DNA of 64,000 nt, from positions 6,312 to 70,311 of the IMG/VR virus record IMGVR_UViG_3300050821_004119. The stretch is one strand, 5' to 3'. The DNA comes from a virus. Made by a program: the position numbers and the translations under genes. Positions within the stretch are counted from its first letter, which is position 1. The number at the start of each line of letters is the position of its first letter. Below the pieces are notes generated by a model that searched no databases, was not told the DNA's origin, and saw only the letters and a program-made list of their open reading frames with translations. Below, piece by piece: positions 1 through 64,000 of this stretch.

Positions 1-1765
1 GAATAGCCGTCGCCGAAGAACAAATTCGCCTCTCGTTTTTTACTTCGAGGGTTTTAGTAATATCTTCAACAATGCCCGAAAGAGTTTCTGTGATGGGAGA
101 GAGCCCGTCTTTAACTTGCCGTTGTGATCGAAGTAGAATATCGCCAGCTTGTCGGCGGATGCCTTTTTCGTAGATTTCTTGGGCGAATTTGTCAACATGA
201 TTTCTTTGGACCCCCTGGAGTTTATTAATGGTGGAGATGATATCTTCTGAAACCTTCTTGTTAGATGCCTCAGTGATTAACAGAGCAATGCTGACTTCAG
301 CGTACTCAGTGTAAATCTCTTTCATTATTTTGTAGATTAATTTGAAGCGATTTAATGAAAAGTCTCGTTCTGAGATTTTGGAAAGCGTAATCCAAGACTG
401 TGGATTTAAAGCCAGTTCTGCTAAGACGATCATCTCAGCTTGAATATTAACAAGAGATTTATCACCAGTTTCCGTAATATAATCTTCGACCGAATCCTTA
501 GACAGATTTGTCATCGAAGACAAAGAGGAAACACCAAGTTCCCGATTAATAGATTTTACTGAATATGCGAGCAGAAATGGTTTAATCTCATCAATGAGTT
601 TTAGTTTAGATGAAGGAAGTGCAAGATTAATATTTGTAAATCTGGTTTTATACCAAATGATATAGTCGAGAGGAGAGATACTATCACTAGACAAGCGACT
701 AATAAAATTGTCGCTTCCATGATTTCTGATTTCATCTTCAGGTTCGCTTTCTACAATTAGAAATGAGCAATTAATATTTGAAAACTCTGAACACTTTTTC
801 GCGAATTCGAACATTCCTTCTTGCCCGCCGGTATCGCCATCTAGGCAGACTATAAGTTTACTGATTGAATGTTGCTGAAGTACGTCAATTTGATCCTTTG
901 AGATTTTATTGCCACAAAGACCGACAGCAGGAATACCATTCTGTTGACAAGCCAGGACATCGTGGAAGCCCTCGACAACAACAAGAGGGATATCTATGTT
1001 TCTGAGGAGCTTTCTTGCCTTTGCAAAAGCATACAAACGTCCTGCACTTTCGAATAACTTTCCGTCACTGGATGATCCAATATACTTTGGGACATCAGTC
1101 GCTCGTGTGTCAGGTTGCCTTGCGAAGAATCCAAAAACTCGGTCAGATATAGTCCATTGTGGATAAAGTAATCGACCACCAAAAAGTCTTTGATGATTGG
1201 ATAAGCAAGGTTCAATGAATTGGAGCACTTCCCCCGAACAATAATTTTGAATAAATTGCAACGAGGGACAAAAACCCACCTTAAGTGTTCGTAGAATGTC
1301 TTCGGTAATTCCACGCTCAAAAAAGAATTTGAGTTCTTTTGGAGAATTGAAAAGCTGTTCGCTGAAAATATCTGCGACCTGTTCAACGATGTTGTATCCA
1401 TTCTCAATCTCCTGTTCCTCTGGTGTAAGTTCCCGTTGGAACTGTGTTAAGTCAATATTGTAGATTTCAGCGACAAGATTAATCGCCTCGAAGAACGGGA
1501 TATTGTGGATCTTCTCTACAAACGCAAACAAATCTCCGCTAACTCCGCACGAGAAACAACCCCAGACTCCCATCGAACCATCTGTATAGCGCACAAAAGG
1601 CGAAATTGTAAAGGACGGATTGCCATCTGAATGGAACGGACATAGGGTAAGATGTCGACTTCCTTGCTTCTTTGTCTCACCTGTGTACTTCGATATCAAG
1701 TCTACCAAATCAACTGACTGTCTGAGATGATTTTTTACCTCGGACAAATCATTATATCTTCTCAT
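1..1765 (-). CDS. dnaG: DNA primase (DnaG-type) with C-terminal DnaB-like N-domain; probable primase-helicase fusion, truncated at the window edge
   Basis: Manual translation from ATG 1765: MRRYNDLSEVKNHL..CPFHSDGNPSF..WGCFSCG (CHC2 zinc finger), in-frame TOPRIM motifs VVVEGFHD and CLDGD, then QAEMIVLAEL..ERDF..FKLIY (DnaB N-terminal-like). Absent from the ORF track, consistent with no stop before the edge. Confidence 0.9.
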   Translation of the reverse strand, partial: MRRYNDLSEVKNHLRQSVDLVDLISKYTGETKKQGSRHLTLCPFHSDGNPSFTISPFVRYTDGSMGVWGCFSCGVSGDLFAFVEKIHNIPFFEAINLVAEIYNIDLTQFQRELTPEEQEIENGYNIVEQVADIFSEQLFNSPKELKFFFERGITEDILRTLKVGFCPSLQFIQNYCSGEVLQFIEPCLSNHQRLFGGRLLYPQWTISDRVFGFFARQPDTRATDVPKYIGSSSDGKLFESAGRLYAFAKARKLLRNIDIPLVVVEGFHDVLACQQNGIPAVGLCGNKISKDQIDVLQQHSISKLIVCLDGDTGGQEGMFEFAKKCSEFSNINCSFLIVESEPEDEIRNHGSDNFISRLSSDSISPLDYIIWYKTRFTNINLALPSSKLKLIDEIKPFLLAYSVKSINRELGVSSLSSMTNLSKDSVEDYITETGDKSLVNIQAEMIVLAELALNPQSWITLSKISERDFSLNRFKLIYKIMKEIYTEYAEVSIALLITEASNKKVSEDIISTINKLQGVQRNHVDKFAQEIYEKGIRRQAGDILLRSQRQVKDGLSPITETLSGIVEDITKTLEVKNERRICSSATAI

Positions 1766-1934
1766 TCAAAACTTTTTCGTTAGCTCTTAAGTATTTGATA
1801 TATTTCAAATGCAAATCGGCAGCTTCTAATGCTATTGTTCCATAATATCTGGTATCATTGTCTTCAGGATCACGTAGAAACGTTGATGCTACGATTCTCA
1901 GACATGCAACTTCTAAAGATTCTTGATCGTTCAT
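1752..1934 (-). CDS. hypothetical protein
   Basis: 60-aa ORF with AGGAG RBS, overlapping the primase start. Confidence 0.6.
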   Translation of the reverse strand: MNDQESLEVACLRIVASTFLRDPEDNDTRYYGTIALEAADLHLKYIKYLRANEKVLNEKI

Positions 1935-1995
1935 AAATTCTCCTAATAATGTCGATTACAGCCGCGCCCATGTGAGCACCACCAACAAGAGGTAA

Positions 1996-2187
1996 TCATT
2001 CTATTTCCCTCATTCTTAATTCAAGTGAAATTCCCTCAGGTTTGACGTTACCTAGCTTCAAGACAGGGATTTCACCTATTCTTGCTTCGATGCGTTCTTG
2101 TTGCTGGTCGCCAAGTTCCTGAAGAATCTCTTGTTTATTTTTGATTCGTTGTAAGAACTGTTGCGAATCTCCACGTTTACTCTTCAT
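1996..2187 (-). CDS. hypothetical protein
   Basis: 63-aa ORF co-oriented with the operon. Confidence 0.5.
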   Translation of the reverse strand: MKSKRGDSQQFLQRIKNKQEILQELGDQQQERIEARIGEIPVLKLGNVKPEGISLELRMREIE

Positions 2188-2337
2188 GATTTTTTAGAAA
2201 ATACCAAGCGTTACGCAATACACATTCAATCAATGGTTCAACTCCATACATTTGTGGACGGCGTGTTATAACACTTATATGTTGAAGAAGTTCTTCTTTG
2301 TCCATGTTATGAGGAACGAACATGATATTAGGATTAC

Positions 2338-2592
2338 TCACTTTGAAAACCCTTCATTCTTGACCCAATAATCTGTTCCTGAGAAACACGTTTCGTTCAG
2401 GTAATATACACGAGTTTCTTCTTGTCCACTACAATTGTGATGACTAATAATTGAAGAATCTGGAAAATGCTTTTGGCAAAATATACAGATAAAATAAAAC
2501 TGACCAGTTTCCTTGCCAGTTAATTCTGTGATAACCGGAAAGGATTTACATTGAAAAACCCTACCGTACCAGTAATCCTTGATATTAGCCAT
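2338..2592 (-). CDS. small Cys/His-rich (zinc-finger-like) protein
   Basis: CxxC..HxxC pattern; start overlaps the helicase stop. Confidence 0.6.
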   Translation of the reverse strand: MANIKDYWYGRVFQCKSFPVITELTGKETGQFYFICIFCQKHFPDSSIISHHNCSGQEETRVYYLNETCFSGTDYWVKNEGFSK

Positions 2593-4034
2593 TATCGAAT
2601 TTCCTTAAAATTGAATTTGGACTCATGCTTGTATATGCTGATACGCTTGCGAGTGTGATAGGCGAGCAGGTCTACAGAAGGTTTATAGTCGGCGACTTCA
2701 GCATGTGTTTTGCCAGGCGCATTTCGTAATGTTCTGCCTATGCGCTGATATACTTTGACGCTGGACTTGCCACCTCCTGCCATGTTTAGGGCATCTATGA
2801 CGGGCAAGTCTAGGCCCTCGTCTGCAATACTGGTTCCGATAAGATGTCTTAACTTTCCTGATCGGACATCATTAAAAATCTTTTCTCTATATTCTGAAGA
2901 ATCCTTACCAGAAAGAAAGACAGTTTTTATTCCGCGAGCATTATGCAGCTTTTCGAGAGCAACCCCATGTTTGATCTGGGTAACGAGCGTCAGAATTGTT
3001 CTTCCGGCGTCGTACCATTCACGATTGATCTCAAGAACCTGATGGTGAAAATTAGTATTTTCCGTATAATAACATTTATTTAGAGTATGCCAATTGTCTT
3101 TTGGAGAACATCGTTCCTTTGGTTCGGCCTGTTGATGAACAGTCACGTTCGCAGGCACTAAATATCCCTTGTCAACAAGATCACTGATACCTATATCGAA
3201 TATCCTGGGACCTACAGCGGCTTCTATGAGCAGGTCGGCTCCGTCGTCGCGCCAGTCAGTTGCGGATAGTCCTAGACGCCATGTGGCGTTCTTGCACTTC
3301 TTCATTACCTGTGCGAAGGTGTCTGCAACAATGTGATGCACTTCGTCTACTATAACGACGTTCGCATCTTCGAGAAGTTTAATTACTTCTTCCTTCTTAA
3401 TATTCAAGATTTCTTTTTTGTCTTCTGATTTATCCTCATGAATATCAAGGGCATAGGTAACAGTCTGCATTGTACAAATCGTAATAATATTTGGTTCAAA
3501 TATGCCACCTCCGCAAATACCTACAGCATCGAAATGTAATAGGCCGCGAAGAACTTCAGCAAACTGCTTCAGCAGGTCGATACGATGTACTAGGATAACT
3601 GTGCGACGCTCAAGGCGGCTGACTAGGTGGGAAGAAACGAAAGTTTTGCCTGCGCCGGTAGCCATTCTAATAATTCCACACTTGTTTGTAATCGCTGATC
3701 GAATAGCTTCCTCTTGATACGGTCGAAGAGATAGTGCATCTTCTTTAATAGGATTAAAGAATTCGGGAGGCGATTCGATACGATTATCCCTTATCTGATA
3801 TTCCAATCCATGTAGGTCTAGAAATTGTGTCACTCTTTGAAGCAGACCAGTTTGAAATACCCTGGTGGACGGCGTGATAAGGTACTTCCTTTCAGTCACA
3901 TGTGGGTTAAAAGCCTTTTTGTGCATGAAATCTGGGTCCCTAAAACTGAGTTCCTGCATCAGGATAGTAAAGATTTTTTGATCAATAATGCCAGTTATCT
4001 TGGACATTGTAGGAGTAACGTCAATTATTAACAT
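2592..4034 (-). CDS. SF2 DEAD/DEAH-box helicase (UvsW/ResIII-like)
   Basis: LRPYQ Q-motif, ATGAGKT, DEVHH, LSAT, EGLDLP, QRIGR. Start placed at ATG 4034, overlapping the upstream stop. Confidence 0.92.
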   Translation of the reverse strand: MLIIDVTPTMSKITGIIDQKIFTILMQELSFRDPDFMHKKAFNPHVTERKYLITPSTRVFQTGLLQRVTQFLDLHGLEYQIRDNRIESPPEFFNPIKEDALSLRPYQEEAIRSAITNKCGIIRMATGAGKTFVSSHLVSRLERRTVILVHRIDLLKQFAEVLRGLLHFDAVGICGGGIFEPNIITICTMQTVTYALDIHEDKSEDKKEILNIKKEEVIKLLEDANVVIVDEVHHIVADTFAQVMKKCKNATWRLGLSATDWRDDGADLLIEAAVGPRIFDIGISDLVDKGYLVPANVTVHQQAEPKERCSPKDNWHTLNKCYYTENTNFHHQVLEINREWYDAGRTILTLVTQIKHGVALEKLHNARGIKTVFLSGKDSSEYREKIFNDVRSGKLRHLIGTSIADEGLDLPVIDALNMAGGGKSSVKVYQRIGRTLRNAPGKTHAEVADYKPSVDLLAYHTRKRISIYKHESKFNFKEIR

Positions 4035-4396
4035 TAAGTATCTTCCATTATCGTTTGATATGCAGTCAACACTCTTGAACACGTCTCATATTTAGATTTA
4101 CAACCACTTGCTGCTTTTTCAAGGTAATCACGAGCAGCAATCCTAATTTTATCCGTTCCAGCAGAGTAACGCACAGCTCCCCATAAACCAATAAGATAAG
4201 AATATGTTGAACCATAGAAGGCTAATAGGCGAATTAACTTCGCTACATTTTCTTTACTAGGTCCAGAATCAGGAATATCTTGTTGTTCATCATCAATCAG
4301 ATATTGAATCTCATCCAATAGTGCAGGAAAGGCATTATCAACATAGGATAATACATTATTGGTGTTGACTAAACCCCTAGCCGAACGAGCATTCAT
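4034..4396 (-). CDS. hypothetical helical protein (possible UvsY-like recombination mediator)
   Basis: 120 aa, next to the helicase/RecA/RuvC genes; function inferred from synteny only. Confidence 0.5.
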   Translation of the reverse strand: MNARSARGLVNTNNVLSYVDNAFPALLDEIQYLIDDEQQDIPDSGPSKENVAKLIRLLAFYGSTYSYLIGLWGAVRYSAGTDKIRIAARDYLEKAASGCKSKYETCSRVLTAYQTIMEDT

Positions 4397-4911
4397 AACT
4401 TGCGTTTCACCGCATCGAATAGAATATCTAATCCAGATGGATTACCCTGAACAACGGCATAAATACTTCGTTGAGATTTCAAAAGTTGTAACATTTCATT
4501 ATCTAGTGCCTGGGCTTGTAATTCTGTTTGACTACGACCAGCAGGATTGTAAATCTTTGTTCGCTCTATAAAAATGTCATAATGATTTTGAGATTCATGT
4601 AAGTCTGTAATCAGTGAACGCAGATTATATTCGTTTGGTTTTATATATAATGTTTGTAATAACAACGGAGAGTCTGTGACAATTGCTTGAACCTTGCCGA
4701 TCAATCTGTGTAGTCGATGACTTTGTTCTCCTAAAACATAAACCTGATTAGATAAGGCATGTTGTCTGCCTTCCCATGTTAAATCCTTAGCAAACTCAGT
4801 AACCAACTCTACATTAAAACCGTCTGTTTTCAATTTAAAAAATAAACCAGCGGCCATTGTAGACTTACCAGCACCAGGTCCAGCAAATAGATTTACAACT
4901 AATGTATTCAT
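4393..4911 (-). CDS. P-loop ATPase/kinase (NadR/AAA_28-like)
   Basis: NLFAGPGAGKST Walker A, ELVTEFAKDLTWE, VTDSPLL, YNPAGR. Confidence 0.8.
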   Translation of the reverse strand: MNTLVVNLFAGPGAGKSTMAAGLFFKLKTDGFNVELVTEFAKDLTWEGRQHALSNQVYVLGEQSHRLHRLIGKVQAIVTDSPLLLQTLYIKPNEYNLRSLITDLHESQNHYDIFIERTKIYNPAGRSQTELQAQALDNEMLQLLKSQRSIYAVVQGNPSGLDILFDAVKRKL

Positions 4912-5069
4912 CGTTTACCATAATCTATAACAATTTTCTTCTCTTTATACATCTTGAAAACATTTAGAAGATCGTCATAATCTTCAGGAAACATAAAATT
5001 ACCACGCGTAACAACTTCATATTCAAGATTATATTGCTGAAGTTTGTTAATTAATTCCTTAACCTTCAT
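4908..5069 (-). CDS. small hypothetical protein (53 aa, MKVKELINKLQQY...)
   Basis: Manual translation; ATGA overlaps at both ends. Confidence 0.55.
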   Translation of the reverse strand: MKVKELINKLQQYNLEYEVVTRGNFMFPEDYDDLLNVFKMYKEKKIVIDYGKR

Positions 5070-5575
5070 GATACTTTCTTCTTTGCAGGCTTCTTAGGAG
5101 CCTTTAGTTCAAATTCACCCTTGAGAATAGCTTCACCACATTTGGCAAGTATGAAAGCATCGCATTCATCCTGTGAAGGAAAATCAATTTGCCACTTCTT
5201 ATAGACAGCCAATGCCAAATCAGCTTTACCCTTAGATTTTCCACCTTTAGGCGTTTTTATCTCAAGGAAGCGTTTCATCGTTGTTGAGGCAACTGTAATA
5301 AACGGAATATTTTTCTCAATACAAACTCTTTGAATTATGTATTGAACCATACCGCTCTCAGCAACTCCAAACTTAGCAGCAAATGCAAGACCTTCATGAA
5401 CAACTAAGTCAATGTTATTCTCAATGTCTTCGTTTAATCTTTGTTCTAATGAATATAAACGATAGGCATTGTTGTCATGTTCAGCGGCACTAATTTTCCA
5501 AGTATTATATCCCGTTTCATAAATGAGACATAGTGCCATATTGGTTAAGCCGGGATCAATTCCAAGAATTTTCAT
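5066..5575 (-). CDS. ruvC: RuvC-like Holliday junction resolvase
   Basis: ILGIDPG, VVHEG, K..ADL, QDECDAF acidic catalytic motifs. Confidence 0.88.
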   Translation of the reverse strand: MKILGIDPGLTNMALCLIYETGYNTWKISAAEHDNNAYRLYSLEQRLNEDIENNIDLVVHEGLAFAAKFGVAESGMVQYIIQRVCIEKNIPFITVASTTMKRFLEIKTPKGGKSKGKADLALAVYKKWQIDFPSQDECDAFILAKCGEAILKGEFELKAPKKPAKKKVS

Positions 5576-6633
5576 AAAAAACCATTTGCTAATCTCTCTA
5601 GCTCTGTAATCGCATCTTGATTACTACGAATCTCTTCTTTGAATTTATCAATTCCGTTCGCCCTGATCTCTTCAACATCACCTTCGACGACGTACGGCAA
5701 CACATATATATTTCCAGTCTTCGTCTCTTTGAAGTCGCTACCATTTAATACAAGAAATGAAAGGATATCTGTAATCTTATCGAAACCAATCTTGTAATCA
5801 AGGTGAAGTTCAATGGGTGCAGAAATCGCTTTAATCTTTGATTTCTTTGTTTCGACTTTCATGTCGTGAGACATTGGATTACCATCTTCATCCTTATTAA
5901 AATGCAATGCTGTTACCCAGGTCTTTGTTGTTGCAGAATACTTTAGGGCTTCCCCACCAGCCCCATAACGAGGGTCACCGAAAGACATGCCAGGCTTTAG
6001 CCGGAGTTGATTGATCCAAAACAGGGTTACTCCACGTCTTCCAGCACTCGCAACGAGGCGAGGGAGCCATAACGAACCAACTCTTGCAAGCGCCGCCATT
6101 CCGACGGCTTTTGTTGCGCTACCACCCCAAGAGTCATAAGTGATTGTGTCAACAATCTTTAAACGATTATTGAACACGAATTCATTTTTCACCTCTTCAT
6201 AACCCATTAAATTCATGGCGATCAAACAGGCTTCTTCTGCTGTCTCTGGTCGAATTATAATAAGGCGATCAGGATCACAATTTACTCCAAGCATTTCAAA
6301 GAACTGAATATTTGCTGTGTGCTCCAAATCAATAAGGGCATGAATAGAAGAGGGATGCGATCTCTGATAGGTTCCGACAGAAGCAAGAGCAATACTAGTT
6401 TTGCCACTTCCGGGAGCACCTTCAAGAACATGGAGTCTGCCTTTCGCCCATCCGCCTAAGCCTAGAGCCTTATCTACAGAGTAAAATCCTGAGGAAAATG
6501 TTTCAATGTGTTTAATCGCTAAGGGGTCAGGAACAGAAAGCGGAGAGGTTAGTTTTGCTATCCTCTCTCGCATATTGTCCGCAGTATTGTCGGAGAGAGC
6601 AGTTACGCTCTCTCCTTTCTTTGGACGTGCCAT
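5572..6633 (-). CDS. recA: RecA/UvsX-like recombinase
   Basis: SSG..SVDKALGLGG, GAPGSGKT, IDLEH, INQLR, FGDP..GGEALKY. Confidence 0.92.
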   Translation of the reverse strand: MARPKKGESVTALSDNTADNMRERIAKLTSPLSVPDPLAIKHIETFSSGFYSVDKALGLGGWAKGRLHVLEGAPGSGKTSIALASVGTYQRSHPSSIHALIDLEHTANIQFFEMLGVNCDPDRLIIIRPETAEEACLIAMNLMGYEEVKNEFVFNNRLKIVDTITYDSWGGSATKAVGMAALARVGSLWLPRLVASAGRRGVTLFWINQLRLKPGMSFGDPRYGAGGEALKYSATTKTWVTALHFNKDEDGNPMSHDMKVETKKSKIKAISAPIELHLDYKIGFDKITDILSFLVLNGSDFKETKTGNIYVLPYVVEGDVEEIRANGIDKFKEEIRSNQDAITELERLANGFL

Positions 6634-6903
6634 TAATCACCAAGTTTCAATTGACAATCAGCTTGAGTACACTTGTCGTTGACTAAACGATGTCCCAATA
6701 GTGTTGTTTTTTCTCCACATAAGCATTCTTCAATTAGAGATGCTTCACATCCTTCGCAAATCTCACTCATGTGTATAACACCACGATAAGACCACGGCAT
6801 TCAATAGAATCTACTGAATCTCGACATCCTTTAACTTGTGCTTCTACGAAGGATTCAGGATTATATTTACCAAGTTCTGTAATTAAATCTGAAACTGTCA
6901 TGA

Positions 6904-8373
6904 CTAAACTCCTATTGCCTGGGCAACTGCATCATTACCCTGTTCGGCGAAAGCAATGATCTGTGTGAGAGAATCGACATCATTAATCTGTCGCACCGTA
7001 CGTACTGTTCCATCCGGGAAGAACAACTTCAAAAACTGCATTATGTTCGCCGGATTCTTGAATACCGGAAGAGACATAAGAAGTTTTGTAAGAGTCGCCC
7101 GATGTAAATCAACTGTACTAACATCTGCTGTAGTTATCGGATGATGTTCAACTACTGGAGCCGCCACAACAACCGCGCCTTGGCCCGGCAGTTTAGGAAG
7201 ACCTGGGAGAATTGGTTTCACGACGACTGGTTCAACCGGCGGGCCAGCAAGAACCAATGTAGCTGCTGTAACGATCTCAGGCGTTAGATTATACCCAGCA
7301 TACTGATCTTCTTCTGCATCTACAATGAATTGTAGATATTCAGAGTTCAGCATTTCAACTCCCCAGGGATCAAGAACCTTAGAAGCCGTTTCATAAGCTG
7401 AAACAGTCTTCACCGGAGCCGGAGGAGCCGGAAGTTGACCAATTGCAGGAACCTTAGTAATCTCTGGGTTTAATTCAGCGACCGGAATTGTCGTATTCTT
7501 ACCGCTGCCAGCAGGACGACCGCGTTTCTTCGGCTCATTGCCTGACTGCATCGTTATCTGCTTCACAGGAACTGCCGTAGCGACCGGAGTCACATTACGA
7601 ATACCTGGAAGTGTCGGAGGAGCCTGAAGCGCAACCGTAGGGGCCGCAATAGCCTGTACGCGCGGATTCGGGACATGTTGTCCAACATTATCGCTTGCCG
7701 ATTTCAATGCCGCCTTAGCCTGAGAGTTATTATACCACTCTTCTTGTTGTTGTGGCGTAGTCAGCGGATTCGGATAGAACTTGCGGAAGTCGATAAGCAT
7801 CGGCGATTCATTATCGCCGTACTCAGCTTGCGCCGGAAATTCCTCAAGATTAATTTCAGCTTCAAGAACATCAGAGATTGCCGTGCAATTGTACTTCGTG
7901 TTGTACTGGCCTTCTCCGGTCTTAATAATCATCCAATCAACTGCCCAAAGCTGATTCTTCTCATATCCAAGAAGTGAAAGCTGTTCGCCCATGTTCTTCC
8001 ACAGGGACAATTTCATATTCAAGCCGAGAATAAAACTCTCAGCATATGTCTTTTCCTTGGCGTTAATACCCTGGTAAACAACGACGTTTATGAAATTCTC
8101 ATACGTTGTATCCCAAGCAAGCAAGCTTTCATGAAAAATACAGGCATTACGAATGCCGATACAATCGCAAGGGCGCTTACCGATCACAGCGGCTACGTCG
8201 TCAGGCGGAAAGTGCTTCGCTTTGTCCCAAGTGCCGTTAGCGTAGATGCTGTCCGCGAGGATAGCAGGGGCAATCTGTGGGGCAAGGATGCGTATGCGAA
8301 CGGGAACATCCTTCTCCAACTTGAGAAGCGGAAGGGGCTTAGATTCTGAAAGTTCTTCTACGGTCCATGCCAT
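6904..8373 (-). CDS. probable ssDNA-binding protein (gp32-like N-domain) with long Pro/Ala-rich extension and AT-hook
   Basis: IRIL, CDC..C..H, KTGEGQYNTKY motifs; adjacent to recA; KKRGRP AT-hook. Confidence 0.55.
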   Translation of the reverse strand: MAWTVEELSESKPLPLLKLEKDVPVRIRILAPQIAPAILADSIYANGTWDKAKHFPPDDVAAVIGKRPCDCIGIRNACIFHESLLAWDTTYENFINVVVYQGINAKEKTYAESFILGLNMKLSLWKNMGEQLSLLGYEKNQLWAVDWMIIKTGEGQYNTKYNCTAISDVLEAEINLEEFPAQAEYGDNESPMLIDFRKFYPNPLTTPQQQEEWYNNSQAKAALKSASDNVGQHVPNPRVQAIAAPTVALQAPPTLPGIRNVTPVATAVPVKQITMQSGNEPKKRGRPAGSGKNTTIPVAELNPEITKVPAIGQLPAPPAPVKTVSAYETASKVLDPWGVEMLNSEYLQFIVDAEEDQYAGYNLTPEIVTAATLVLAGPPVEPVVVKPILPGLPKLPGQGAVVVAAPVVEHHPITTADVSTVDLHRATLTKLLMSLPVFKNPANIMQFLKLFFPDGTVRTVRQINDVDSLTQIIAFAEQGNDAVAQAIGV

Positions 8374-8420
8374 TAGAAATTCTCCTGTTTAGTGCTTACA
8401 CTAAGTATATTGGTAAAAGA

Positions 8421-8921
8421 CTAGGAATTCTCTTGTGCCGGTGTTTCGACTATTTGAATGCGATTTTTTGGGACTGAAATCCATTTGCTGATACCATCAA
8501 CACCCTGCCCAACGGCAACCACACGGCGCAATAAGGTTTGTTCCACACCCATAATCAAAAGCTGAATCATTTGTGGTAGCTGGAAATATCCTTCAACATC
8601 TTTGAAATGATTACTCAGTAAATCAATATCTTGGTCGTTATTATAATCACCAACTGGATAAGAAAGATTATCATTAAAACAAAGAGCAATAGCATCGCAT
8701 TTACTAACGCGTGTATCAACTAAGGTATTCTCAAAACTTAAATTCTTGATATAACCACCAATAATTATAATTCCAACTTTTTTGTTTTGAAGAATAAAAG
8801 TATGCGGACGAGGTAATTCCTGTTCATGGTCGCACAATAATTTTTGAAGATTAGCGTCTTTCGCTAATATTGATGTTGGTCCCTCAACTGAGGGATAGAT
8901 TACTTTCGTATCAACGCGCAT
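8421..8921 (-). CDS. hypothetical protein
   Basis: 166-aa ORF with GAGGAG RBS. Confidence 0.7.
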   Translation of the reverse strand: MRVDTKVIYPSVEGPTSILAKDANLQKLLCDHEQELPRPHTFILQNKKVGIIIIGGYIKNLSFENTLVDTRVSKCDAIALCFNDNLSYPVGDYNNDQDIDLLSNHFKDVEGYFQLPQMIQLLIMGVEQTLLRRVVAVGQGVDGISKWISVPKNRIQIVETPAQENS

Positions 8922-9071
8922 TACGTTCTTTCTCCTCTAAAAACTTAAGAACAATTTCAGCTCTAGCCCACTTTGATGATAAATCGCGATCAATAGGAGT
9001 TTCCACACCAGGTTGTTGGAAACTGTTCTGAATCGTAATAACCTTACGGTTCTGCCGATCTTTCTTTCCCA

Positions 9072-9338
9072 TTATTGAATTGCGATCTTAATTGGAACAC
9101 CTAATGCATGCAATTGTTGGATCAATAAAGAAAGTTCCTGTTCCCAGAAATATTTCTCTCCATCAGTTTCTGCAACACGCACAAGGCGACGTGTTTCAGT
9201 AATACGATCATTAAGTTCGTTAGATTGTGACTGAATCTCGGACGGAGTTGAAGCAACGAACTTCTCAACTGGAGTTTGATTTGTTGCTTCATTATTACCT
9301 GCATAACCTTGATGCCATGCTGCTGGATCAGGAAACAT
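9072..9338 (-). CDS. hypothetical protein
   Basis: 88-aa ORF coupled to the upstream nuclease gene. Confidence 0.6.
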   Translation of the reverse strand: MFPDPAAWHQGYAGNNEATNQTPVEKFVASTPSEIQSQSNELNDRITETRRLVRVAETDGEKYFWEQELSLLIQQLHALGVPIKIAIQ

Positions 9339-10621
9339 TATTTCTTCTCTTTCTCTTTGTTGACTAGTTTGGGGTACGATGCCCCTGGGACTAAATGAAA
9401 TGTTGATGGAAGCGAATCCTCGATCTCTTGTGCTCTTGTCGGATTCGTCTTACGAAGAGTCTTGAGCATATCCTCAATTCGCGTTTGCGATAGGGACGCA
9501 TGTTCTACAAAGAATTCAAATCCTAATAACTCTGCGAGTTTCTTATTATTGTAGTCCTTGTTTTGCATATGAGTAATCTTAATGTCTTTGCCGATTGAAT
9601 CTAAGGTGATTCGTTCTTGATGCTCTTGTTGCATCCAATTGCGGATAACCGCACTGATCTGCTTACATCGTTCTTCGGCATACTTCTTGACAGTCGAATA
9701 CTTTTCATGCTCTTCCCAAATCTTATTCCAGTCTACGTCGCCTGTCAAGTTCACTTGTGAGGAGTATAGCATCATCTTTTCAAATGTTTTACAAACTTCC
9801 TTACGATGGCACCAGGCACACCACTTATTTTGCTTTTCAACTCCATCAAGAAACTTATTTTTATCTTTGGAACTTTCGTACAATTCCCAAGTTTTAACCA
9901 TTTGTCCAGAAATACTTTTAATATAATCAATCGTATCTTGATGATTAAAGTCTTTTTCGTCAATCGTTACACATGTTCCTTGTGCTATATATTCCCATAG
10001 GCCCAAGATGTTTGTGACTGTATAACCTTGAGTATCCAAAATAGGGACAAGCACAAGCCTGCAATATAGCATATATAGAGCACATTGTATATTCTCATTA
10101 ACGAGTTCGTCCTTTGTGGAAGCCCATCCTGTCTTTTTGTCGATCAGGAGAAGAGTAATACGTTTAGGATCTTGTATCTCAGATATGATAGCTAATTCAT
10201 CAATTGCTCCCATGCACGGTAATGCCCAGGAGTTATGTTTGAACAAATTCCCATCAGCGTCAATTAACTTCTGTTCGATATTAAGTATTTGTTTATTCTG
10301 AATCGGAATCTTAGGATGGAAAGTGTTCATTCGGAACATTTTCTCGCAAAGTTCCTTTGCTAGTTTGAACATTGCGAATGACTCTGCAAAACGTTCCTCT
10401 TGACAAACCTTCTCAAAACACTTGAGCATCTCTGGTAGAGAAGATGTGTCGTAGCCAGCCTCAGGCATATAGAACATCTCGGATGTAGCATGAACTAAAG
10501 AACCTACGTCGGCCTTCTCGTTCACTTTTTTCATCTTGAATTGGGGATCATACTGTGTGAGGTAACGGCTTGGACACTCAGAGAAGTTCTGCATTGCCGA
10601 TGCACTTACATGTTTAATCAT
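9338..10621 (-). CDS. PD-(D/E)XK RecB/Cas4-like exonuclease
   Basis: SAS..F..CP, GSLVH, GAID..IDKKTG, Q..LY, CAWC..C Fe-S-type cysteines. Confidence 0.85.
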   Translation of the reverse strand: MIKHVSASAMQNFSECPSRYLTQYDPQFKMKKVNEKADVGSLVHATSEMFYMPEAGYDTSSLPEMLKCFEKVCQEERFAESFAMFKLAKELCEKMFRMNTFHPKIPIQNKQILNIEQKLIDADGNLFKHNSWALPCMGAIDELAIISEIQDPKRITLLLIDKKTGWASTKDELVNENIQCALYMLYCRLVLVPILDTQGYTVTNILGLWEYIAQGTCVTIDEKDFNHQDTIDYIKSISGQMVKTWELYESSKDKNKFLDGVEKQNKWCAWCHRKEVCKTFEKMMLYSSQVNLTGDVDWNKIWEEHEKYSTVKKYAEERCKQISAVIRNWMQQEHQERITLDSIGKDIKITHMQNKDYNNKKLAELLGFEFFVEHASLSQTRIEDMLKTLRKTNPTRAQEIEDSLPSTFHLVPGASYPKLVNKEKEKK

Positions 10622-10697
10622 TTGCTATGCGTTTCTAGCCATAAGCAATAAAAGAATCCACCGAACATCCCCACAATAGTCATTAAGAAATTAATCA

Positions 10698-11000
10698 TTA
10701 GTGCTGGGTCGAATCTGAGAAACGAGTTGAACGTGCCGTTTTGCGAGCGATCTTGCTCTTAGCGCGATTACGATCTCTATCGACTTTCGAGAACTTAGAC
10801 TCTTTATCTGAATAGCCGCGAGGAAATGTTCCATGAAGAAACATGTAATCTACTACGCCAAGCGGAAATGCATTTGTGCTATCGCCGTTTTCGTCTAGGA
10901 CTAGATTCATCATCCAATTAGCAGTATTCATCGAAATTTCACTAAGGTCGTAGCTTTTTGCAATAACTAAATCGTTCTCTATAACCACATCTGTGTTCAC
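10698..11000 (-). CDS. hypothetical protein with basic C-terminus
   Basis: 100-aa ORF overlapping the thyX stop. Confidence 0.6.
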   Translation of the reverse strand: MNTDVVIENDLVIAKSYDLSEISMNTANWMMNLVLDENGDSTNAFPLGVVDYMFLHGTFPRGYSDKESKFSKVDRDRNRAKSKIARKTARSTRFSDSTQH

Positions 11001-11905
11001 TTGACGTATTCTCCTTCAAATGTTTTGCGATATTGAATCCATGTCGGACTGAAATTTCCGTGTTTCTTATTCATTGCGAAGTAGACAGGTTGTGCAACGT
11101 GTTCGAATGCCGACCAATGGCCACTCTGTTCTAGTCTCGTCGCCAATTCCAAATCTTTTTCGATATCTTGTGACCCATGGTTAAGGTATGACACCCTGGC
11201 ACATCTTGCAACTGATATTTTCCGTAAGTCATAATGTGATTCAGGCATTAAAGCATCATGATAATCTACTTGACTTACAAACGGCAAATGCCATTCATCA
11301 TTTTCAATATTATCAGGTGTATGATTTTTAATCACATATCGAATCATTTCAGCAATATGCCTGATCGTTGGATCAGCAAGATCACTGCATCTCAGGTGAA
11401 AGAAATTATTCCAAGATGTCGAACTAATAACCGTCGTCATCCAAACGAATGGTTCAAGGAGTCGATTTGCAACTTGTTTATGACATCCTAAGTATGATAA
11501 TTCTTTTACCTGTTCGACCGCTAAGTTCCTTGCCTTTATCCAATAATGCCTGGCATTAACCTGGAGATTCTCTGAAAGTTCTTCTCCTCCCTGCATACCC
11601 CTTTGATTCGTTTGCCATTTATAGGGCATTGCAGGATTTAATAACACCTGTTCAATGACCTTATTAATTGGAATAGCTCTTGAGGATGCTGCATTGCGTG
11701 AAAACTCACGGTGAGTCATTAGCTCTGAATGAACGAACCTTGGATAGGTTACAACAATCGTTGTCAATCTTGAACCATATTGATTCAATGAGTCCGCAAT
11801 GATCTTAGCTTCATACCTACTTTGATCACTGATTTTTAATATAGGTGAATCTTCAATGAAGAATTGATTACCATTATTCTCTTCGTTTAAGATGTATTCA
11901 ATCAT
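10997..11905 (-). CDS. thyX: flavin-dependent thymidylate synthase
   Basis: ELMTHREFSRNAASSRAIP (ThyX-type motif), HKQVANRLLEP, ARCARVSY, HWSAFEH. Confidence 0.9.
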   Translation of the reverse strand: MIEYILNEENNGNQFFIEDSPILKISDQSRYEAKIIADSLNQYGSRLTTIVVTYPRFVHSELMTHREFSRNAASSRAIPINKVIEQVLLNPAMPYKWQTNQRGMQGGEELSENLQVNARHYWIKARNLAVEQVKELSYLGCHKQVANRLLEPFVWMTTVISSTSWNNFFHLRCSDLADPTIRHIAEMIRYVIKNHTPDNIENDEWHLPFVSQVDYHDALMPESHYDLRKISVARCARVSYLNHGSQDIEKDLELATRLEQSGHWSAFEHVAQPVYFAMNKKHGNFSPTWIQYRKTFEGEYVK

Positions 11906-12533
11906 TAAATTTAATCTTACTTTCTCTAAATGAGATTGAAGAAATTACTGAACAAGTATCGCAGCGGTACATGTATGAATTACCCTCTTCAAATTCAAGG
12001 GTATAAAAGGCATGCATTAATCCAGGGCATCCATTAGGTCCGGGATGAAGTCTGGAGTTAGGACAATGAGATTGATCCCAAGGACCAGGTAATACCCGAC
12101 CATACTTTTCGTTGTCATCGTTATTTACGACGGCTTTTGGCCTTGCCGATGTTTTTCTTGCCGGAGTCGGTCCCGCTCCATTTTGACTAGGGGACGATGG
12201 ACTGAGGGACAGTAGTTGCATGCCCTTAATGCCTGTGACCGCATTAGGAACTGCATTTGGCAACCCGGCCAACTGCAATTTGTTATTTTGTACGACTTTC
12301 GGTTGTCTTGCCGGTGCTTCAGGTGTTGCCCCGGTCGGCGAGGCAAGCCCGGCTGAGGATTTAGGGGAGGCGACGTATGCCTCCTGCGTTGGGTCGATAG
12401 CTATGACCTCTAGGGCGTCGTCCAGGTACTCGCCGGACTCTACATCGTAGAAGAAGATGCCGTCCCGGTTCGCCGCATGAAGGGCCTCGGAATCGCACAT
12501 CAGGGCGTTAGGATGATCGTTATTTGTGCTCAT
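11898..12533 (-). CDS. hypothetical protein with disordered linker and C-terminal zinc ribbon
   Basis: 211 aa; C..C..CDTC; no SD sequence visible (possibly leaderless). Confidence 0.65.
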   Translation of the reverse strand: MSTNNDHPNALMCDSEALHAANRDGIFFYDVESGEYLDDALEVIAIDPTQEAYVASPKSSAGLASPTGATPEAPARQPKVVQNNKLQLAGLPNAVPNAVTGIKGMQLLSLSPSSPSQNGAGPTPARKTSARPKAVVNNDDNEKYGRVLPGPWDQSHCPNSRLHPGPNGCPGLMHAFYTLEFEEGNSYMYRCDTCSVISSISFRESKIKFND

Positions 12534-12615
12534 ACTATATATATTGGTAAGTCGGGTCGTTTTCTACTGTGTTTTGAGATTTGTAAAGATTTCTTGTAAA
12601 AGGGCGGAAACGCGC

Positions 12616-12654
12616 TTGACAGGAGGTGTGAAATAGGAGTAAGGTTGTCGATAA
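12616..12654 (+). promoter_or_regulatory. sigma70-like promoter (TTGACA-18-TAAGGT) with adjacent GTCGATAA box
   Basis: TTGACA 12616-12621, TAAGGT 12640-12645, GTCGATAA 12647-12654. Confidence 0.5.
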
Positions 12655-12655
12655 T

Positions 12656-13045
12656 CATACCAGGGTGCCGCGCGCGACGAGTAAGACGCACGACACTTGC
12701 GAAGACAGGCGTAGTAAAGTACGTAAATCGCCCCCTTTGTGTGCAGAACAGCAGTCCCGAGGCCTCTCCAGCCCTAAGAAGCAGTACGTTGAGGATAGGG
12801 ACAGCCAGGGTATGAAAAACTGAATCGTAAGAACCATTTAAGGAGATTCCCTATACCTTTAGAGGTGTCTGAAATGAGCGAAGCGAATGGATAGACGCTC
12901 ACCAAGACAAGCGCACACGGCGCTAAACACCTAAAATGCGATCAGGGATTAATAGTGATTGCCGCTAAAGCTAAGGTCTCTCGAAGGAGCGAAGCGACGA
13001 GAGAGACGTAATTAGCGGTTGTATGAGCGAAGCGAATACAACAAC
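12656..13045 (+). other. highly structured non-coding element with three GAGCGAAGCGA-capped hairpins (candidate origin/ssi site or ncRNA)
   Basis: Inverted repeats CATACC/GGTATG, AGGTGT/ACACCT, CCGCTAA/TTAGCGG, GTCTCTC/GAGAGAC, GTTGTAT/ATACAAC; motif near 12876, 12987 and 13025. Confidence 0.55.
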
Positions 13046-13079
13046 TGGTTGCCAGCCAAAACACAAAAGGAGTTTAATC

Positions 13080-13289
13080 ATGATAATAAGACAAAAGTAT
13101 AGAAAAATAGAGATTAAAGGCACTAATCTAAGTCTTCCTAAAATGCAGTTCAAACAAGAATCTCCAACAGATAAACAAAAACAACTTTATAAGTCTCTAA
13201 CGAAACAAAACTTACCTGAAGACTTTGATCGTTATAAAACTGCTAGAACAATAACTGAATTAATCGCAAGAAAGAAGGCCGCCAATTAA
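13080..13289 (+). CDS. small basic protein (PTDKQ motif)
   Basis: AAGGAG RBS before ATG 13080; followed by a terminator. Confidence 0.65.
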   Translation: MIIRQKYRKIEIKGTNLSLPKMQFKQESPTDKQKQLYKSLTKQNLPEDFDRYKTARTITELIARKKAAN

Positions 13290-13303
13290 AGCGGCCTATT
13301 TTT
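13276..13303. terminator. intrinsic terminator between convergent genes
   Basis: AGGCCGC/GCGGCCT hairpin followed by a T tract. Confidence 0.7.
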
Positions 13304-13417
13304 ATTTCTCTTCTTCTAGTAAACTATCTGATCCTATTAAAATCGTGAAAGGTCCAATTAGAACATAAATGCAATTCTCGTCCGCATCGTACGCTACGCC
13401 TATTGCAAATTGTAATC

Positions 13418-13762
13418 CTATATTAAATTGAATAAACATATTAATCCTTTTATCGTAAAAGATATTAGTGCGAAAATACTGTAGGAGATCAGGCAGGCTA
13501 TCCCTGCTGTTAGAATCGACAGAAAAATGCCTCCTGCGACCCAGGAGCACGCCCAGGCTAGTTTTGCGAACCAGAACACGATTAGGTCGATTATCGCGAA
13601 GAACGCCGTGTTTATCAGGAGTGTGACAACAACTTCTGCGGTCGAATTATATTCATGGTGCGCCTGTAGCCAGCCTGGCCGTTGTAGATTTTCCATATGC
13701 GCCTGCCCTCTATGATGGGGGGTGTGGTAGTGCTCATGGTGGCGCATGTGTGCGTGTCTCAA
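13418..13762 (-). CDS. membrane protein with His-rich N-terminus
   Basis: HAHMRHHEHYHTPHH followed by two long hydrophobic segments. Confidence 0.55.
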   Translation of the reverse strand: MRHAHMRHHEHYHTPHHRGQAHMENLQRPGWLQAHHEYNSTAEVVVTLLINTAFFAIIDLIVFWFAKLAWACSWVAGGIFLSILTAGIACLISYSIFALISFTIKGLICLFNLI

Positions 13763-14034
13763 GAGAGGTACATTAATTTTAATAGCAGGGATTCGGCGGT
13801 ATCAATTTCCTCTTTGAAATCTCCTGGTAATGCTTTGAAAGCATTAATTCGGGCTTTTAGGGCGAACTGAAGGTCTATATTTTCCTGATCGGATAATACC
13901 ATATCCATTATTTTAATTCCTTTCTTTTGTGCAAAAATTACAATATTCTTTACCAGTTTTTTTATCTATTACATAAATGCAGGTATTCGGCGAACAAACA
14001 TATTTTCCGTTCATAACTGATTGAAAAAACTCAC

Positions 14035-14256
14035 TCATAATCCCAATTCCTTTTTGGCCTGTGCAAGATCACGTAATGTTCGAACATAATTTTGCCATGC
14101 ATCGTTAGCGGTAAAACCATTAACAATAGTTGTGTGCTTAGTTGCTTCCGTATAGACACGGAGAGCTTCATCGCGGATAGCTTCAAGCTTTGGAATCGTA
14201 ATCTCAAGTGTCATTATCTTAATCCTTTCATATTGTCTGGAAGACATTTGTAACAT
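14035..14256 (-). CDS. hypothetical protein
   Basis: ORF track; true start probably the internal MTLEITIP. Confidence 0.5.
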   Translation of the reverse strand: MLQMSSRQYERIKIMTLEITIPKLEAIRDEALRVYTEATKHTTIVNGFTANDAWQNYVRTLRDLAQAKKELGL

Positions 14257-14855
14257 ACCAGTGAAATAATGTTTTCGACTTCTATTTCGTATATGGCGAC
14301 GTTAATGCAACCACTGCATTTGTATTTTTTATCTATTGCGGTCAATTTCATATGGTTATTGTTGCTCCTGGGAATAATCTTTGATGTTCGGCTAAAACGA
14401 TCTCGGGTTTCGCATACGTGCCGAAGCGTGTTTCAATGCCGTTAGCATACCAGGCATTCTTTTCGAGTGTGAGCTTAATTATGTTTTTCATTTGATACTT
14501 TCTTCTTGAGCAGTACGGTAGGTTATTAGAGCTTCGGCATCGCCGATATCGCAATATTCGTCACAAGGTGTAATTGCGGAATGTTTATGTATTTTATATA
14601 GAGCTTGAAGATATTCGGCTCTTGCTTGTTCGCGGGTCATGATTTTCTTACTCCATGCATATCTGCAAGTCTTTCGAGTGCTTTAGCAATTCGTTCTAAA
14701 ACGTCAAAAAATGTTCCTTCATCTAGTATCATTATCCTATTGCTCCTGGATATCCGCCAACGGTTTCAGCTAAATCTTGTATGAAATATGAGAAACTAAA
14801 TAACATTTCAGCAAGGTGGTAACGAATTAATTTGATCATTTTAAGAACTATTCTC

Positions 14856-15485
14856 CTATAAAATTGGTAGTGTAGAAAGAACTCCTCGGATATTATATAT
14901 TCTCGATGTAATATAACTGGAGGAATACCCTAGTGTGTTTGCAACTGTTTGGATCATGTTATTAGAAAGTCGATTTTTATTTGTGAAACATGGAACTAAT
15001 TGTTGGCTATCGGTTTCACCATACATAATCAATTGAAGAATCTTGCGATCAAGAGGTTTTAATCTTGCGATAATTTCTTCGATCATCAAGTCGCTTAATG
15101 TTTCATTTTCATAATTTCGATCTTCTGCAATTCCGTATGCTGTTGCTGTTAGTTCTGTGAATTCAATTCTGTGTTTACGATTAAGACGAAATTCTTGAAC
15201 CAGAAAATCCCTTACATTATATATGCCGCATGTCCTACAGAATTGCTCTGGGTCATTGTTACCTCTACCGTCGTCAACTATATTTGCACGGTCGATACCA
15301 CGGTTTGCACCTAGCATAAAATATTGCATGCATTCGTTGTCGATAATGTTGGAAGTAATTAAACCTCCTGCGATCTTCTTAGAAAACTGTGTGATGTAGT
15401 ATTTATTCTGTTTTGCTAGTTTTATTAGGAATGCGTCTCGCAAATCATTATTGATTCGCATTTCTACGAATTTACTAATTACCAT
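14856..15485 (-). CDS. sigma-factor-like protein
   Basis: Region-2-like middle part (G..RGIDR..EQFCRTCG..VRDFL) and region-4-like HTH (LKPLDRKILQL..VANTLGYSSSYITSRI). Confidence 0.65.
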   Translation of the reverse strand: MVISKFVEMRINNDLRDAFLIKLAKQNKYYITQFSKKIAGGLITSNIIDNECMQYFMLGANRGIDRANIVDDGRGNNDPEQFCRTCGIYNVRDFLVQEFRLNRKHRIEFTELTATAYGIAEDRNYENETLSDLMIEEIIARLKPLDRKILQLIMYGETDSQQLVPCFTNKNRLSNNMIQTVANTLGYSSSYITSRIYNIRGVLSTLPIL

Positions 15486-15739
15486 ATCTCGATCAATTCA
15501 CAGGATCTAATTAATAAACTTGGCAATTCTTTCACTTCAAGCATTGTTTTATTCAATGCGATAAAAGGATGTATGTTTGTGCGCTTAACTGAGACACGAA
15601 CGTTATCTTGCCACATGCTTCCTAATATAAACATGCGTTCCACTTGAGGTTGATCTGCATATATCCCTTGTCTACAATTTTCGCAACAACATCCCTTTTT
15701 CTGTACATAACCCGGCTCATATTTGCAACTTTTAGTCAT
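15479..15739 (-). CDS. hypothetical Cys-rich protein
   Basis: GCCCENC; overlaps neighbouring genes. Confidence 0.55.
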   Translation of the reverse strand: MTKSCKYEPGYVQKKGCCCENCRQGIYADQPQVERMFILGSMWQDNVRVSVKRTNIHPFIALNKTMLEVKELPSLLIRSCELIEIW

Positions 15740-16140
15740 GTGAGACTTCTCCTGCTAAAAGATTGTACGCATTGTTTGGTAGCCTGTTCGCAAATGTTAT
15801 TTGATATAGTCATTGATGGGATGCCGTCGCCTTCGCATATATGAATTTCGTTGCAATATATACATCCTAAGTAAACGTCTATTGAAGGTTTTCCCTTTTG
15901 CTGTTCTTTAATACTTAGGTCAAGTGATGTTGAAAGAGATTCCCAAAAGTTTTCATCTTCAATAGACGATAAAACGATTGTGCCGGTTTGCAAATGTTTT
16001 TGCCATAGGTCTATTAGAAAATGTATATGGGATGCCTCCGGCCCGTTCTTTTGAGACATTTGAGGAAGGGCAATGGAAATCCATTCGTTTTTCACAAATG
16101 TTTTCCCACCATTATCCCACTTATACTTATATTCACTCAT
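15736..16140 (-). CDS. hypothetical protein
   Basis: 134 aa, CxxC..C motif. Confidence 0.6.
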   Translation of the reverse strand: MSEYKYKWDNGGKTFVKNEWISIALPQMSQKNGPEASHIHFLIDLWQKHLQTGTIVLSSIEDENFWESLSTSLDLSIKEQQKGKPSIDVYLGCIYCNEIHICEGDGIPSMTISNNICEQATKQCVQSFSRRSLT

Positions 16141-16141
16141 G

Positions 16142-16474
16142 TTATATCAAATCACTAAGACGCATGTTCAATAAACATCCACTATTTCTCATTCGTATGT
16201 TTTCTCTTGCTTGCAAAATCATATCCGAAGGTTTCACTAAAAAATCGGATGAAAAAATTACTTCGTGGTATTTTTCAGGGTAATTGGCAGTTTTATGTGA
16301 GATGCTTTGATGGTTACTCGTCGTAACCGAGTATTTCGTTGCATTGAAAATATACCCAAGGGTTTCATCATGGGTTCGGATGCACTGTTTATATGAGTAA
16401 ACATTCCCTAATTTATCTTCTTTGTACGCAGAACCTTTGCCTGGCAAACCTGTTTGTGAACACATCTTAGGCAT
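16142..16474 (-). CDS. hypothetical protein
   Basis: Start probably MPKMCSQ, after a GGAG RBS. Confidence 0.55.
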   Translation of the reverse strand: MPKMCSQTGLPGKGSAYKEDKLGNVYSYKQCIRTHDETLGYIFNATKYSVTTSNHQSISHKTANYPEKYHEVIFSSDFLVKPSDMILQARENIRMRNSGCLLNMRLSDLI

Positions 16475-16853
16475 TGAAATTACTCCAGTTTTTTTCAACA
16501 TGATTAGTATTATAGAAGGAAACCCCGTTAACCTCATTGATCGTGCTCGATATACAACTTAATGATGTTCGATTTTCCTCGCGGATTATTTCAACGCTTA
16601 CATTGAGTGTATACTTGCAACTAATTTCGCGGGGTGGATTAACGGCAATGATTTGATTGTATTTTACCGTCTTGAGCATAGACGTTCCGCATTGCACGAT
16701 GAACCCTTCAAAACCTTCGGATGCATCCCGAATCGCCCCAACGAAAATTTTCCCATCGGCGATAAAATGCACCTGGGTTCCGATCACGCGCGGTATCTGC
16801 TCCTTCGGGATAGTAGGCAAACCTACCATACCCATAGGGTTGGAATTTTCCAT
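16467..16853 (-). CDS. hypothetical protein (first gene of the leftward operon)
   Basis: 128 aa, AGGAG RBS. Confidence 0.65.
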   Translation of the reverse strand: MENSNPMGMVGLPTIPKEQIPRVIGTQVHFIADGKIFVGAIRDASEGFEGFIVQCGTSMLKTVKYNQIIAVNPPREISCKYTLNVSVEIIREENRTSLSCISSTINEVNGVSFYNTNHVEKNWSNFNA

Positions 16854-16928
16854 AAGGTTGCTCCTATTGATAGGCGATATAATAAACTTGAATCGCCTCT
16901 TGGTTCTTCGATAGGTGCTTATTATACT

Positions 16929-16983
16929 TCAGGAACGTGACTAATAACTACCTTTTCTGTAAAGAACTTGTCACAATGCTGAA
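16929..16983. promoter_or_regulatory. inverted pair of TCAGGAWTGTGAC-like motifs at the divergent junction
   Basis: TCAGGAACGTGAC 16929-16941 and GTCACAATGCTGA from 16970. Confidence 0.55.
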
Positions 16984-17180
16984 ATTTTGTGTGAAAATGC
17001 CGAAAGCACCCGTTTCTTCCTTATATGCAATTGTTTTTGCTATTCAATAGGTCTAATTGTTAGGAGCAAGTAAAGCATGCGATTTTAGTAGTCAAAAGAC
17101 TTGTGTTTTTAATCGCGGCATGGTATCGTAGTCGTATTCTCTCCTGCGTCTTGCAGGGAAAAGCTATAGGAGTTTATCAA

Positions 17181-17423
17181 ATGAAATTTCATCCCAAAGG
17201 TTCGGTTTCCCTGAACGCTACCCTTATTCCGGTCGGCGCAATCCCTGGTCAAACCGAAGCAGTGTTCCAGGTTTCTGCCGACCCAGAGAATGGCGTGGTC
17301 GCCGGATATTACCTGGCAAGCGAATTCCTCGCCAATTATACGCCGGGCGCGGCAACAGGCAAGTCTTCTGCGGCATCGGTTGCCGAGCGTCTTGCGGTCG
17401 AGGATATTATTGCCTCCCTGTAA
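17181..17423 (+). CDS. hypothetical protein (80 aa)
   Basis: AGGAG RBS; followed by a terminator. Confidence 0.7.
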   Translation: MKFHPKGSVSLNATLIPVGAIPGQTEAVFQVSADPENGVVAGYYLASEFLANYTPGAATGKSSAASVAERLAVEDIIASL

Positions 17424-17452
17424 ACAAAACCTTCTCCCTTAGAAGAAAGATT

Positions 17453-17478
17453 AAACCGCTCCGGCGGTTTTTTCTTTT
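17453..17478 (+). terminator. intrinsic terminator
   Basis: AAACCGC-tccg-GCGGTTT followed by a T tract. Confidence 0.8.
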
Positions 17479-17500
17479 GCCCTTTTCTTCTGTATTTATT

Positions 17501-17553
17501 CTTTACAATCTTAGGGCTTGTGTCCCTAAAGTTTAGGTGTACAATGTCGATAT
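17501..17553 (+). promoter_or_regulatory. sigma28 (FliA/SigD)-like promoter P1 with upstream CTTTACAA box
   Basis: TAAAGTTT-N11-GTCGATAT, close to the TAAAGTTT-N11-GCCGATAA consensus. Confidence 0.7.
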
Positions 17554-17573
17554 ACTAGAAAAGGGAGAAAAAC

Positions 17574-17681
17574 ATGACTAACAAGAAATTCGCCAAAATC
17601 ATTAAGAAAATTGAGAAATGGAAGAAAACCTATGTTCCACCTGAAGCACTTCAGTTTACCACGATAGGAGTATCGAAATGA
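17574..17681 (+). CDS. small basic protein (35 aa)
   Basis: GGGAG RBS; MTNKKFAKIIKKIEKW... Confidence 0.6.
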   Translation: MTNKKFAKIIKKIEKWKKTYVPPEALQFTTIGVSK

Positions 17682-17805
17682 GTAATTACACAACGGCATT
17701 CCTTGAATCGTGCTTCGTGCTCAATAACTTGTACAATTATGGTTCTATCACTGCATGTCTTAGTGCAGCAGACTTACTTGACTCTATGAATTCGGCAGGA
17801 TTGTA

Positions 17806-17991
17806 ATGCATGAATCAATTTTACGGCATGTCCAAGAAGTATTGCTTGCACAGAAAAACCATCGCCGGGTGAAACGCATCCTAGCGGAAATAGACAAACC
17901 GCGTAACCAGGCAATCGCGGAAGCGCGCTTAGATGCCCGCCATTTTATCGACAATCTACCGATCACTGATTATAGGGGAGCAAGACGATGA
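17806..17991 (+). CDS. hypothetical protein
   Basis: 61 aa, translationally coupled chain of small ORFs. Confidence 0.6.
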   Translation: MHESILRHVQEVLLAQKNHRRVKRILAEIDKPRNQAIAEARLDARHFIDNLPITDYRGARR

Positions 17992-18110
17992 TGACTAGAT
18001 TTATCGCGGCATTCATCCTTGCGGGGCTCCTAGCGGCACCTGCTCAAGCATATCGGCATTCCTCCCATCATTCGGGTTATCACTCTCACCATTCTTACCA
18101 CAGGCGCTAA
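17988..18110 (+). CDS. secreted His-rich peptide precursor (40 aa)
   Basis: MMTRFIAAFILAGLLAAPAQA|YRHSSHHSGYHSHHSYHRR; GGGGAG RBS; AxA cleavage site. Confidence 0.7.
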   Translation: MMTRFIAAFILAGLLAAPAQAYRHSSHHSGYHSHHSYHRR

Positions 18111-18135
18111 AGTATATCGCGGCATCTGCCGATAC
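18108..18135 (+). promoter_or_regulatory. sigma28-like promoter P2
   Basis: TAAA-N16-GCCGATAC, followed by an RBS and ATG 18157. Confidence 0.65.
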
Positions 18136-18156
18136 ACTAGAAAAAGGGAAAATAAC

Positions 18157-18300
18157 ATGAACGCACCGCAATGGATAAAAGACTTACCGCCAACGACATT
18201 AATGCAATGGCATGAAGAAAAATCTCAAATGACAATGACATCCTTGGAAGTGGTTGCCCAGTTTGAAAAAGGCATAGTTCCCACACAGGTGTCAACATGA
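18157..18300 (+). CDS. small hypothetical protein (47 aa)
   Basis: Manual translation; ATGA overlap with the next gene. Confidence 0.55.
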   Translation: MNAPQWIKDLPPTTLMQWHEEKSQMTMTSLEVVAQFEKGIVPTQVST

Positions 18301-18692
18301 AATTTAATCAAGTTTTCCATCCTGCTCGATTTAATAGGGCATTATTACAGGCAAGGCATCAAGAATTCCTTACAATCTATTCGGAAGATGAATTGCTCAA
18401 ACACAATATGTATCTTTCCGATGATGAACAAAGTGGTTTTTGGATAAGCGAACAAGGTGAGATAGGCAACCTGTTTTCCCTTAATCATCATGGGGCCGAT
18501 GCGATATATGCGGCACAAGACGTTGCGGGAGTATGGCTACAGTGCTTTCAAGGTTTTCTATCGGAATTCTACCATAAACATGGTTTCCGCATAACCTCAC
18601 GTATACCCTGGGATGAAGCGTTCGCTCCACCAGAATGGGACTATACGAAGAATGGAACGCCGAACGTCGTTAACATGCACCTGTGTTATTAG
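18297..18692 (+). CDS. GNAT-like acetyltransferase-fold protein
   Basis: GEIGNLFS..G, LQCFQGFLSEFY..HGF, WDEAFAPPEWDY..GTPNVV pattern. Confidence 0.6.
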   Translation: MKFNQVFHPARFNRALLQARHQEFLTIYSEDELLKHNMYLSDDEQSGFWISEQGEIGNLFSLNHHGADAIYAAQDVAGVWLQCFQGFLSEFYHKHGFRITSRIPWDEAFAPPEWDYTKNGTPNVVNMHLCY

Positions 18693-18693
18693 A

Positions 18694-18724
18694 AGGAAAG
18701 GGCTACTCATAACAGCCCTTTCCT
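18694..18724. terminator. hairpin between convergent genes (bidirectional terminator)
   Basis: AGGAAAGGGCT/AGCCCTTTCCT inverted repeat. Confidence 0.7.
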
Positions 18725-18737
18725 GGTGTTTTATGGA

Positions 18738-18935
18738 CTATTCAGATTTTTCATGCCCAAGTATGCAATATGTAGCTACATGAGCACCTAGCAGGGCCGC
18801 CATGGCCTCCTTGAGGGTACAAAAGATAAGGGTGTAAAACTTATCTGTTTCCCCTTCCTTAATGTAGTAAGGAATCTGTACTTCGTATACCGCTTCTGTT
18901 CCGTAGTACTTTGTCTTTATTGTCGCGGTTTTCAT
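18738..18935 (-). CDS. hypothetical protein
   Basis: 65 aa, AAGGGA RBS. Confidence 0.6.
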   Translation of the reverse strand: MKTATIKTKYYGTEAVYEVQIPYYIKEGETDKFYTLIFCTLKEAMAALLGAHVATYCILGHEKSE

Positions 18936-19035
18936 GTTAGTCCCTTTCTTATGAAGTTTTCTTTCTTGTCGATATATTAGGATACAAAAGACACGATGTC
19001 GATAGGTCGAACAGGGAATATATTGTAAAGATGAT

Positions 19036-19088
19036 CTTTACAATTAAAGGTGACCTAATCCTTATGTTTTATGCTAGGATGTCGATAC
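19036..19088 (+). promoter_or_regulatory. sigma28-like promoter P3
   Basis: CTTTACAA 45 nt upstream of GTCGATAC; the box is part of the palindrome ATTGTAAAGAT-G-ATCTTTACAAT. Confidence 0.55.
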
Positions 19089-19109
19089 ATTAAACATAGG
19101 AGAACCATC

Positions 19110-19244
19110 ATGCGGATCTTCAGTAGTGTACAATCAGCAGTTGCAGCAGGGTTCCATGTTTGGGACCGAACACAGGATGGAAGCTTTCTGGTAAGGATCT
19201 TAACACCTAAAGGATATGCACTCGCTTTAGCGAAAGGAAATTAA
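19110..19244 (+). CDS. small hypothetical protein (44 aa)
   Basis: AGGAG RBS; MRIFSSVQSAVAAGFHVWDRTQDG... Confidence 0.65.
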   Translation: MRIFSSVQSAVAAGFHVWDRTQDGSFLVRILTPKGYALALAKGN

Positions 19245-19245
19245 C

Positions 19246-19356
19246 ATGGAAAACATTAAAGGCAATATCCCTGCGCCTATCGTATGGCGAGCACTTACTG
19301 CCGAGGAAGCATCCGATATGTTGACCTTCGTTCTAGGTGAGATACCCAGGAATTAA
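19246..19356 (+). CDS. small hypothetical protein (36 aa)
   Basis: AAGGA RBS; ends immediately before the ribozyme. Confidence 0.55.
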   Translation: MENIKGNIPAPIVWRALTAEEASDMLTFVLGEIPRN

Positions 19357-19359
19357 AGC

Positions 19360-19405
19360 CCGCCTGAAGAGTCCAAGCAGGACGAAACCCCGTAAGGGGT
19401 CGCGG
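19360..19405 (+). ncRNA. type I hammerhead ribozyme
   Basis: Stem I CCGC/GCGG, core CUGAAGA, stem II GUCC-aagca-GGAC, GAAA, stem III ACCCC-GUAA-GGGGU, GUC cleavage triplet (cut after C19401). Confidence 0.92.
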
Positions 19406-19437
19406 ATATACCGCAACATATACTAGGAGAATTTATA

Positions 19438-19584
19438 ATGCGTTACCTTTCAATCCTTGCGCTTCTCGCGCTTGCTGCTTGCGGTTCTTCAACGAACGCG
19501 CTTCCGACAACGACCTCCGTCTCACGCGCCCCTGCGTACTACCAGAATTGTACGGTTCCTGTGAAATGTGGTAATTTCCACTAA
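19438..19584 (+). CDS. micro-lipoprotein (48 aa)
   Basis: MRYLSILALLALAA|CGSS lipobox; AGGAG RBS; extra CxxxxxC pair near the C-terminus. Confidence 0.8.
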   Translation: MRYLSILALLALAACGSSTNALPTTTSVSRAPAYYQNCTVPVKCGNFH

Positions 19585-19601
19585 AACCTTGGGAAGGTCG
19601 T

Positions 19602-19630
19602 AAAAGGATGCTTTAATTGGCATCCTTTTT
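19602..19630 (+). terminator. intrinsic terminator
   Basis: AAAAGGATGC/GCATCCTTTT inverted repeat with T tract. Confidence 0.8.
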
Positions 19631-19684
19631 CTTTACAATTCTACGACATAAAACACTCAACAATCGCGGCATTTTATGCGATAA
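19631..19684 (+). promoter_or_regulatory. sigma28-like promoter P4
   Basis: CTTTACAA..TCAA-N16-TGCGATAA; 37-nt exact repeat with P5 (19672-19708 = 20407-20443). Confidence 0.6.
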
Positions 19685-19705
19685 TAAGTATAAGGGAGAA
19701 ACAAC

Positions 19706-19804
19706 ATGAACGCTCTAATCGCCGGAATCGTCGCTCTAGCAATAGTTCTAGCAATCGCCGCTAGCCAAACTCTCTCACATGCGGTAGCAGCACTTCCGTT
19801 CTAA
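19706..19804 (+). CDS. 32-aa hydrophobic (single-TM) peptide
   Basis: MNALIAGIVALAIVLAIAASQTLSHAVAALPF; GGGAG RBS. Confidence 0.65.
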   Translation: MNALIAGIVALAIVLAIAASQTLSHAVAALPF

Positions 19805-19816
19805 AGGAGAAATAAC

Positions 19817-19954
19817 ATGACGCAGAGCGAATACGACAAAGCATATATAAAACTATGTGAAAAACTCAAGAGTTTACAATCAGAATCTAGTTTAGACTTA
19901 GAAGCCTGGTTTGAACGACAAATTGATAAATTAGACAAAGAATTCATGACCTAA
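19817..19954 (+). CDS. small hypothetical protein (45 aa)
   Basis: AAGGAG RBS. Confidence 0.6.
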   Translation: MTQSEYDKAYIKLCEKLKSLQSESSLDLEAWFERQIDKLDKEFMT

Positions 19955-19970
19955 GTAGAGGAGAAACATC

Positions 19971-20096
19971 ATGCTTGCATTTATCTTCTTCACTCTTCTT
20001 TACGGATTCTGTTTAATAGGCATCTTGGCAGGGATATGGGCAGCAATTTGGATATTAGCATTAATCGCATCCTTCTTTCAAGGAGAAACAACATGA
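19971..20096 (+). CDS. small membrane peptide (41 aa)
   Basis: GAGGAG RBS; almost entirely hydrophobic. Confidence 0.6.
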   Translation: MLAFIFFTLLYGFCLIGILAGIWAAIWILALIASFFQGETT

Positions 20097-20269
20097 ACGT
20101 CTCGGCATCAATACAGAATGCAGAGTCCTGTTATTTGAACCGTATCGCAATGGCAGAGGTCGTTAAGATCATGCGTATAGCCGACAAGACTAACCAACAA
20201 ATGTCCCTAGCAGAGGAGCATCCGGTAAACGTGTTTTCTTATAATCCTAGACCTAACCAGGCATCGTAA
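20093..20269 (+). CDS. hypothetical protein (58 aa)
   Basis: AAGGAG RBS before MNVSASIQ. Confidence 0.6.
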   Translation: MNVSASIQNAESCYLNRIAMAEVVKIMRIADKTNQQMSLAEEHPVNVFSYNPRPNQAS

Positions 20270-20365
20270 GGAGTAGCCATGAAGTACACCAGAACAACCC
20301 GCATAATGCGGTTTTCTTACCGAACGCACTATTGGTACGTCCTATTTGATATAAAGGATTAAAAC

Positions 20366-20419
20366 CTTTACAAAACTACCCCCTTAGACCCTAAAGAACC
20401 GCGCCCTTTTATGCGATAA
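20366..20419 (+). promoter_or_regulatory. sigma28-like promoter P5
   Basis: CTTTACAA..TAAA-N16-TGCGATAA. Confidence 0.65.
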
Positions 20420-20440
20420 TAAGTATAAGGGAGAAACAAC

Positions 20441-20599
20441 ATGCAGAACAAAGAATTCGACAAAACGACAAAACTCGGCGATTATCTAGCGACAAACCCC
20501 TTCTCCTGGATAGAGAAGAGCAAAGCTAAACGGGAAGCGCGTCGTATCAGATTGGCGTCTAAACCACAGGGACCGTATTGTCCCCTCAATACTATATAA
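20441..20599 (+). CDS. small basic protein (52 aa)
   Basis: GGGAG RBS; followed by a terminator. Confidence 0.6.
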   Translation: MQNKEFDKTTKLGDYLATNPFSWIEKSKAKREARRIRLASKPQGPYCPLNTI

Positions 20600-20618
20600 G
20601 AACCGATCAAGAAAAACA

Positions 20619-20645
20619 GCCCTCCTAATTGGAGGGTTTTTCTTT
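20619..20645 (+). terminator. intrinsic terminator
   Basis: CCCTCC-taatt-GGAGGG followed by a T tract. Confidence 0.8.
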
Positions 20646-20862
20646 ATGTCCTAATCAAGGTTAGCAGGCAGGAATGACGAAACGCTCAATTTGACGCTTA
20701 TCGCAGCGAATAGCTTGTAAATTGTAGAGACCTTTATTTTTTCGCCGCCAAGAACCTCAAAGCATAAGAACACCTAGATGAATACCTGATCGTACACATA
20801 GCAGAACCCCTCCAGCAGGGCGTTCATATATAATAATGGCATTATCCCTCATTATATAGCCT

Positions 20863-21617
20863 GTCACGCTCCTGAAGGCATTTTAGGTATATAGGCGAGC
20901 AGGGATAGCATGAGGATATATCATAGGAGGTCGTATGGGCTGTCACATTCTTGGAAGGGAGCATACGTCACAATCCTGGAGTATCTCTTGAATAGAACCT
21001 CGCAGGGCATTGTCACAATCCTGGAGGGGTGCGTGGGCGTACGTCCCTCGCGCTATTCACTCGGCATCCCACCGATTTCCTTGAGATTCAGGATTGTGAC
21101 ATCGCAGCAGCATGCCTAGCAGCGCGCCGTCATCCTCCCGCCATATCAAACATCGTAAACAGGGGTCGATGCGCTACAGGCAACGCTAGGCCATTGCATT
21201 AATGAGCGTCCTAAAACACGTCCAACATCACCCCTTGTAGAGCATGACCCTTTGTGCTCAACGGGTGGGATGCGCCTGCCCCATGACGCTCAATTTCGCG
21301 CGCGATGGAGTCTCTGCCCCATGTTTTGCCGGGGTGTCTCTCTGTGGGAAATCGGGCTACCCCCAAACCACACCCAAACTCGACACCCCTATTAACCTCA
21401 GGATTGTGACAACACTTAACAACACTTAACAACCCTTGACAGCCGTGGTATACTGATAACACAGAGAGAGCCTCTATGGGAGGCAACGCTACTACGCAGG
21501 ATATATACTGCCTGTAGCCGACGGTACGACCCCGACTCTCTTTCTTTATGTTCAAAATAATCGTAGTCGCATTACGACAATCGTGATAAAATGAAATATA
21601 ATTCTCAACATTGTGAC
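20863..21617. repeat. non-coding cluster of seven TC(A/C)GGAWTGTGAC-like motifs plus a 10-bp tandem repeat
   Basis: Reverse copies at 20863, 20942, 20967, 21012; forward copies at 21088, 21398, 21605; AACACTTAAC x2 + AACCCTTGAC at 21411-21440. Confidence 0.75.
21426..21454 (+). promoter_or_regulatory. sigma70-like promoter with extended -10
   Basis: TTAACA-17-TATACT with TGn. Confidence 0.55.
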
Positions 21618-21687
21618 ATAAATCCATATGTTAAGAAATAAAAGAAATTGAACATATGGGTTGACTACCGTGTTATACTGCTCGCAA

Positions 21688-21764
21688 GACGCTGTAGCTC
21701 AGCTGGTTAGAGCGCCGCCCTGTCACGGCGGAGGTCGAGGGTTCGAGCCCCTTCAGCGTCGCCA
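21688..21764 (+). tRNA. tRNA-Asp (GTC)
   Basis: GACGCTG/CAGCGTC acceptor stem, CCGCC-ctGTCac-GGCGG anticodon arm, GGTTCGAGCCC T arm, encoded CCA. Confidence 0.97.
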
Positions 21765-21903
21765 CTTGCTTCTGTGTCGCTATTTAATAATTGACCTGAT
21801 CGGCTGGCATCGTTGGAAGTAGAATTTTGGTTCTTTTGTCAATATATATAATGAGAGGCTTTTCTCTCGAACCCGCTGACATTATGCAGCAGAGGATAAT
21901 AAA

Positions 21904-22158
21904 ATGCAACTTAGTAAAATTCAATTTCCAGATCATTTTTCTGACGACCAAATAACAGCGCATCTTAATTCGATATTTATTCCACATCTTCGTGAACTTT
22001 CTATTATTTGTAAAGTAATTTCAGAATCTATTGATTCTGACTGGTCTGATAAACAGTATCAAGTTCAAGAACTGAGCGGACAGATTTCTTCTTTACGTGG
22101 CGTTATTAAGGGCTTAGAGCTTCTTCAAAAGGAAATTGGAATAAGTCCGGTTTACTAA
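21904..22158 (+). CDS. hypothetical protein
   Basis: 84 aa, GAGGA RBS, hairpin downstream (22166-22189). Confidence 0.65.
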   Translation: MQLSKIQFPDHFSDDQITAHLNSIFIPHLRELSIICKVISESIDSDWSDKQYQVQELSGQISSLRGVIKGLELLQKEIGISPVY

Positions 22159-22196
22159 AAACATTGGCGACCGGATTATTCTGGTCGCCTCTTTAT

Positions 22197-22271
22197 GGTC
22201 TGCTCGTCTATCGGTTAGGACGCTGGCCTTTCACGCCGGTAAGTAGGGTTCGACTCCCTAGCAGACTACCA
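22197..22271 (+). tRNA. tRNA-Glu (TTC)
   Basis: GGTCTGC/GCAGACT acceptor stem, CTGGC-ctTTCac-GCCGG anticodon arm, GGTTCGACTCC T arm, CCA. Confidence 0.96.
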
Positions 22272-22279
22272 AAATCAAT

Positions 22280-22707
22280 GTCATGGTAGCTCATCTGAAA
22301 GACATACATGATAAATTCAGAATATCAATCAAATTTATATTTTAAGAAACGATCTGATATTATTTCTCAATTAGGAGGAGCCTGTGTAAAATGTTGGTCA
22401 ACTTCTAATTTAGAAATAGATCATCGAATTCCTGAAAATAAAAGTTTTAATATTAGTAAGAAATTAAAACAACATGGATATGATATTGATGTTGAAATTT
22501 CCAAATGTCAGTTATTGTGTTTCAGATGTCATAGTGTGAAAAGTATTACTGAACGAGGAGATGTTGTAACCAAGGGACGTGATATTCATGGGACATTATC
22601 TGCATATAGATATTGTAAATGTCCTTTATGTAAGGGTGCAAAGTCCGAATACATGAGAGAATATCATAGATTAAATCCTCGTTATTAAATTCCAACTCGT
22701 GGCACCA
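22280..22707 (+). pseudogene. tRNA remnant split by an HNH gene
   Basis: 5' part GTCATGG-TAGCTCA at 22280; 3' part ATTCCAAC-TCGTGGC-A-CCA ending 22707; the two acceptor strands pair. Confidence 0.55.
22308..22688 (+). CDS. HNH endonuclease
   Basis: CVKC..LEIDH..CQLLC..CH; C-terminal HGT..Y..CKC..C. Confidence 0.88.
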   Translation: MINSEYQSNLYFKKRSDIISQLGGACVKCWSTSNLEIDHRIPENKSFNISKKLKQHGYDIDVEISKCQLLCFRCHSVKSITERGDVVTKGRDIHGTLSAYRYCKCPLCKGAKSEYMREYHRLNPRY

Positions 22708-22819
22708 TGCGGTATGCGTTGAGGCGCGAAAAGTTAAGGCGAATGTCGTCATGACGACAATACCTTCAAAAGCTGGTGCAACTCCGATTTCCCGTTCTTT
22801 TTTTTGCAAGGAGATTATA

Positions 22820-23020
22820 ATGAAAAGCGTCTGGTGTGGAATATGCCGACAAGAATATAATTTCCCAAATGATATAGATCCGACGAAATGGGTTGATAGA
22901 CATATTGAAACACATCGACGTGATTTAACGAGTGCTGAAGAAGATTACGAAATAATGAATCAGCAAGCAGAAAAACATTCTCAAAATCTCAAGTTTAGTA
23001 AAATGTACAACAGGAGTTGA
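22820..23020 (+). CDS. small zinc-finger-like protein
   Basis: AAGGAG RBS; CGIC..H...H. Confidence 0.55.
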   Translation: MKSVWCGICRQEYNFPNDIDPTKWVDRHIETHRRDLTSAEEDYEIMNQQAEKHSQNLKFSKMYNRS

Positions 23021-23151
23021 CTTATGCCTAAGGCTAAAAAAGTAATAACAAAAATTATTCCAGTCGTTGATCCTTGCGTTGGTCAGGACTATGCACGTCA
23101 GCAGGTGACTAATCAACTTGTTCGTAACGCGGTCGCCGACTTTATGGAACT

Positions 23152-23337
23152 ATGGAATCCGTGGAAATTCTTAAAATGATTAATGTAGGGGATCATGTGA
23201 CTCACAAACACTTTGGTGAAGGTATTGTGATTGAGATCGAACCAATTGTGGTTGAGTTTCATCCCAAACCATTTGTAAAGATTTTCAATGTTTTCAACTC
23301 TGTGCAGTTGGATGTGGTAAAATCTGTGCATGAATAA
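23152..23337 (+). CDS. small SH3-like protein
   Basis: VGDHVTHKHFGEGIV motif. Confidence 0.55.
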   Translation: MESVEILKMINVGDHVTHKHFGEGIVIEIEPIVVEFHPKPFVKIFNVFNSVQLDVVKSVHE

Positions 23338-24025
23338 TAATTATATTGCTTACTATCGGGTCAGCACGAAGGATCAAGGTCGGTCAGGTCTTGGTCTTGA
23401 AGCACAAGAAGCAACTGTAAAAGAATACTGTTTGAAGAATGATTTGAATTTGATTGCTTCTTATACAGAGGTTGAGACTAGCACAAAAGATACATTGGAA
23501 AATCGTCCAGTGTTACAAAAAGCTCTTGGGCATTCTAAGAGAATTAGTGCTGTATTAATTATAGCCAAACTTGATCGACTTTCTCGCTCTGTGTATGTTA
23601 CTTCATTATTACATAAGTCTGGTGTGGAATTTTTGTGCTGTGATATGCCATTAGCCAATAGGTTCACTATTAATATTCTTGCAGCAGTTGCTGAACAAGA
23701 AGCGCAAATGATTAGTGAACGTACTAAGGCAGCATTAAAGGCTTTAAAAGCCCGTGGTATTAAGTTAGGTACTCATCGTCCAGAGTGTGCTAATAATTTA
23801 TCTGAAGAAGGAAGACAACTTGGTAATAAACGAGGTTCTTCTAGGAATCGACAGATTAAAAAAGAGGCTTACGCTGATATACTTCCAGAGATTGTGGCAA
23901 TGCGTCATAGTGGCATGCAGATTAAAGATATTACTTTAACCCTCAATGATAAGGGTTATACAACTCGTACAGGTTGTGGTTTTCATACAACAACTGTTCG
24001 GCGCTTACTTGCATTAGGAGTTTGA
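23330..24025 (+). CDS. serine recombinase (resolvase/invertase family)
   Basis: AYYRVST catalytic Ser, RP.L, KLDRLSR, ISERTK, G..LG, C-terminal DNA-binding helices. Confidence 0.93.
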   Translation: MNNNYIAYYRVSTKDQGRSGLGLEAQEATVKEYCLKNDLNLIASYTEVETSTKDTLENRPVLQKALGHSKRISAVLIIAKLDRLSRSVYVTSLLHKSGVEFLCCDMPLANRFTINILAAVAEQEAQMISERTKAALKALKARGIKLGTHRPECANNLSEEGRQLGNKRGSSRNRQIKKEAYADILPEIVAMRHSGMQIKDITLTLNDKGYTTRTGCGFHTTTVRRLLALGV

Positions 24026-24155
24026 TCATGAGTGAACATCACGATGACTGGTCATTAGAAGAAGATACTATGTGTACCTGTTCACATGACGTTGTTTGTA
24101 ATTTATGTAATAGTTTGACAAATGATTATTTTGATGATGTGGATATGGGGACATA

Positions 24156-24566
24156 ATGGGTCGTAAGAGCTGGCATGATTACTTTCTGGATATAGCTGTT
24201 GCTGTATCACAGCGGGCTAGTTGCTCACGCGCGAGCGTTGGAGCAGTCTTCATTAGAGACAATCGCATTCTGACAACTGGCTACAATGGTGCGCCAGGCG
24301 GCGTTAATCATTGTGAGCATCATAACAATAGTGACCTGTTGAATGGTCACTGTTATATTGCTATTCATGCTGAGATGAACGCTATTTTGCAGGCGGCTAC
24401 GGTTGGTATCAGTCTTCAGGATTCCATGTTATACTGTACGCATGAGCCGTGTTTGAATTGCACTAAGGCGATTATTCAGGTAGGATGTAAGGACATCATG
24501 TATCTTCATAAAAAGGAAGATGTATTGGCGCGAGTTCTGCGATTGAAAGTCTACGGGTATTGTTAA
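24156..24566 (+). CDS. dCMP deaminase
   Basis: TGYNG, HAEMNA, PCLNC. Confidence 0.93.
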   Translation: MGRKSWHDYFLDIAVAVSQRASCSRASVGAVFIRDNRILTTGYNGAPGGVNHCEHHNNSDLLNGHCYIAIHAEMNAILQAATVGISLQDSMLYCTHEPCLNCTKAIIQVGCKDIMYLHKKEDVLARVLRLKVYGYC

Positions 24567-24678
24567 ATGATTCTTGGTCCACCAACTCCACAAAGCGTTC
24601 AATATACTTACACAGAAGGCATTGACTGCTGGTGGGGTCTTCCTGTTGTTATTGGTTTAGTATTGATTGGCCGAATGT

Positions 24679-25111
24679 TATGTTTGATCCATTAAGTGGT
24701 TATTATTCGGTGTGTACCTTCTGTAAAGAGGGTAAGTTCAATCTGATTGATAATGACATGAACACTGACTTCGAAGAACAGCATGTGACTCACGGTGCAT
24801 TGGAAATTGTGCCTGGTGCTAAGTTTCTCTCTGAAAATCTCAAACAGAATTATATTGACGTAGATAGACCTAAATTGGAACCAATTAACACCTCGATTGG
24901 ACCCTCAGATAAGAAAGACATTATTGAATCTTTCAAGTCTGCTCGCAACATTAGAAATCATTATCTTCAACAGAAAGTTAAAAAGGAATTCGTTGGATTT
25001 AATTTTTATCCAGTCATCGTTCCTTTGAATCCTTTTTACCTCAGTTATGAAGCACGGTCATTAACTCCAGAGGAATTGCTAATTCCTAAGCTTTGTGTTA
25101 TAGTTTTATAG
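24679..25111 (+). CDS. hypothetical protein
   Basis: ORF 24632-25111; start placed at MFDPLSG; CxxC. Confidence 0.55.
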
Positions 25112-25121
25112 GATATTACTT

Positions 25122-25787
25122 ATGGCAAAAACGCAATACAAGCAAGCGAAGGAACTTTCGCTCCAGGCGCGTCTCAAGCAGGTTCTTCGGCTTCATATGG
25201 GCGGAATGAGCCATTTTGGCATTGCCCGCGAGATGGAATATAGTGTTGCACAGGCCAAAAAGGATGTTGCGACGATCTCTCATGCCACAAGAGAATGGGA
25301 TGACGTCGGTGAGTATCTGAAGGATGTTGTTACGCGCACTGGCGAATTACTGAAAAATTTGAAATATCAGCAGGATTTACTGCAAAAACAGTTGGATTAT
25401 TCGAATGAGTGGGTCGTTCAGCTTGATTCCTTCGCTCAGCCAATCAAAGAGAGACTGTCGAATGGAGAACTTGGTTCCATCCTTTACGGACCTCGTGACT
25501 CTCGACTTTCTATCGCCCTTAGCTCTAAAATCACTGATCTGATCGAACAACAGGGTAAATTACTTGGTGTTTACGCCAAAACCATGGATGTGACGGTCAA
25601 ACTTGAAGAATCAGAGAAAACTACTGTGCTTGTTCTTCAAGCTATTCAAGAGGCCGCACCCGAACTACAATCCAAAATTGTGCGTAAATTGAAAGCTCTA
25701 CGTGCCTCTGAAAACCGATTCTCTAACGTAGAAGTCGAAAGACTCGAAGGCGAGTACGAAGAGCCTGGGTATCTCGATGCCGAGTAA
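25122..25787 (+). CDS. terminase small subunit (probable)
   Basis: N-terminal HTH, helical body with KLLG; directly upstream of and overlapping the large terminase. Confidence 0.7.
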   Translation: MAKTQYKQAKELSLQARLKQVLRLHMGGMSHFGIAREMEYSVAQAKKDVATISHATREWDDVGEYLKDVVTRTGELLKNLKYQQDLLQKQLDYSNEWVVQLDSFAQPIKERLSNGELGSILYGPRDSRLSIALSSKITDLIEQQGKLLGVYAKTMDVTVKLEESEKTTVLVLQAIQEAAPELQSKIVRKLKALRASENRFSNVEVERLEGEYEEPGYLDAE

Positions 25788-27672
25788 TCCTAGGGGTGTA
25801 GACGGTCATCACGCGGGCGGCGGCGCACGTAAGAAGACGACTACGTACCTCGACATTGATAAGGTATCCGATAAGGCATCTAAATTGATGACCTCTATTG
25901 ATGATTACCTGAACGCACTACCTGACGAAGACGAAGTTGTCGATGAAATATTTAAGGAAAAGTTTGTAGATTTAAGAACCTGGCTTTATGCTCCTGAATA
26001 TATGGGTCTTGAAATTCAGTTATCGCCGATTCAGTTCGAAGTTATGCAAGCAATGGATAATTATGATCCAACGACTAATCCTTATACTGAAGCAGTCTGT
26101 GAATGGGGTAAAGGATCAGGAAAAGACTTTGTGTCTGCTCTTTGTGCTCTTCGTTGTGTCTATTGGTTGCTATGTTTAAGAAGTCCTTATCTTTATTACA
26201 AGTTAGCAAAAGGTACTGGAATTCAACTTTGTAATGTCGCTTATACTGCTGAACAGTCAATTTACGTTTATTTTAAGCAATTAACCGGATTGATTAAGGC
26301 TTCATCTTGGTTTGTGAAACAAAAACCTGATATTAAGAAGTCCAGAATTGATTTTGCAAATGAAATTACTCTTGTGTCTACTTCTACTGACGGCGATAGT
26401 GCTGAGGGTCAGAATCTTATATTTGCGGTTATGGACGAAGCATCGGCTTTTAAAGATTCAAAGACGATTAAGGCGCAGTCGCGCAAGGATGGGGTTAAAG
26501 TAGACCGAGCAGCAGATGGAATATATAAAGTATTAAGATCATCTATTAATTCTCGCTTTCCTAACTCTGGAAAATTAATGATCATCTCTTATCCTCGTTA
26601 TAAGGATGATTACATTCAAACAAAGTTAGAAGAGAATAAAAATGCCACAAAAGGTTTCATTTCTGGTCCCTATGCAACTTGGGAAGTTAATCCATCTAAA
26701 CAAAGATCTGATTTTAATGAGGATTATGAAAAGAATCCTGAATTAGCCGATGCAATGTATGGTTGTAATCCTCCCTTTTCTGAGGACGCTTGGGTTAAGT
26801 ATCCAGATAGATTCCTAAAATGCATTCTTAATTCGGTGAAATTAAATACTTTAAAGTCACCGATTAATGAATATGGCATTTATGATCCCTTTTTCCAGGG
26901 AACACCTGGTAAGCTATATTGTATTCATGTAGACCTTGCGCTTAATTCAGATAAGTGTGCTTTATCGCTTGCTTCGCAGGGACATCCTATTATCAAAGAG
27001 AAGTGTCCTTGTGGAGCTAATGCTCCTTGGGATGAGAAATATGAAGTTTGCAGTAGTTGTGGTTTAACAAAGGACAAATGGCTGAAGATTTCAATGCCAA
27101 CAATGGTTGTTTCTTTATTGAAACATTTTCGCCCCAGAAGTTCTGCATCGGGTAGACAAGAAGTACATTTCGCTGATATTCGTGAGGAAATTCTCTTTCT
27201 TCGTGATCGCGGACATAAAATATGGGCTCTATCATATGACGGATGGCAATCAAGAGATTCCATTCAGACGATGCAGCGTCTCTTAGGAAAACGAATTATC
27301 AAGGATAGATGGGGACAACCTATTCGTGAAGAGGAAATAGCTCAAACTTTATCAGTTGACCGAGATACTAAGGCTTATGACACATTAAAAGAGTTTATTT
27401 ATGATGAGAGATTTTTTATAACACCTCCTGAAGATGTGAAGAAAAAAGAAGATTGGGAAACCTCAGAAGATCCAGTAGCAATTGCGTTTAGGGAATTTAG
27501 GGGATTGAGACTAATTAATGCAAAAAAGGTAGACCATGCGATTGGATCAAGTAAGGACTTCACAGATGCAATAGCAGGATGCGCTTATTGGATATCACAG
27601 ATGCCAATATCAAGAGGCAGAGGTCCATCTTTAAATGGTTGGCGCGAGAATATTAGTACGGATAGGAGATAA
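25777..27672 (+). CDS. terL: terminase large subunit
   Basis: WGKGSGKD Walker A, VMDEAS Walker B, HVDLA nuclease motif, KVDH..GSSKDFTDA. Confidence 0.92.
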   Translation: MPSNPRGVDGHHAGGGARKKTTTYLDIDKVSDKASKLMTSIDDYLNALPDEDEVVDEIFKEKFVDLRTWLYAPEYMGLEIQLSPIQFEVMQAMDNYDPTTNPYTEAVCEWGKGSGKDFVSALCALRCVYWLLCLRSPYLYYKLAKGTGIQLCNVAYTAEQSIYVYFKQLTGLIKASSWFVKQKPDIKKSRIDFANEITLVSTSTDGDSAEGQNLIFAVMDEASAFKDSKTIKAQSRKDGVKVDRAADGIYKVLRSSINSRFPNSGKLMIISYPRYKDDYIQTKLEENKNATKGFISGPYATWEVNPSKQRSDFNEDYEKNPELADAMYGCNPPFSEDAWVKYPDRFLKCILNSVKLNTLKSPINEYGIYDPFFQGTPGKLYCIHVDLALNSDKCALSLASQGHPIIKEKCPCGANAPWDEKYEVCSSCGLTKDKWLKISMPTMVVSLLKHFRPRSSASGRQEVHFADIREEILFLRDRGHKIWALSYDGWQSRDSIQTMQRLLGKRIIKDRWGQPIREEEIAQTLSVDRDTKAYDTLKEFIYDERFFITPPEDVKKKEDWETSEDPVAIAFREFRGLRLINAKKVDHAIGSSKDFTDAIAGCAYWISQMPISRGRGPSLNGWRENISTDRR

Positions 27673-27673
27673 C

Positions 27674-29356
27674 ATGCTTACGAAAATCAACGACAGGCCA
27701 AAAGCAAATCGTAGAACATACAGTTTTGAAGTATTGCATAATAGCAAGGATACCTTTGAATCTGATATGAACAATTTCCTTGAGCATGTTACGAAACGAC
27801 GTTTTTTCGAAATTCAACAGGAAATATTAGGGCAAAAAGGCCCAACTAAGAATTCAACCATTGGTCAGAAGAAAAGCGTCGGAGGCAAATTAAAACTTCG
27901 TCTTCCGATTTCAACGATTGCTGGTTTTGGTAATCAATCTGAGCAGACTTTAATGTCGGCATTTGGTTGGTATTGGGAACCGTTATTGCATGATCTTGTG
28001 TTTTTTGAAGAAATGCGCGCAGCAGTTTCTCTTATTGATGGACAAGTTAATAAGCTGGTCGATACTGCTCTTTTGGGATTCCGCATTGTTAATGATGACC
28101 CAGAAGTTGTTAAAAATGTCAGCGAATTAATGCTTTATAACCAAAATGTGAATTTAAGAGAGTCAATTCGTCGTTGCATGGTAGATTTATTCTCTATCGG
28201 TAATAGTTATACAAAACCAGAGTGGACTAAAACTGCTGCTGGAATGACAACGTTAGAAGTGATTCGTCCAGTTCGTGCAAATGCTATACGTAAGTTGCGT
28301 AATGAGAAATTAGCAACCGAAGGATATGTCCAGTTGCTTCATCGTCCATCTGAATTTATTCTTGGTGGCACACCGCATACGCCTACGATTTATCTATATG
28401 ATGAAATGCTTTGTGGTATGCAACGTAGCACTGGATGGTATGCCTATGGTGTTCCGTTATTGGCATCATTGCCGTTCGCAATTAAACTGAAACTTCAAAT
28501 GGAACGCGATTTGGCCGAGATGTTGCATCAACATTTGCCTCGTATTGTTGTGAAATTCTCCCCAGATGACCAAATGAATCAAGAACAAGTCGATCAGGCT
28601 CTTGCTGATTTGACAACTAAAGTTTCTCAAATGCGTCCGTCTGATAATTTTGCAACAACTCCTGACGTTGATATTACATATGCTGGTCCCCAGGGACATG
28701 CATTAGACTTTTCTTCTACACAGAAACACATCGAGGAACAGTTATTTTATGTTCTACCGTTCGCTCCATCAATTATGGGACTTGACTCTAAGTCTAATCC
28801 TTTCGATTCTCAACAACATTGGACTGTTGCCGTCAATACTGCTTATGACCTTAGACACGCTATTGGTGTTATGTTCCGCCCGATGTTTCGTGTTCTTGAA
28901 GAAGATTGGGGTTGCAGTGAAATAAGTATTGGATACGATGATCTTGATCCCGAGATGACCCAGAAGCATGCTGAGACTGATGAATATGTGACTAATAATG
29001 CTGTGTTAAAGCGTGACAATGGATTTCTCGATCAGGACACCGCTGCAATACAAGCAACCGCCCATCATCCAGATGGTTCTGTCAAGAAGGCCGCGAAGCC
29101 AGGAGCAATTCCTCCTCCCGTTGCCAATGACGGAACGAATACGAACGGAATTCCGAATAAACCGAAGAATTCTGGTAATCCTAAACCTGCTAAAGGCAAG
29201 GAACCTGTGAAGCCAAACGGTCGCGTTAGAACAAAGGGTCCTAAGAAGGATGGTACGAAAGTTCCCGATAAGGATAACCGTACTAAAGGAAAGAGACATT
29301 CGTTTCAGGATGAGGCACTTGCTCAATGGGCGATCTCTGAACTTAATGATGAATAA
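27674..29356 (+). CDS. portal protein
   Basis: Follows TerL; GNSY, YGVPLL motifs; AGGAG RBS before ATG 27674; basic disordered C-terminal tail. Confidence 0.82.
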   Translation: MLTKINDRPKANRRTYSFEVLHNSKDTFESDMNNFLEHVTKRRFFEIQQEILGQKGPTKNSTIGQKKSVGGKLKLRLPISTIAGFGNQSEQTLMSAFGWYWEPLLHDLVFFEEMRAAVSLIDGQVNKLVDTALLGFRIVNDDPEVVKNVSELMLYNQNVNLRESIRRCMVDLFSIGNSYTKPEWTKTAAGMTTLEVIRPVRANAIRKLRNEKLATEGYVQLLHRPSEFILGGTPHTPTIYLYDEMLCGMQRSTGWYAYGVPLLASLPFAIKLKLQMERDLAEMLHQHLPRIVVKFSPDDQMNQEQVDQALADLTTKVSQMRPSDNFATTPDVDITYAGPQGHALDFSSTQKHIEEQLFYVLPFAPSIMGLDSKSNPFDSQQHWTVAVNTAYDLRHAIGVMFRPMFRVLEEDWGCSEISIGYDDLDPEMTQKHAETDEYVTNNAVLKRDNGFLDQDTAAIQATAHHPDGSVKKAAKPGAIPPPVANDGTNTNGIPNKPKNSGNPKPAKGKEPVKPNGRVRTKGPKKDGTKVPDKDNRTKGKRHSFQDEALAQWAISELNDE

Positions 29357-29358
29357 TC

Positions 29359-29410
29359 TCAGGATTGTGACAAAATAGTTACTTCTATTGATCACTATGT
29401 TTTAGAGGTG
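29359..29410 (+). promoter_or_regulatory. putative late promoter (TCAGGATTGTGAC + AATAGTTA..CTATGTTTTA)
   Basis: Same architecture as 38358-38410. Confidence 0.6.
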
Positions 29411-29423
29411 AGAAGGTATTGTT

Positions 29424-31301
29424 ATGGCTGATTCTACGCATGAACTTAATGATGTATTAAAGCAGTTGTCTGAATCAGGCGATTATGCTTCTTCTACTGT
29501 TCTAACGGAAGAATCAAAAACTGGCGTCAAAATTCCTTCTAGTCATTTGGCTAAAATTCAAAAGTGGACCCGTGAAGATATTGATAAAGAACTTATTCAT
29601 ACTTTCCCGGTTATTATGATTGACACCGAACCGACCCGTAACTTGGTAGTATATACTGAAGCGTCGCAAAAGAAGTCCTTAAAAGGATGGATTGGACGTA
29701 CGGTCCTGTTTAATTGGAACGGCTCTGGTAATGTCGGAATAATTGGTCAAGCTGATCATTCACTTCAAGCTGCCTCACAAACAGCTCGTATATATGATGC
29801 TCGTATGGTAAGAACCCCTAGTGGAGCAGTTGGTACGCTTGGTTGGTTTTATGCCGTTGAAGGCGTCGATGTTATTATTGATTCATTTATTAAGAAGTTA
29901 AACGCCGGTGTTCTCCGTGAAGTATCAATTCACGTTGCAGTTCCAGAAGGTGTTGTTTGTTCAATAGATGGTAAATCTTTTTCTGGTTATGAAGGTGGTG
30001 CTCATACCGAAGAAGAAGAAAAAACTATTTGTTTCGATCATCAGCCTGGCAATAAGTATGGACGCGAAGTTTGTTACATGTCTACTGGCGAAGGTAGACT
30101 TGATCCGCTTGAACTCAGTGCTGTTGCGGTTCCTGGATCTATTAATGCTCATGTCTTAAAAGACGATGAAGTTGAAAATTATAAAATTGTCTCTTTAAAA
30201 GAGGCTCTCGGTGGTTCTAATCACTTGAAGGAGATAATCATGGCTAAGAAGACGAAGACGGTCGCAGCCTTAGAAGAAATCGCGAACATTGCGAAGAATG
30301 CTGGATTCCTTCAAGAAGCGAAAGAAGATCCTGCGGATGGCGATTGCGGCAAATGCGGACATGCTTCACATGAAGGCGCATGCTCTAAAAATTGTGGATC
30401 TTGTTCTAAAGATGAAACTGCTGATCCTAAGACTGCCAAGCCTGGAACGAAAACCAAAGATGAAGAGTCTAAGGATGACGAAGAAGAATCCAAGAGCGAA
30501 GAAGAAGAGAATGGCAAAGATACGCCAGGTAATGATCGCAAAGATTTGAAAGTCAAAAAGGGCGAAGCTGTTTCTCCCAAAACCTCTAAACCTGGAACAA
30601 AAACCAAGGATGAAGAGAAGAACGAAGAAGAGGAAGAAGCTGCTGATCCTAAGTCCAAAAAGCCTTCTACTACGACTAAAGATGAAGAGAAGAACGAAGA
30701 AGAAGAGCGTATGGATGATCCTGATGACAAAAAAGAAGAAGATGAAGAAAAAGAATCTGATCCGCCAGAAGGCGATGATGACTCTAAGAAATCCAAGAAG
30801 GCTTCTAAGCAATCCTTCCTGTTCGATGACAATTGCCCAGCTTGCGGCGGGAATAAAGAAACCGTCCAGCCATTATCTGAGTCCGAAACGATCTCATTAA
30901 TGCGCGATACATTCAAAGAACAAGTCGAAATCATCATTAAAGTTGCCAAGGAAAAGATCGCTACGGCAAAGCAAGCGGCAGTTCGTGCCGAGCAGTTCGA
31001 CGAAATATTTGACCTGTTCGTTCAAGAAACGGCTACCATGGCTGTTAATAGTGGCCTGAAGAAATTTCAGGAACGTGACAATTATATTGTAACCCTAAAA
31101 GCATTATCTTTTAATGCTGTACGGGAAATTCGCGAGACACTTTCTTTGAAAGATTCCGCTCGTGAAGATAAAGTTGAAGTTATTCGTCAATCAATGATGG
31201 AAAGATCCAAACAGAATCTTGGAACAATCATTGAAGATGATAACGGCAAAAAGAAATCTTCTAATGGCGTAAGCGCCCGTCCAAAATTTGGCCTAAGGTA
31301 A
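29424..31301 (+). CDS. prohead protease-scaffold fusion
   Basis: DH, EVSI, CSI, ELSAVAVPG protease-type motifs; acidic repeat region; lies between portal and capsid genes. Confidence 0.8.
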   Translation: MADSTHELNDVLKQLSESGDYASSTVLTEESKTGVKIPSSHLAKIQKWTREDIDKELIHTFPVIMIDTEPTRNLVVYTEASQKKSLKGWIGRTVLFNWNGSGNVGIIGQADHSLQAASQTARIYDARMVRTPSGAVGTLGWFYAVEGVDVIIDSFIKKLNAGVLREVSIHVAVPEGVVCSIDGKSFSGYEGGAHTEEEEKTICFDHQPGNKYGREVCYMSTGEGRLDPLELSAVAVPGSINAHVLKDDEVENYKIVSLKEALGGSNHLKEIIMAKKTKTVAALEEIANIAKNAGFLQEAKEDPADGDCGKCGHASHEGACSKNCGSCSKDETADPKTAKPGTKTKDEESKDDEEESKSEEEENGKDTPGNDRKDLKVKKGEAVSPKTSKPGTKTKDEEKNEEEEEAADPKSKKPSTTTKDEEKNEEEERMDDPDDKKEEDEEKESDPPEGDDDSKKSKKASKQSFLFDDNCPACGGNKETVQPLSESETISLMRDTFKEQVEIIIKVAKEKIATAKQAAVRAEQFDEIFDLFVQETATMAVNSGLKKFQERDNYIVTLKALSFNAVREIRETLSLKDSAREDKVEVIRQSMMERSKQNLGTIIEDDNGKKKSSNGVSARPKFGLR

Positions 31302-31314
31302 GAGGAGCACTAAC

Positions 31315-31857
31315 ATGGCATCTACATTCGCACGAGTCTCAGGGGTCTTGATTGATCCTCTTACAGCGCAAACTAATTCGTTGTATGCTGATCCTTCTTT
31401 AAATGCTGGTAGCTCGAATGCCGCCGCAGTTGTTCCGGTGACGGGCTCAACAGCCCTTTACGGTCAGCTTTGGCGCGGTATGCCGATCTTCGTGAACCAA
31501 ACGACTGGTAAATTGGTTCCCCCGAATGATGCAGGCGTGTCTGGTTCGACTTCATTGTATCTTGGCGTCTTAGTTGACGACTTCACGAGTTTCCACCTTG
31601 CGCGTGGAACGAAAGTTCCTTACATTGCTAAGGGTCGCGTTCGTTCTTATGCTGGCGGTACACTGACCATTGGTCAGGCTGTCAAGCCGGACACCTCTTC
31701 TAACTTCTCAGGCTTCGTTGCCTGGGTCGAAGGAACTGATGATCTTGCGCTGCGTGTTGGACAGTTCCTTCCTATAGATGACGGTTCTGCTGAGAACGGT
31801 TCGACTGCTGGAACCGGCGCGGTTCAGGGCGATACGATCTTCGTAAACCTGATCTAA
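31315..31857 (+). CDS. capsid decoration/cement protein
   Basis: Gly/Ala-rich beta protein directly upstream of the major capsid gene. Confidence 0.65.
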   Translation: MASTFARVSGVLIDPLTAQTNSLYADPSLNAGSSNAAAVVPVTGSTALYGQLWRGMPIFVNQTTGKLVPPNDAGVSGSTSLYLGVLVDDFTSFHLARGTKVPYIAKGRVRSYAGGTLTIGQAVKPDTSSNFSGFVAWVEGTDDLALRVGQFLPIDDGSAENGSTAGTGAVQGDTIFVNLI

Positions 31858-31921
31858 AATTCAATTTGAGGCAATAGGAGATTATTCAGGAAATTTTTAC
31901 TCCATCCAAGGAGAGTCTACA

Positions 31922-33040
31922 ATGTCAACCCAAATTAAGAAAGTGTCATCTTTGACGGAAGCAATTGCATCAATTGTTACCGCTGTTGGTGAACGTACCC
32001 CCTTGAAGGCTTTTGACAAAGTTAAAAAGACTTCTGTCGCGGCGCAGTGCCGTGAAGCCGGAATTACAATTGGGGAATTGGCTGAATCCCTTGGTTATGG
32101 AGATGCCTCTTCATTCCTTAAACAGCAGCTTAATGTCGATACCAAAACTCTTCGCCTCGAAGAACTTTGGACATCTGATGAACTTCACGGTATGCAACCG
32201 GAACTGTTTCTTGATACGATTCTTATGGCTAACCTCAATGCGATGGTTACACATAACTTCGTTACGGAAATTCCGATCAACCGTGGTGAAATCGTTGTTC
32301 GTACGTTCGAAGACGGCGGACAGGTTTATGAAGTCGGACAAGGTGAAACGATTCGCGACGATCAGGGTGTCATCATCCGTCGTACGGTCTTCATAAAGAA
32401 AATTGGTCGTGGTCTTAATTGGTCTTATGAAGAAGAACGTCGTACGCAGTTCCCGCTGATTCAAATCAATTTGATGCGTATCGGCCTTCGTATGGCTCTT
32501 AAAAAGGACCTTGATGTTCTGAACGTGCTTCGCACGGGTATCCCGGCTCAACTGTCGAATGGTTCACAGCCTGCTCAAGCCGCGATTCCAACCCCAGTGT
32601 CAGTGTCTCAGTCGAATACCGCTGGTTCGGGTGTTCCCGCTGGTCAGCTAGTGTTCGCCGACATCGTGCAAATCGTTACCGATATTGCTAACCGCAATTA
32701 TCATGGCGACTTCGCAGTGATGAGCCCCGTAACGTACGGTAAGTTCGCCCTTATTCCCCAGGTTTCCAATTACCTCAATGCTGGTCCGATGGCGAGCAAG
32801 GTTCTTGAAACCGGCGTGATCTCCCACTTCTTCGGTCTGGATCTCTTCATTACGAAGCAAATGCCTGATAATGAAATCCTTGCCGGTCAAAAAGGCTTCG
32901 CTGGAGCGATCTTTGTTGAACAGCCCTTGTTGCTGGAAGAAGAGAAGATCATATCGAAGCAGATCGAACGCTGCCAGGTTACTGAATGCTACGGACCAAT
33001 GGTTCTGTACACGCAGGCGCTCACGAGACTTCCTTTCTAG
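31922..33040 (+). CDS. major capsid protein (HK97 fold, probable)
   Basis: EVGQGETI, KKIGRGLNWSYEE, FFGLDLF; synteny; terminator downstream. Confidence 0.85.
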   Translation: MSTQIKKVSSLTEAIASIVTAVGERTPLKAFDKVKKTSVAAQCREAGITIGELAESLGYGDASSFLKQQLNVDTKTLRLEELWTSDELHGMQPELFLDTILMANLNAMVTHNFVTEIPINRGEIVVRTFEDGGQVYEVGQGETIRDDQGVIIRRTVFIKKIGRGLNWSYEEERRTQFPLIQINLMRIGLRMALKKDLDVLNVLRTGIPAQLSNGSQPAQAAIPTPVSVSQSNTAGSGVPAGQLVFADIVQIVTDIANRNYHGDFAVMSPVTYGKFALIPQVSNYLNAGPMASKVLETGVISHFFGLDLFITKQMPDNEILAGQKGFAGAIFVEQPLLLEEEKIISKQIERCQVTECYGPMVLYTQALTRLPF

Positions 33041-33061
33041 TCTAAAATTAAAGTAAAATAA

Positions 33062-33089
33062 ATAATCCCCCAATCAAACGGGGGATTAT
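33062..33089 (+). terminator. hairpin/terminator after the major capsid gene
   Basis: ATAATCCCCC/GGGGGATTAT inverted repeat. Confidence 0.7.
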
Positions 33090-33113
33090 ACTTATCTCTT
33101 TAGGAGAAAAATT

Positions 33114-33563
33114 GTGAAGAAATTAATCGCTCTTGTCTCATTTCTTATCGTTAGTTCCTCAATGGCACTTGCACAAAGCATTTCGCTTTCTCCTTCAGTT
33201 GCACAACAGGCTGTGCCACAATTCTCACGTTGCGGTTCAACAATCGCGATTTCGTCCTCGACAGCAGCTACATCACTTCTGACCGATGGTACGCTTTCAT
33301 TACTTGGTTTGCATGTTTGCGGTTATACGATTCAGATTGTTTCTGGAACGTCGCCGACATTCAAACTGGTTTACGGAACGCATACTTCTGCTAATTGCGA
33401 CACTGGTGCGGTTAATGTGACTGGTGCCTTCGCTGGTACTGGCGTGTACGCTTCTGGTGCTCTTGGCTTGCAGTTGAATATTCCGGCTGGTCAACAGCTT
33501 TGTATCATCGCTGGCGGTACCTCTCCTGTTCTTGCAGGCTACGTGACGTACGGTTCTTGGTAA
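33114..33563 (+). CDS. Sec signal-peptide protein, 4 Cys, beta-rich
   Basis: MKKLIALVSFLIVSSSMALA|QS; GTG start with AGGAG RBS. Confidence 0.75.
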   Translation: MKKLIALVSFLIVSSSMALAQSISLSPSVAQQAVPQFSRCGSTIAISSSTAATSLLTDGTLSLLGLHVCGYTIQIVSGTSPTFKLVYGTHTSANCDTGAVNVTGAFAGTGVYASGALGLQLNIPAGQQLCIIAGGTSPVLAGYVTYGSW

Positions 33564-33564
33564 C

Positions 33565-34134
33565 ATGAAGACAGCTAAATTCATAGGAATGCTAATGGTA
33601 GCATTCCTATTAGCCTTTCATCCGGCCATTTCATCAACCATTTATCCTCCGATATATGGTTATTGTTATCAGGTGTCGGTCCCATCCCCTGCCCCTACAA
33701 CAGGTCAGGCAACTGTTCCTGTTTGTATTAATGGCGTTCTTCAGTCGTCTGCTGTGATTACAATTGGTCCTACTGCGATTCCGGTTGCATTGCCAACCTC
33801 GTATCAAACAGCGTTTCCGACGCCAATCCCGACCCCGACTCCAGTTCCAACGCCTGCTGCTGTAGAAACAGAAGTTCCTTCATCTGCTACTTCAGTTACA
33901 TTATTAGCTGCTGGTATTGCGATCAGTGGAGTTACATTCTGCAATAATTCGACGCAAATTGCGTATATCTCGATGGTTACACCTGCTACAACAACTAGTT
34001 TAGTAACTGCTCTTGGAGCAGAAGTTAGCGGTGTTCCATTCTGTTTCTCGCAAACCTCCCACAGTCTCTATCACGGTGCGTGGTACGGCATCTGGGTCTC
34101 TGCAAATGGAACAATGACTGTTACTTACTGGTAA
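33565..34134 (+). CDS. Sec signal-peptide protein, 4 Cys, PT-rich linker
   Basis: MKTAKFIGMLMVAFLLAFHPAISS; PTPIPTPTPVPTP linker. Confidence 0.75.
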   Translation: MKTAKFIGMLMVAFLLAFHPAISSTIYPPIYGYCYQVSVPSPAPTTGQATVPVCINGVLQSSAVITIGPTAIPVALPTSYQTAFPTPIPTPTPVPTPAAVETEVPSSATSVTLLAAGIAISGVTFCNNSTQIAYISMVTPATTTSLVTALGAEVSGVPFCFSQTSHSLYHGAWYGIWVSANGTMTVTYW

Positions 34135-34144
34135 GGAATTCGTT

Positions 34145-34861
34145 ATGAAAAACCTGATCGCTTCTATTATTCTGATATCCGGTGTACTATTTTGTATGCC
34201 GGTGCAATCATATGCTACAACTACATCTTTAATTTGTTCAACACCCTCTGGTCTTATAGCCGTTCAGGGCACGACCTGTTCTGCTGCGTTCACATCTAAG
34301 ACGACATCGACGGTCCCCGGATTAACCGAAGGACTTTGTGCTAAGGTTGTTAGCGGTGAATTAACTTATGGTTCATGCGGTGGCGGCGGAACTACGTCTA
34401 CTCTTGGTGTTACTGGTACCTATAGTGCTCCATTCACTGTTCTTGGCGGATATGCTGGAACTGGTAAAACTGGTTTTGGTTTCTATACCCTAGGGTCATC
34501 GGCAACTGATACTTGCGATGGGCGTATAGGAGAATATCTTGATCTTGTGGTTGACGTTGGTGGAGCCTACAATGGTCCTGATATGACTATTGACCATTTT
34601 GGACAATTTGGTTTTTGTAAAAGTTTAAATGTGGCCGGTTCTGTTATGACTACAGTTAGTGTGAGTTCACCGTCCTTAGTCACGACTGGCACATATCAAG
34701 ATACTTCCGGTGGTCAAGAAGCCACTATGTCTTTGGGACAAACTGGAGCCCCCTCCGGTGGTTGCAGTTCTGGTTCTATTTACACCCGTTTAGATGGTAC
34801 GCCTGGTGCAACACTCTACGTATGTCAATCTAGTCTCTGGGTAGCCGCAACTAGTCCGTAG
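34145..34861 (+). CDS. Sec signal-peptide protein, 8 Cys in mature part, fibre-like C-terminus
   Basis: MKNLIASIILISGVLFCMPVQSYA|; GAP..GSIYTRLDG..LYVC..W. Confidence 0.75.
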   Translation: MKNLIASIILISGVLFCMPVQSYATTTSLICSTPSGLIAVQGTTCSAAFTSKTTSTVPGLTEGLCAKVVSGELTYGSCGGGGTTSTLGVTGTYSAPFTVLGGYAGTGKTGFGFYTLGSSATDTCDGRIGEYLDLVVDVGGAYNGPDMTIDHFGQFGFCKSLNVAGSVMTTVSVSSPSLVTTGTYQDTSGGQEATMSLGQTGAPSGGCSSGSIYTRLDGTPGATLYVCQSSLWVAATSP

Positions 34862-34909
34862 TGACAATATTAATAATTTCATATACAATATACTAAAGGA
34901 GATTTTCTC

Positions 34910-35491
34910 ATGGCTCTTAGTTCAGAAACACGTCGTAATCTCGATACGCTCGGAATCGCGTATGTTAGTCTCGAAGAAGGCGGATTTTATCAAGGAGTTC
35001 TGCCTGGTGGATTCTCAGATGTCAAAAGTTTAATATCGTTCCCTGGTCCTAAGGTTGAGTTTAAAGATGAATTCTCACGCGAAATCCTAGCTTTCAAAGA
35101 AATTCCTGAGCCCGTACAAATTCCACATGTCAAGATTTCAAAAGAGAAAAATGACAGAGGAATTTTGGAAGAGAGAGAGAATTCATTCCTCTCGATGGAT
35201 CAAGATTCTTTGCATCAGGGTATTCTCGATGCTCTGCAAACCGGCGTGATCCGTTACGTGCCCGATGATGAAATGGCTGAAAAGTACCCCGAAACTTGGG
35301 CGAATCGTCAAGTTAAGAAAACGTGGCGTGGACCGAATGACAAACCCCAGAAGTCTGCTCACCAGTTGGTCGATGAAGCTGAACAGTCAGATGACTATGC
35401 GCGTCATGCACATAAGGTATCTGCTCATGTGAAGGCGACGCAGGCGGCTGTACTCGGTGGACATACTCCTCCGAAACCGCTCTCGAAGTAA
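34910..35491 (+). CDS. hypothetical protein
   Basis: 193 aa, AAGGAG RBS. Confidence 0.75.
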   Translation: MALSSETRRNLDTLGIAYVSLEEGGFYQGVLPGGFSDVKSLISFPGPKVEFKDEFSREILAFKEIPEPVQIPHVKISKEKNDRGILEERENSFLSMDQDSLHQGILDALQTGVIRYVPDDEMAEKYPETWANRQVKKTWRGPNDKPQKSAHQLVDEAEQSDDYARHAHKVSAHVKATQAAVLGGHTPPKPLSK

Positions 35492-35505
35492 AGAAATCGT
35501 AACAA

Positions 35506-35544
35506 ATTGTCACTAGTATGTCAGTGTGGTATACTAGTGACAAT
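35506..35544. promoter_or_regulatory. 14-bp-arm palindrome containing the GTGAC half-site
   Basis: ATTGTCACTAGTAT-N11-ATACTAGTGACAAT; TAGTGACAATAT also at 34859. Confidence 0.6.
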
Positions 35545-35563
35545 ATAGGAAAGGAGGAATCAG

Positions 35564-36292
35564 ATGATCAGTCTTAGCACGACGCAGGTTAGAAATTTGT
35601 TACAATTGCCAGAACGGCCATACGAAGATACCAGATTTTTCGATGGTAGCAAATTTTACGATCTCGAACGATATGAAATCGTAAGAATTCTGTCAATGAG
35701 CGGCACTGCATCTGGTTCTTCCTATCTCTTTCGCAATGGTCTTGATTTCAATTTGAATTACGACTCAATTGATTTCACTGGTGCTGCTGTTCCTCCAGAT
35801 ATTAATACGGCGTTCACGACAGATTATACCTATTCACGTCTTGGTTCTTCCTTGGCGAGCAGTGCTGTTGCTAACGCGATTCTGATAACAACATTTGATC
35901 TTGGTGCAAAATATCCATATGCTTCCACAAGCATTGATGGTATTAACACTGATCAATTGGCTACTTTTGTTTGTGCATTCAAGGCCTGCGCTGAGATTAC
36001 GCGCGGCATGTCTGTATCTGAAATCGAACTTGCACAGAAGGTTCGTCGCGGTTCAGTGCTGTTTGATGACAGCAAGAAAACCTCTGACTTCCTAGATGAA
36101 ACCCTTAAATGGGAAATGCATTATAAAAAGTATCTTTCTATGGTTCGTCCTCTAGGCATGATCCGTGGATTTAATTTAATTCGTCCGGTCGTAGGCAATT
36201 TGGTATTAGGAGAAGCTGGTCGATTTGCATTTGACGGTTTGTTCGACGGCGTAAATTCTATCAGTGGTGAGCCCTTCGGTGGCGCGTTCTAA
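35564..36292 (+). CDS. head-tail adaptor (probable)
   Basis: Synteny; AAGGAGG RBS. Confidence 0.55.
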   Translation: MISLSTTQVRNLLQLPERPYEDTRFFDGSKFYDLERYEIVRILSMSGTASGSSYLFRNGLDFNLNYDSIDFTGAAVPPDINTAFTTDYTYSRLGSSLASSAVANAILITTFDLGAKYPYASTSIDGINTDQLATFVCAFKACAEITRGMSVSEIELAQKVRRGSVLFDDSKKTSDFLDETLKWEMHYKKYLSMVRPLGMIRGFNLIRPVVGNLVLGEAGRFAFDGLFDGVNSISGEPFGGAF

Positions 36293-36861
36293 TGTCGGTA
36301 CTCAGGCGTAGTTTGGCGCAACGCGAGTTTAACAATATCCTGAAGCGATCTGCCCCCAGGAAATTGCAATTAATTCGCGCACTCCCATTAAATTGCACCG
36401 GCGGTAACTGCTTCCAAAATGGTCGCGGTTCTGTTTCTGCATTATGCCCGATATGCGACGGAACAGGTTATTTAACTGGTAGTCAATCCGGTGGGGCCGC
36501 GCAAAACCCTCCGTTCTCACAAGCACCCTACGCGACGACTTACCTTATATATGCTGACGTACAGCTTGGGCACGGCCTTTACGGCTCCGGCGGCGACTAT
36601 ATCAGGCTCATTGCCGATCTTGGTAAGCAAGATATTGGCGATGCTACGATTTTCTGTGAAATGTGGGGAATTGATCACGCGACGGGTAAGGTTATTTATC
36701 CTGTGATCGACCCTACGTTACCGCGACCGGATATGATTATCAGTGTTTATGGCAAGCCTTATAATGTGATCAGAGAGATTATAGCCGAGATCGGTAATGA
36801 GCAAATTTGCAGAATTTTTAGCGCCAATGAAGGTAGCTTCGGAGTGATGGGTACACGATAA
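36292..36861 (+). CDS. head closure protein (probable)
   Basis: C..C..CPICDGTGY motif; synteny. Confidence 0.55.
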   Translation: MSVLRRSLAQREFNNILKRSAPRKLQLIRALPLNCTGGNCFQNGRGSVSALCPICDGTGYLTGSQSGGAAQNPPFSQAPYATTYLIYADVQLGHGLYGSGGDYIRLIADLGKQDIGDATIFCEMWGIDHATGKVIYPVIDPTLPRPDMIISVYGKPYNVIREIIAEIGNEQICRIFSANEGSFGVMGTR

Positions 36862-37367
36862 TGTTTAGTGTTGAAGCAATTAATATCCCTATTGATCTCG
36901 AAGCGAAGTTACTGACGGCTCTTTCTCCTGAGAACCTAACGATCAGGACTATTGCAATTGCCAAAGAAGCTGGTACAATATTACTGAATCATGCCGTACA
37001 GGCTTGTATCGACAGTGTGTACAGTGCTTCAAGTCTAACTACTGATCCAGAACACGAATATGAAAGAACACTAGCATTATTAGATTCACATTATGTCGAT
37101 GATCAAGACCTGGAACAGTTTATAGGAATTGATCCCACCGCCGAAGCGGTTGATCCTCACTCGGGTAGAGAAATGGTGCTGGATTATGCGATTCCAATTC
37201 ATGAGGGGTATACGCAACATTATTTTGGCCACAACACTGGCAATTTTGTTGTCGGCAAGCCGTGGTTTGATCAAACTGTCGCTGAAGCTGCACCGATCAT
37301 TACTGCTTTTATCATTGAGGCTTATTCCACAATAGTTGAAGAGATATTAATTGAGGCTTTTAGGTGA
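36861..37367 (+). CDS. neck/tail completion protein (HK97 gp10-like)
   Basis: YERT..L, YA..IHEG, GKPWF. Confidence 0.65.
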   Translation: MFSVEAINIPIDLEAKLLTALSPENLTIRTIAIAKEAGTILLNHAVQACIDSVYSASSLTTDPEHEYERTLALLDSHYVDDQDLEQFIGIDPTAEAVDPHSGREMVLDYAIPIHEGYTQHYFGHNTGNFVVGKPWFDQTVAEAAPIITAFIIEAYSTIVEEILIEAFR

Positions 37368-37852
37368 GGAAATTAAATGATCTTAAATTACACGATTTAA
37401 AAGTCGATGAATTTGAGTATATTATTTCTTATTGTAAAATTCTCAATATTTCAATCTCCAGAAAACATCGTCAATGTCTTTATAATCACAGTCATAAAGA
37501 TACTAGGAAAAGGTTGACTTTTCACAATAGTCCTAGAAGTAAGGCTTATTATCAAGAAAATAAGCAAAAACTAAGTAGCAATCATAAACAAAGATTATTG
37601 GATCAAAAATCTCAAGTAATTGAAGCATACGGTGGTAAATGTAATTGTTGTGGAGAAACTGGCCCTAAATTTTTATCTATTGATCATATTTTTAATGATG
37701 GCTCTAAGGTTAGATCAATAGAAGGTAAGGGATCAATGGTTTATTATTACCTAATAAAACATAATTTTCCTAAAGAACGTCATCAGTTGTTATGCATGAA
37801 CTGTAATTTTGGTAAACATATGAACGGCGGCATTTGTCCGCATAAGGAATAG
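37364..37852 (+). CDS. HNH endonuclease inserted in the neck module
   Basis: YGGKCNCCGE..LSIDH..QLLCMNCN. Confidence 0.85.
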   Translation: MRKLNDLKLHDLKVDEFEYIISYCKILNISISRKHRQCLYNHSHKDTRKRLTFHNSPRSKAYYQENKQKLSSNHKQRLLDQKSQVIEAYGGKCNCCGETGPKFLSIDHIFNDGSKVRSIEGKGSMVYYYLIKHNFPKERHQLLCMNCNFGKHMNGGICPHKE

Positions 37853-37854
37853 CT

Positions 37855-38355
37855 ATGTACCCAATTGGCGAATCTTTTACGACATTAATGTCGGTGGCCT
37901 TTCTCAATAGTTTGCAAGATGCAAATATGATATTGCCTACGACCCTGGGTTCTTCTGCGCTCTTTCCCTCGGATAGAATCAAAATCGTATTAGGCAATGA
38001 TGCTGCTGTTGTCGGTTCTAAAGATGTAATTGCTCTTCCTCTTAATCTCCCAACTTCCTTTATAGCTATTGGAAGACCATACGGCACAGAACATGGGTAC
38101 TGTGGCGCGGATGTGAATACGGTTGTTCGTTGTTATATTCCCTTTTCCGTGTATGCAATGACAGCCGCAACTCAAGATGATATTGAACAGCGGTTATTGT
38201 TCTCTCGCCAACACCGTCAAAATGTCTATTCCTCTTATGGACTGGATATAATTGTCGCCTATACAAACGTCCGTGGTCGCCCTAGAACTCCGTCGCCGAT
38301 CACTGGCCTCTTTGTCGTAGATTATGCCTATGAATTCTATTATGATCGTTCTTGA
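37855..38355 (+). CDS. tail terminator (probable)
   Basis: Synteny, just before the tail tube gene. Confidence 0.55.
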   Translation: MYPIGESFTTLMSVAFLNSLQDANMILPTTLGSSALFPSDRIKIVLGNDAAVVGSKDVIALPLNLPTSFIAIGRPYGTEHGYCGADVNTVVRCYIPFSVYAMTAATQDDIEQRLLFSRQHRQNVYSSYGLDIIVAYTNVRGRPRTPSPITGLFVVDYAYEFYYDRS

Positions 38356-38357
38356 TC

Positions 38358-38410
38358 TCAGGATTGTGACATAATAGTTATTGATATAACACTCTATGTT
38401 TTAAGGGTGT
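38358..38410 (+). promoter_or_regulatory. putative late promoter (second copy)
   Basis: TCAGGATTGTGAC-ATAATAGTTA..CTATGTTTTA..GGTG. Confidence 0.6.
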
Positions 38411-38455
38411 ATAGCGGATATTATTCTATTTTCATTTTAATTTAGGAGCACTACC

Positions 38456-39175
38456 ATGGCGCAAAAAACTTTAACAGGCCGTAATATCCGTTGGTATTTC
38501 AATGGTAAAGCGTTTGCCATGAGCCGCGTGACTTCATTGAAGCCGGATGTTACCCAGGGACTTGATAAGGTCCTCGAATGCGGTAATCCCCGGATTATCG
38601 AATATGCCAAGAAAGTTCCTGAGAATGCGATTTCTCTTGGTTTCACGATTATTAATAAAGCACAGATGGCTGTTGCTATGGGTCAGTCTTTGTCCGTATC
38701 TGCTGCCGTCGGTGAAGTTCCAGACTTGCCAGACAATATTGACATCGTTGAGCGTCGTATTCAACCCGGTACTGAAGGTACGTTGAGTGAAACCGTACAG
38801 GGTTACACGCTGTATCAAGCGGTCATGGTTGAGAAAAAAGCATGGGATCAAGAAGTTGATAAACTGTTAGCTGCTACGGTTTCTGCGAAATCTTCAGAAC
38901 CCCGCGATTTCGAAGGTATTGCTGGAATCAATTTCCAGAATTTCACTGGCGACGGCTCTACGACTGCGTTTGTTCTTGCTTCACATAGCGCGAACAACCT
39001 GTTAAAAGATGGTACGCTTGTGATTCGTGCGGAAGCGCCTTTGGGCACTGTTCTTAAATACGGTAGTGTCAATGATTACACTGCAGCAAGCACGTCGTCA
39101 ACGACAACCGTTACGTTCAATGTTGCACCTGCTTCGTCAAGCGTTGCAAACATTCTTGTGGTCTACGCATCGTAA
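38456..39175 (+). CDS. major tail tube protein with C-terminal beta (Ig-like) extension
   Basis: Synteny; FTGDGSTTAF..VTFNVAP..ILVVY domain. Confidence 0.72.
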   Translation: MAQKTLTGRNIRWYFNGKAFAMSRVTSLKPDVTQGLDKVLECGNPRIIEYAKKVPENAISLGFTIINKAQMAVAMGQSLSVSAAVGEVPDLPDNIDIVERRIQPGTEGTLSETVQGYTLYQAVMVEKKAWDQEVDKLLAATVSAKSSEPRDFEGIAGINFQNFTGDGSTTAFVLASHSANNLLKDGTLVIRAEAPLGTVLKYGSVNDYTAASTSSTTTVTFNVAPASSSVANILVVYAS

Positions 39176-39228
39176 GAACTAGAAAAATTCAAGTGGTTCA
39201 AAACCACATCAAATTGAGGAGATTATTC

Positions 39229-40533
39229 ATGAGTTCAGACAAAGTTTCTAATTTAATACCATCGGTAACTACGGCGACCGATGGTATTGCTATTGCCAAA
39301 AGGCATACCATTCTTGCGATAAGCGATTTTGGAACTTCCGGCATCAGCGAGAGTGCCCGTTTACCTCTATACCATTTTCACGAGCAAGGCCATATCATTT
39401 GGCACCTTGCGCTCGGTTTCAATGGTATTGTTGCAACCGTAGATCGCTCTCTGTATCCTTGGGCTGACAGATTGTTGCCGATTTTCCCCCGCAGTGAAGA
39501 GACAAAATTCGGACAACTGCAGATACGCCAGGCGTTAGAGATCGCGAAGCCAAGTATCATTTTGAGTACCTTCGACATTTGGATGACCGAGTACCTTGTG
39601 CATCCTGAAAAATCAAATAGCCTTGACGACGCGACGAAGGAAATTCTGTCGCACCAAAAACGCAAATTTCATCATATTCTTTATTTTCCTATTGACGGTT
39701 TACAAGAAGGTAAATATCTTCCTGTCGGTATGGATGATAGCGTACTAGGCGCAGATTCGCCCATTACGTATTCTAAGTTCTCGCGCGATGCCATTAAATT
39801 CAATACGAATATTGATGTCCCATTCATACCAATCCCCCACAATCCTGCAATTTACCGACCGCTTGACAAAAAAGAATGCCGTCGTAAGATGCACCTCAAT
39901 GAAGATGCATTTATCGTAGGAATGATTGGTACGAACCAGTATCGAAAATCCTGGGGACATTTCATGGACGGCGTAGTACCACTTGCACAAAAACACAAGG
40001 ATGTGCTTATCCTTCCTTATACCAACTGGTCGCAGATGTTAATGGGTGGGGCGGATATTAAGTCACTTATTTACCGCAGTGGACTCGAAGATCGCGTAAT
40101 TGATCCTTCTGGATTATGTGGAAAACTGGATGACGAAGGCATGGCGATTTTGTATAATTGTCTCGATGTTTGTGTATTAGCAACCGTTGGAGAGGGCTGT
40201 GGTCTTCCTCCCCTCCGCGCCCGCGCATGCGGTATTCCTGCTCTCGTTACCGCAAATACCAGCAATACCGAATTCTTTGGACATCCCTTCGAAGGTATTA
40301 AAGTAAAAGCAAAATACTTCGACAATTTCGGTTCAAATCTGGAACGATACATTACCGATTCTGACGACCTCCGCGAGAAACTGGAAATCCTGTACAACAA
40401 TCCCGAGTTTCGAAACGAAGTAGGACAGGCTGGATTAACGCATATGAAACAATTCGAAGTCGATAAAGTAATGCCACTTTGGGACGATGTTCTTGCAAAG
40501 ATTCCTGTTCGCACAGATGAGGTGGCGCAATGA
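39229..40533 (+). CDS. glycosyltransferase (GT4/GT-B)
   Basis: GTNQYRK, LYNCLD, GEGCGLPPL..ACGIP; GAGGAG RBS. Confidence 0.88.
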   Translation: MSSDKVSNLIPSVTTATDGIAIAKRHTILAISDFGTSGISESARLPLYHFHEQGHIIWHLALGFNGIVATVDRSLYPWADRLLPIFPRSEETKFGQLQIRQALEIAKPSIILSTFDIWMTEYLVHPEKSNSLDDATKEILSHQKRKFHHILYFPIDGLQEGKYLPVGMDDSVLGADSPITYSKFSRDAIKFNTNIDVPFIPIPHNPAIYRPLDKKECRRKMHLNEDAFIVGMIGTNQYRKSWGHFMDGVVPLAQKHKDVLILPYTNWSQMLMGGADIKSLIYRSGLEDRVIDPSGLCGKLDDEGMAILYNCLDVCVLATVGEGCGLPPLRARACGIPALVTANTSNTEFFGHPFEGIKVKAKYFDNFGSNLERYITDSDDLREKLEILYNNPEFRNEVGQAGLTHMKQFEVDKVMPLWDDVLAKIPVRTDEVAQ

Positions 40534-41144
40534 GATATATAATTATAAGTCCCAACGCCATTAACGACTCATACGTTAAACAGATTGGTGATCTCCGTAC
40601 TGAATTTATGCAGAATGCCCGTGTTACGACTGACGCTGGCGAATCTGTGCCGATGGAAGTAGTCCAACTAACCGATGGCGATTATGATGAGAAGAAGACT
40701 CTCAATGGTTCTTGGGCAAGTATGCAGGAATTTAATGAGAAGGTTCTTCCTGATTTAAATCTATATTTGAAATTGCAGATTCGTCACAAGACACAGGATA
40801 TTGTTCATGTTGATCTTGGTAAGTCTTTGATCACATTGTACATGGCATACTTCGCAATCAATGCTGGTATCTCGACTAACATCAGTTGGCATATGCCTGA
40901 TCCTAAGGACGAGAAGCCGACATTCAATATCGGTGGAGAAAGTGCATATTCGAATCCCCGCAATAACTTACGTCGTTATCTTGCCAGTCAGATTATGCAA
41001 AAGTCTATGAATGTTTTTATCGACAGTCCTACAATTGTCGATGTATTAAATCGCTTATTTCCCAGGATTGATCGCGAACTGCATATTGATCCGTTGATAG
41101 AGATTCGCGAATCCGAAGAGGAGATAGAAAATGTCACACCATGA
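40530..41144 (+). CDS. hypothetical protein coupled to the glycosyltransferase
   Basis: ATGA overlap with the GT gene; alpha/beta pattern. Confidence 0.65.
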   Translation: MRYIIISPNAINDSYVKQIGDLRTEFMQNARVTTDAGESVPMEVVQLTDGDYDEKKTLNGSWASMQEFNEKVLPDLNLYLKLQIRHKTQDIVHVDLGKSLITLYMAYFAINAGISTNISWHMPDPKDEKPTFNIGGESAYSNPRNNLRRYLASQIMQKSMNVFIDSPTIVDVLNRLFPRIDRELHIDPLIEIRESEEEIENVTP

Positions 41145-41364
41145 AGACCGCGAGAATCTGAAAATGATGATTCGCTCTACGGTCGAACAAAGATTTGGCA
41201 CGGCGGCGGACTCGGTTCGCAACTTTGTTGAGAAAAAGGAAATCCCGCTGTCGATTGGCGAGATCATACAGAAGTTCATTCGTACCCAGGGGAACTATGC
41301 GATTAGGACTCTTGAGGCACATATTGATCATCATGAAGTTACATACAAGAAACAAGGAGATTAG
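41131..41364 (+). CDS. hypothetical protein
   Basis: GAGGAG RBS, 77 aa. Confidence 0.6.
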   Translation: MSHHEDRENLKMMIRSTVEQRFGTAADSVRNFVEKKEIPLSIGEIIQKFIRTQGNYAIRTLEAHIDHHEVTYKKQGD

Positions 41365-41366
41365 TC

Positions 41367-41789
41367 ATGTCAGTAGTTCGTATCCCCCGCAAAATCAAGA
41401 CCTTCGAATATGAGGGTTCAAAATTTGGTATTCGTCGTCTGCGTGTTGGCGAGATGGCTGAACTTACCCGCCTTACTTCCCTGTACCTTCTTTCAACCCG
41501 TCAAGAGTTGAAACAGGTCGTTGAAGATAAGATCACGGAATTCGCCGTTGTTCAGGGTGACCTGCATTTGATGCACGAAGCCCAAGTGTACCTAGCGAAA
41601 ACCGCTGTTATCGACCTCGAAAAACAGAATGCGATTTTCTTCGGCGACGAGAAGATTGAAGATGTGGACAATGACTTTGTGAGTGCCGCGTGGACCTGCT
41701 ACAATACCGACGACACTGTGAAGGTTGAAAGTACTTCTGATCGCCCTTTGGAGCCCGTAGCGACTCCTCCGGCGACGACATCCGTCTAA
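41367..41789 (+). CDS. tail assembly chaperone (gpG-like)
   Basis: Upstream of the tape measure gene; slippery site near the 3' end. Confidence 0.8.
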   Translation: MSVVRIPRKIKTFEYEGSKFGIRRLRVGEMAELTRLTSLYLLSTRQELKQVVEDKITEFAVVQGDLHLMHEAQVYLAKTAVIDLEKQNAIFFGDEKIEDVDNDFVSAAWTCYNTDDTVKVESTSDRPLEPVATPPATTSV

Positions 41790-42040
41790 GACGAAACATT
41801 CTAAGTATAGCTGAGTATTTCCATATCAATCCGCTGGATGTTCATAAATGGGAATACTGCTACTTTTTAGAGGTAGTAGAGGATGTAAATCGTTTAGTTG
41901 AGGAGAAGAATGCAAGGCAAATGGATAAGAATCCTGAGCCTGAAAAGAATGAAGATGGGACATACTTCGATAGCGAGTATCAAGAAGCCCATACCTTAAC
42001 AAACGAGGAAATGATGTCTGAATTAGAGGGGTCTTTCTAA
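41744..42040 (+). CDS. -1 frameshift extension of the tail chaperone (gpGT-like)
   Basis: C CCT TTG slippery heptamer 41744-41750; -1 frame open to TAA 42040 (..DDIRLRRNILSIAEYFHINPLDV..) with no start of its own. Confidence 0.8.
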   Translation, partial: PFGARSDSSGDDIRLRRNILSIAEYFHINPLDVHKWEYCYFLEVVEDVNRLVEEKNARQMDKNPEPEKNEDGTYFDSEYQEAHTLTNEEMMSELEGSF

Positions 42041-45000
42041 ATGTTTGAACGCAGTATTGGAATCAGATTAACCTTGTTGCCTGCCTTCGCAGAAGCGACA
42101 AAGTTAATTCTGTCCAATATTGGTGAGATTAATAAGGGATTGCAGTCCATCAATGAACAGGGTTCAAAGATTAATGTTAATGGATTGCAGACTTTAAATA
42201 AGGAATTATCTAGTCTAGTTGGTGCGGCTGGTGCAGCGAAGACTGCAATTGAAGCATTAAATGGCATCAAGATTTCCAAGAGTACTTTATCGGCATTAGA
42301 AATTGGAATGACTGGTGTCGCTAAGTCGGCTAAGGTTGCAAAGGAAGCGATCAAGGAAACTGAAGTTCAGGTAGCACAGACCGCTACCGTCGTTGAAGCG
42401 AAGACCGCAGAGATGACTAAGGGATTTTTCAATTTAGCTGAAGAGGTAATGTTTGCTGAAAAGGCTTTAGCAAAACTTGCTCTTTTTGCTATGCCGAAAA
42501 TGACCGAACCTATCGTTGGAATGAAGAATTTGACTGCGCACATTATGCTTGCAGAACAAGCAATGCGAAGACTCGACACCTTTGTTCCTAAAAATTTAGA
42601 AGATACAGTAATGCGACTGAATTCCGGCCTGCGGAATATGGTTGCTTTGTCATCTGGTGCTGGCGCTTCTCCGATGGCCTTGGGACCGGGACCTTCTTGG
42701 TCTACCGGAAGTAATCAATACGGTACGCGCAATATGTCGCTTGGTGCTGGCGGCACCCCAGAAGAAGCAAGACCTTGGTCGTCTGTTACTGGCGACCGCC
42801 CGAATATGCTTGGTTCTGGTAATTGGGCTGGAAATAATATTACACCTTACGGTCAGCGAAATGTTACGCCAGGTTCTAGTGCCTATGAATCTGGTTATGG
42901 CGGACAATCGTATTCTGGTGCTGCTGGAGCGATTACACCTTATGTTCAGGATTTAGGTCAGGGTAGATTTATTCCAAAAGGTGTTCCAGGTCGCCCTGAT
43001 TACGGAGCTATGCCTCCTGCTGAATTTGGTAATAATGTAGCTAAATTCGGTAGTGCAATTTCAAGATTTGGCGATCAAACTCAATCATTTGGTTGGTCAG
43101 CAATAATGCCCGCAATGATGGCGGCTAGTGTTGCTGTTCCTGCGATTACAAGCCAAATGGATTTGCAAGACTTATATGCCGTTGCTCATGAAGCATTGCA
43201 AGCCTCAAACGTAAGACCAGAACATTATGCTGCCAATATGAAGGGTGCAGAAGATGTATCTACAAAATTTGGTGGTTCATTAAGAGAAAATATATCTGGT
43301 GTTTATACATTTATTTCTTCATTACCAACGGCAATTGATTTAAATAATCAAAAAAATATTGATTTAATGAATCAATCATATGAACAAATAACAAAAGGTG
43401 GATTAGTTGGTGGTCGTTCTACACATCCGGTATCTCAAGAACATGCGATTCTTGATATTTTAGCATCTGTATCTAATTTGGGCATGCCTATGAAAAATGC
43501 CGTACAATTAAGTCAGTCAATTAATACCCTTACCGATGTATATACTAATATCAAAAATAGGACATCTACGGACTTTGATTTACTTGGTAGTTCAGTTCGT
43601 AATATTGGTGCAATTGCTCATAACATGGGAATATCTTGGGAAGATACCATGACGATGGTAGGATTACTAGCAAAAGGAAAATATCGTGGTTCTGTAGCTG
43701 GTACTTCAATGAAGAGATTGTTCTCTCGTCAAACTATGGATCCGGCTCAAGCAAGAAAAGTAGAAGAAACTGTTGCTCATTTCGGCGGCAATGTTTCTAT
43801 GTTCGATCATGGAAAAGTTCGATCTCCATTAGACTGGATTGCAGATGTTGCTAAATTTGAAGACCAACATCTGAAAGGTCCACAATTTGCTAAAGCAAGA
43901 ATGCAATTAGAAGGTGGATTATCTGGTCTTTATCCTGGTGCTCCATTTGGAGAAATGGTTAATCTTTCTCGTGTAATGGGTGGTTCTAAAGGTTTTGCTG
44001 AATTTAAGAAATCACTTATTGGTGGTGCCCCTGGTGCAACTGATAGAGCAGCAGAAACCCGTGATATGGGTGGTAAGAATATTAAGTTTGAATCACAGAA
44101 GATTGATAATACTTGGCAGTTGGAGATGGCAAAAACCTTCAAAATGATGGGACCAGATATTATTAATGTTCTTCATTCTATTCAGGACTTGATTAAAGTA
44201 TGGGATGGACTTTCTGATCCGGTCAAAGAATCTACTGTTCGTATTGCCGCATTCACTGTTGCGTTACTTGGTATTACTGGTATTGCTGCTATTTTCATTG
44301 GCAATTTCACTAAAATTGGTGGATTTGCAATTTCCGCAGGTGGTAATTTCATCAAATTGTCGGAACATTTACTTGGTTGTTCTGGTGCTGCCAATATTCT
44401 AAAAACAAGTTTGGTTGATAAACTCGCTGCATCAACCAGGGGAATTCTTGCTCCTGCATTAACCGCCGTAAAAACTGGATTAATGGGGATGGTTAGGGCG
44501 TTTGCTGCATCAGATATTGCCATTGCTGCAACCGAATTATTATTAGGTCCAGTCGGTTGGATCATTCTTGGTATTGGTGCTATTACTGGTGGTTTTGCTC
44601 TTGCCTGGTCGAAAGATTGGGGCGGTATTCGAGAGAAGGTTGCTAATTTTCCTGCATTCCTAGGTGAGATCGTTGGACATATTCAAGTTTGGTTCGGGCA
44701 TATTCCAGAACATTTACGGGATGCTGGTAACAAAATTAAAGAAATTTGGACCGGACTATGGGATGGCGTATTTGGTATTTTCAAAAATATTTGGCAAGGA
44801 ATTAAAGATATAATTTCTGGTGGTTTTCATTTCCCGGCAATTCATGTCAATTGGCCGCATCCTCCTGATTGGTGGGGGAAGACACAAGAAGAATTCCGTA
44901 AAGGACAAGCTAAGGGTGTTGCTGCTGAAGAAAAATCTGAAGGTATTACACATGCTACTTTTGGTACTTCACCTATGTCTCTGTTGTCCGGCGGTAATCA

Positions 45001-47761
45001 AGGTGGCGCGGCTGATCTGAGTTTCCTGACGAACGCTCCTGTTAGTAAGCCTGCTGGTCCTATTGGTCCTACGCTTGCTGCCGCACATCGTATTATTCAA
45101 AAACATGCTGAAAATGTTGCTGTTGTTAATAGTTTCGTTGCGGCGAACCCAGATCTTGCTTCTAGTGGAGGCGGCGGAGGTGGTTACACGCCTGCTGCAA
45201 GCCCTGTAGCTCCTATTGTACAGGCCGCTGCTGGACATGCCGCCACTGTTAAGAGTGTTGTAAATTCTGGAGCATCCGATCAGGAAGTTGCCGATGCAAT
45301 TGCCGCTCTATTTGATCCTTCAAAAAAGGTCAAGAAACATAAGGTTAAGCAGGGAATTGCTGACGGCTTCCTCGAATTAAAATCTCTGTCTATTGCACAG
45401 GTCGAAGAGTCTGCTGCTAAAATTACCGCTGCCTTAGAGAAGGCCGGAGCAAAGATTCACAAGACCTGGATTGATATTCTTGATCTTAAAACGATGAAGG
45501 TTACGCGGGTACATGGCGATTTATCTGCATACAAAGCCGCACTTGGAACAACAACTAAAGATGATTCTGTTCAAATTGCTCATGATTATTTAATGAAAAT
45601 TAAACGCGAAATCGAACATGGTGTTCCGGTCGATACAGATAAGGTGCTCGCAAATATGGCAATCCTGTATTCACATGCGATGTCTGATCATGCGAAGAAC
45701 GTCATTCTACAAATGGGAGATACGATTGCTGCTGCATTCCATAAGGCTGGCGACAAGATTAATCAGGCATTTGAGAAGAAGAAAGCTGCTTTTGATACAA
45801 ATCTCAGAGAAGGTGCAACAACTCGCGCTGGCGATAAGTTCGATCTCCTGCAAGAACAAATGGGCGGTAAGGTTCCTACACTTGGGGAATCTCCTACGAC
45901 TAAAGACTTGACTTCGGTTATTAAAGCTGAAACTGCGGAACGTAATGCTCTTGCTTCTACTCTTCTTAATGAAAAAGATGATGCTAAGGATTTGGCAACG
46001 AAGTATGCTGAACTTACCGCTGAGATTGATAAATTGAACGGCAAGTCTGCATACGAACAGAAAATTCGCCAAGAGAAGAAAGCCGAGCTTGCGGCCCTTC
46101 AACCTGCATATGATGCAGTAACAGCGCGTATCGCGGCCCAACAGGGTGTTGTCGATAATCTTAGTGCTTCTATTTTGAAACAAAATGAGGCGCTTAAAAT
46201 TGCCAAAGACACATGGTCAGGGTTATTTTACAACATTCAACAACATAATGTTTCTACACTGATCGACCAGAATTTCAAGGGTCTTGGTGATCATATTCAG
46301 AATTATTTCCAAAGACAGAATTTGCCAACTGGTTCCGCTGGTAACTCTTGGCGTGGACAACAGGCTAATGATTTTGCTAATCAGTTTATGCAACAATTGA
46401 TGACTGGAATTACTGGAGCGTCTGGAAGCACAAGTATGCTTGAGAAGATTTTTCACGCCGGTACTAAAGGTAATAAGAAAACTGGACAGCCTCCAACACA
46501 AGCTGAAACTCAGTATATTCAAAAAGCAGATGAAGGAAACAAGACTTTATCAAAAATCGAAAAGAACACACAATATTTAAATCCAAGTACCGTTAAATCT
46601 GTTGGTGGTTCCAGTGTTGCCAATGCTAATGGAATACCCATGCCTGTTGCGGTATTTGATCAAAATGGTTCAACTGATGTTGGACAATCACTTCTTGATA
46701 CGCAAAATGCAATATTAAATAATACTGCAAGTGTGACATATGGTGGTGGAACTGCTAGCTCAAATCAAGCATCTGATCAATCTACTGCGCTGACTTCAAT
46801 GCAAAAGTTTCAGCAGGTTGCTAATGATATTTCTACTGGAATGAGTTTATTGAATGGTCTTAAAGCAGGCGGTATTGGTGGAGCATTACAGGCTGGTTCT
46901 GCTGCACAGAGTTTAGCTGGTGCATTTGGTGCCTCAGTTGGAACTAGTAATACGATTGCTTTAATTACAAGTGCACTTGGTTTTCTTGGAATTGGTCCGC
47001 ATACTACACCGGCACAAGCACCTGATATTAACAATCCTCAATATGGTCAGAATACTGCAAATTGGTCTGGTTCACAACAACTTGTTAATGGTCAGCAGAT
47101 TCAACCTAATGCACAGTATTCCTCTTATATGGGTGCTCAAAACGAAGCAACACAGATGTATAATTATGTTTCTAATCCTGCTTCACAAATTGGAATGAAT
47201 CCAGCACAACAACTTGCAATTCAGCAAATGGCAGCACTCTCTAAAAATTCTAAGGGCGTTGACATGGGTGCGGCTGGTCTTGCTATTACTTCAGAACATC
47301 AAGGTGTTTTGACTCTTGCTGATGGACAAAAAATCTCCGTTACAGATTTTGACAACCTATTGAATACTACACAGGGTATGTTATCGCAGTTCCAAAATAA
47401 TGCCCTTCAGCAACAACAGAATGCTGATCGCCTTGCGTCTTCGTTTACCGCGATGTTGTTGAACGGTCCTGCTGGCTTCACTATGCCTGATTTCGTCGGT
47501 GGTGGTTCTGGTCAAGCTGGAATTAATCATGTGATGCCGACTGCATCTGTTGGTAATAACAATTTAAGAACAACACAAAGTACACCAACAACGCAAACTG
47601 TTAATGTTCAGATTATGCCTGGTGCGACGATTCATGGAGCAACAGTTGAAACTGTTCAGACAGCTATCGAAAATAGCATTCCTCAAATAACACAAGCTGT
47701 GAATGCCCAGAACTATGGCGCGGCCAGGTTCTCGGGAAATTACACGAGTAATACGTGGTAG
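42041..47761 (+). CDS. tape measure protein
   Basis: 1906 aa; GSVAGTSMKR, GPVGWI, W-repeat amphipathic region; synteny. Confidence 0.92.
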   Translation: MFERSIGIRLTLLPAFAEATKLILSNIGEINKGLQSINEQGSKINVNGLQTLNKELSSLVGAAGAAKTAIEALNGIKISKSTLSALEIGMTGVAKSAKVAKEAIKETEVQVAQTATVVEAKTAEMTKGFFNLAEEVMFAEKALAKLALFAMPKMTEPIVGMKNLTAHIMLAEQAMRRLDTFVPKNLEDTVMRLNSGLRNMVALSSGAGASPMALGPGPSWSTGSNQYGTRNMSLGAGGTPEEARPWSSVTGDRPNMLGSGNWAGNNITPYGQRNVTPGSSAYESGYGGQSYSGAAGAITPYVQDLGQGRFIPKGVPGRPDYGAMPPAEFGNNVAKFGSAISRFGDQTQSFGWSAIMPAMMAASVAVPAITSQMDLQDLYAVAHEALQASNVRPEHYAANMKGAEDVSTKFGGSLRENISGVYTFISSLPTAIDLNNQKNIDLMNQSYEQITKGGLVGGRSTHPVSQEHAILDILASVSNLGMPMKNAVQLSQSINTLTDVYTNIKNRTSTDFDLLGSSVRNIGAIAHNMGISWEDTMTMVGLLAKGKYRGSVAGTSMKRLFSRQTMDPAQARKVEETVAHFGGNVSMFDHGKVRSPLDWIADVAKFEDQHLKGPQFAKARMQLEGGLSGLYPGAPFGEMVNLSRVMGGSKGFAEFKKSLIGGAPGATDRAAETRDMGGKNIKFESQKIDNTWQLEMAKTFKMMGPDIINVLHSIQDLIKVWDGLSDPVKESTVRIAAFTVALLGITGIAAIFIGNFTKIGGFAISAGGNFIKLSEHLLGCSGAANILKTSLVDKLAASTRGILAPALTAVKTGLMGMVRAFAASDIAIAATELLLGPVGWIILGIGAITGGFALAWSKDWGGIREKVANFPAFLGEIVGHIQVWFGHIPEHLRDAGNKIKEIWTGLWDGVFGIFKNIWQGIKDIISGGFHFPAIHVNWPHPPDWWGKTQEEFRKGQAKGVAAEEKSEGITHATFGTSPMSLLSGGNQGGAADLSFLTNAPVSKPAGPIGPTLAAAHRIIQKHAENVAVVNSFVAANPDLASSGGGGGGYTPAASPVAPIVQAAAGHAATVKSVVNSGASDQEVADAIAALFDPSKKVKKHKVKQGIADGFLELKSLSIAQVEESAAKITAALEKAGAKIHKTWIDILDLKTMKVTRVHGDLSAYKAALGTTTKDDSVQIAHDYLMKIKREIEHGVPVDTDKVLANMAILYSHAMSDHAKNVILQMGDTIAAAFHKAGDKINQAFEKKKAAFDTNLREGATTRAGDKFDLLQEQMGGKVPTLGESPTTKDLTSVIKAETAERNALASTLLNEKDDAKDLATKYAELTAEIDKLNGKSAYEQKIRQEKKAELAALQPAYDAVTARIAAQQGVVDNLSASILKQNEALKIAKDTWSGLFYNIQQHNVSTLIDQNFKGLGDHIQNYFQRQNLPTGSAGNSWRGQQANDFANQFMQQLMTGITGASGSTSMLEKIFHAGTKGNKKTGQPPTQAETQYIQKADEGNKTLSKIEKNTQYLNPSTVKSVGGSSVANANGIPMPVAVFDQNGSTDVGQSLLDTQNAILNNTASVTYGGGTASSNQASDQSTALTSMQKFQQVANDISTGMSLLNGLKAGGIGGALQAGSAAQSLAGAFGASVGTSNTIALITSALGFLGIGPHTTPAQAPDINNPQYGQNTANWSGSQQLVNGQQIQPNAQYSSYMGAQNEATQMYNYVSNPASQIGMNPAQQLAIQQMAALSKNSKGVDMGAAGLAITSEHQGVLTLADGQKISVTDFDNLLNTTQGMLSQFQNNALQQQQNADRLASSFTAMLLNGPAGFTMPDFVGGGSGQAGINHVMPTASVGNNNLRTTQSTPTTQTVNVQIMPGATIHGATVETVQTAIENSIPQITQAVNAQNYGAARFSGNYTSNTW

Positions 47762-47773
47762 ACGGAGATTATT

Positions 47774-48733
47774 ATGGCGTTGAAATTAAGTCCGACATGG
47801 GCCGTGGATGGCGTGGCATTAAGTCGCAACCCTGATTCATTCATTTATCAGTTTGACAAAGCGAACGTTACGTATGAAAAGCAAGCTGCCGGTAATCAAT
47901 TGCGGATTCAAGCGCCGCGTTTAACGACGGCCATAGATGTTACTTTAACATGGAAACTTGCTCCTCGGCGCGTCGTACGTAATATTTTACAGTATTGTAA
48001 CAATTCATATCCGTTACCTGGTTCACCACATACGATCACAATCGACGGTATTCAGCCAGCTCTCGTGCTAAAAGGCTATTTTGATACGCCAAAATTGGAG
48101 ATGTCTAAGGATAATCTCTCGACAAAAACCGGCGAAGGTGGTACACTACAAGACCTGACGATGACGATAAGATCGGACAGCAAGGGCTTCCAGTCTTTGA
48201 ATTTCGTGCCCGTTGGCTCATCCTCGACGCCCGCTCAAGTACAGGGTTCGTTCGGCGGACAGATCGGAAACTACCTGGATTATTTGCCAAAGTGGGATGG
48301 CGCTTCGTACTGGACACAACCGTTTGCCTCCTCTACAACGATGACGGTTTATAATTTAGGGAATCAAGAATGGTTGCCCGTTGTAAAGATTGACGGCCCG
48401 TTCAGCACCTTTAGCATGACGGAACTTAATTCTGATGTTGACGGAACTGGCCTAGGTGTCAAATTCCTGTGGACTGGTTCTCCAATCCTGACCGGACAGG
48501 GTGTATTCTTTAATACGTTTCAAAATCGTTGTTATACGCAAATCGGTTCTAGCTTAACAGAAGTGTTCACCTTTGTTCTTCAGACTGTTTCAGACGGACA
48601 ACCATTTGGTTATTGGCCCGGCATGGTTGTAGGATCAAATTCATTCGTAGTTTCTGCGACTGGTTCGTTTACGAATTTCACTTTGGTGGATTTCTCGAAC
48701 AACAATCAAGAGCGTTTTAGGTATTGGGCTTAA
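47774..48733 (+). CDS. distal tail protein (Dit-like)
   Basis: Follows the tape measure gene; YNLG..PVVKIDGP, G.NSF, RYW C-terminus. Confidence 0.7.
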   Translation: MALKLSPTWAVDGVALSRNPDSFIYQFDKANVTYEKQAAGNQLRIQAPRLTTAIDVTLTWKLAPRRVVRNILQYCNNSYPLPGSPHTITIDGIQPALVLKGYFDTPKLEMSKDNLSTKTGEGGTLQDLTMTIRSDSKGFQSLNFVPVGSSSTPAQVQGSFGGQIGNYLDYLPKWDGASYWTQPFASSTTMTVYNLGNQEWLPVVKIDGPFSTFSMTELNSDVDGTGLGVKFLWTGSPILTGQGVFFNTFQNRCYTQIGSSLTEVFTFVLQTVSDGQPFGYWPGMVVGSNSFVVSATGSFTNFTLVDFSNNNQERFRYWA

Positions 48734-48744
48734 GGAATTTATTT

Positions 48745-51351
48745 ATGCCAACTCCAAATATAGTAAATGCCGTTACGCTTGGAACAGGTTCCGTCGGTGG
48801 AGTTAATGTTTCCTTTGGTGGATGGACAGCACAATTTGAACAGAACATACCGCATCATACTCCTGCTGTTGGTAATCTTGTTATTCTTGTTGGTGGTAGA
48901 GATTTTAATCAAACTACCGGCGGTACAATGGGATCTGGCTGGAATCTGATTAGTTTAAATGGATTAACTCCAGGATCTCCTACACAAGGATGTTCATCTT
49001 ATCGTTACATTTGGTTAATGTGGAAAATTTGGACAAATTCAGACACTGTTGGTGAAACAGCAATGTTTCCATCTACTGGAGCAAATCAATATACTATTTA
49101 TGATATTGCTGCTGGAAGTTTTGATCCTATAAATCCAATTCCACAAACATTAATCCTTGGTAATTCACATCCTCCTTTTGATGACGGTAGAACTAACACT
49201 CCTCCATTTGGTCCTAGTTTTACAACCTGTGCAATTACTCCTAATTCAATTGGAATGTTACCTATATTTGTTGCTCAAGGAACAAATTCATTTTCTCCTG
49301 CTGGTCCCCCAACATGGATGGGAGCAGGAGCAACATTAGATGGTTATTCATTTGTTGCAAACATCGGTGCAAGTACACCTTTGTATCTTTCTACTGCTCA
49401 TGGTGCAATAACTACTGATATAACTACCCCAATTGTTGCTACATTTACTGCAGATGCAAATAATCCTCAAAACAGTAATTGGGACACTATTGTTCTTCTT
49501 GTTGCCTCTGGTCCGCCTCCGACTCCTGTAACTATTCCTTCTAATAATGTTCAAACGCCGACTTTCACAACTCAGGTTTATCGAAATGGGAATTGGATAG
49601 ATATCCGCACTCGTTCTGCTTCTGCTCGTATTGATAAGGGTAAGGCCGGACAAATGACCTTAGTTCTTGATGACAATGCAAATGATCCACAGCGTTCACA
49701 TCTATACGAAGGTGAAAAGGTTCGTGCATATCGCGGTGTTGTCGGTAGCACAAGTACGCGGTCCTGGACGGGTTTTGTCGATGCTCCTACGATTACCGAT
49801 GAAGGCCCTATTTCTCGATCAGTAGTCGTTACAGATTACCTACAGGAATTGAACACGGCTATTCTACTTGACGGACACGTATTCGATAACTACGACCCGA
49901 TGTATGTCTGTGCCTCTGTAATTCAGAACACGATTGACACAGGACAGTATGTGCCTACGGATGATGCAAATAATTCTCTTACAGGTGCAACGACAAATTT
50001 CTCAACTTCAAGTGGAAACAAGATTTGTTATTTTCCTGAATTGTTTAATTTGAACGGCAGTGCGTTCACTCTCGCATCTGGACAACTAGGCTCTTACACA
50101 TCTGGTCCGTTTGCCTATGCCTCGATGTCTGTGCCGATAGCTTCTGGTAACCAGGCATATCTGACCTACACGCTTCCTAATCAGTACCTGATCGCCTCTA
50201 TGACTCAAATCCTGGGTTCTACGATGACGCTGGCGACGAGCAGTGTAATTCCTCCTGCCTCAGGACAGTACGTTGCGGATTATTATAACGGTGTTCTATA
50301 TTTTAATACTGCAAATCAGGGACAAACTCTTTATCTCTCCTCGACGTTCTTTCAATCTCCGATCTGGTCATTCGCACCGGGAACAAAAGCGTTCGACATT
50401 ATCTCTGAAGTAATGGATAAATCGGGTTGCAGATGGGGTGTAGATGCATACGGCAAATTCTGGTCTAAGTTTATTGACTCGACGACCGCACCAAAGCGAA
50501 TATTCAATAGGGCTTCATACATTAATCTGTCGCTACAGATAAATCGTGATCGTCGTAATGTGATCGTAGTTGAAGGATGGAATCCTATTCTTTCACAATT
50601 GATCGTATCTATGGCTGTTAATTATACCGACATCTTCACACCTCCTCCATCTGGTCTCGGTAAGAAACAGATTATGATCGTTCAGGATCAATCCTGGATT
50701 ACCCAGAGTGTTGTTAATCAAGCAGCGTATTATGCTGCACAGCAGATTGGTCGTCGCGGTAAGATTAAAACTGTCAAGATTATTGATGATCCAACTATTA
50801 ATGTTGAAGACTGCGTTGCATTTGTCCCGGCATTTCCAGAACTGACACCGGGAGATTTCTTCTATGTCGATTCAATTGAGTGGACATATGCGATTCCTCA
50901 GGGTGGCGGCATTACCTCTACTGCTACATTAAGCGGTGGTAGTTTACCGGGCCAAGGTATCGTTTACATTAATACGATTAATACTAATGCATATCTCCAG
51001 GCTCTAGGAATAACGAATATTCAGCCTATTAGAGCCTGTTCGCTAACACCGGCTGGCGGAAATTATTACAGTTCTTTTAGTATCGCTGGAGGATTAACGA
51101 TCAACTTTGACGAATCATATAGATCATATGGCGGATTATTTGGGGCATTCCTTAATCTTGAAGTATATGGATCTGATAGTTCATATCAGAAATTCAGTCT
51201 TAGTTCTTCGTATCAGGCTGGCGGAACATATTCGTATCCGATCAGCATGACGAACTTCAATCCTTTCGTGTTTTATGTTTTTAAGCTGTCATACCAGGAT
51301 CCTTTTGGAAACCTCGGGATTTACCGCGACTTCATTTCTGCGTTGCCATAG
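48745..51351 (+). CDS. baseplate hub/tail-tip protein with N-terminal accessory domain
   Basis: Hub-like region (WTGFVD..VTDYL..L) after a ~260-aa beta-rich N-domain. Confidence 0.65.
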   Translation: MPTPNIVNAVTLGTGSVGGVNVSFGGWTAQFEQNIPHHTPAVGNLVILVGGRDFNQTTGGTMGSGWNLISLNGLTPGSPTQGCSSYRYIWLMWKIWTNSDTVGETAMFPSTGANQYTIYDIAAGSFDPINPIPQTLILGNSHPPFDDGRTNTPPFGPSFTTCAITPNSIGMLPIFVAQGTNSFSPAGPPTWMGAGATLDGYSFVANIGASTPLYLSTAHGAITTDITTPIVATFTADANNPQNSNWDTIVLLVASGPPPTPVTIPSNNVQTPTFTTQVYRNGNWIDIRTRSASARIDKGKAGQMTLVLDDNANDPQRSHLYEGEKVRAYRGVVGSTSTRSWTGFVDAPTITDEGPISRSVVVTDYLQELNTAILLDGHVFDNYDPMYVCASVIQNTIDTGQYVPTDDANNSLTGATTNFSTSSGNKICYFPELFNLNGSAFTLASGQLGSYTSGPFAYASMSVPIASGNQAYLTYTLPNQYLIASMTQILGSTMTLATSSVIPPASGQYVADYYNGVLYFNTANQGQTLYLSSTFFQSPIWSFAPGTKAFDIISEVMDKSGCRWGVDAYGKFWSKFIDSTTAPKRIFNRASYINLSLQINRDRRNVIVVEGWNPILSQLIVSMAVNYTDIFTPPPSGLGKKQIMIVQDQSWITQSVVNQAAYYAAQQIGRRGKIKTVKIIDDPTINVEDCVAFVPAFPELTPGDFFYVDSIEWTYAIPQGGGITSTATLSGGSLPGQGIVYINTINTNAYLQALGITNIQPIRACSLTPAGGNYYSSFSIAGGLTINFDESYRSYGGLFGAFLNLEVYGSDSSYQKFSLSSSYQAGGTYSYPISMTNFNPFVFYVFKLSYQDPFGNLGIYRDFISALP

Positions 51352-51360
51352 GAGATTATC

Positions 51361-53715
51361 ATGGGTATATCAAATGCTGATTGGCATCGTAAAAGCCTAC
51401 AAATCACGAATCAAAATCTTCGAGGAACGAATGCATCCTCGGGACGGTCTTCTGTTGGTCCCCGTGGTATTGATAAGGCTATTCAAGTCGGCGGTAAAAC
51501 CGGCGGCGGTATTGGTGTTAATGCAGTTAATACTGATCAATTAGGAAATATTCAAACCTCAACACATTTGAATTTGCAACATTCCATTCTTCCGTTAGTC
51601 TCAGATGCAACGATTGTTATTACCACAACGAATGCAACGCATACGGCTGATATTCAAATCTATGGCGCTGGTGGCGTTGGAACGAATATCTCGATATATC
51701 GACCAGATGGTTCGATAATGCTTTCGCCTCCTGTACTGGCAACGACGCAATCACATGACTTCGGTTCTACTGGCGTGTCCGTTTATATCCAGGTTTATTA
51801 CGACGTTTTTCATGATGCACTTGGTAATGGTAAATTCATTGCGGTTTGGTCTAGTTCTGCATTTACCGCTCCTCAATTAAATGTTGCCTTTCAGGATGCA
51901 AAGGTCCCGTTTCTTGCATCTCCTGGTAACACGAATACACATTTGGCAACCGGAACCGCTGGGACATATACTAATACGACCTTCGGGGCATATGGCACTT
52001 CTGGTGGAGCAGGGACACTTGGACTTACCACTATCGCGGGAGAAACTGGCCCGGCGATTACGCTTGCTTCTGCGGATTCCTCAATAACAATTACTCCGGT
52101 CGTCAATAACATCGACTTCGCAGTTAATCATATTGATGCCTCTAAGGTGACAACAGGCTTACTTGCTCTTGCTCGCGGAGGAACGCATACCGATCTATCA
52201 GCGACAGGCGGAGCACACAAGTTTCTGTCCCAAGCAACAGTCGGTTCTGATATTACAGTCGTACAACCTGCGTTTACGGATATTAGTGGTGTGGCCTCGG
52301 CGGCTCAATTACCTAATCCGACCGCAACAACATTAGGAGGAATAGAGTCTCTTGCTGCCGTTACTTCAAAGTGGATTAACACGATTAGTACTGCTGGAGT
52401 ACCTAGTGCAACACAACCTGCTTTTACGGACATCTCAGGAACCTTAGCTTCCACACAGATGCCTGCCCTTACTGGCGATGTGACTTCTACTATAGATACC
52501 GTTGTTACAACATTGGCGGCTATTCAGGGTGTTCCGATCATATATAATCCTCCATTGTCCCCCGGAGATGTTCTTCAATATAACGGGATTGATTGGGTTC
52601 CTTCGGCTGGTGGGATTATTAATGGTCAGATTTTATTTTTAGATAAGACTGCCGATGGAGTAATTGCGACATATAACAAGATTCAAACGACTCCTGATAC
52701 TTCAGCAGAGGCTTCAAATTCAGCTACTTGTTCTACCTCAAAGACGTTAATACAATCGTACGTAACGGCGATTGGATTTCCTGGAACATCATTAATTCCT
52801 GCTGGTTCCTGGGCACAGAATATGTATACTCAGATTTCTAATGCTTCTGGTACTACGACATTAACATTAGATGTTTATTCCAGAACACAACCTGGGGGAG
52901 TGGAAACATTATTGTTCTCAACAAATCAGGTAATTAGCGGTCTAGGAACTACGGTAAACTTTATTGAATGGCTATCGGTGCAACCGGCCTTTACTGTGAA
53001 TTTCACTGATCGAATCGTGATTAAAGTATCTGGAACCGTCACGGGTTCTAACAAAACTGTATCTGTGTTTACTAATGGAACGACACATTATAGTAATGTT
53101 CAAACTCCTATTACGACTACGAATGCGGTTTCCGCTCACGTTGTTAATACGATTGCAACAGCGACTTATACGGCATTACAGTCAGATGTCGCAAAAATGT
53201 TGCTTTTTACGGACAATGCAGCGATTACAATGACATTGCCACAGGCTGGCTCAAGTGGTAATTTTGCGAACGGTTGGTATACAATTGTTCATAACGCTGG
53301 AAATAATACCCTGACGATTATGCCTACTACATCATTAATTGACGGTGATGGAAGTGTATTGCTCACGGCAAATCAATCTGTTTGGTTAGTGTCCGATGGA
53401 ACAAATTATTGGACGGCTTCTGCTAAACCTCTGTTCGCAGACATTGGCGGAACCTGCGCGGTAAATCAGGGTGGTACTGGTCTTACATCATACACGACCG
53501 GCGACATCCTGTATGCCTCTGGGGCGACGATACTTGCTAAGTTATCCGACGTAGCCGTAGGGTCGGTCCTCGTGTCTGGGGGCGTCGGCGTGGCCCCTAC
53601 GTACTCAACGACACCGGCGGTGTCCGGCGCGAATATCACGGCTTCCACAATTCCTACCACAGCGATGGTAAATATACTTGCTCAAATTGCAGCAGCATGC
53701 TCAATGAGGTTTTGA
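51361..53715 (+). CDS. tail fibre protein
   Basis: Thr/Gly/Ser-rich; LARGGT, QPAFTDISG x2, LTGDVTS, NQGGTG, SDGTNYW fibre motifs. Confidence 0.8.
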   Translation: MGISNADWHRKSLQITNQNLRGTNASSGRSSVGPRGIDKAIQVGGKTGGGIGVNAVNTDQLGNIQTSTHLNLQHSILPLVSDATIVITTTNATHTADIQIYGAGGVGTNISIYRPDGSIMLSPPVLATTQSHDFGSTGVSVYIQVYYDVFHDALGNGKFIAVWSSSAFTAPQLNVAFQDAKVPFLASPGNTNTHLATGTAGTYTNTTFGAYGTSGGAGTLGLTTIAGETGPAITLASADSSITITPVVNNIDFAVNHIDASKVTTGLLALARGGTHTDLSATGGAHKFLSQATVGSDITVVQPAFTDISGVASAAQLPNPTATTLGGIESLAAVTSKWINTISTAGVPSATQPAFTDISGTLASTQMPALTGDVTSTIDTVVTTLAAIQGVPIIYNPPLSPGDVLQYNGIDWVPSAGGIINGQILFLDKTADGVIATYNKIQTTPDTSAEASNSATCSTSKTLIQSYVTAIGFPGTSLIPAGSWAQNMYTQISNASGTTTLTLDVYSRTQPGGVETLLFSTNQVISGLGTTVNFIEWLSVQPAFTVNFTDRIVIKVSGTVTGSNKTVSVFTNGTTHYSNVQTPITTTNAVSAHVVNTIATATYTALQSDVAKMLLFTDNAAITMTLPQAGSSGNFANGWYTIVHNAGNNTLTIMPTTSLIDGDGSVLLTANQSVWLVSDGTNYWTASAKPLFADIGGTCAVNQGGTGLTSYTTGDILYASGATILAKLSDVAVGSVLVSGGVGVAPTYSTTPAVSGANITASTIPTTAMVNILAQIAAACSMRF

Positions 53716-53719
53716 TTCA

Positions 53720-54787
53720 ATGATTCTATTAGACAGTACCCTTAAATCCCTGGAAGTCGTGTTGGCTGGTGCAAAAACCACTACCGATTGTCCTTATGTC
53801 TCATCCTTTATGGACATCAGCCAAAGTACCTTTGGGATGTCAGGAGCTTCGTCTTCTGATGGTACTTCAAATGGCGTGACGACTGTTGCTGTAATTGCTG
53901 CTCCTGCTGCTAGTACAACTAGACAAGTTAAGTATTTCAGTCTATTTAATGCCGATACGGCGGCGGTTACGCCTACGATTCGTTACAATGACAACGCAAC
54001 GATCAGAAAGATTATAACTGTTACATTGCAGGTCGGGGAACGTCTTGATTTTATTTGTGAAAAGGGCTGGACAACATTCGATAACGTAGGGAATGTGAAA
54101 CAATCTTTTAGCTATCCGACCGAACCTGTTAATACGGTTCTAGCTGGACCTTCTTCTGGTAGTGCGGCTGTTCCGACGTTTCGATCACTGGTGTTAGCTG
54201 ATCTTCCCGAGGCGACAACAGGAGCTGTTTTATATTCACAAGGCGTGAGTACTCCTTCGATCTATACGACTACCCCAACAATATCAGGAGTTACCTTACA
54301 ACCTTCAGCTACAGGTTCATATCCAAGTATTGATACTGGATCAAATCCACTAATTTTTACTAACTCTTCCAATGTTAATGTTAATTATGGAAATGGTCAT
54401 ATGGGGCAATTTAAGGTATGGGATGGAGGTACTGTTAATAATGTTCTTATAACTCCGACTTCATTTGGTTTCTCCGGTGGCACCAGTTCTTTTCAAGACA
54501 AGACAGTACAAATAAACACAGGTTTTATACCTCCATCATTTTTGGCTAACGGTGGTCTAACTGCAAGTACTATTCATATTGTTAATGATACAATCACGGC
54601 TCCTGCTGGCGTAACGACAACAGTAACTTTTAGTGGCAATGCAATATTTGCAAACACGCAATATAATATATTAATTACGAATGAAACAACATTTGCAACA
54701 ATCACACCGGCTACTAAATTGACAACTGGATTTACTTTTCCTTCAGTTGCTTCAACTGTTTACACATTCACATGTATAGGGGCTTAA
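53720..54787 (+). CDS. tail fibre/receptor-binding protein
   Basis: NTVLAGPSSGSAAVPTFRSLV..DLP fibre motif. Confidence 0.7.
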   Translation: MILLDSTLKSLEVVLAGAKTTTDCPYVSSFMDISQSTFGMSGASSSDGTSNGVTTVAVIAAPAASTTRQVKYFSLFNADTAAVTPTIRYNDNATIRKIITVTLQVGERLDFICEKGWTTFDNVGNVKQSFSYPTEPVNTVLAGPSSGSAAVPTFRSLVLADLPEATTGAVLYSQGVSTPSIYTTTPTISGVTLQPSATGSYPSIDTGSNPLIFTNSSNVNVNYGNGHMGQFKVWDGGTVNNVLITPTSFGFSGGTSSFQDKTVQINTGFIPPSFLANGGLTASTIHIVNDTITAPAGVTTTVTFSGNAIFANTQYNILITNETTFATITPATKLTTGFTFPSVASTVYTFTCIGA

Positions 54788-54788
54788 T

Positions 54789-54983
54789 ATGGATAACGCA
54801 CCAACTTCCGAACAAACTGCACAGGCTGAGGCTATTATCACCAGGTTGAATACACCAACTACACCTAATGCTGCTCAAATTGCTATGACTGCCTACCAAG
54901 CCGCCTACGCGTCCAAGGACGTTACTGCCCTAGCCCAGGCCATCGCCGACCTTATCGCTGCGGGATCAGGTATCCCATTGTAA
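54789..54983 (+). CDS. small protein (possible fibre chaperone)
   Basis: 64 aa, directly after the fibre gene. Confidence 0.55.
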   Translation: MDNAPTSEQTAQAEAIITRLNTPTTPNAAQIAMTAYQAAYASKDVTALAQAIADLIAAGSGIPL

Positions 54984-55062
54984 GGTCACATTCCTGAGAT
55001 ACTCCCAATATTTCAGGAATGTTTTCGGCCTATTTTATACCTACGTGGAGATATTTTTAATC

Positions 55063-55362
55063 ATGAGAAATCCAATATTAATTGGTTCAATGCTTCCGCT
55101 TGCTAATCTAGGCTTCGCGACCTCGGTTGTGAACCCGATTGCACAGTTTGGAACGAACCTGACCCAGCCTGAGGCACAAGTTTTATCCTCGCTTATTACG
55201 ATTTGCGGTTCTTTCGGTGTAGCCCTGTTTATGTGGTTCCTGAATAACAACAAGAATAATCCTAATAAGAACAGAGAAGTCGTTACGTACAGTCGTACTT
55301 CTCCTACGCCGCAACCCACTGAAATTATCAGTGATGTGAAAAAGGAAGTAAACAATTTATGA
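55063..55362 (+). CDS. holin-like membrane protein
   Basis: Hydrophobic segments; overlaps the endolysin start. Confidence 0.5.
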   Translation: MRNPILIGSMLPLANLGFATSVVNPIAQFGTNLTQPEAQVLSSLITICGSFGVALFMWFLNNNKNNPNKNREVVTYSRTSPTPQPTEIISDVKKEVNNL

Positions 55363-55973
55363 TTATCGACGTTTCGGAATTTCAGGGAGAAATCGAGTTC
55401 AAAAAGGTCGCAGACTCTAAAGAGATAAATGCCGTGTACATTCGCGCGACTCAAGGCGTTCATACCGTCGATTCAAAATTTGCTGAATACCACGATGGTT
55501 TCAAGGCTGTGGGCATCCCCGTCGGGGCATACCACTTCTTCGAATTCATGGCAAATCCAGCACAACAAGCACAGCATTTCATCAATACAATTGCTGGTCG
55601 CGAAGGTGATTTGATGCCGATGGTCGATTGCGAAGCTGGCGGACTTGTTGGACATTCTGATTTAGGCGATAAGATTCAGTGGTTACATACATACAACCAG
55701 TTTTTGTTAAATCATATGGAAACTAAGAATCTATTGATTTATACGGCATTATCATTCTGGAATGATGAATATCATGGAACTGGTTCGTTTGCCGGGCATC
55801 CTTTATGGATTGCTGAGTATAATAACGACAAAGAACCAACGCTTCCTAATGGTTTTACAAAATGGACACTTTGGCAACATACCGATCAAGGTCATATTGC
55901 CGGGATTACCCAAAATACTGTGGACCTCAACCGTTTAAACGGACCTGATCTTTCTGATATTAAGAGAGTTTAA
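55359..55973 (+). CDS. GH25 muramidase endolysin
   Basis: IDVSEFQG, RATQG, GAYHF, DCE (DxE), LWIAEY, WQHTDQG, VDLN. Confidence 0.93.
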   Translation: MIIDVSEFQGEIEFKKVADSKEINAVYIRATQGVHTVDSKFAEYHDGFKAVGIPVGAYHFFEFMANPAQQAQHFINTIAGREGDLMPMVDCEAGGLVGHSDLGDKIQWLHTYNQFLLNHMETKNLLIYTALSFWNDEYHGTGSFAGHPLWIAEYNNDKEPTLPNGFTKWTLWQHTDQGHIAGITQNTVDLNRLNGPDLSDIKRV

Positions 55974-57320
55974 ATGTCTATTAAAATGTACGAACGTCAT
56001 GAAATTACAATTGAATTAATTAATCAATGGGTAGCTGAATGCGAAACAGTTTCACAGGCAGCACGTAAATACCACAATCAAATTCATAGTAAAGTTCATG
56101 GCGTACCATCTACATATAATGGTGCTCGCCTGTTTATGTCCAATGTAATATCTGGTGGATCAGGGAAAGTAAATACAATTCCACCAGTGCTCGGAAATGC
56201 TGTTGAAAATCAAGCGTTAAATCGTATTCATGAATTGTTAATGGCATCAAATATTCCGGTCGAACAAATTGGTAAAATAGATAAAGTGCGTTTGTCTTCG
56301 GACGCAGTGAAGGTTCGTCAAGAAGATGGCTCAGATATTCTGACTCCGAAGTATCGCACAGGTATTACGATCTCTCCAATTTGGGCAGAAGGTCCTAAAT
56401 GGCCTGTGATCGAACAGGGTCCTAGTCTCAATATTCAGTATGTACCGAAAGTGGAAGCCGTTTCTAATACGAAGACCAAGGTTTTCGGATGGATGGACAC
56501 GCAGATTTGGTACTATCGCAATATTGAAACAATGGAATTGACGCCTTTTCATGATATTGATGCTATCAATATCGGACTCGAAGCCCTTCGTCTATATCAA
56601 CCTGATGTCCTTGTGATCGACGGTGACCTGATTGATATGGCTTCACACAGTAAATATCTCCAACTTCCAGAATTCCAATTGACATATCAACCTTCAATTA
56701 ATTTCACAACGAGATTAATCGGGAAGATGCGTTCGATTGTTGGTCCTAAATGCATTATTAAGTACGTACCAGGAAATCACGAGCGTCGTGCTGCCGAGTA
56801 TGCTGCGATTAATGCGAAAGCAAACTACGGTATCAAGCGTGGAACATTCGAAGGCGAACTGCCGGACACATGGCCTGTGCAATCACTCCCGTATTTATTA
56901 AGACTCGAACAAGCGAACGTCGAATACTTGAATGAATACCCAGGTGGGGAATATTGGGTAAATCCTAATATCATTTTCACACATCAGCCGGAGAAAAATA
57001 AGGACATACGGGCAACATTGATTCACGGACATGAAGAGTCTGGGACAATGAAGTCTCATTCGGTTCATACAAGCTCTGGTATTAAAGTCTATCGTCGTTA
57101 TTGCGTTCCAGGTTTCGGTCGTCAAGATAACAACACGGATAAAACTCTCTTGAGTGCGACCGCTGTTACCTCTAACAGGGCTAAGAAGTCAGGCAACCAG
57201 GCGTTCTGTACGATTGACATCGTTCGCGAGGACTTGTTTCAGGTTCTAGTTCATGATATTATGAATGGAGAATGTTCATTCTACGGTAAACATCTTCAGT
57301 CCAAGGATCTAAAGAAGTAG
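55974..57320 (+). CDS. calcineurin-like metallophosphoesterase
   Basis: DTQ, DGDLID, PGNHE, FTH, HGHE. Confidence 0.82.
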   Translation: MSIKMYERHEITIELINQWVAECETVSQAARKYHNQIHSKVHGVPSTYNGARLFMSNVISGGSGKVNTIPPVLGNAVENQALNRIHELLMASNIPVEQIGKIDKVRLSSDAVKVRQEDGSDILTPKYRTGITISPIWAEGPKWPVIEQGPSLNIQYVPKVEAVSNTKTKVFGWMDTQIWYYRNIETMELTPFHDIDAINIGLEALRLYQPDVLVIDGDLIDMASHSKYLQLPEFQLTYQPSINFTTRLIGKMRSIVGPKCIIKYVPGNHERRAAEYAAINAKANYGIKRGTFEGELPDTWPVQSLPYLLRLEQANVEYLNEYPGGEYWVNPNIIFTHQPEKNKDIRATLIHGHEESGTMKSHSVHTSSGIKVYRRYCVPGFGRQDNNTDKTLLSATAVTSNRAKKSGNQAFCTIDIVREDLFQVLVHDIMNGECSFYGKHLQSKDLKK

Positions 57321-57330
57321 GATTTCAGTC

Positions 57331-57921
57331 ATGGCAAAATCTAATCCGGCTGGACATGTCTATTTAATGGGCGACATTGATGATAAACCAAATGTCGATG
57401 AGAATGTTGCCTTTCGTGCGATTACTTCAATGCTTGATATTCACAAAAAACTGAGACTAACGATTCCAATTACTCTATTTCTATCTACATACGGTGGAGA
57501 TGTAAGTATGACATGGACGATATTCTCAGTTATTGATCGTATTCGCAGAGAAGGTCGTAAGGTCAATGGACATGTACTTGGTGCGGCACAAAGTGGAGGG
57601 TTTTATATCCTTCAACATTGTGATCAAAGAATTGCAGAGTCATCTTCTTCTTTCATGGTTCATGAATTTCAAAGCAGTGCTACCGGAAGCACTAGTGACC
57701 TTACAAAATTAATTGCTCATAATAGAAGACTTGAGAAACAGCAGTTTGAACTATGGTCTAGGCGCACAGGTAAACCTTTAGCTTATTATATTGAAAAGAA
57801 TGCTGGACATGATTGGATGATGTTACCTCATGAAGTTCTCGACGAGAAATTATTGGACGTGATCATCCCAGGCCCAAAGTTCCCAAAACTGATCCCACCT
57901 GTCAAAGTCGTTAAAACATGA
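57331..57921 (+). CDS. ClpP-like serine protease
   Basis: LSTYGGDV, GAAQSGG (Ser), MVHE (His), HDW (Asp). Confidence 0.85.
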   Translation: MAKSNPAGHVYLMGDIDDKPNVDENVAFRAITSMLDIHKKLRLTIPITLFLSTYGGDVSMTWTIFSVIDRIRREGRKVNGHVLGAAQSGGFYILQHCDQRIAESSSSFMVHEFQSSATGSTSDLTKLIAHNRRLEKQQFELWSRRTGKPLAYYIEKNAGHDWMMLPHEVLDEKLLDVIIPGPKFPKLIPPVKVVKT

Positions 57922-58172
57922 AAAACTGCCTGATCATCGGTTCTATGAATTTTGTCGCATACCTATTACTTGTGTTTAATTTCAGAGCAGTTGCACAAGG
58001 AAGATACCTCGAATCTATAATTTCAGATACTCTGATCGCTTCTATGGGATTCTCTATGGTTAAGAAAATTGGAGAGGCAACAACTCTCGGACAACGGTTT
58101 TCTTTTATTCTAGGAGGTTCACTTGCAAGCGGTTTGGGTATATGGATAACTAAACAAATGTTCCACCAGTAA
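57918..58172 (+). CDS. small multi-pass membrane protein
   Basis: Three hydrophobic segments, GG..AS.LG. Confidence 0.65.
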   Translation: MKNCLIIGSMNFVAYLLLVFNFRAVAQGRYLESIISDTLIASMGFSMVKKIGEATTLGQRFSFILGGSLASGLGIWITKQMFHQ

Positions 58173-58186
58173 CCTTAGGAGATTCT

Positions 58187-58738
58187 ATGAGTCGAGCTTT
58201 ACAATCTATGATTGGTCAAAAATTTAATCAGTTAACAGTTATAGATCAATTTATTAAGAATGACAAGACATATTGTATATGTTCTTGTGATTGCGAACGT
58301 AATAAGGAAACTGAAGTATCGGCACAGAATTTAAAAAACAATGCTGTAATGTCATGTGGATGTGGATATCGCAAAAGACCATATGGAGAAGCAGCAAGAC
58401 ATGGTTTATTTCATATATATGAAACTGGGGCAATTAAAAGAAATTTAGAATTCTTGCTAACTGAGAAAGAATTTGAATATATTACTAAACAAAATTGTTA
58501 TTATTGTGGAATAGAACCCAAACAGTCTTATGGATTTGGAAGAAGTAACGGTGATTATGTCTATAATGGCATAGATCGTTATGACAATAATTACGGATAT
58601 TGTTTAGAAAATTGTGTTCCAGCTTGTAAAATTTGCAATTATGCAAAAGACACTCTTACAACACAGGAGTTTTTAGAGTGGGTCAAAAGAATCGCTATTC
58701 ATAATCCAGAGAACTTTCTTAATTCAAAGGAGAATTAA
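58187..58738 (+). CDS. HNH endonuclease
   Basis: GQKFNQLTV..CSCDC..SCGC; CYYCG..NGIDR.DN..NCVPACKICN. Confidence 0.87.
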   Translation: MSRALQSMIGQKFNQLTVIDQFIKNDKTYCICSCDCERNKETEVSAQNLKNNAVMSCGCGYRKRPYGEAARHGLFHIYETGAIKRNLEFLLTEKEFEYITKQNCYYCGIEPKQSYGFGRSNGDYVYNGIDRYDNNYGYCLENCVPACKICNYAKDTLTTQEFLEWVKRIAIHNPENFLNSKEN

Positions 58739-58739
58739 A

Positions 58740-59021
58740 ATGAACGCATTATTAAAATCAGCTCTCGTTGGTGGTTTAGGTATTGTCGGCCCAGCGGTCT
58801 TCCAGATCGTTTCTGCTCCAACTGGTGGCCTAGCTGCCTTCCTCGTGGCAAACCCGGCCTTAGGAGCAATTTATGCCCTAGGTGTATATGCTCTACATAA
58901 CTTAATCTCAGCACAAACTGCAAAACTAATTGCCGTGCCTGCGGCCCAGGTTACGCCGACACAGGCCGCTGTGACGACGGTTGTGGCCGAGTTGGTTGCC
59001 CCGGTGGTTGCCAAGCTGTAA
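58740..59021 (+). CDS. holin-like membrane protein
   Basis: Two hydrophobic helices; AAGGAG RBS; last gene of the late operon. Confidence 0.5.
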   Translation: MNALLKSALVGGLGIVGPAVFQIVSAPTGGLAAFLVANPALGAIYALGVYALHNLISAQTAKLIAVPAAQVTPTQAAVTTVVAELVAPVVAKL

Positions 59022-59040
59022 ATCGTTGCCCTCTCCACAA

Positions 59041-59080
59041 AGAAAAGACCCGCCGGTTAGTTACCGAGCGGGTCTTTTCT
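59041..59080. terminator. bidirectional intrinsic terminator
   Basis: AGAAAAGACCCGC..GCGGGTCTTTTCT between convergent operons. Confidence 0.85.
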
Positions 59081-59454
59081 TATTCTGTTTTAATGAGGCT
59101 TCCCTTATCAACTTCCATAAAACATAATCGCATTAAATTACTGCCACATTTGAAACACTCAAATGACTTGTGAGATCCAATGATGTCTAATTTATCTGCT
59201 GACTCTACATACACATGTTTGTAATAATCCAATACGTACGCATGTCTACATTGCATACACATCCATCGACCAACAGTAACCATTTCTTTAGGACATTCAT
59301 TCATCTTGCCTAATGCCTGTTGCTTTGCTAATGCATGTTTTAACAATTCACCGTGAACCTCGATAAATGCCTTTTCAAAGATGATACGATTTTTTCGTTC
59401 CCTTAAGAAGACCCATATGATGACTCCAATAATTACGGACATAAATATGATCAT
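59080..59454 (-). CDS. membrane-anchored zinc-ribbon protein
   Basis: N-terminal TM segment, CMQC..CFKC. Confidence 0.6.
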   Translation of the reverse strand: MIIFMSVIIGVIIWVFLRERKNRIIFEKAFIEVHGELLKHALAKQQALGKMNECPKEMVTVGRWMCMQCRHAYVLDYYKHVYVESADKLDIIGSHKSFECFKCGSNLMRLCFMEVDKGSLIKTE

Positions 59455-61223
59455 AAGACACAATTACCTGTTCTACAATCATCGCTGATTGCTTCCTCTA
59501 CATCCTGTATTCGCACTAAAGCTAGAGCTTCCTCTAATGGCAGTCTTTCAAGGGGAGCATCGGGCCTGGAACCTTCAGGATATACTGTCATACCCTTAAG
59601 TTTAGGCAAGAATTCCCGATATAGAGCGTCCATTCTTTCGATAGTATATAGATCCTGGGGAATATTGATCGTCTTAGAAACCGCATTATCAATGTGTTCT
59701 TGCCAGGCAAGCTGCATTCTTAGGTGATCTTCTGGAGCAATATCCGAAGCAGATTCAAAACAACTGACATCCTGATCGGCTAGGACCATCTCTTTAAACA
59801 ACGAGTCAACGACCAGAGATTGTGTCTTCTCTCCGTCTTTATAGAATCGCCGATTATAGGCTGAGGCGAAGATAGGTTCTATGCCGGTGCTGACGCCCTG
59901 AACCATGCCGGTTGTGCCGGTAGGTGCAATCGTGAGTAAAGAACAGTTCCTGAGTCCCAGAAGTTTAATCTTGCTCTTCATAGACGGTTTCATGCGCCCA
60001 ATGAAGTTACCCCTAGTAAAAGCCTTTTGAGCATCCCAAAGTGGGAAAGGTCCCTTTTCTGAAGATAGATTAATGCTTGTGTCATAGGCGGCATGTTTAA
60101 TGAATTCTGATATCTTGGAACATGCATCCCGACCTTCTTGGCTGGAATACTTGAGTCCAAGTTTGATTAGCATATAATGAACGCCCATGACACCCATGCC
60201 GACGCGCCTGGTATCCAGAGCTTCTTGCTTAATCTCGGGTAGCGGATAATATGACACCGAAAGAACGTTATCTAGGAACCTGACCGCGACCGACACTGTG
60301 TGATGCAGGAACTCCCAATCAATCTTATCTCTGAAATTTTTAGATTTTGAGGTTTTAATGAATCTAGGAAGAACTAATGCTCCTAAACAACATGATGAAT
60401 AAGCATGCAACCACTGTTCACCGCAAGGATTCGTACATATAAGAGTCCGACAATAAGCGATGTTGCTATCTTCATTAGCTCTGAATCCATTAAGAACACC
60501 TGGTTCGCCATTGCTTAATGAATGTTGGAGAATTTTTTGCCATATTTCCTGTGCCGGAATTGTACTTCTAATTGTTCCCTGAAATATGAGATCAAGGTTT
60601 TCATTCTTATCAACTTTATCAAAGAATGTCAAAGGATCAAAATCAAAAATTACCGAGGCATTCCCGTTATTCAATTGTCCAAGATCCATCTTGGCATGCA
60701 CGAATTCCATAATATCAGGGTGGTTAATATTGAGAGCGAACATGCGAGCAGCACGACGGGAAGAACCAGAACGAATTTCTTCGAGTGCAGCATTCTCAAT
60801 CTTCATGATCGAAACGGCACCACTGGCAACGCCACCAGTTCCATTAATCTTTGCTCCTCTATATCGAATGTTACTGTAATTCTCACCTAAACCTCCACCA
60901 GTTCCACTGATAATGATATTCTGTCCGACCATACGTGCCCAACCTTCGCGACTGTCTTCAGTAGGGATCACGAAGCAGTTCAAAAGTTGTGAAACAGGTC
61001 GTCCACATCCATACCAAATACGACCACCAGGCATAAATGCCCCAGTGCGAATGATTTCATTGAATGCCGCTGACCAATATTTTGAATTACTCTCTTGGGT
61101 ACTGACAAAAGAAGACAGTCTTAATGCTGCCTGTTCATAGGTTTCTTCTGGATTAATCGTGTAGCGATCTTGAAATATCTCTAATCCAAGTCCGCTTGGA
61201 TTAAAATTCGGTTTGTCTAGCAT
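59451..61223 (-). CDS. nrdJ: ribonucleotide reductase, class II (adenosylcobalamin-type)
   Basis: PGGRI, LNCF, TNPCGEQ, CCLG, TIAPTGT, SKTIN, C-terminal CxxxxC; no NrdB nearby. Confidence 0.88.
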   Translation of the reverse strand: MLDKPNFNPSGLGLEIFQDRYTINPEETYEQAALRLSSFVSTQESNSKYWSAAFNEIIRTGAFMPGGRIWYGCGRPVSQLLNCFVIPTEDSREGWARMVGQNIIISGTGGGLGENYSNIRYRGAKINGTGGVASGAVSIMKIENAALEEIRSGSSRRAARMFALNINHPDIMEFVHAKMDLGQLNNGNASVIFDFDPLTFFDKVDKNENLDLIFQGTIRSTIPAQEIWQKILQHSLSNGEPGVLNGFRANEDSNIAYCRTLICTNPCGEQWLHAYSSCCLGALVLPRFIKTSKSKNFRDKIDWEFLHHTVSVAVRFLDNVLSVSYYPLPEIKQEALDTRRVGMGVMGVHYMLIKLGLKYSSQEGRDACSKISEFIKHAAYDTSINLSSEKGPFPLWDAQKAFTRGNFIGRMKPSMKSKIKLLGLRNCSLLTIAPTGTTGMVQGVSTGIEPIFASAYNRRFYKDGEKTQSLVVDSLFKEMVLADQDVSCFESASDIAPEDHLRMQLAWQEHIDNAVSKTINIPQDLYTIERMDALYREFLPKLKGMTVYPEGSRPDAPLERLPLEEALALVRIQDVEEAISDDCRTGNCVL

Positions 61224-61555
61224 TAGTGCAAATCCTGATCTTCATACATTTCTTGTAATTTAAGGACACGGGCATATGCTAATTCAACCTGAGCACCGCG
61301 ACTATTTTCATAACCACGAAGTAGGTAAATCGCATCACAGATTTCCATCAAAGCAAGATCAATTCTGATCGCTTTAATATAATCAAAATCTGGGGGAGAA
61401 ATATCAAATTTAGCTGTAGGGAAACAAAGGCGATCAATTTCTGCAGGGTTAATCACTGTATGACCAAAGGCACGAAGTTCCTTAGCAGCTTGATCAAAGG
61501 CCGGAAAGTTAAGATGCGGTATGCCTGACATAGGCCCGCTGATATACGCTTTCAT
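61223..61555 (-). CDS. DUF4406-like / nucleoside 2-deoxyribosyltransferase-fold protein
   Basis: YISGPMSG..NFPAF, NPAE, CDAIYLL.G.ENSRGA..E. Confidence 0.8.
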   Translation of the reverse strand: MKAYISGPMSGIPHLNFPAFDQAAKELRAFGHTVINPAEIDRLCFPTAKFDISPPDFDYIKAIRIDLALMEICDAIYLLRGYENSRGAQVELAYARVLKLQEMYEDQDLH

Positions 61556-61881
61556 TTGATATCCTTATTCTTGACGATCATATTATTAACAACAGAACAA
61601 ACTGATTTACGATGTTCGAGTTTAGGAACAATATAATCTGCAACTCTTTGTAGATTATATCCAGACACAATGCCATGCATAAGAACGGTAACAATAACAT
61701 CACCGAATTCTTTTTCCTGATCTTCCACAGACCAATTCTTATTGGTTGTTTCTGCAAGTTCGCCGACTTCTTCGATAATCTTCATAAAGGTTTTTTCACG
61801 AGTAGTCTTAGCACCCTTATTAGTGAAAAACTGATCGTAAAAGGAATCGACAGCACATTGAATACTATAAATCGGTGTCAT
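61552..61881 (-). CDS. MazG-like nucleotide pyrophosphohydrolase
   Basis: KIIEEVGELAE..EFGD. Confidence 0.8.
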   Translation of the reverse strand: MTPIYSIQCAVDSFYDQFFTNKGAKTTREKTFMKIIEEVGELAETTNKNWSVEDQEKEFGDVIVTVLMHGIVSGYNLQRVADYIVPKLEHRKSVCSVVNNMIVKNKDIK

Positions 61882-62071
61882 CAAATTCTCCAATCTCATC
61901 AATTCTATTAAATCTGATGCGATAATCAGATGAATTCCTGCACTTGGCAAATTCTGAAACATAGACTTCAATAAATTTATTACCATCAGTAAGAGTAATA
62001 TTACTTCCAATATCTATAATCTCATCACCAATGAGTAGTTTTAATGTATCTTTGTAAGTTTTGTTATTCAC
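61865..62071 (-). CDS. hypothetical protein
   Basis: 68 aa, coupled to neighbouring genes. Confidence 0.55.
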   Translation of the reverse strand: MNNKTYKDTLKLLIGDEIIDIGSNITLTDGNKFIEVYVSEFAKCRNSSDYRIRFNRIDEIGEFDDTDL

Positions 62072-62874
62072 TGTATTGCCCCTAACCCTGATATTCTGCC
62101 GAATTCAGAAAGAATTTGCTGATTTGTTTTCTTGACAATTTGTCTGATACGAGATTCACCAAGTTTGCATCCGTAATCTTTTTCGTTACTTAAATGTTCG
62201 TCAATTTGTTGTACACTTTTGCCACTGAACCAATGTAATCGCCAGATTTCTCCATCTATTTCAGAACATATTTTCTTTTTCAAAGATATTTGATGTAGTT
62301 GTTTCAGAATTTCAATACATCGTTCATCTCGAATCTCTGCTAATTCTTGATCTTCATATTCCATGATTCCACCAATTGTGGCTTCATAAATATCACGAGA
62401 AATAGATCCCATTTGTTTTTTATGGTCTATGTATATATCTTCGTGATTCAGATCCATAGAAAATTCATGGTCCCAACCGTACTTTTTAATCTTCTTTTGA
62501 ATACTATATTGTACGCGACGATACAACTTGTTCTTAATATAGTTGCCAAATACTGCAAGAGTGTTATCACCTTGTTGTTTAATTTTAAAATCATTAATTA
62601 CAAGGTCATAGAATTCTAATAAAACATCCTGATGAAAATCAACCCAGGTATATTTGACTTCTTTTAACCTGTATGTTTGATAAAGATATTTTGCAATCTT
62701 TTGAATCAGGTATTTAAACTGTACAGTTATGTCGATCAGAGCCTGATCTCTCTGGATCTTGGTATATGTCTGATCAATATTCTGAATAATAAGAACCAAT
62801 GATTCTGGTCTGGACTTATTACTTTGACAGAAAGGACAGTTTGTTACAACTGCATTACAGATCGGACATTTCAT
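62068..62874 (-). CDS. sigma-factor-like protein with N-terminal zinc ribbon
   Basis: CPIC..CPFC; LIQKIA..DFHQD..F..YI region-2-like; GKSVQQI..GESRIRQI region-4 HTH. Confidence 0.7.
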   Translation of the reverse strand: MKCPICNAVVTNCPFCQSNKSRPESLVLIIQNIDQTYTKIQRDQALIDITVQFKYLIQKIAKYLYQTYRLKEVKYTWVDFHQDVLLEFYDLVINDFKIKQQGDNTLAVFGNYIKNKLYRRVQYSIQKKIKKYGWDHEFSMDLNHEDIYIDHKKQMGSISRDIYEATIGGIMEYEDQELAEIRDERCIEILKQLHQISLKKKICSEIDGEIWRLHWFSGKSVQQIDEHLSNEKDYGCKLGESRIRQIVKKTNQQILSEFGRISGLGAIQ

Positions 62875-64000
62875 ACTATGGTCCTTAACATAGAAACATA
62901 AAAGTATCCTGCCCACTTCGTAGGGTCCGACTTCTTACCAATAATATCCACAATTGATCCTTTAGAAAATTCTGGGTTATTCATCTTATTCATTTGTGCG
63001 GCATTCAAAATACATTTCATTGTTGCGGTCTCGTCTTCGAGATCAACTATTAACATAAACTTACCATCTTTTTTGCTTTTCTTTTTAATGATATTGGTGA
63101 TCATAACTCGAATGTGATGTTCCCGGTATTTCTCAACTGATCGTTGTCCATATTTCGTATGAGTTATCTTCTTTTCTGTTCGCCAGTCTTCTTCGACTTC
63201 CTTCAAAGTAACTAGATTCTGAACTTCAGATTGCCATTGAACACGGTTTACTTGACAGGGATGCCCTGAGATGTGGAATCCAAATAAATCGTATTCTTCT
63301 GCAAGAGTGATAGGCGTTGTGATGTTATCTATCTGATCGAAGCATCCAGACCTATGGAAGGCATCAAGAACTATTGATGTAGCATGGCGAGCAGGAATGC
63401 GTTCTCTCCAATTCAGACTATTTAGAAAATAACCGTTTTGATCTCTTTCTGCAATAATGTGATCGACACTTGCCGGTCCAACACCACGAATGCAGTCTAG
63501 GCCAAGCATAATGGTATTTTTATCTAAGGCGATAAAACCCCTGCCTGAATAGTTTACATCTGGGGGAACCAGAACACAACTAGCCATCTGTGCATCTCTG
63601 ATAAGAGTTGGTATATTATCCTTCGTACTGTCGTTCTCCGCCGTCAGGCAGGCCGCCAGGAAGTATGCTGGGTAGTATGCTTTTGCCCAGGCTGTCTGAG
63701 CCGTGAGATAGCTGTAGGCCATAGCGTGAGAGCGATTAAAGACGTACTCAGCCATAGGTAGAATCTGTCCCCAGAGTTCCTCGCCGGTTTCTCTGGTAAT
63801 ATCGCAATTTGCTATAAGACCTTCGATAAGCTGTTCCTTATACTTAGGAATCTTATCGACCTGCTTCTTACCCATAACTTTACGAAGGTCGTCGGCCTCA
63901 GCTAATGAGAACCCAGCGCACTTATGAGCAATCGCCATAATGTCTTCTTGGAAAGCAAGGCAACCGAAGTTACCTTCTAGGATTGGTTTTAATTGAGGGA
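62871..64000 (-). CDS. dnaE: DNA polymerase III alpha subunit (3' part)
   Basis: FQEDIM, AGFSLAEADDLRKVMGKK, YVFNRSHA.AY, PPDVNYS, GL..IRGVG, HISGHP; open at the window edge. Confidence 0.95.
   Translation of the reverse strand, partial: PQLKPILEGNFGCLAFQEDIMAIAHKCAGFSLAEADDLRKVMGKKQVDKIPKYKEQLIEGLIANCDITRETGEELWGQILPMAEYVFNRSHAMAYSYLTAQTAWAKAYYPAYFLAACLTAENDSTKDNIPTLIRDAQMASCVLVPPDVNYSGRGFIALDKNTIMLGLDCIRGVGPASVDHIIAERDQNGYFLNSLNWRERIPARHATSIVLDAFHRSGCFDQIDNITTPITLAEEYDLFGFHISGHPCQVNRVQWQSEVQNLVTLKEVEEDWRTEKKITHTKYGQRSVEKYREHHIRVMITNIIKKKSKKDGKFMLIVDLEDETATMKCILNAAQMNKMNNPEFSKGSIVDIIGKKSDPTKWAGYFYVSMLRTIV

What the first reader, a model, noticed from the sequence alone, without database searches (positions are those of the whole stretch)
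19356..19630. Hammerhead ribozyme that would release a stand-alone micro-lipoprotein mRNA with a refolded 5' hairpin
Seen: a complete type I hammerhead begins a few nt after the upstream stop codon, with predicted cleavage after GUC 19401. The 3' product starts GCGG-AUAUA-CCGC, so the stem I 3' strand has a second perfect partner (CCGC 19411-19414). This is followed by an AGGAG RBS, a 48-aa lipoprotein (LAA|C) and a strong terminator. Established: hammerhead cleavage leaves a 5'-OH, and small phage lipoproteins (Llp, Cor) mediate superinfection exclusion. Inference: self-processing gives a stable ~230-nt mRNA with a 5'-OH and a protective hairpin. The competing hairpin may act as a switch or block re-ligation, sustaining production of an exclusion lipoprotein. 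This ribozyme-lipoprotein cassette is my best candidate for a novel system in the window.
Basis: partly seen in the sequence, partly recalled or inferred. Interest (0 to 1): 0.85.

Follow-up and report, generated by a model that had tools for sequence, protein, structure and literature searches.

The report
Hammerhead ribozyme upstream of phage lipoprotein
A soil phage carries a textbook self-cutting hammerhead RNA between two small genes, an arrangement already known from many phages, and the small hairpin that forms at the new RNA end recurs in many such ribozymes and has no special tie to the lipoprotein gene behind it.

Summary
Window 19358-19407 (+) is a complete type I hammerhead (Rfam RF00163, 33.4 bits against a cut-off of 34, E 1.8e-4 for the window). 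It is the only one in this 70-kb phage. The cut falls after C19401. GCGG 19402-05 can pair either with CCGC 19360-63 (stem I) or with CCGC 19411-14 (hairpin, -6.2 kcal/mol). An AGGAG site, a 48-aa lipobox ORF and a terminator follow.

It is not a ribozyme-lipoprotein system. Phage contigs hold many type I hammerheads placed stop codon, ribozyme, about 32 nt, start codon. Perreault 2011 already proposed that such ribozymes cut phage operons into gene-length mRNAs. Only 1 of 123 downstream ORFs, ours, has a lipobox, and the lipoprotein has no relatives.

The hairpin is more than chance. In 160 non-redundant phage type I hammerheads, 47 cleavage products start with such a hairpin, against 16 to 25 expected. 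Most of these have stem I of 4-5 bp (35 of 65). A small replicate in cellular genomes was weak (15 of 35; z 1.9).

By secondary-structure energies the hairpin beats stem I before cleavage here, and no pseudoknot supports the active fold, so activity is unproven. This scan has noted phage hammerheads on other DNA before.

The parts
19036..19088 (+). Promoter-like element: a CTTTACAA box, then about 37 nt, then TGTCGATAC. It probably starts the transcript that carries the ribozyme.
Evidence: The same layout (CTTTACAA, about 37 nt, TGTCGATAY or TGCGATAA, about 12 nt, RBS, ATG) occurs at 17501, 19036, 19631 and 20366 on the + strand. The sigma factor is not established.
19110..19244 (+). First small ORF of the unit. 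It is 44 aa from the ATG behind AGGAG; the ORF listing extends it to 19071 as 57 aa.
   Evidence: No PHROG family.
19246..19356 (+). Second small ORF, 36 aa. Its TAA stop at 19354-56 lies 1 nt before the hammerhead match (19358) and 3 nt before stem I (19360).
   Evidence: No PHROG family.
19358..19407 (+). Type I hammerhead ribozyme: stem I 19360-63/19402-05, core CUGAAGA 19364-70, stem-loop II 19371-83, GAAA 19384-87, stem-loop III 19387-19400, GUC 19399-19401. The predicted cut is between 19401 and 19402.
   Evidence: Rfam RF00163 at 33.4 bits, model positions 1-45. The minimum-energy fold is the hammerhead fold. Pairs checked.
19402..19414 (+). Hairpin GCGG-AUAUA-CCGC that reuses the 3' strand of stem I. 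It sits flush at the 5' end of the predicted 3' product.
   Evidence: Class-level enrichment.
19425..19429 (+). Shine-Dalgarno AGGAG, 8 nt before the ATG.
19438..19584 (+). 48-aa ORF with a signal peptide and the lipobox LAAC (Cys15). The mature part is 34 aa with two further Cys. It has no relatives.
   Evidence: No relatives.
19602..19636 (+). Intrinsic terminator: an 11-bp stem, a 6-nt loop and a U run. The next CTTTACAA box (19631) overlaps its tail.
   Evidence: (z -4.2; 0 of 200 shuffles fold as well).

Best explanation
This is an ordinary member of the large class of intergenic type I hammerhead ribozymes of tailed phages.

The proposed mechanism is as follows. A phage promoter near 19036-19088 probably drives a transcript of about 540 nt holding three small ORFs and ending at the terminator at 19602-19636. 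The hammerhead sits between ORF 2 and ORF 3. If it cuts after C19401 it splits the transcript in two. The 5' piece carries the two small ORFs and ends in the folded ribozyme with a 2',3'-cyclic phosphate. The 3' piece is about 235 nt with a 5'-OH and carries only the lipoprotein gene. Once the two pieces part, GCGG 19402-05 re-pairs with CCGC 19411-14. This gives a hairpin flush with the new 5' end.

I read that hairpin as a recurrent accessory of short-stem-I phage hammerheads. It would make cleavage one-way by trapping the product strand. It would also give the downstream mRNA a structured, 5'-OH end that is hard for 5'-end-dependent decay to attack. This is the natural counterpart of the synthetic RiboJ insulator, which is a hammerhead plus a hairpin plus an RBS.

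The module is generic. The lipoprotein is simply the gene that lies behind it here, and its function is unknown.

Shown: the motif, its stems, the alternative pairing, the gene layout and the class-wide enrichment. Inferred: the transcript limits, cleavage in vivo, and the trap and protection roles.
For: Motif. RF00163 scores 33.4 bits with E 1.8e-4 for the window, and this is the only hit in the genome. All three stems are Watson-Crick and there is no mispair next to the core.

Class context. Of 134 non-redundant type I hammerheads with enough flank, 123 have an ORF of at least 30 aa starting within 90 nt of the cut. The median distance is 32 nt (IQR 26-41), and ours is 36. In 87 of the 134 the upstream stop codon lies in or against the ribozyme. 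Perreault 2011 proposed that such ribozymes process phage transcripts into single-gene mRNAs, and reported a halovirus 5' end mapped within 3 nt of a hammerhead cut (passages read).

Hairpin.
- In 160 non-redundant hammerheads chosen only by their stem II, 47 products start with a hairpin of -3 kcal/mol or better with nt 1 or 2 paired.
- The expectation is 16.3+-3.3 when tails are swapped between loci (0 of 300 permutations reach 47) and 24.8+-3.8 when each tail is shuffled (z 5.8).
- By stem I length the counts are 24 of 38 (4 bp), 11 of 27 (5 bp), 11 of 81 (6 bp) and 1 of 14 (7 bp or more).
- Within the 4-5 bp class it is 35 of 65 against 17.9+-2.7. Without the GCGG members it is 21 of 49 against 11.7+-2.3.
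- The helix sequence differs between loci: GCGG/CCGC, UGGC/GCCA, GUGGG/CCCAC, UGGG/CCCA, CGGG/CCCG and others.
- The mirror control is flat. An upstream partner for the 5' strand occurs in 19 of 160 against 14.0+-3.7.
- Where the product's first 40 nt fold at -3 or better (92 of 160), the first paired base is nt 1 in 44 and nt 2 in 15.

RiboJ. It is a hammerhead followed by a 23-nt hairpin, and its terminal hairpin has been suggested to stabilise the mRNA (passages).
Against: The Rfam score is 0.6 bits below the curated cut-off.

Stem I has only 4 bp, and no complement of 3 nt or more between loop II and the tail exists here. Among short-stem-I members, 26 of 65 have such a pseudoknot of 4 nt or more.

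In the uncut RNA (19350-19440) the nearest-neighbour ensemble gives P(stem I) 0.001 and P(hairpin) 0.99. The hammerhead fold is -19.2, the hairpin fold -20.1 and the minimum-energy fold -22.9 kcal/mol. Ours lies at the extreme of the class: 3.4 kcal/mol above the minimum, against a median of 1.6. The hairpin may therefore block cleavage rather than follow it.

The replicate in cellular genomes is weak. It gives 15 of 35 against 14.0+-2.1 by tail swapping (208 of 500 permutations reach it) and 10.7+-2.3 by own-tail shuffling (z 1.9). Fifteen of those 35 share GCGG. In that set an upstream partner is equally enriched (9 of 35, z 1.9).

The Shine-Dalgarno site is not more open in the product than in the precursor by partition function.

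No relative of this phage was found, so there is no covariation at this locus itself. No RNA data exist.
Confidence: 0.55

Rival explanations
1. The hammerhead is locked or throttled. The ribozyme motif is intact, but the downstream CCGC captures the stem I 3' strand as soon as it is transcribed. Little or no cutting then happens, and the lipoprotein is translated from the uncut three-gene mRNA. The hairpin is an inhibitor or a relic, not a post-cleavage device.
For: One search gives P(stem I) 0.001 against P(hairpin) 0.99. Adding only 9 nt (to 19416) moves the minimum-energy fold from the hammerhead fold to the hairpin plus a misfolded stem II. There is no pseudoknot. Ours is at the extreme of the class for this competition. 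The Rfam score is just under the cut-off.
Against: The core and all three stems are perfect. In the class, 18 of 35 hairpin-bearing short-stem members also show P(stem I) below 0.05 yet keep intact cores, which suggests the energy model understates the active fold. Nearest-neighbour models ignore the tertiary structure of the core.
Confidence: 0.25
2. The element is a translation-gated switch. A ribosome terminating at TAA 19354-56 covers the stem I 5' strand, so GCGG sits in the hairpin. When the upstream ORFs are not translated, stem I forms and the RNA is cut. Cleavage would thus report on upstream translation.
For: The stop codon lies 3 nt before the stem I 5' strand. In the class the upstream stop is the UGA of CUGA in 42 of 134 and lies within or against the 5' strand in 45 of 134.
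Against: Compact phage genomes would place stops there anyway. The 5' strand has no enriched alternative partner upstream in the viral set (19 of 160 against 14.0+-3.7). There is no experimental data.
Confidence: 0.12
3. This is the first reader's reading: a dedicated ribozyme-lipoprotein cassette that sustains production of a superinfection-exclusion lipoprotein.
For: There is a canonical signal peptide and lipobox, a strong RBS and its own terminator. From memory, small phage lipoproteins such as T5 Llp and Cor do exclude superinfection.
Against: Only 1 of 123 downstream ORFs in the class has a lipobox, and it is this one. By eye, the look-alike hammerheads precede an ArdC-like gene (L035) and a beta-helix tailspike-like gene (L233). 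The lipoprotein has no PHROG family, no word-sharing homologue and only 2 weak low-complexity hits in 1.84 billion representatives.
Confidence: 0.05
4. It is a chance match with no function.
For: It is below the Rfam gathering score. Sub-threshold hits at E up to 1 occur in 4 of 14 control genomes. No relative is available to show conservation.
Against: E is 1.8e-4 for the window. The full-length model match has 13 Watson-Crick pairs and a GNRA loop. It sits exactly in a 78-nt intergenic gap on the coding strand, at the class-typical distance from the next start codon.
Confidence: 0.04

Closest known systems
Intergenic hammerhead ribozymes flanking single genes or short gene blocks in phages and prophages (Perreault et al. 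2011, PMC3088659; passages read)
   Same: A consensus hammerhead on the coding strand between phage genes. It is proposed to cut long transcripts into gene-length mRNAs. A halovirus example lies 13 nt before a start codon with a 5' end mapped nearby.
   Different: There is a single ribozyme here rather than a flanking pair or cluster. The passages I read do not mention a hairpin that reuses the stem I 3' strand.
Pseudoknot-stabilised type I hammerheads, where loop II pairs with the tail 3' of a short stem I (Perreault 2011)
   Same: A short 4-5 bp stem I, with the functional tail immediately 3' of it. Close look-alikes (L137, L233, L125, L152, L154, L181) have both the pseudoknot and the hairpin.
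   Different: This one has no loop II-tail complement of 3 nt or more.
RiboJ synthetic insulator: sTRSV hammerhead plus a 23-nt hairpin in front of an RBS (PMC6206723 and PMC8794103, passages read)
   Same: The same order of parts: ribozyme, hairpin at the new 5' end, RBS, gene. The terminal hairpin is thought to raise mRNA abundance.
   Different: RiboJ is engineered, uses a type III ribozyme, and its hairpin is a separate add-on. Here the hairpin is built from the ribozyme's own stem I strand and so competes with the active fold.
RAGATH-1 (pseudoknot) hammerhead, Rfam RF03152 (structure paper PMC11300833, passages read)
   Same: A hammerhead core with an extra hairpin.
   Different: That hairpin lies 5' of the ribozyme and replaces helix II. 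The score here is 21.1 bits against a cut-off of 56.3, so this is not a member.
Superinfection-exclusion lipoproteins Llp (T5) and Cor (phi80, N15), recalled from memory and not from any call
   Same: A small phage-encoded lipoprotein expressed from an early-type region.
   Different: No sequence similarity to anything. The mature part is only 34 aa. It is not next to a receptor-binding protein gene.
Earlier scan note e1-3481804, 'stop-codon-locked hammerheads' in another phage
   Same: An alternative hairpin that competes with a hammerhead strand and recurs across phages.
   Different: That hairpin is upstream and holds the stop codon. Here the partner is downstream and ends up on the product.

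Membership tests
Hammerhead ribozyme, type I (Rfam RF00163) | Conserved core: CUGANGA, GAAA, and a UH cleavage triplet | tested here: met
   CUGAAGA 19364-70, GAAA 19384-87, GUC 19399-19401.
Hammerhead ribozyme, type I (Rfam RF00163) | Three helices around the core with no mispair next to the core, and helix I open (type I topology) | tested here: met
   Stem I has 4 bp, stem II 4 bp and stem III 5 bp, all Watson-Crick. The minimum-energy fold of 19358-19407 is this fold.
Hammerhead ribozyme, type I (Rfam RF00163) | Score at or above the curated gathering threshold | tested here: inconclusive
   33.4 bits against 34. E is 1.8e-4 for the window.
Hammerhead ribozyme, type I (Rfam RF00163) | A tertiary contact between loop II and stem I or its tail, needed for fast cleavage at low Mg2+ | tested here: not met
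   No Watson-Crick complement of 3 nt or more between loop II (CAAGCAG) and the 14-nt tail. Non-canonical contacts cannot be assessed with these tools.
Hammerhead ribozyme, type I (Rfam RF00163) | Self-cleavage giving a 2',3'-cyclic phosphate and a 5'-OH | not testable with these tools
   No RNA run holds the stretch.
RAGATH-1 hammerhead (RF03152) | Covariance-model score over the cut-off, with a 5' hairpin forming the pseudoknot | tested here: not met
   21.1 bits against 56.3.
Bacterial lipoprotein precursor | An N-terminal basic residue, a hydrophobic stretch, and a lipobox [LVI][ASTVI][GAS]C | tested here: met
   The sequence starts M-R-Y, then a hydrophobic run, then L-A-A-C at residues 12-15. 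Lipidation itself was not tested.
Superinfection-exclusion lipoproteins (Llp, Cor) | Sequence or profile similarity to a known member | tested here: not met
   No PHROG family. No homologue. Only 2 weak multi-stretch hits to proteins of 460-490 aa.
o-spanin (Rz1-like lipoprotein) | The gene lies in the lysis cassette, next to or inside an i-spanin gene | tested here: not met
   The endolysin is at 55359-55973, about 36 kb away. The neighbours here are tiny ORFs without any family.

The most novel reading that the evidence does not exclude
Short-stem-I type I hammerheads of phages carry a built-in third strand, a downstream copy of the stem I 5' strand. After cleavage it captures the product's first bases into a hairpin flush with the new 5' end. 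In several members the same tail pairs with loop II as a pseudoknot before cleavage, and loop II mimics the stem I 3' strand. This would be a natural one-way switch. It would drive product release and cap the downstream mRNA with a 5'-OH stem-loop, making it a natural forerunner of the RiboJ design. I did not find it described in the papers I searched. This locus would be a pseudoknot-less example.
Probability: 0.35. Interest if true: 0.6.

Novelty: new variant of a known kind. Interest (0 to 1): 0.42.

Why it matters
What the many hammerheads in phage genomes do is still an open question. The 2019 review PMC6765202 (passages read) says that processing of polycistronic transcripts has been suggested but needs more work. 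This locus adds nothing new on that point. The lipoprotein link that made it look special does not hold.

What may matter is the pattern it led to. Roughly half of the short-stem-I phage hammerheads sampled here produce a downstream mRNA that starts with a flush hairpin built from the ribozyme's own strand, and the upstream side shows no such bias. If real, this points to the 3' product, the mRNA of the next gene, as the thing being shaped. It also gives a simple handle for experiments on mRNA stability and cleavage irreversibility, and a set of natural, compact insulator parts.

Tried and rejected
Relatives of this phage.
- blastn of 18900-20100 against the phage collection found nothing.
- The search for related loci with the 131-aa ORF and with the lipoprotein found nothing.
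- A scan for the stem II and loop (A)AGCA found 3 viral and 33 metagenome stretches. Most are not type I, and none is a homologue of this ribozyme with its tail.
- Locus-level covariation is therefore unavailable.

RNA evidence. No RNA holder was listed. Two DNA runs were listed, and one may be the source. Laying them gave identical contigs and no cover of the ribozyme in the second run.

Exposure of the RBS. By partition function the Shine-Dalgarno site is not more open in the product than in the precursor, so I dropped that claim.

Trans targets and further cores. The 10-nt cut-site word occurs only at the ribozyme itself. A second CUGANGA..CGAAA match at 22935 has no stem II and is at chance level.

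Minus-strand terminator-like hairpin at 19381..19359. It needs three G-U pairs that become C-A on the + strand, has a poor U run, and has no gene upstream on that strand. I rejected it as a by-product of the ribozyme sequence.

Composition. G+C is about 0.50 at the ribozyme and lipoprotein against about 0.42 nearby. I judged this unremarkable.

Formal pair counting with the count of structure pairs was not run. A set picked for having the hairpin would show covariation by construction.

Dataset 2 (16 of 24 GCGG-type hammerheads have CCGC within 3-15 nt) was selected on GCGG, and I computed no control for it.

The tail-swap control has no power where most members share one helix sequence (genome set).

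Supplements of Perreault 2011 were not available and may show alignments that bear on the hairpin.
Full report
WHAT IS THERE. The window is bases 6312-70311 of a 70,311-bp virus record with direct terminal repeats. PHROG matches to a terminase, a major head protein, a 1906-aa tape measure protein, a helicase, a ribonucleotide reductase and an endolysin show a tailed phage that is distant from described ones. The only runs that hold it are labelled soil metagenome.

The finding lies in a stretch of tiny + strand ORFs (about 17.5-21 kb) between the replication genes and the structural genes. Stem I is CCGC 19360-63 with GCGG 19402-05. The core is CUGAAGA. Stem II has 4 bp with loop AAGCA. GAAA follows. 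Stem III has 5 bp with a GUAA loop. GUC ends at 19401. One search checked every pair.

Rfam's type I hammerhead model matches 19358-19407 end to end at 33.4 bits. The gathering score is 34. E is 1.4e-6 for the 501-nt search, 1.8e-4 for the whole window and 4.6e-8 in the genome search. It is the only hammerhead in the genome. In the same call, sub-threshold matches at E up to 1 appeared in 4 of 14 control genomes, and none was over the cut-off. The isolated 50 nt fold into the hammerhead shape. I treat the motif as real.

THE TRANSCRIPTION UNIT. I checked this. Four + strand sites (17501, 19036, 19631, 20366) share the same layout: CTTTACAA, about 37 nt, TGTCGATAY or TGCGATAA, about 12 nt, an RBS and an ATG.

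The unit here would then be as follows:
- promoter 19036-19088;
- a 44-aa ORF (19110-19244);
- a 36-aa ORF (19246-19356);
- the hammerhead;
- AGGAG 19425-29;
- the 48-aa lipobox ORF (19438-19584);
- a strong terminator (19602-19636), whose tail overlaps the next promoter box.

The transcript limits are inferred and not shown. Cleavage would give a 5' piece of about 300 nt with two ORFs and a 3' piece of about 235 nt with the lipoprotein gene.

IS IT SPECIAL? Most hits are type I hammerheads lying just after a stop codon and shortly before an RBS and start codon. Several contigs hold 3-5 of them between consecutive genes.

In 134 non-redundant examples with enough flank, 123 have an ORF of at least 30 aa starting within 90 nt of the cut. 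The median distance is 32 nt (IQR 26-41), and ours is 36. The upstream stop is the UGA of CUGA in 42, within or against the 5' strand in 45, further upstream in 28, and not found in 19.

Perreault et al. 2011 already reported hammerheads flanking single genes in prophages. They proposed that long phage transcripts are processed into operon-length or gene-length mRNAs (passages read). A 2019 review repeats this as a suggestion still in need of work. The locus is therefore a member of a known kind.

Only 1 of the 123 downstream ORFs passes a lipobox filter, and it is this one. By eye, the closest look-alike ribozymes precede an ArdC-like gene (L035), a beta-helix tailspike-like gene (L233) and a tiny ORF (L137). 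The lipoprotein has no PHROG family and no homologue by word search. It has only two weak, multi-stretch hits among 1.84 billion representatives. The endolysin is 36 kb away, so a spanin role is unlikely. 'Ribozyme-lipoprotein cassette' and 'exclusion protein' are therefore unsupported.

THE HAIRPIN.

At this locus the first 24 nt of the product fold as GCGG-AUAUA-CCGC at -6.2 kcal/mol, and 0 of 200 shuffles fold as well.

Across phages I used hammerheads chosen only by their stem II sequence, so that stem I and the tail were free. The steps were:
- I kept matches with stem I of at least 4 bp, stem II of at least 4 bp and stem III of at least 3 bp, with 60 nt of upstream and 120 nt of downstream flank.
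- That left 220 valid matches.
- An 8-mer redundancy filter reduced them to 160, and this locus is one of them.

Forty-seven of the 160 products begin with a hairpin of -3 kcal/mol or better that pairs nt 1 or 2. The expectation is 16.3+-3.3 when tails are swapped between loci (0 of 300 permutations reach 47). It is 24.8+-3.8 when each tail is shuffled in place (z 5.8).

The feature tracks a short stem I: 24 of 38 at 4 bp, 11 of 27 at 5 bp, 11 of 81 at 6 bp and 1 of 14 at 7 bp or more. Within the 4-5 bp class it is 35 of 65 against 17.9+-2.7. Without the GCGG-type members it is 21 of 49 against 11.7+-2.3. In both cases 0 of 500 permutations reach the observed count.

A simpler exact-complement test gave 17 of 91 against 7.3+-2.5 in the first set. 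It gave 21 of 79 against 6.7+-2.3 in the second. With loops limited to 8 nt and GCGG excluded, the result is weaker: 6 of 67 against 2.3+-1.4, and 63 of 3000 permutations reach it.

The helix differs between loci (GCGG/CCGC, UGGC/GCCA, GUGGG/CCCAC, UGGG/CCCA, CGGG/CCCG and others), so the pairing is kept through sequence change.

The mirror control is flat. The 5' strand has an upstream partner in 19 of 160 against 14.0+-3.7 (36 of 300 permutations reach it). Of the 92 products whose first 40 nt fold at -3 or better, the first paired base is nt 1 in 44, nt 2 in 15 and nt 3 in 10.

Among hammerheads picked for a GCGG 3' strand, 16 of 24 have CCGC within 15 nt, and 10 of these have 4-5 nt loops. 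I computed no control for that set.

In several of these (L137, L233, L125, L152, L154, L181, L199) the same tail also complements loop II, as read by eye. This is the pseudoknot described by Perreault 2011. Loop II resembles the stem I 3' strand, so the tail can swap partners.

RESULTS AGAINST. A replicate in cellular genome contigs is small and weak. It has 35 non-redundant type I hammerheads from 114 pattern matches with flanks. Fifteen of the 35 have the hairpin, against 14.0+-2.1 by tail swapping (208 of 500 permutations reach it). Against own-tail shuffling the expectation is 10.7+-2.3 (z 1.9), and the short-stem subset gives 13 of 25 against 7.8+-2.0 (z 2.6). Fifteen of the 35 share GCGG, which blunts the swap control. 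In that set the upstream partner is enriched to the same degree (9 of 35, z 1.9). My redundancy filter does not remove deeper relatedness, so effective sample sizes are smaller than stated.

At this locus the hairpin looks too strong for comfort. In the uncut RNA the ensemble gives stem I 0.001 and the hairpin 0.99. Adding just 9 nt to the ribozyme flips the minimum-energy fold away from the hammerhead. The cost of forcing the hammerhead fold is 3.4 kcal/mol, against a class median of 1.6. There is no loop II-tail complement of even 3 nt, whereas 26 of 65 short-stem members have one of 4 nt or more. Energy models leave out the tertiary structure of the hammerhead core, and 18 of 35 hairpin-bearing relatives show the same imbalance with intact cores. 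Even so, activity in vivo is an open question. The Shine-Dalgarno site is not predicted to open up after cleavage.

HOW IT MOST LIKELY WORKS. I commit, at 0.55, to the following. The ribozyme cuts the three-gene early transcript after C19401. The weak 4-bp stem I lets the halves part. The product strand then snaps into the hairpin, which prevents re-association and re-ligation. This leaves a 5'-OH stem-loop at the very end of a lipoprotein mRNA bounded by its own terminator.

That is what the synthetic RiboJ part does by design. RiboJ is a hammerhead followed by a hairpin before the RBS, and its terminal hairpin is thought to raise mRNA abundance (passages). That a 5'-OH and a flush 5' stem-loop slow 5'-end-dependent decay in bacteria is my recollection of the RNase E and RppH literature. 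It comes from no call.

The main rival, at 0.25, is that the hairpin holds this particular ribozyme mostly off.

NOVELTY AND SCORE. A hammerhead before a phage gene is known. This scan has also noted many phage hammerheads on other DNA: 1241 notes hold the search words.

I did not find the product hairpin, as a recurrent third strand of short-stem-I type I hammerheads, in the papers I searched. For those papers I saw listings and passages only, and no supplements. I therefore file the locus as a new variant of a known kind with moderate interest. The value lies in the class-wide pattern, not in the lipoprotein.

Noticed in passing
window 17501, 19036, 19631, 20366 (+): Four copies of one promoter-like layout: CTTTACAA, about 37 nt, TGTCGATAY or TGCGATAA, about 12 nt, RBS, ATG. 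Each heads a tiny-ORF unit. The last two copies are nearly identical from the -10-like box through the RBS.
   Followed up: partly
window 18960-19090: The gap between the divergent 65-aa minus-strand ORF (18738-18935) and the + strand unit holds three TGTCGATA words. It also holds a perfect 9-bp inverted repeat (TTGTAAAGA-TGA-TCTTTACAA, about 19022-19042) that contains the CTTTACAA box. It looks like an operator.
   Followed up: no
window 19381..19359 (-): A terminator-like hairpin on the minus strand lies over the 5' half of the hammerhead (10 pairs, three of them G-U). It is probably a by-product of the ribozyme sequence.
   Followed up: partly
L199, L261, L284, L290, L118, L189, L154 (viral contigs): Other phage contigs carry 3-5 type I hammerheads within a few kb, one before each gene. 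In L199 three of them share almost the same 20-nt tail after the cut.
   Followed up: partly
L137, L233, L181, L125, L152, L154 (viral contigs): Loop II mimics the stem I 3' strand. The tail after the cut can therefore pair either with loop II (pseudoknot) or with the product's own first bases (hairpin). In L137 and L233 the product starts with a 12-nt perfect palindrome.
   Followed up: partly
134 phage hammerhead loci: The upstream gene's stop codon is the UGA inside the CUGA core box in 42 of 134. It lies within or against the stem I 5' strand in another 45.
   Followed up: partly
window 23330-24025 (+): A serine recombinase or invertase-like gene (PHROG integrase / DNA invertase, E about 1e-33 to 1e-31) lies just before the packaging genes, in a phage with terminal repeats.
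   Followed up: no
window 21688-21761 and 22197-22268 (+): Two tRNA genes lie 2.3-2.8 kb downstream of the ribozyme. The first draws very high depth from many unrelated contigs in both metagenome runs, as expected for a conserved tRNA.
   Followed up: no
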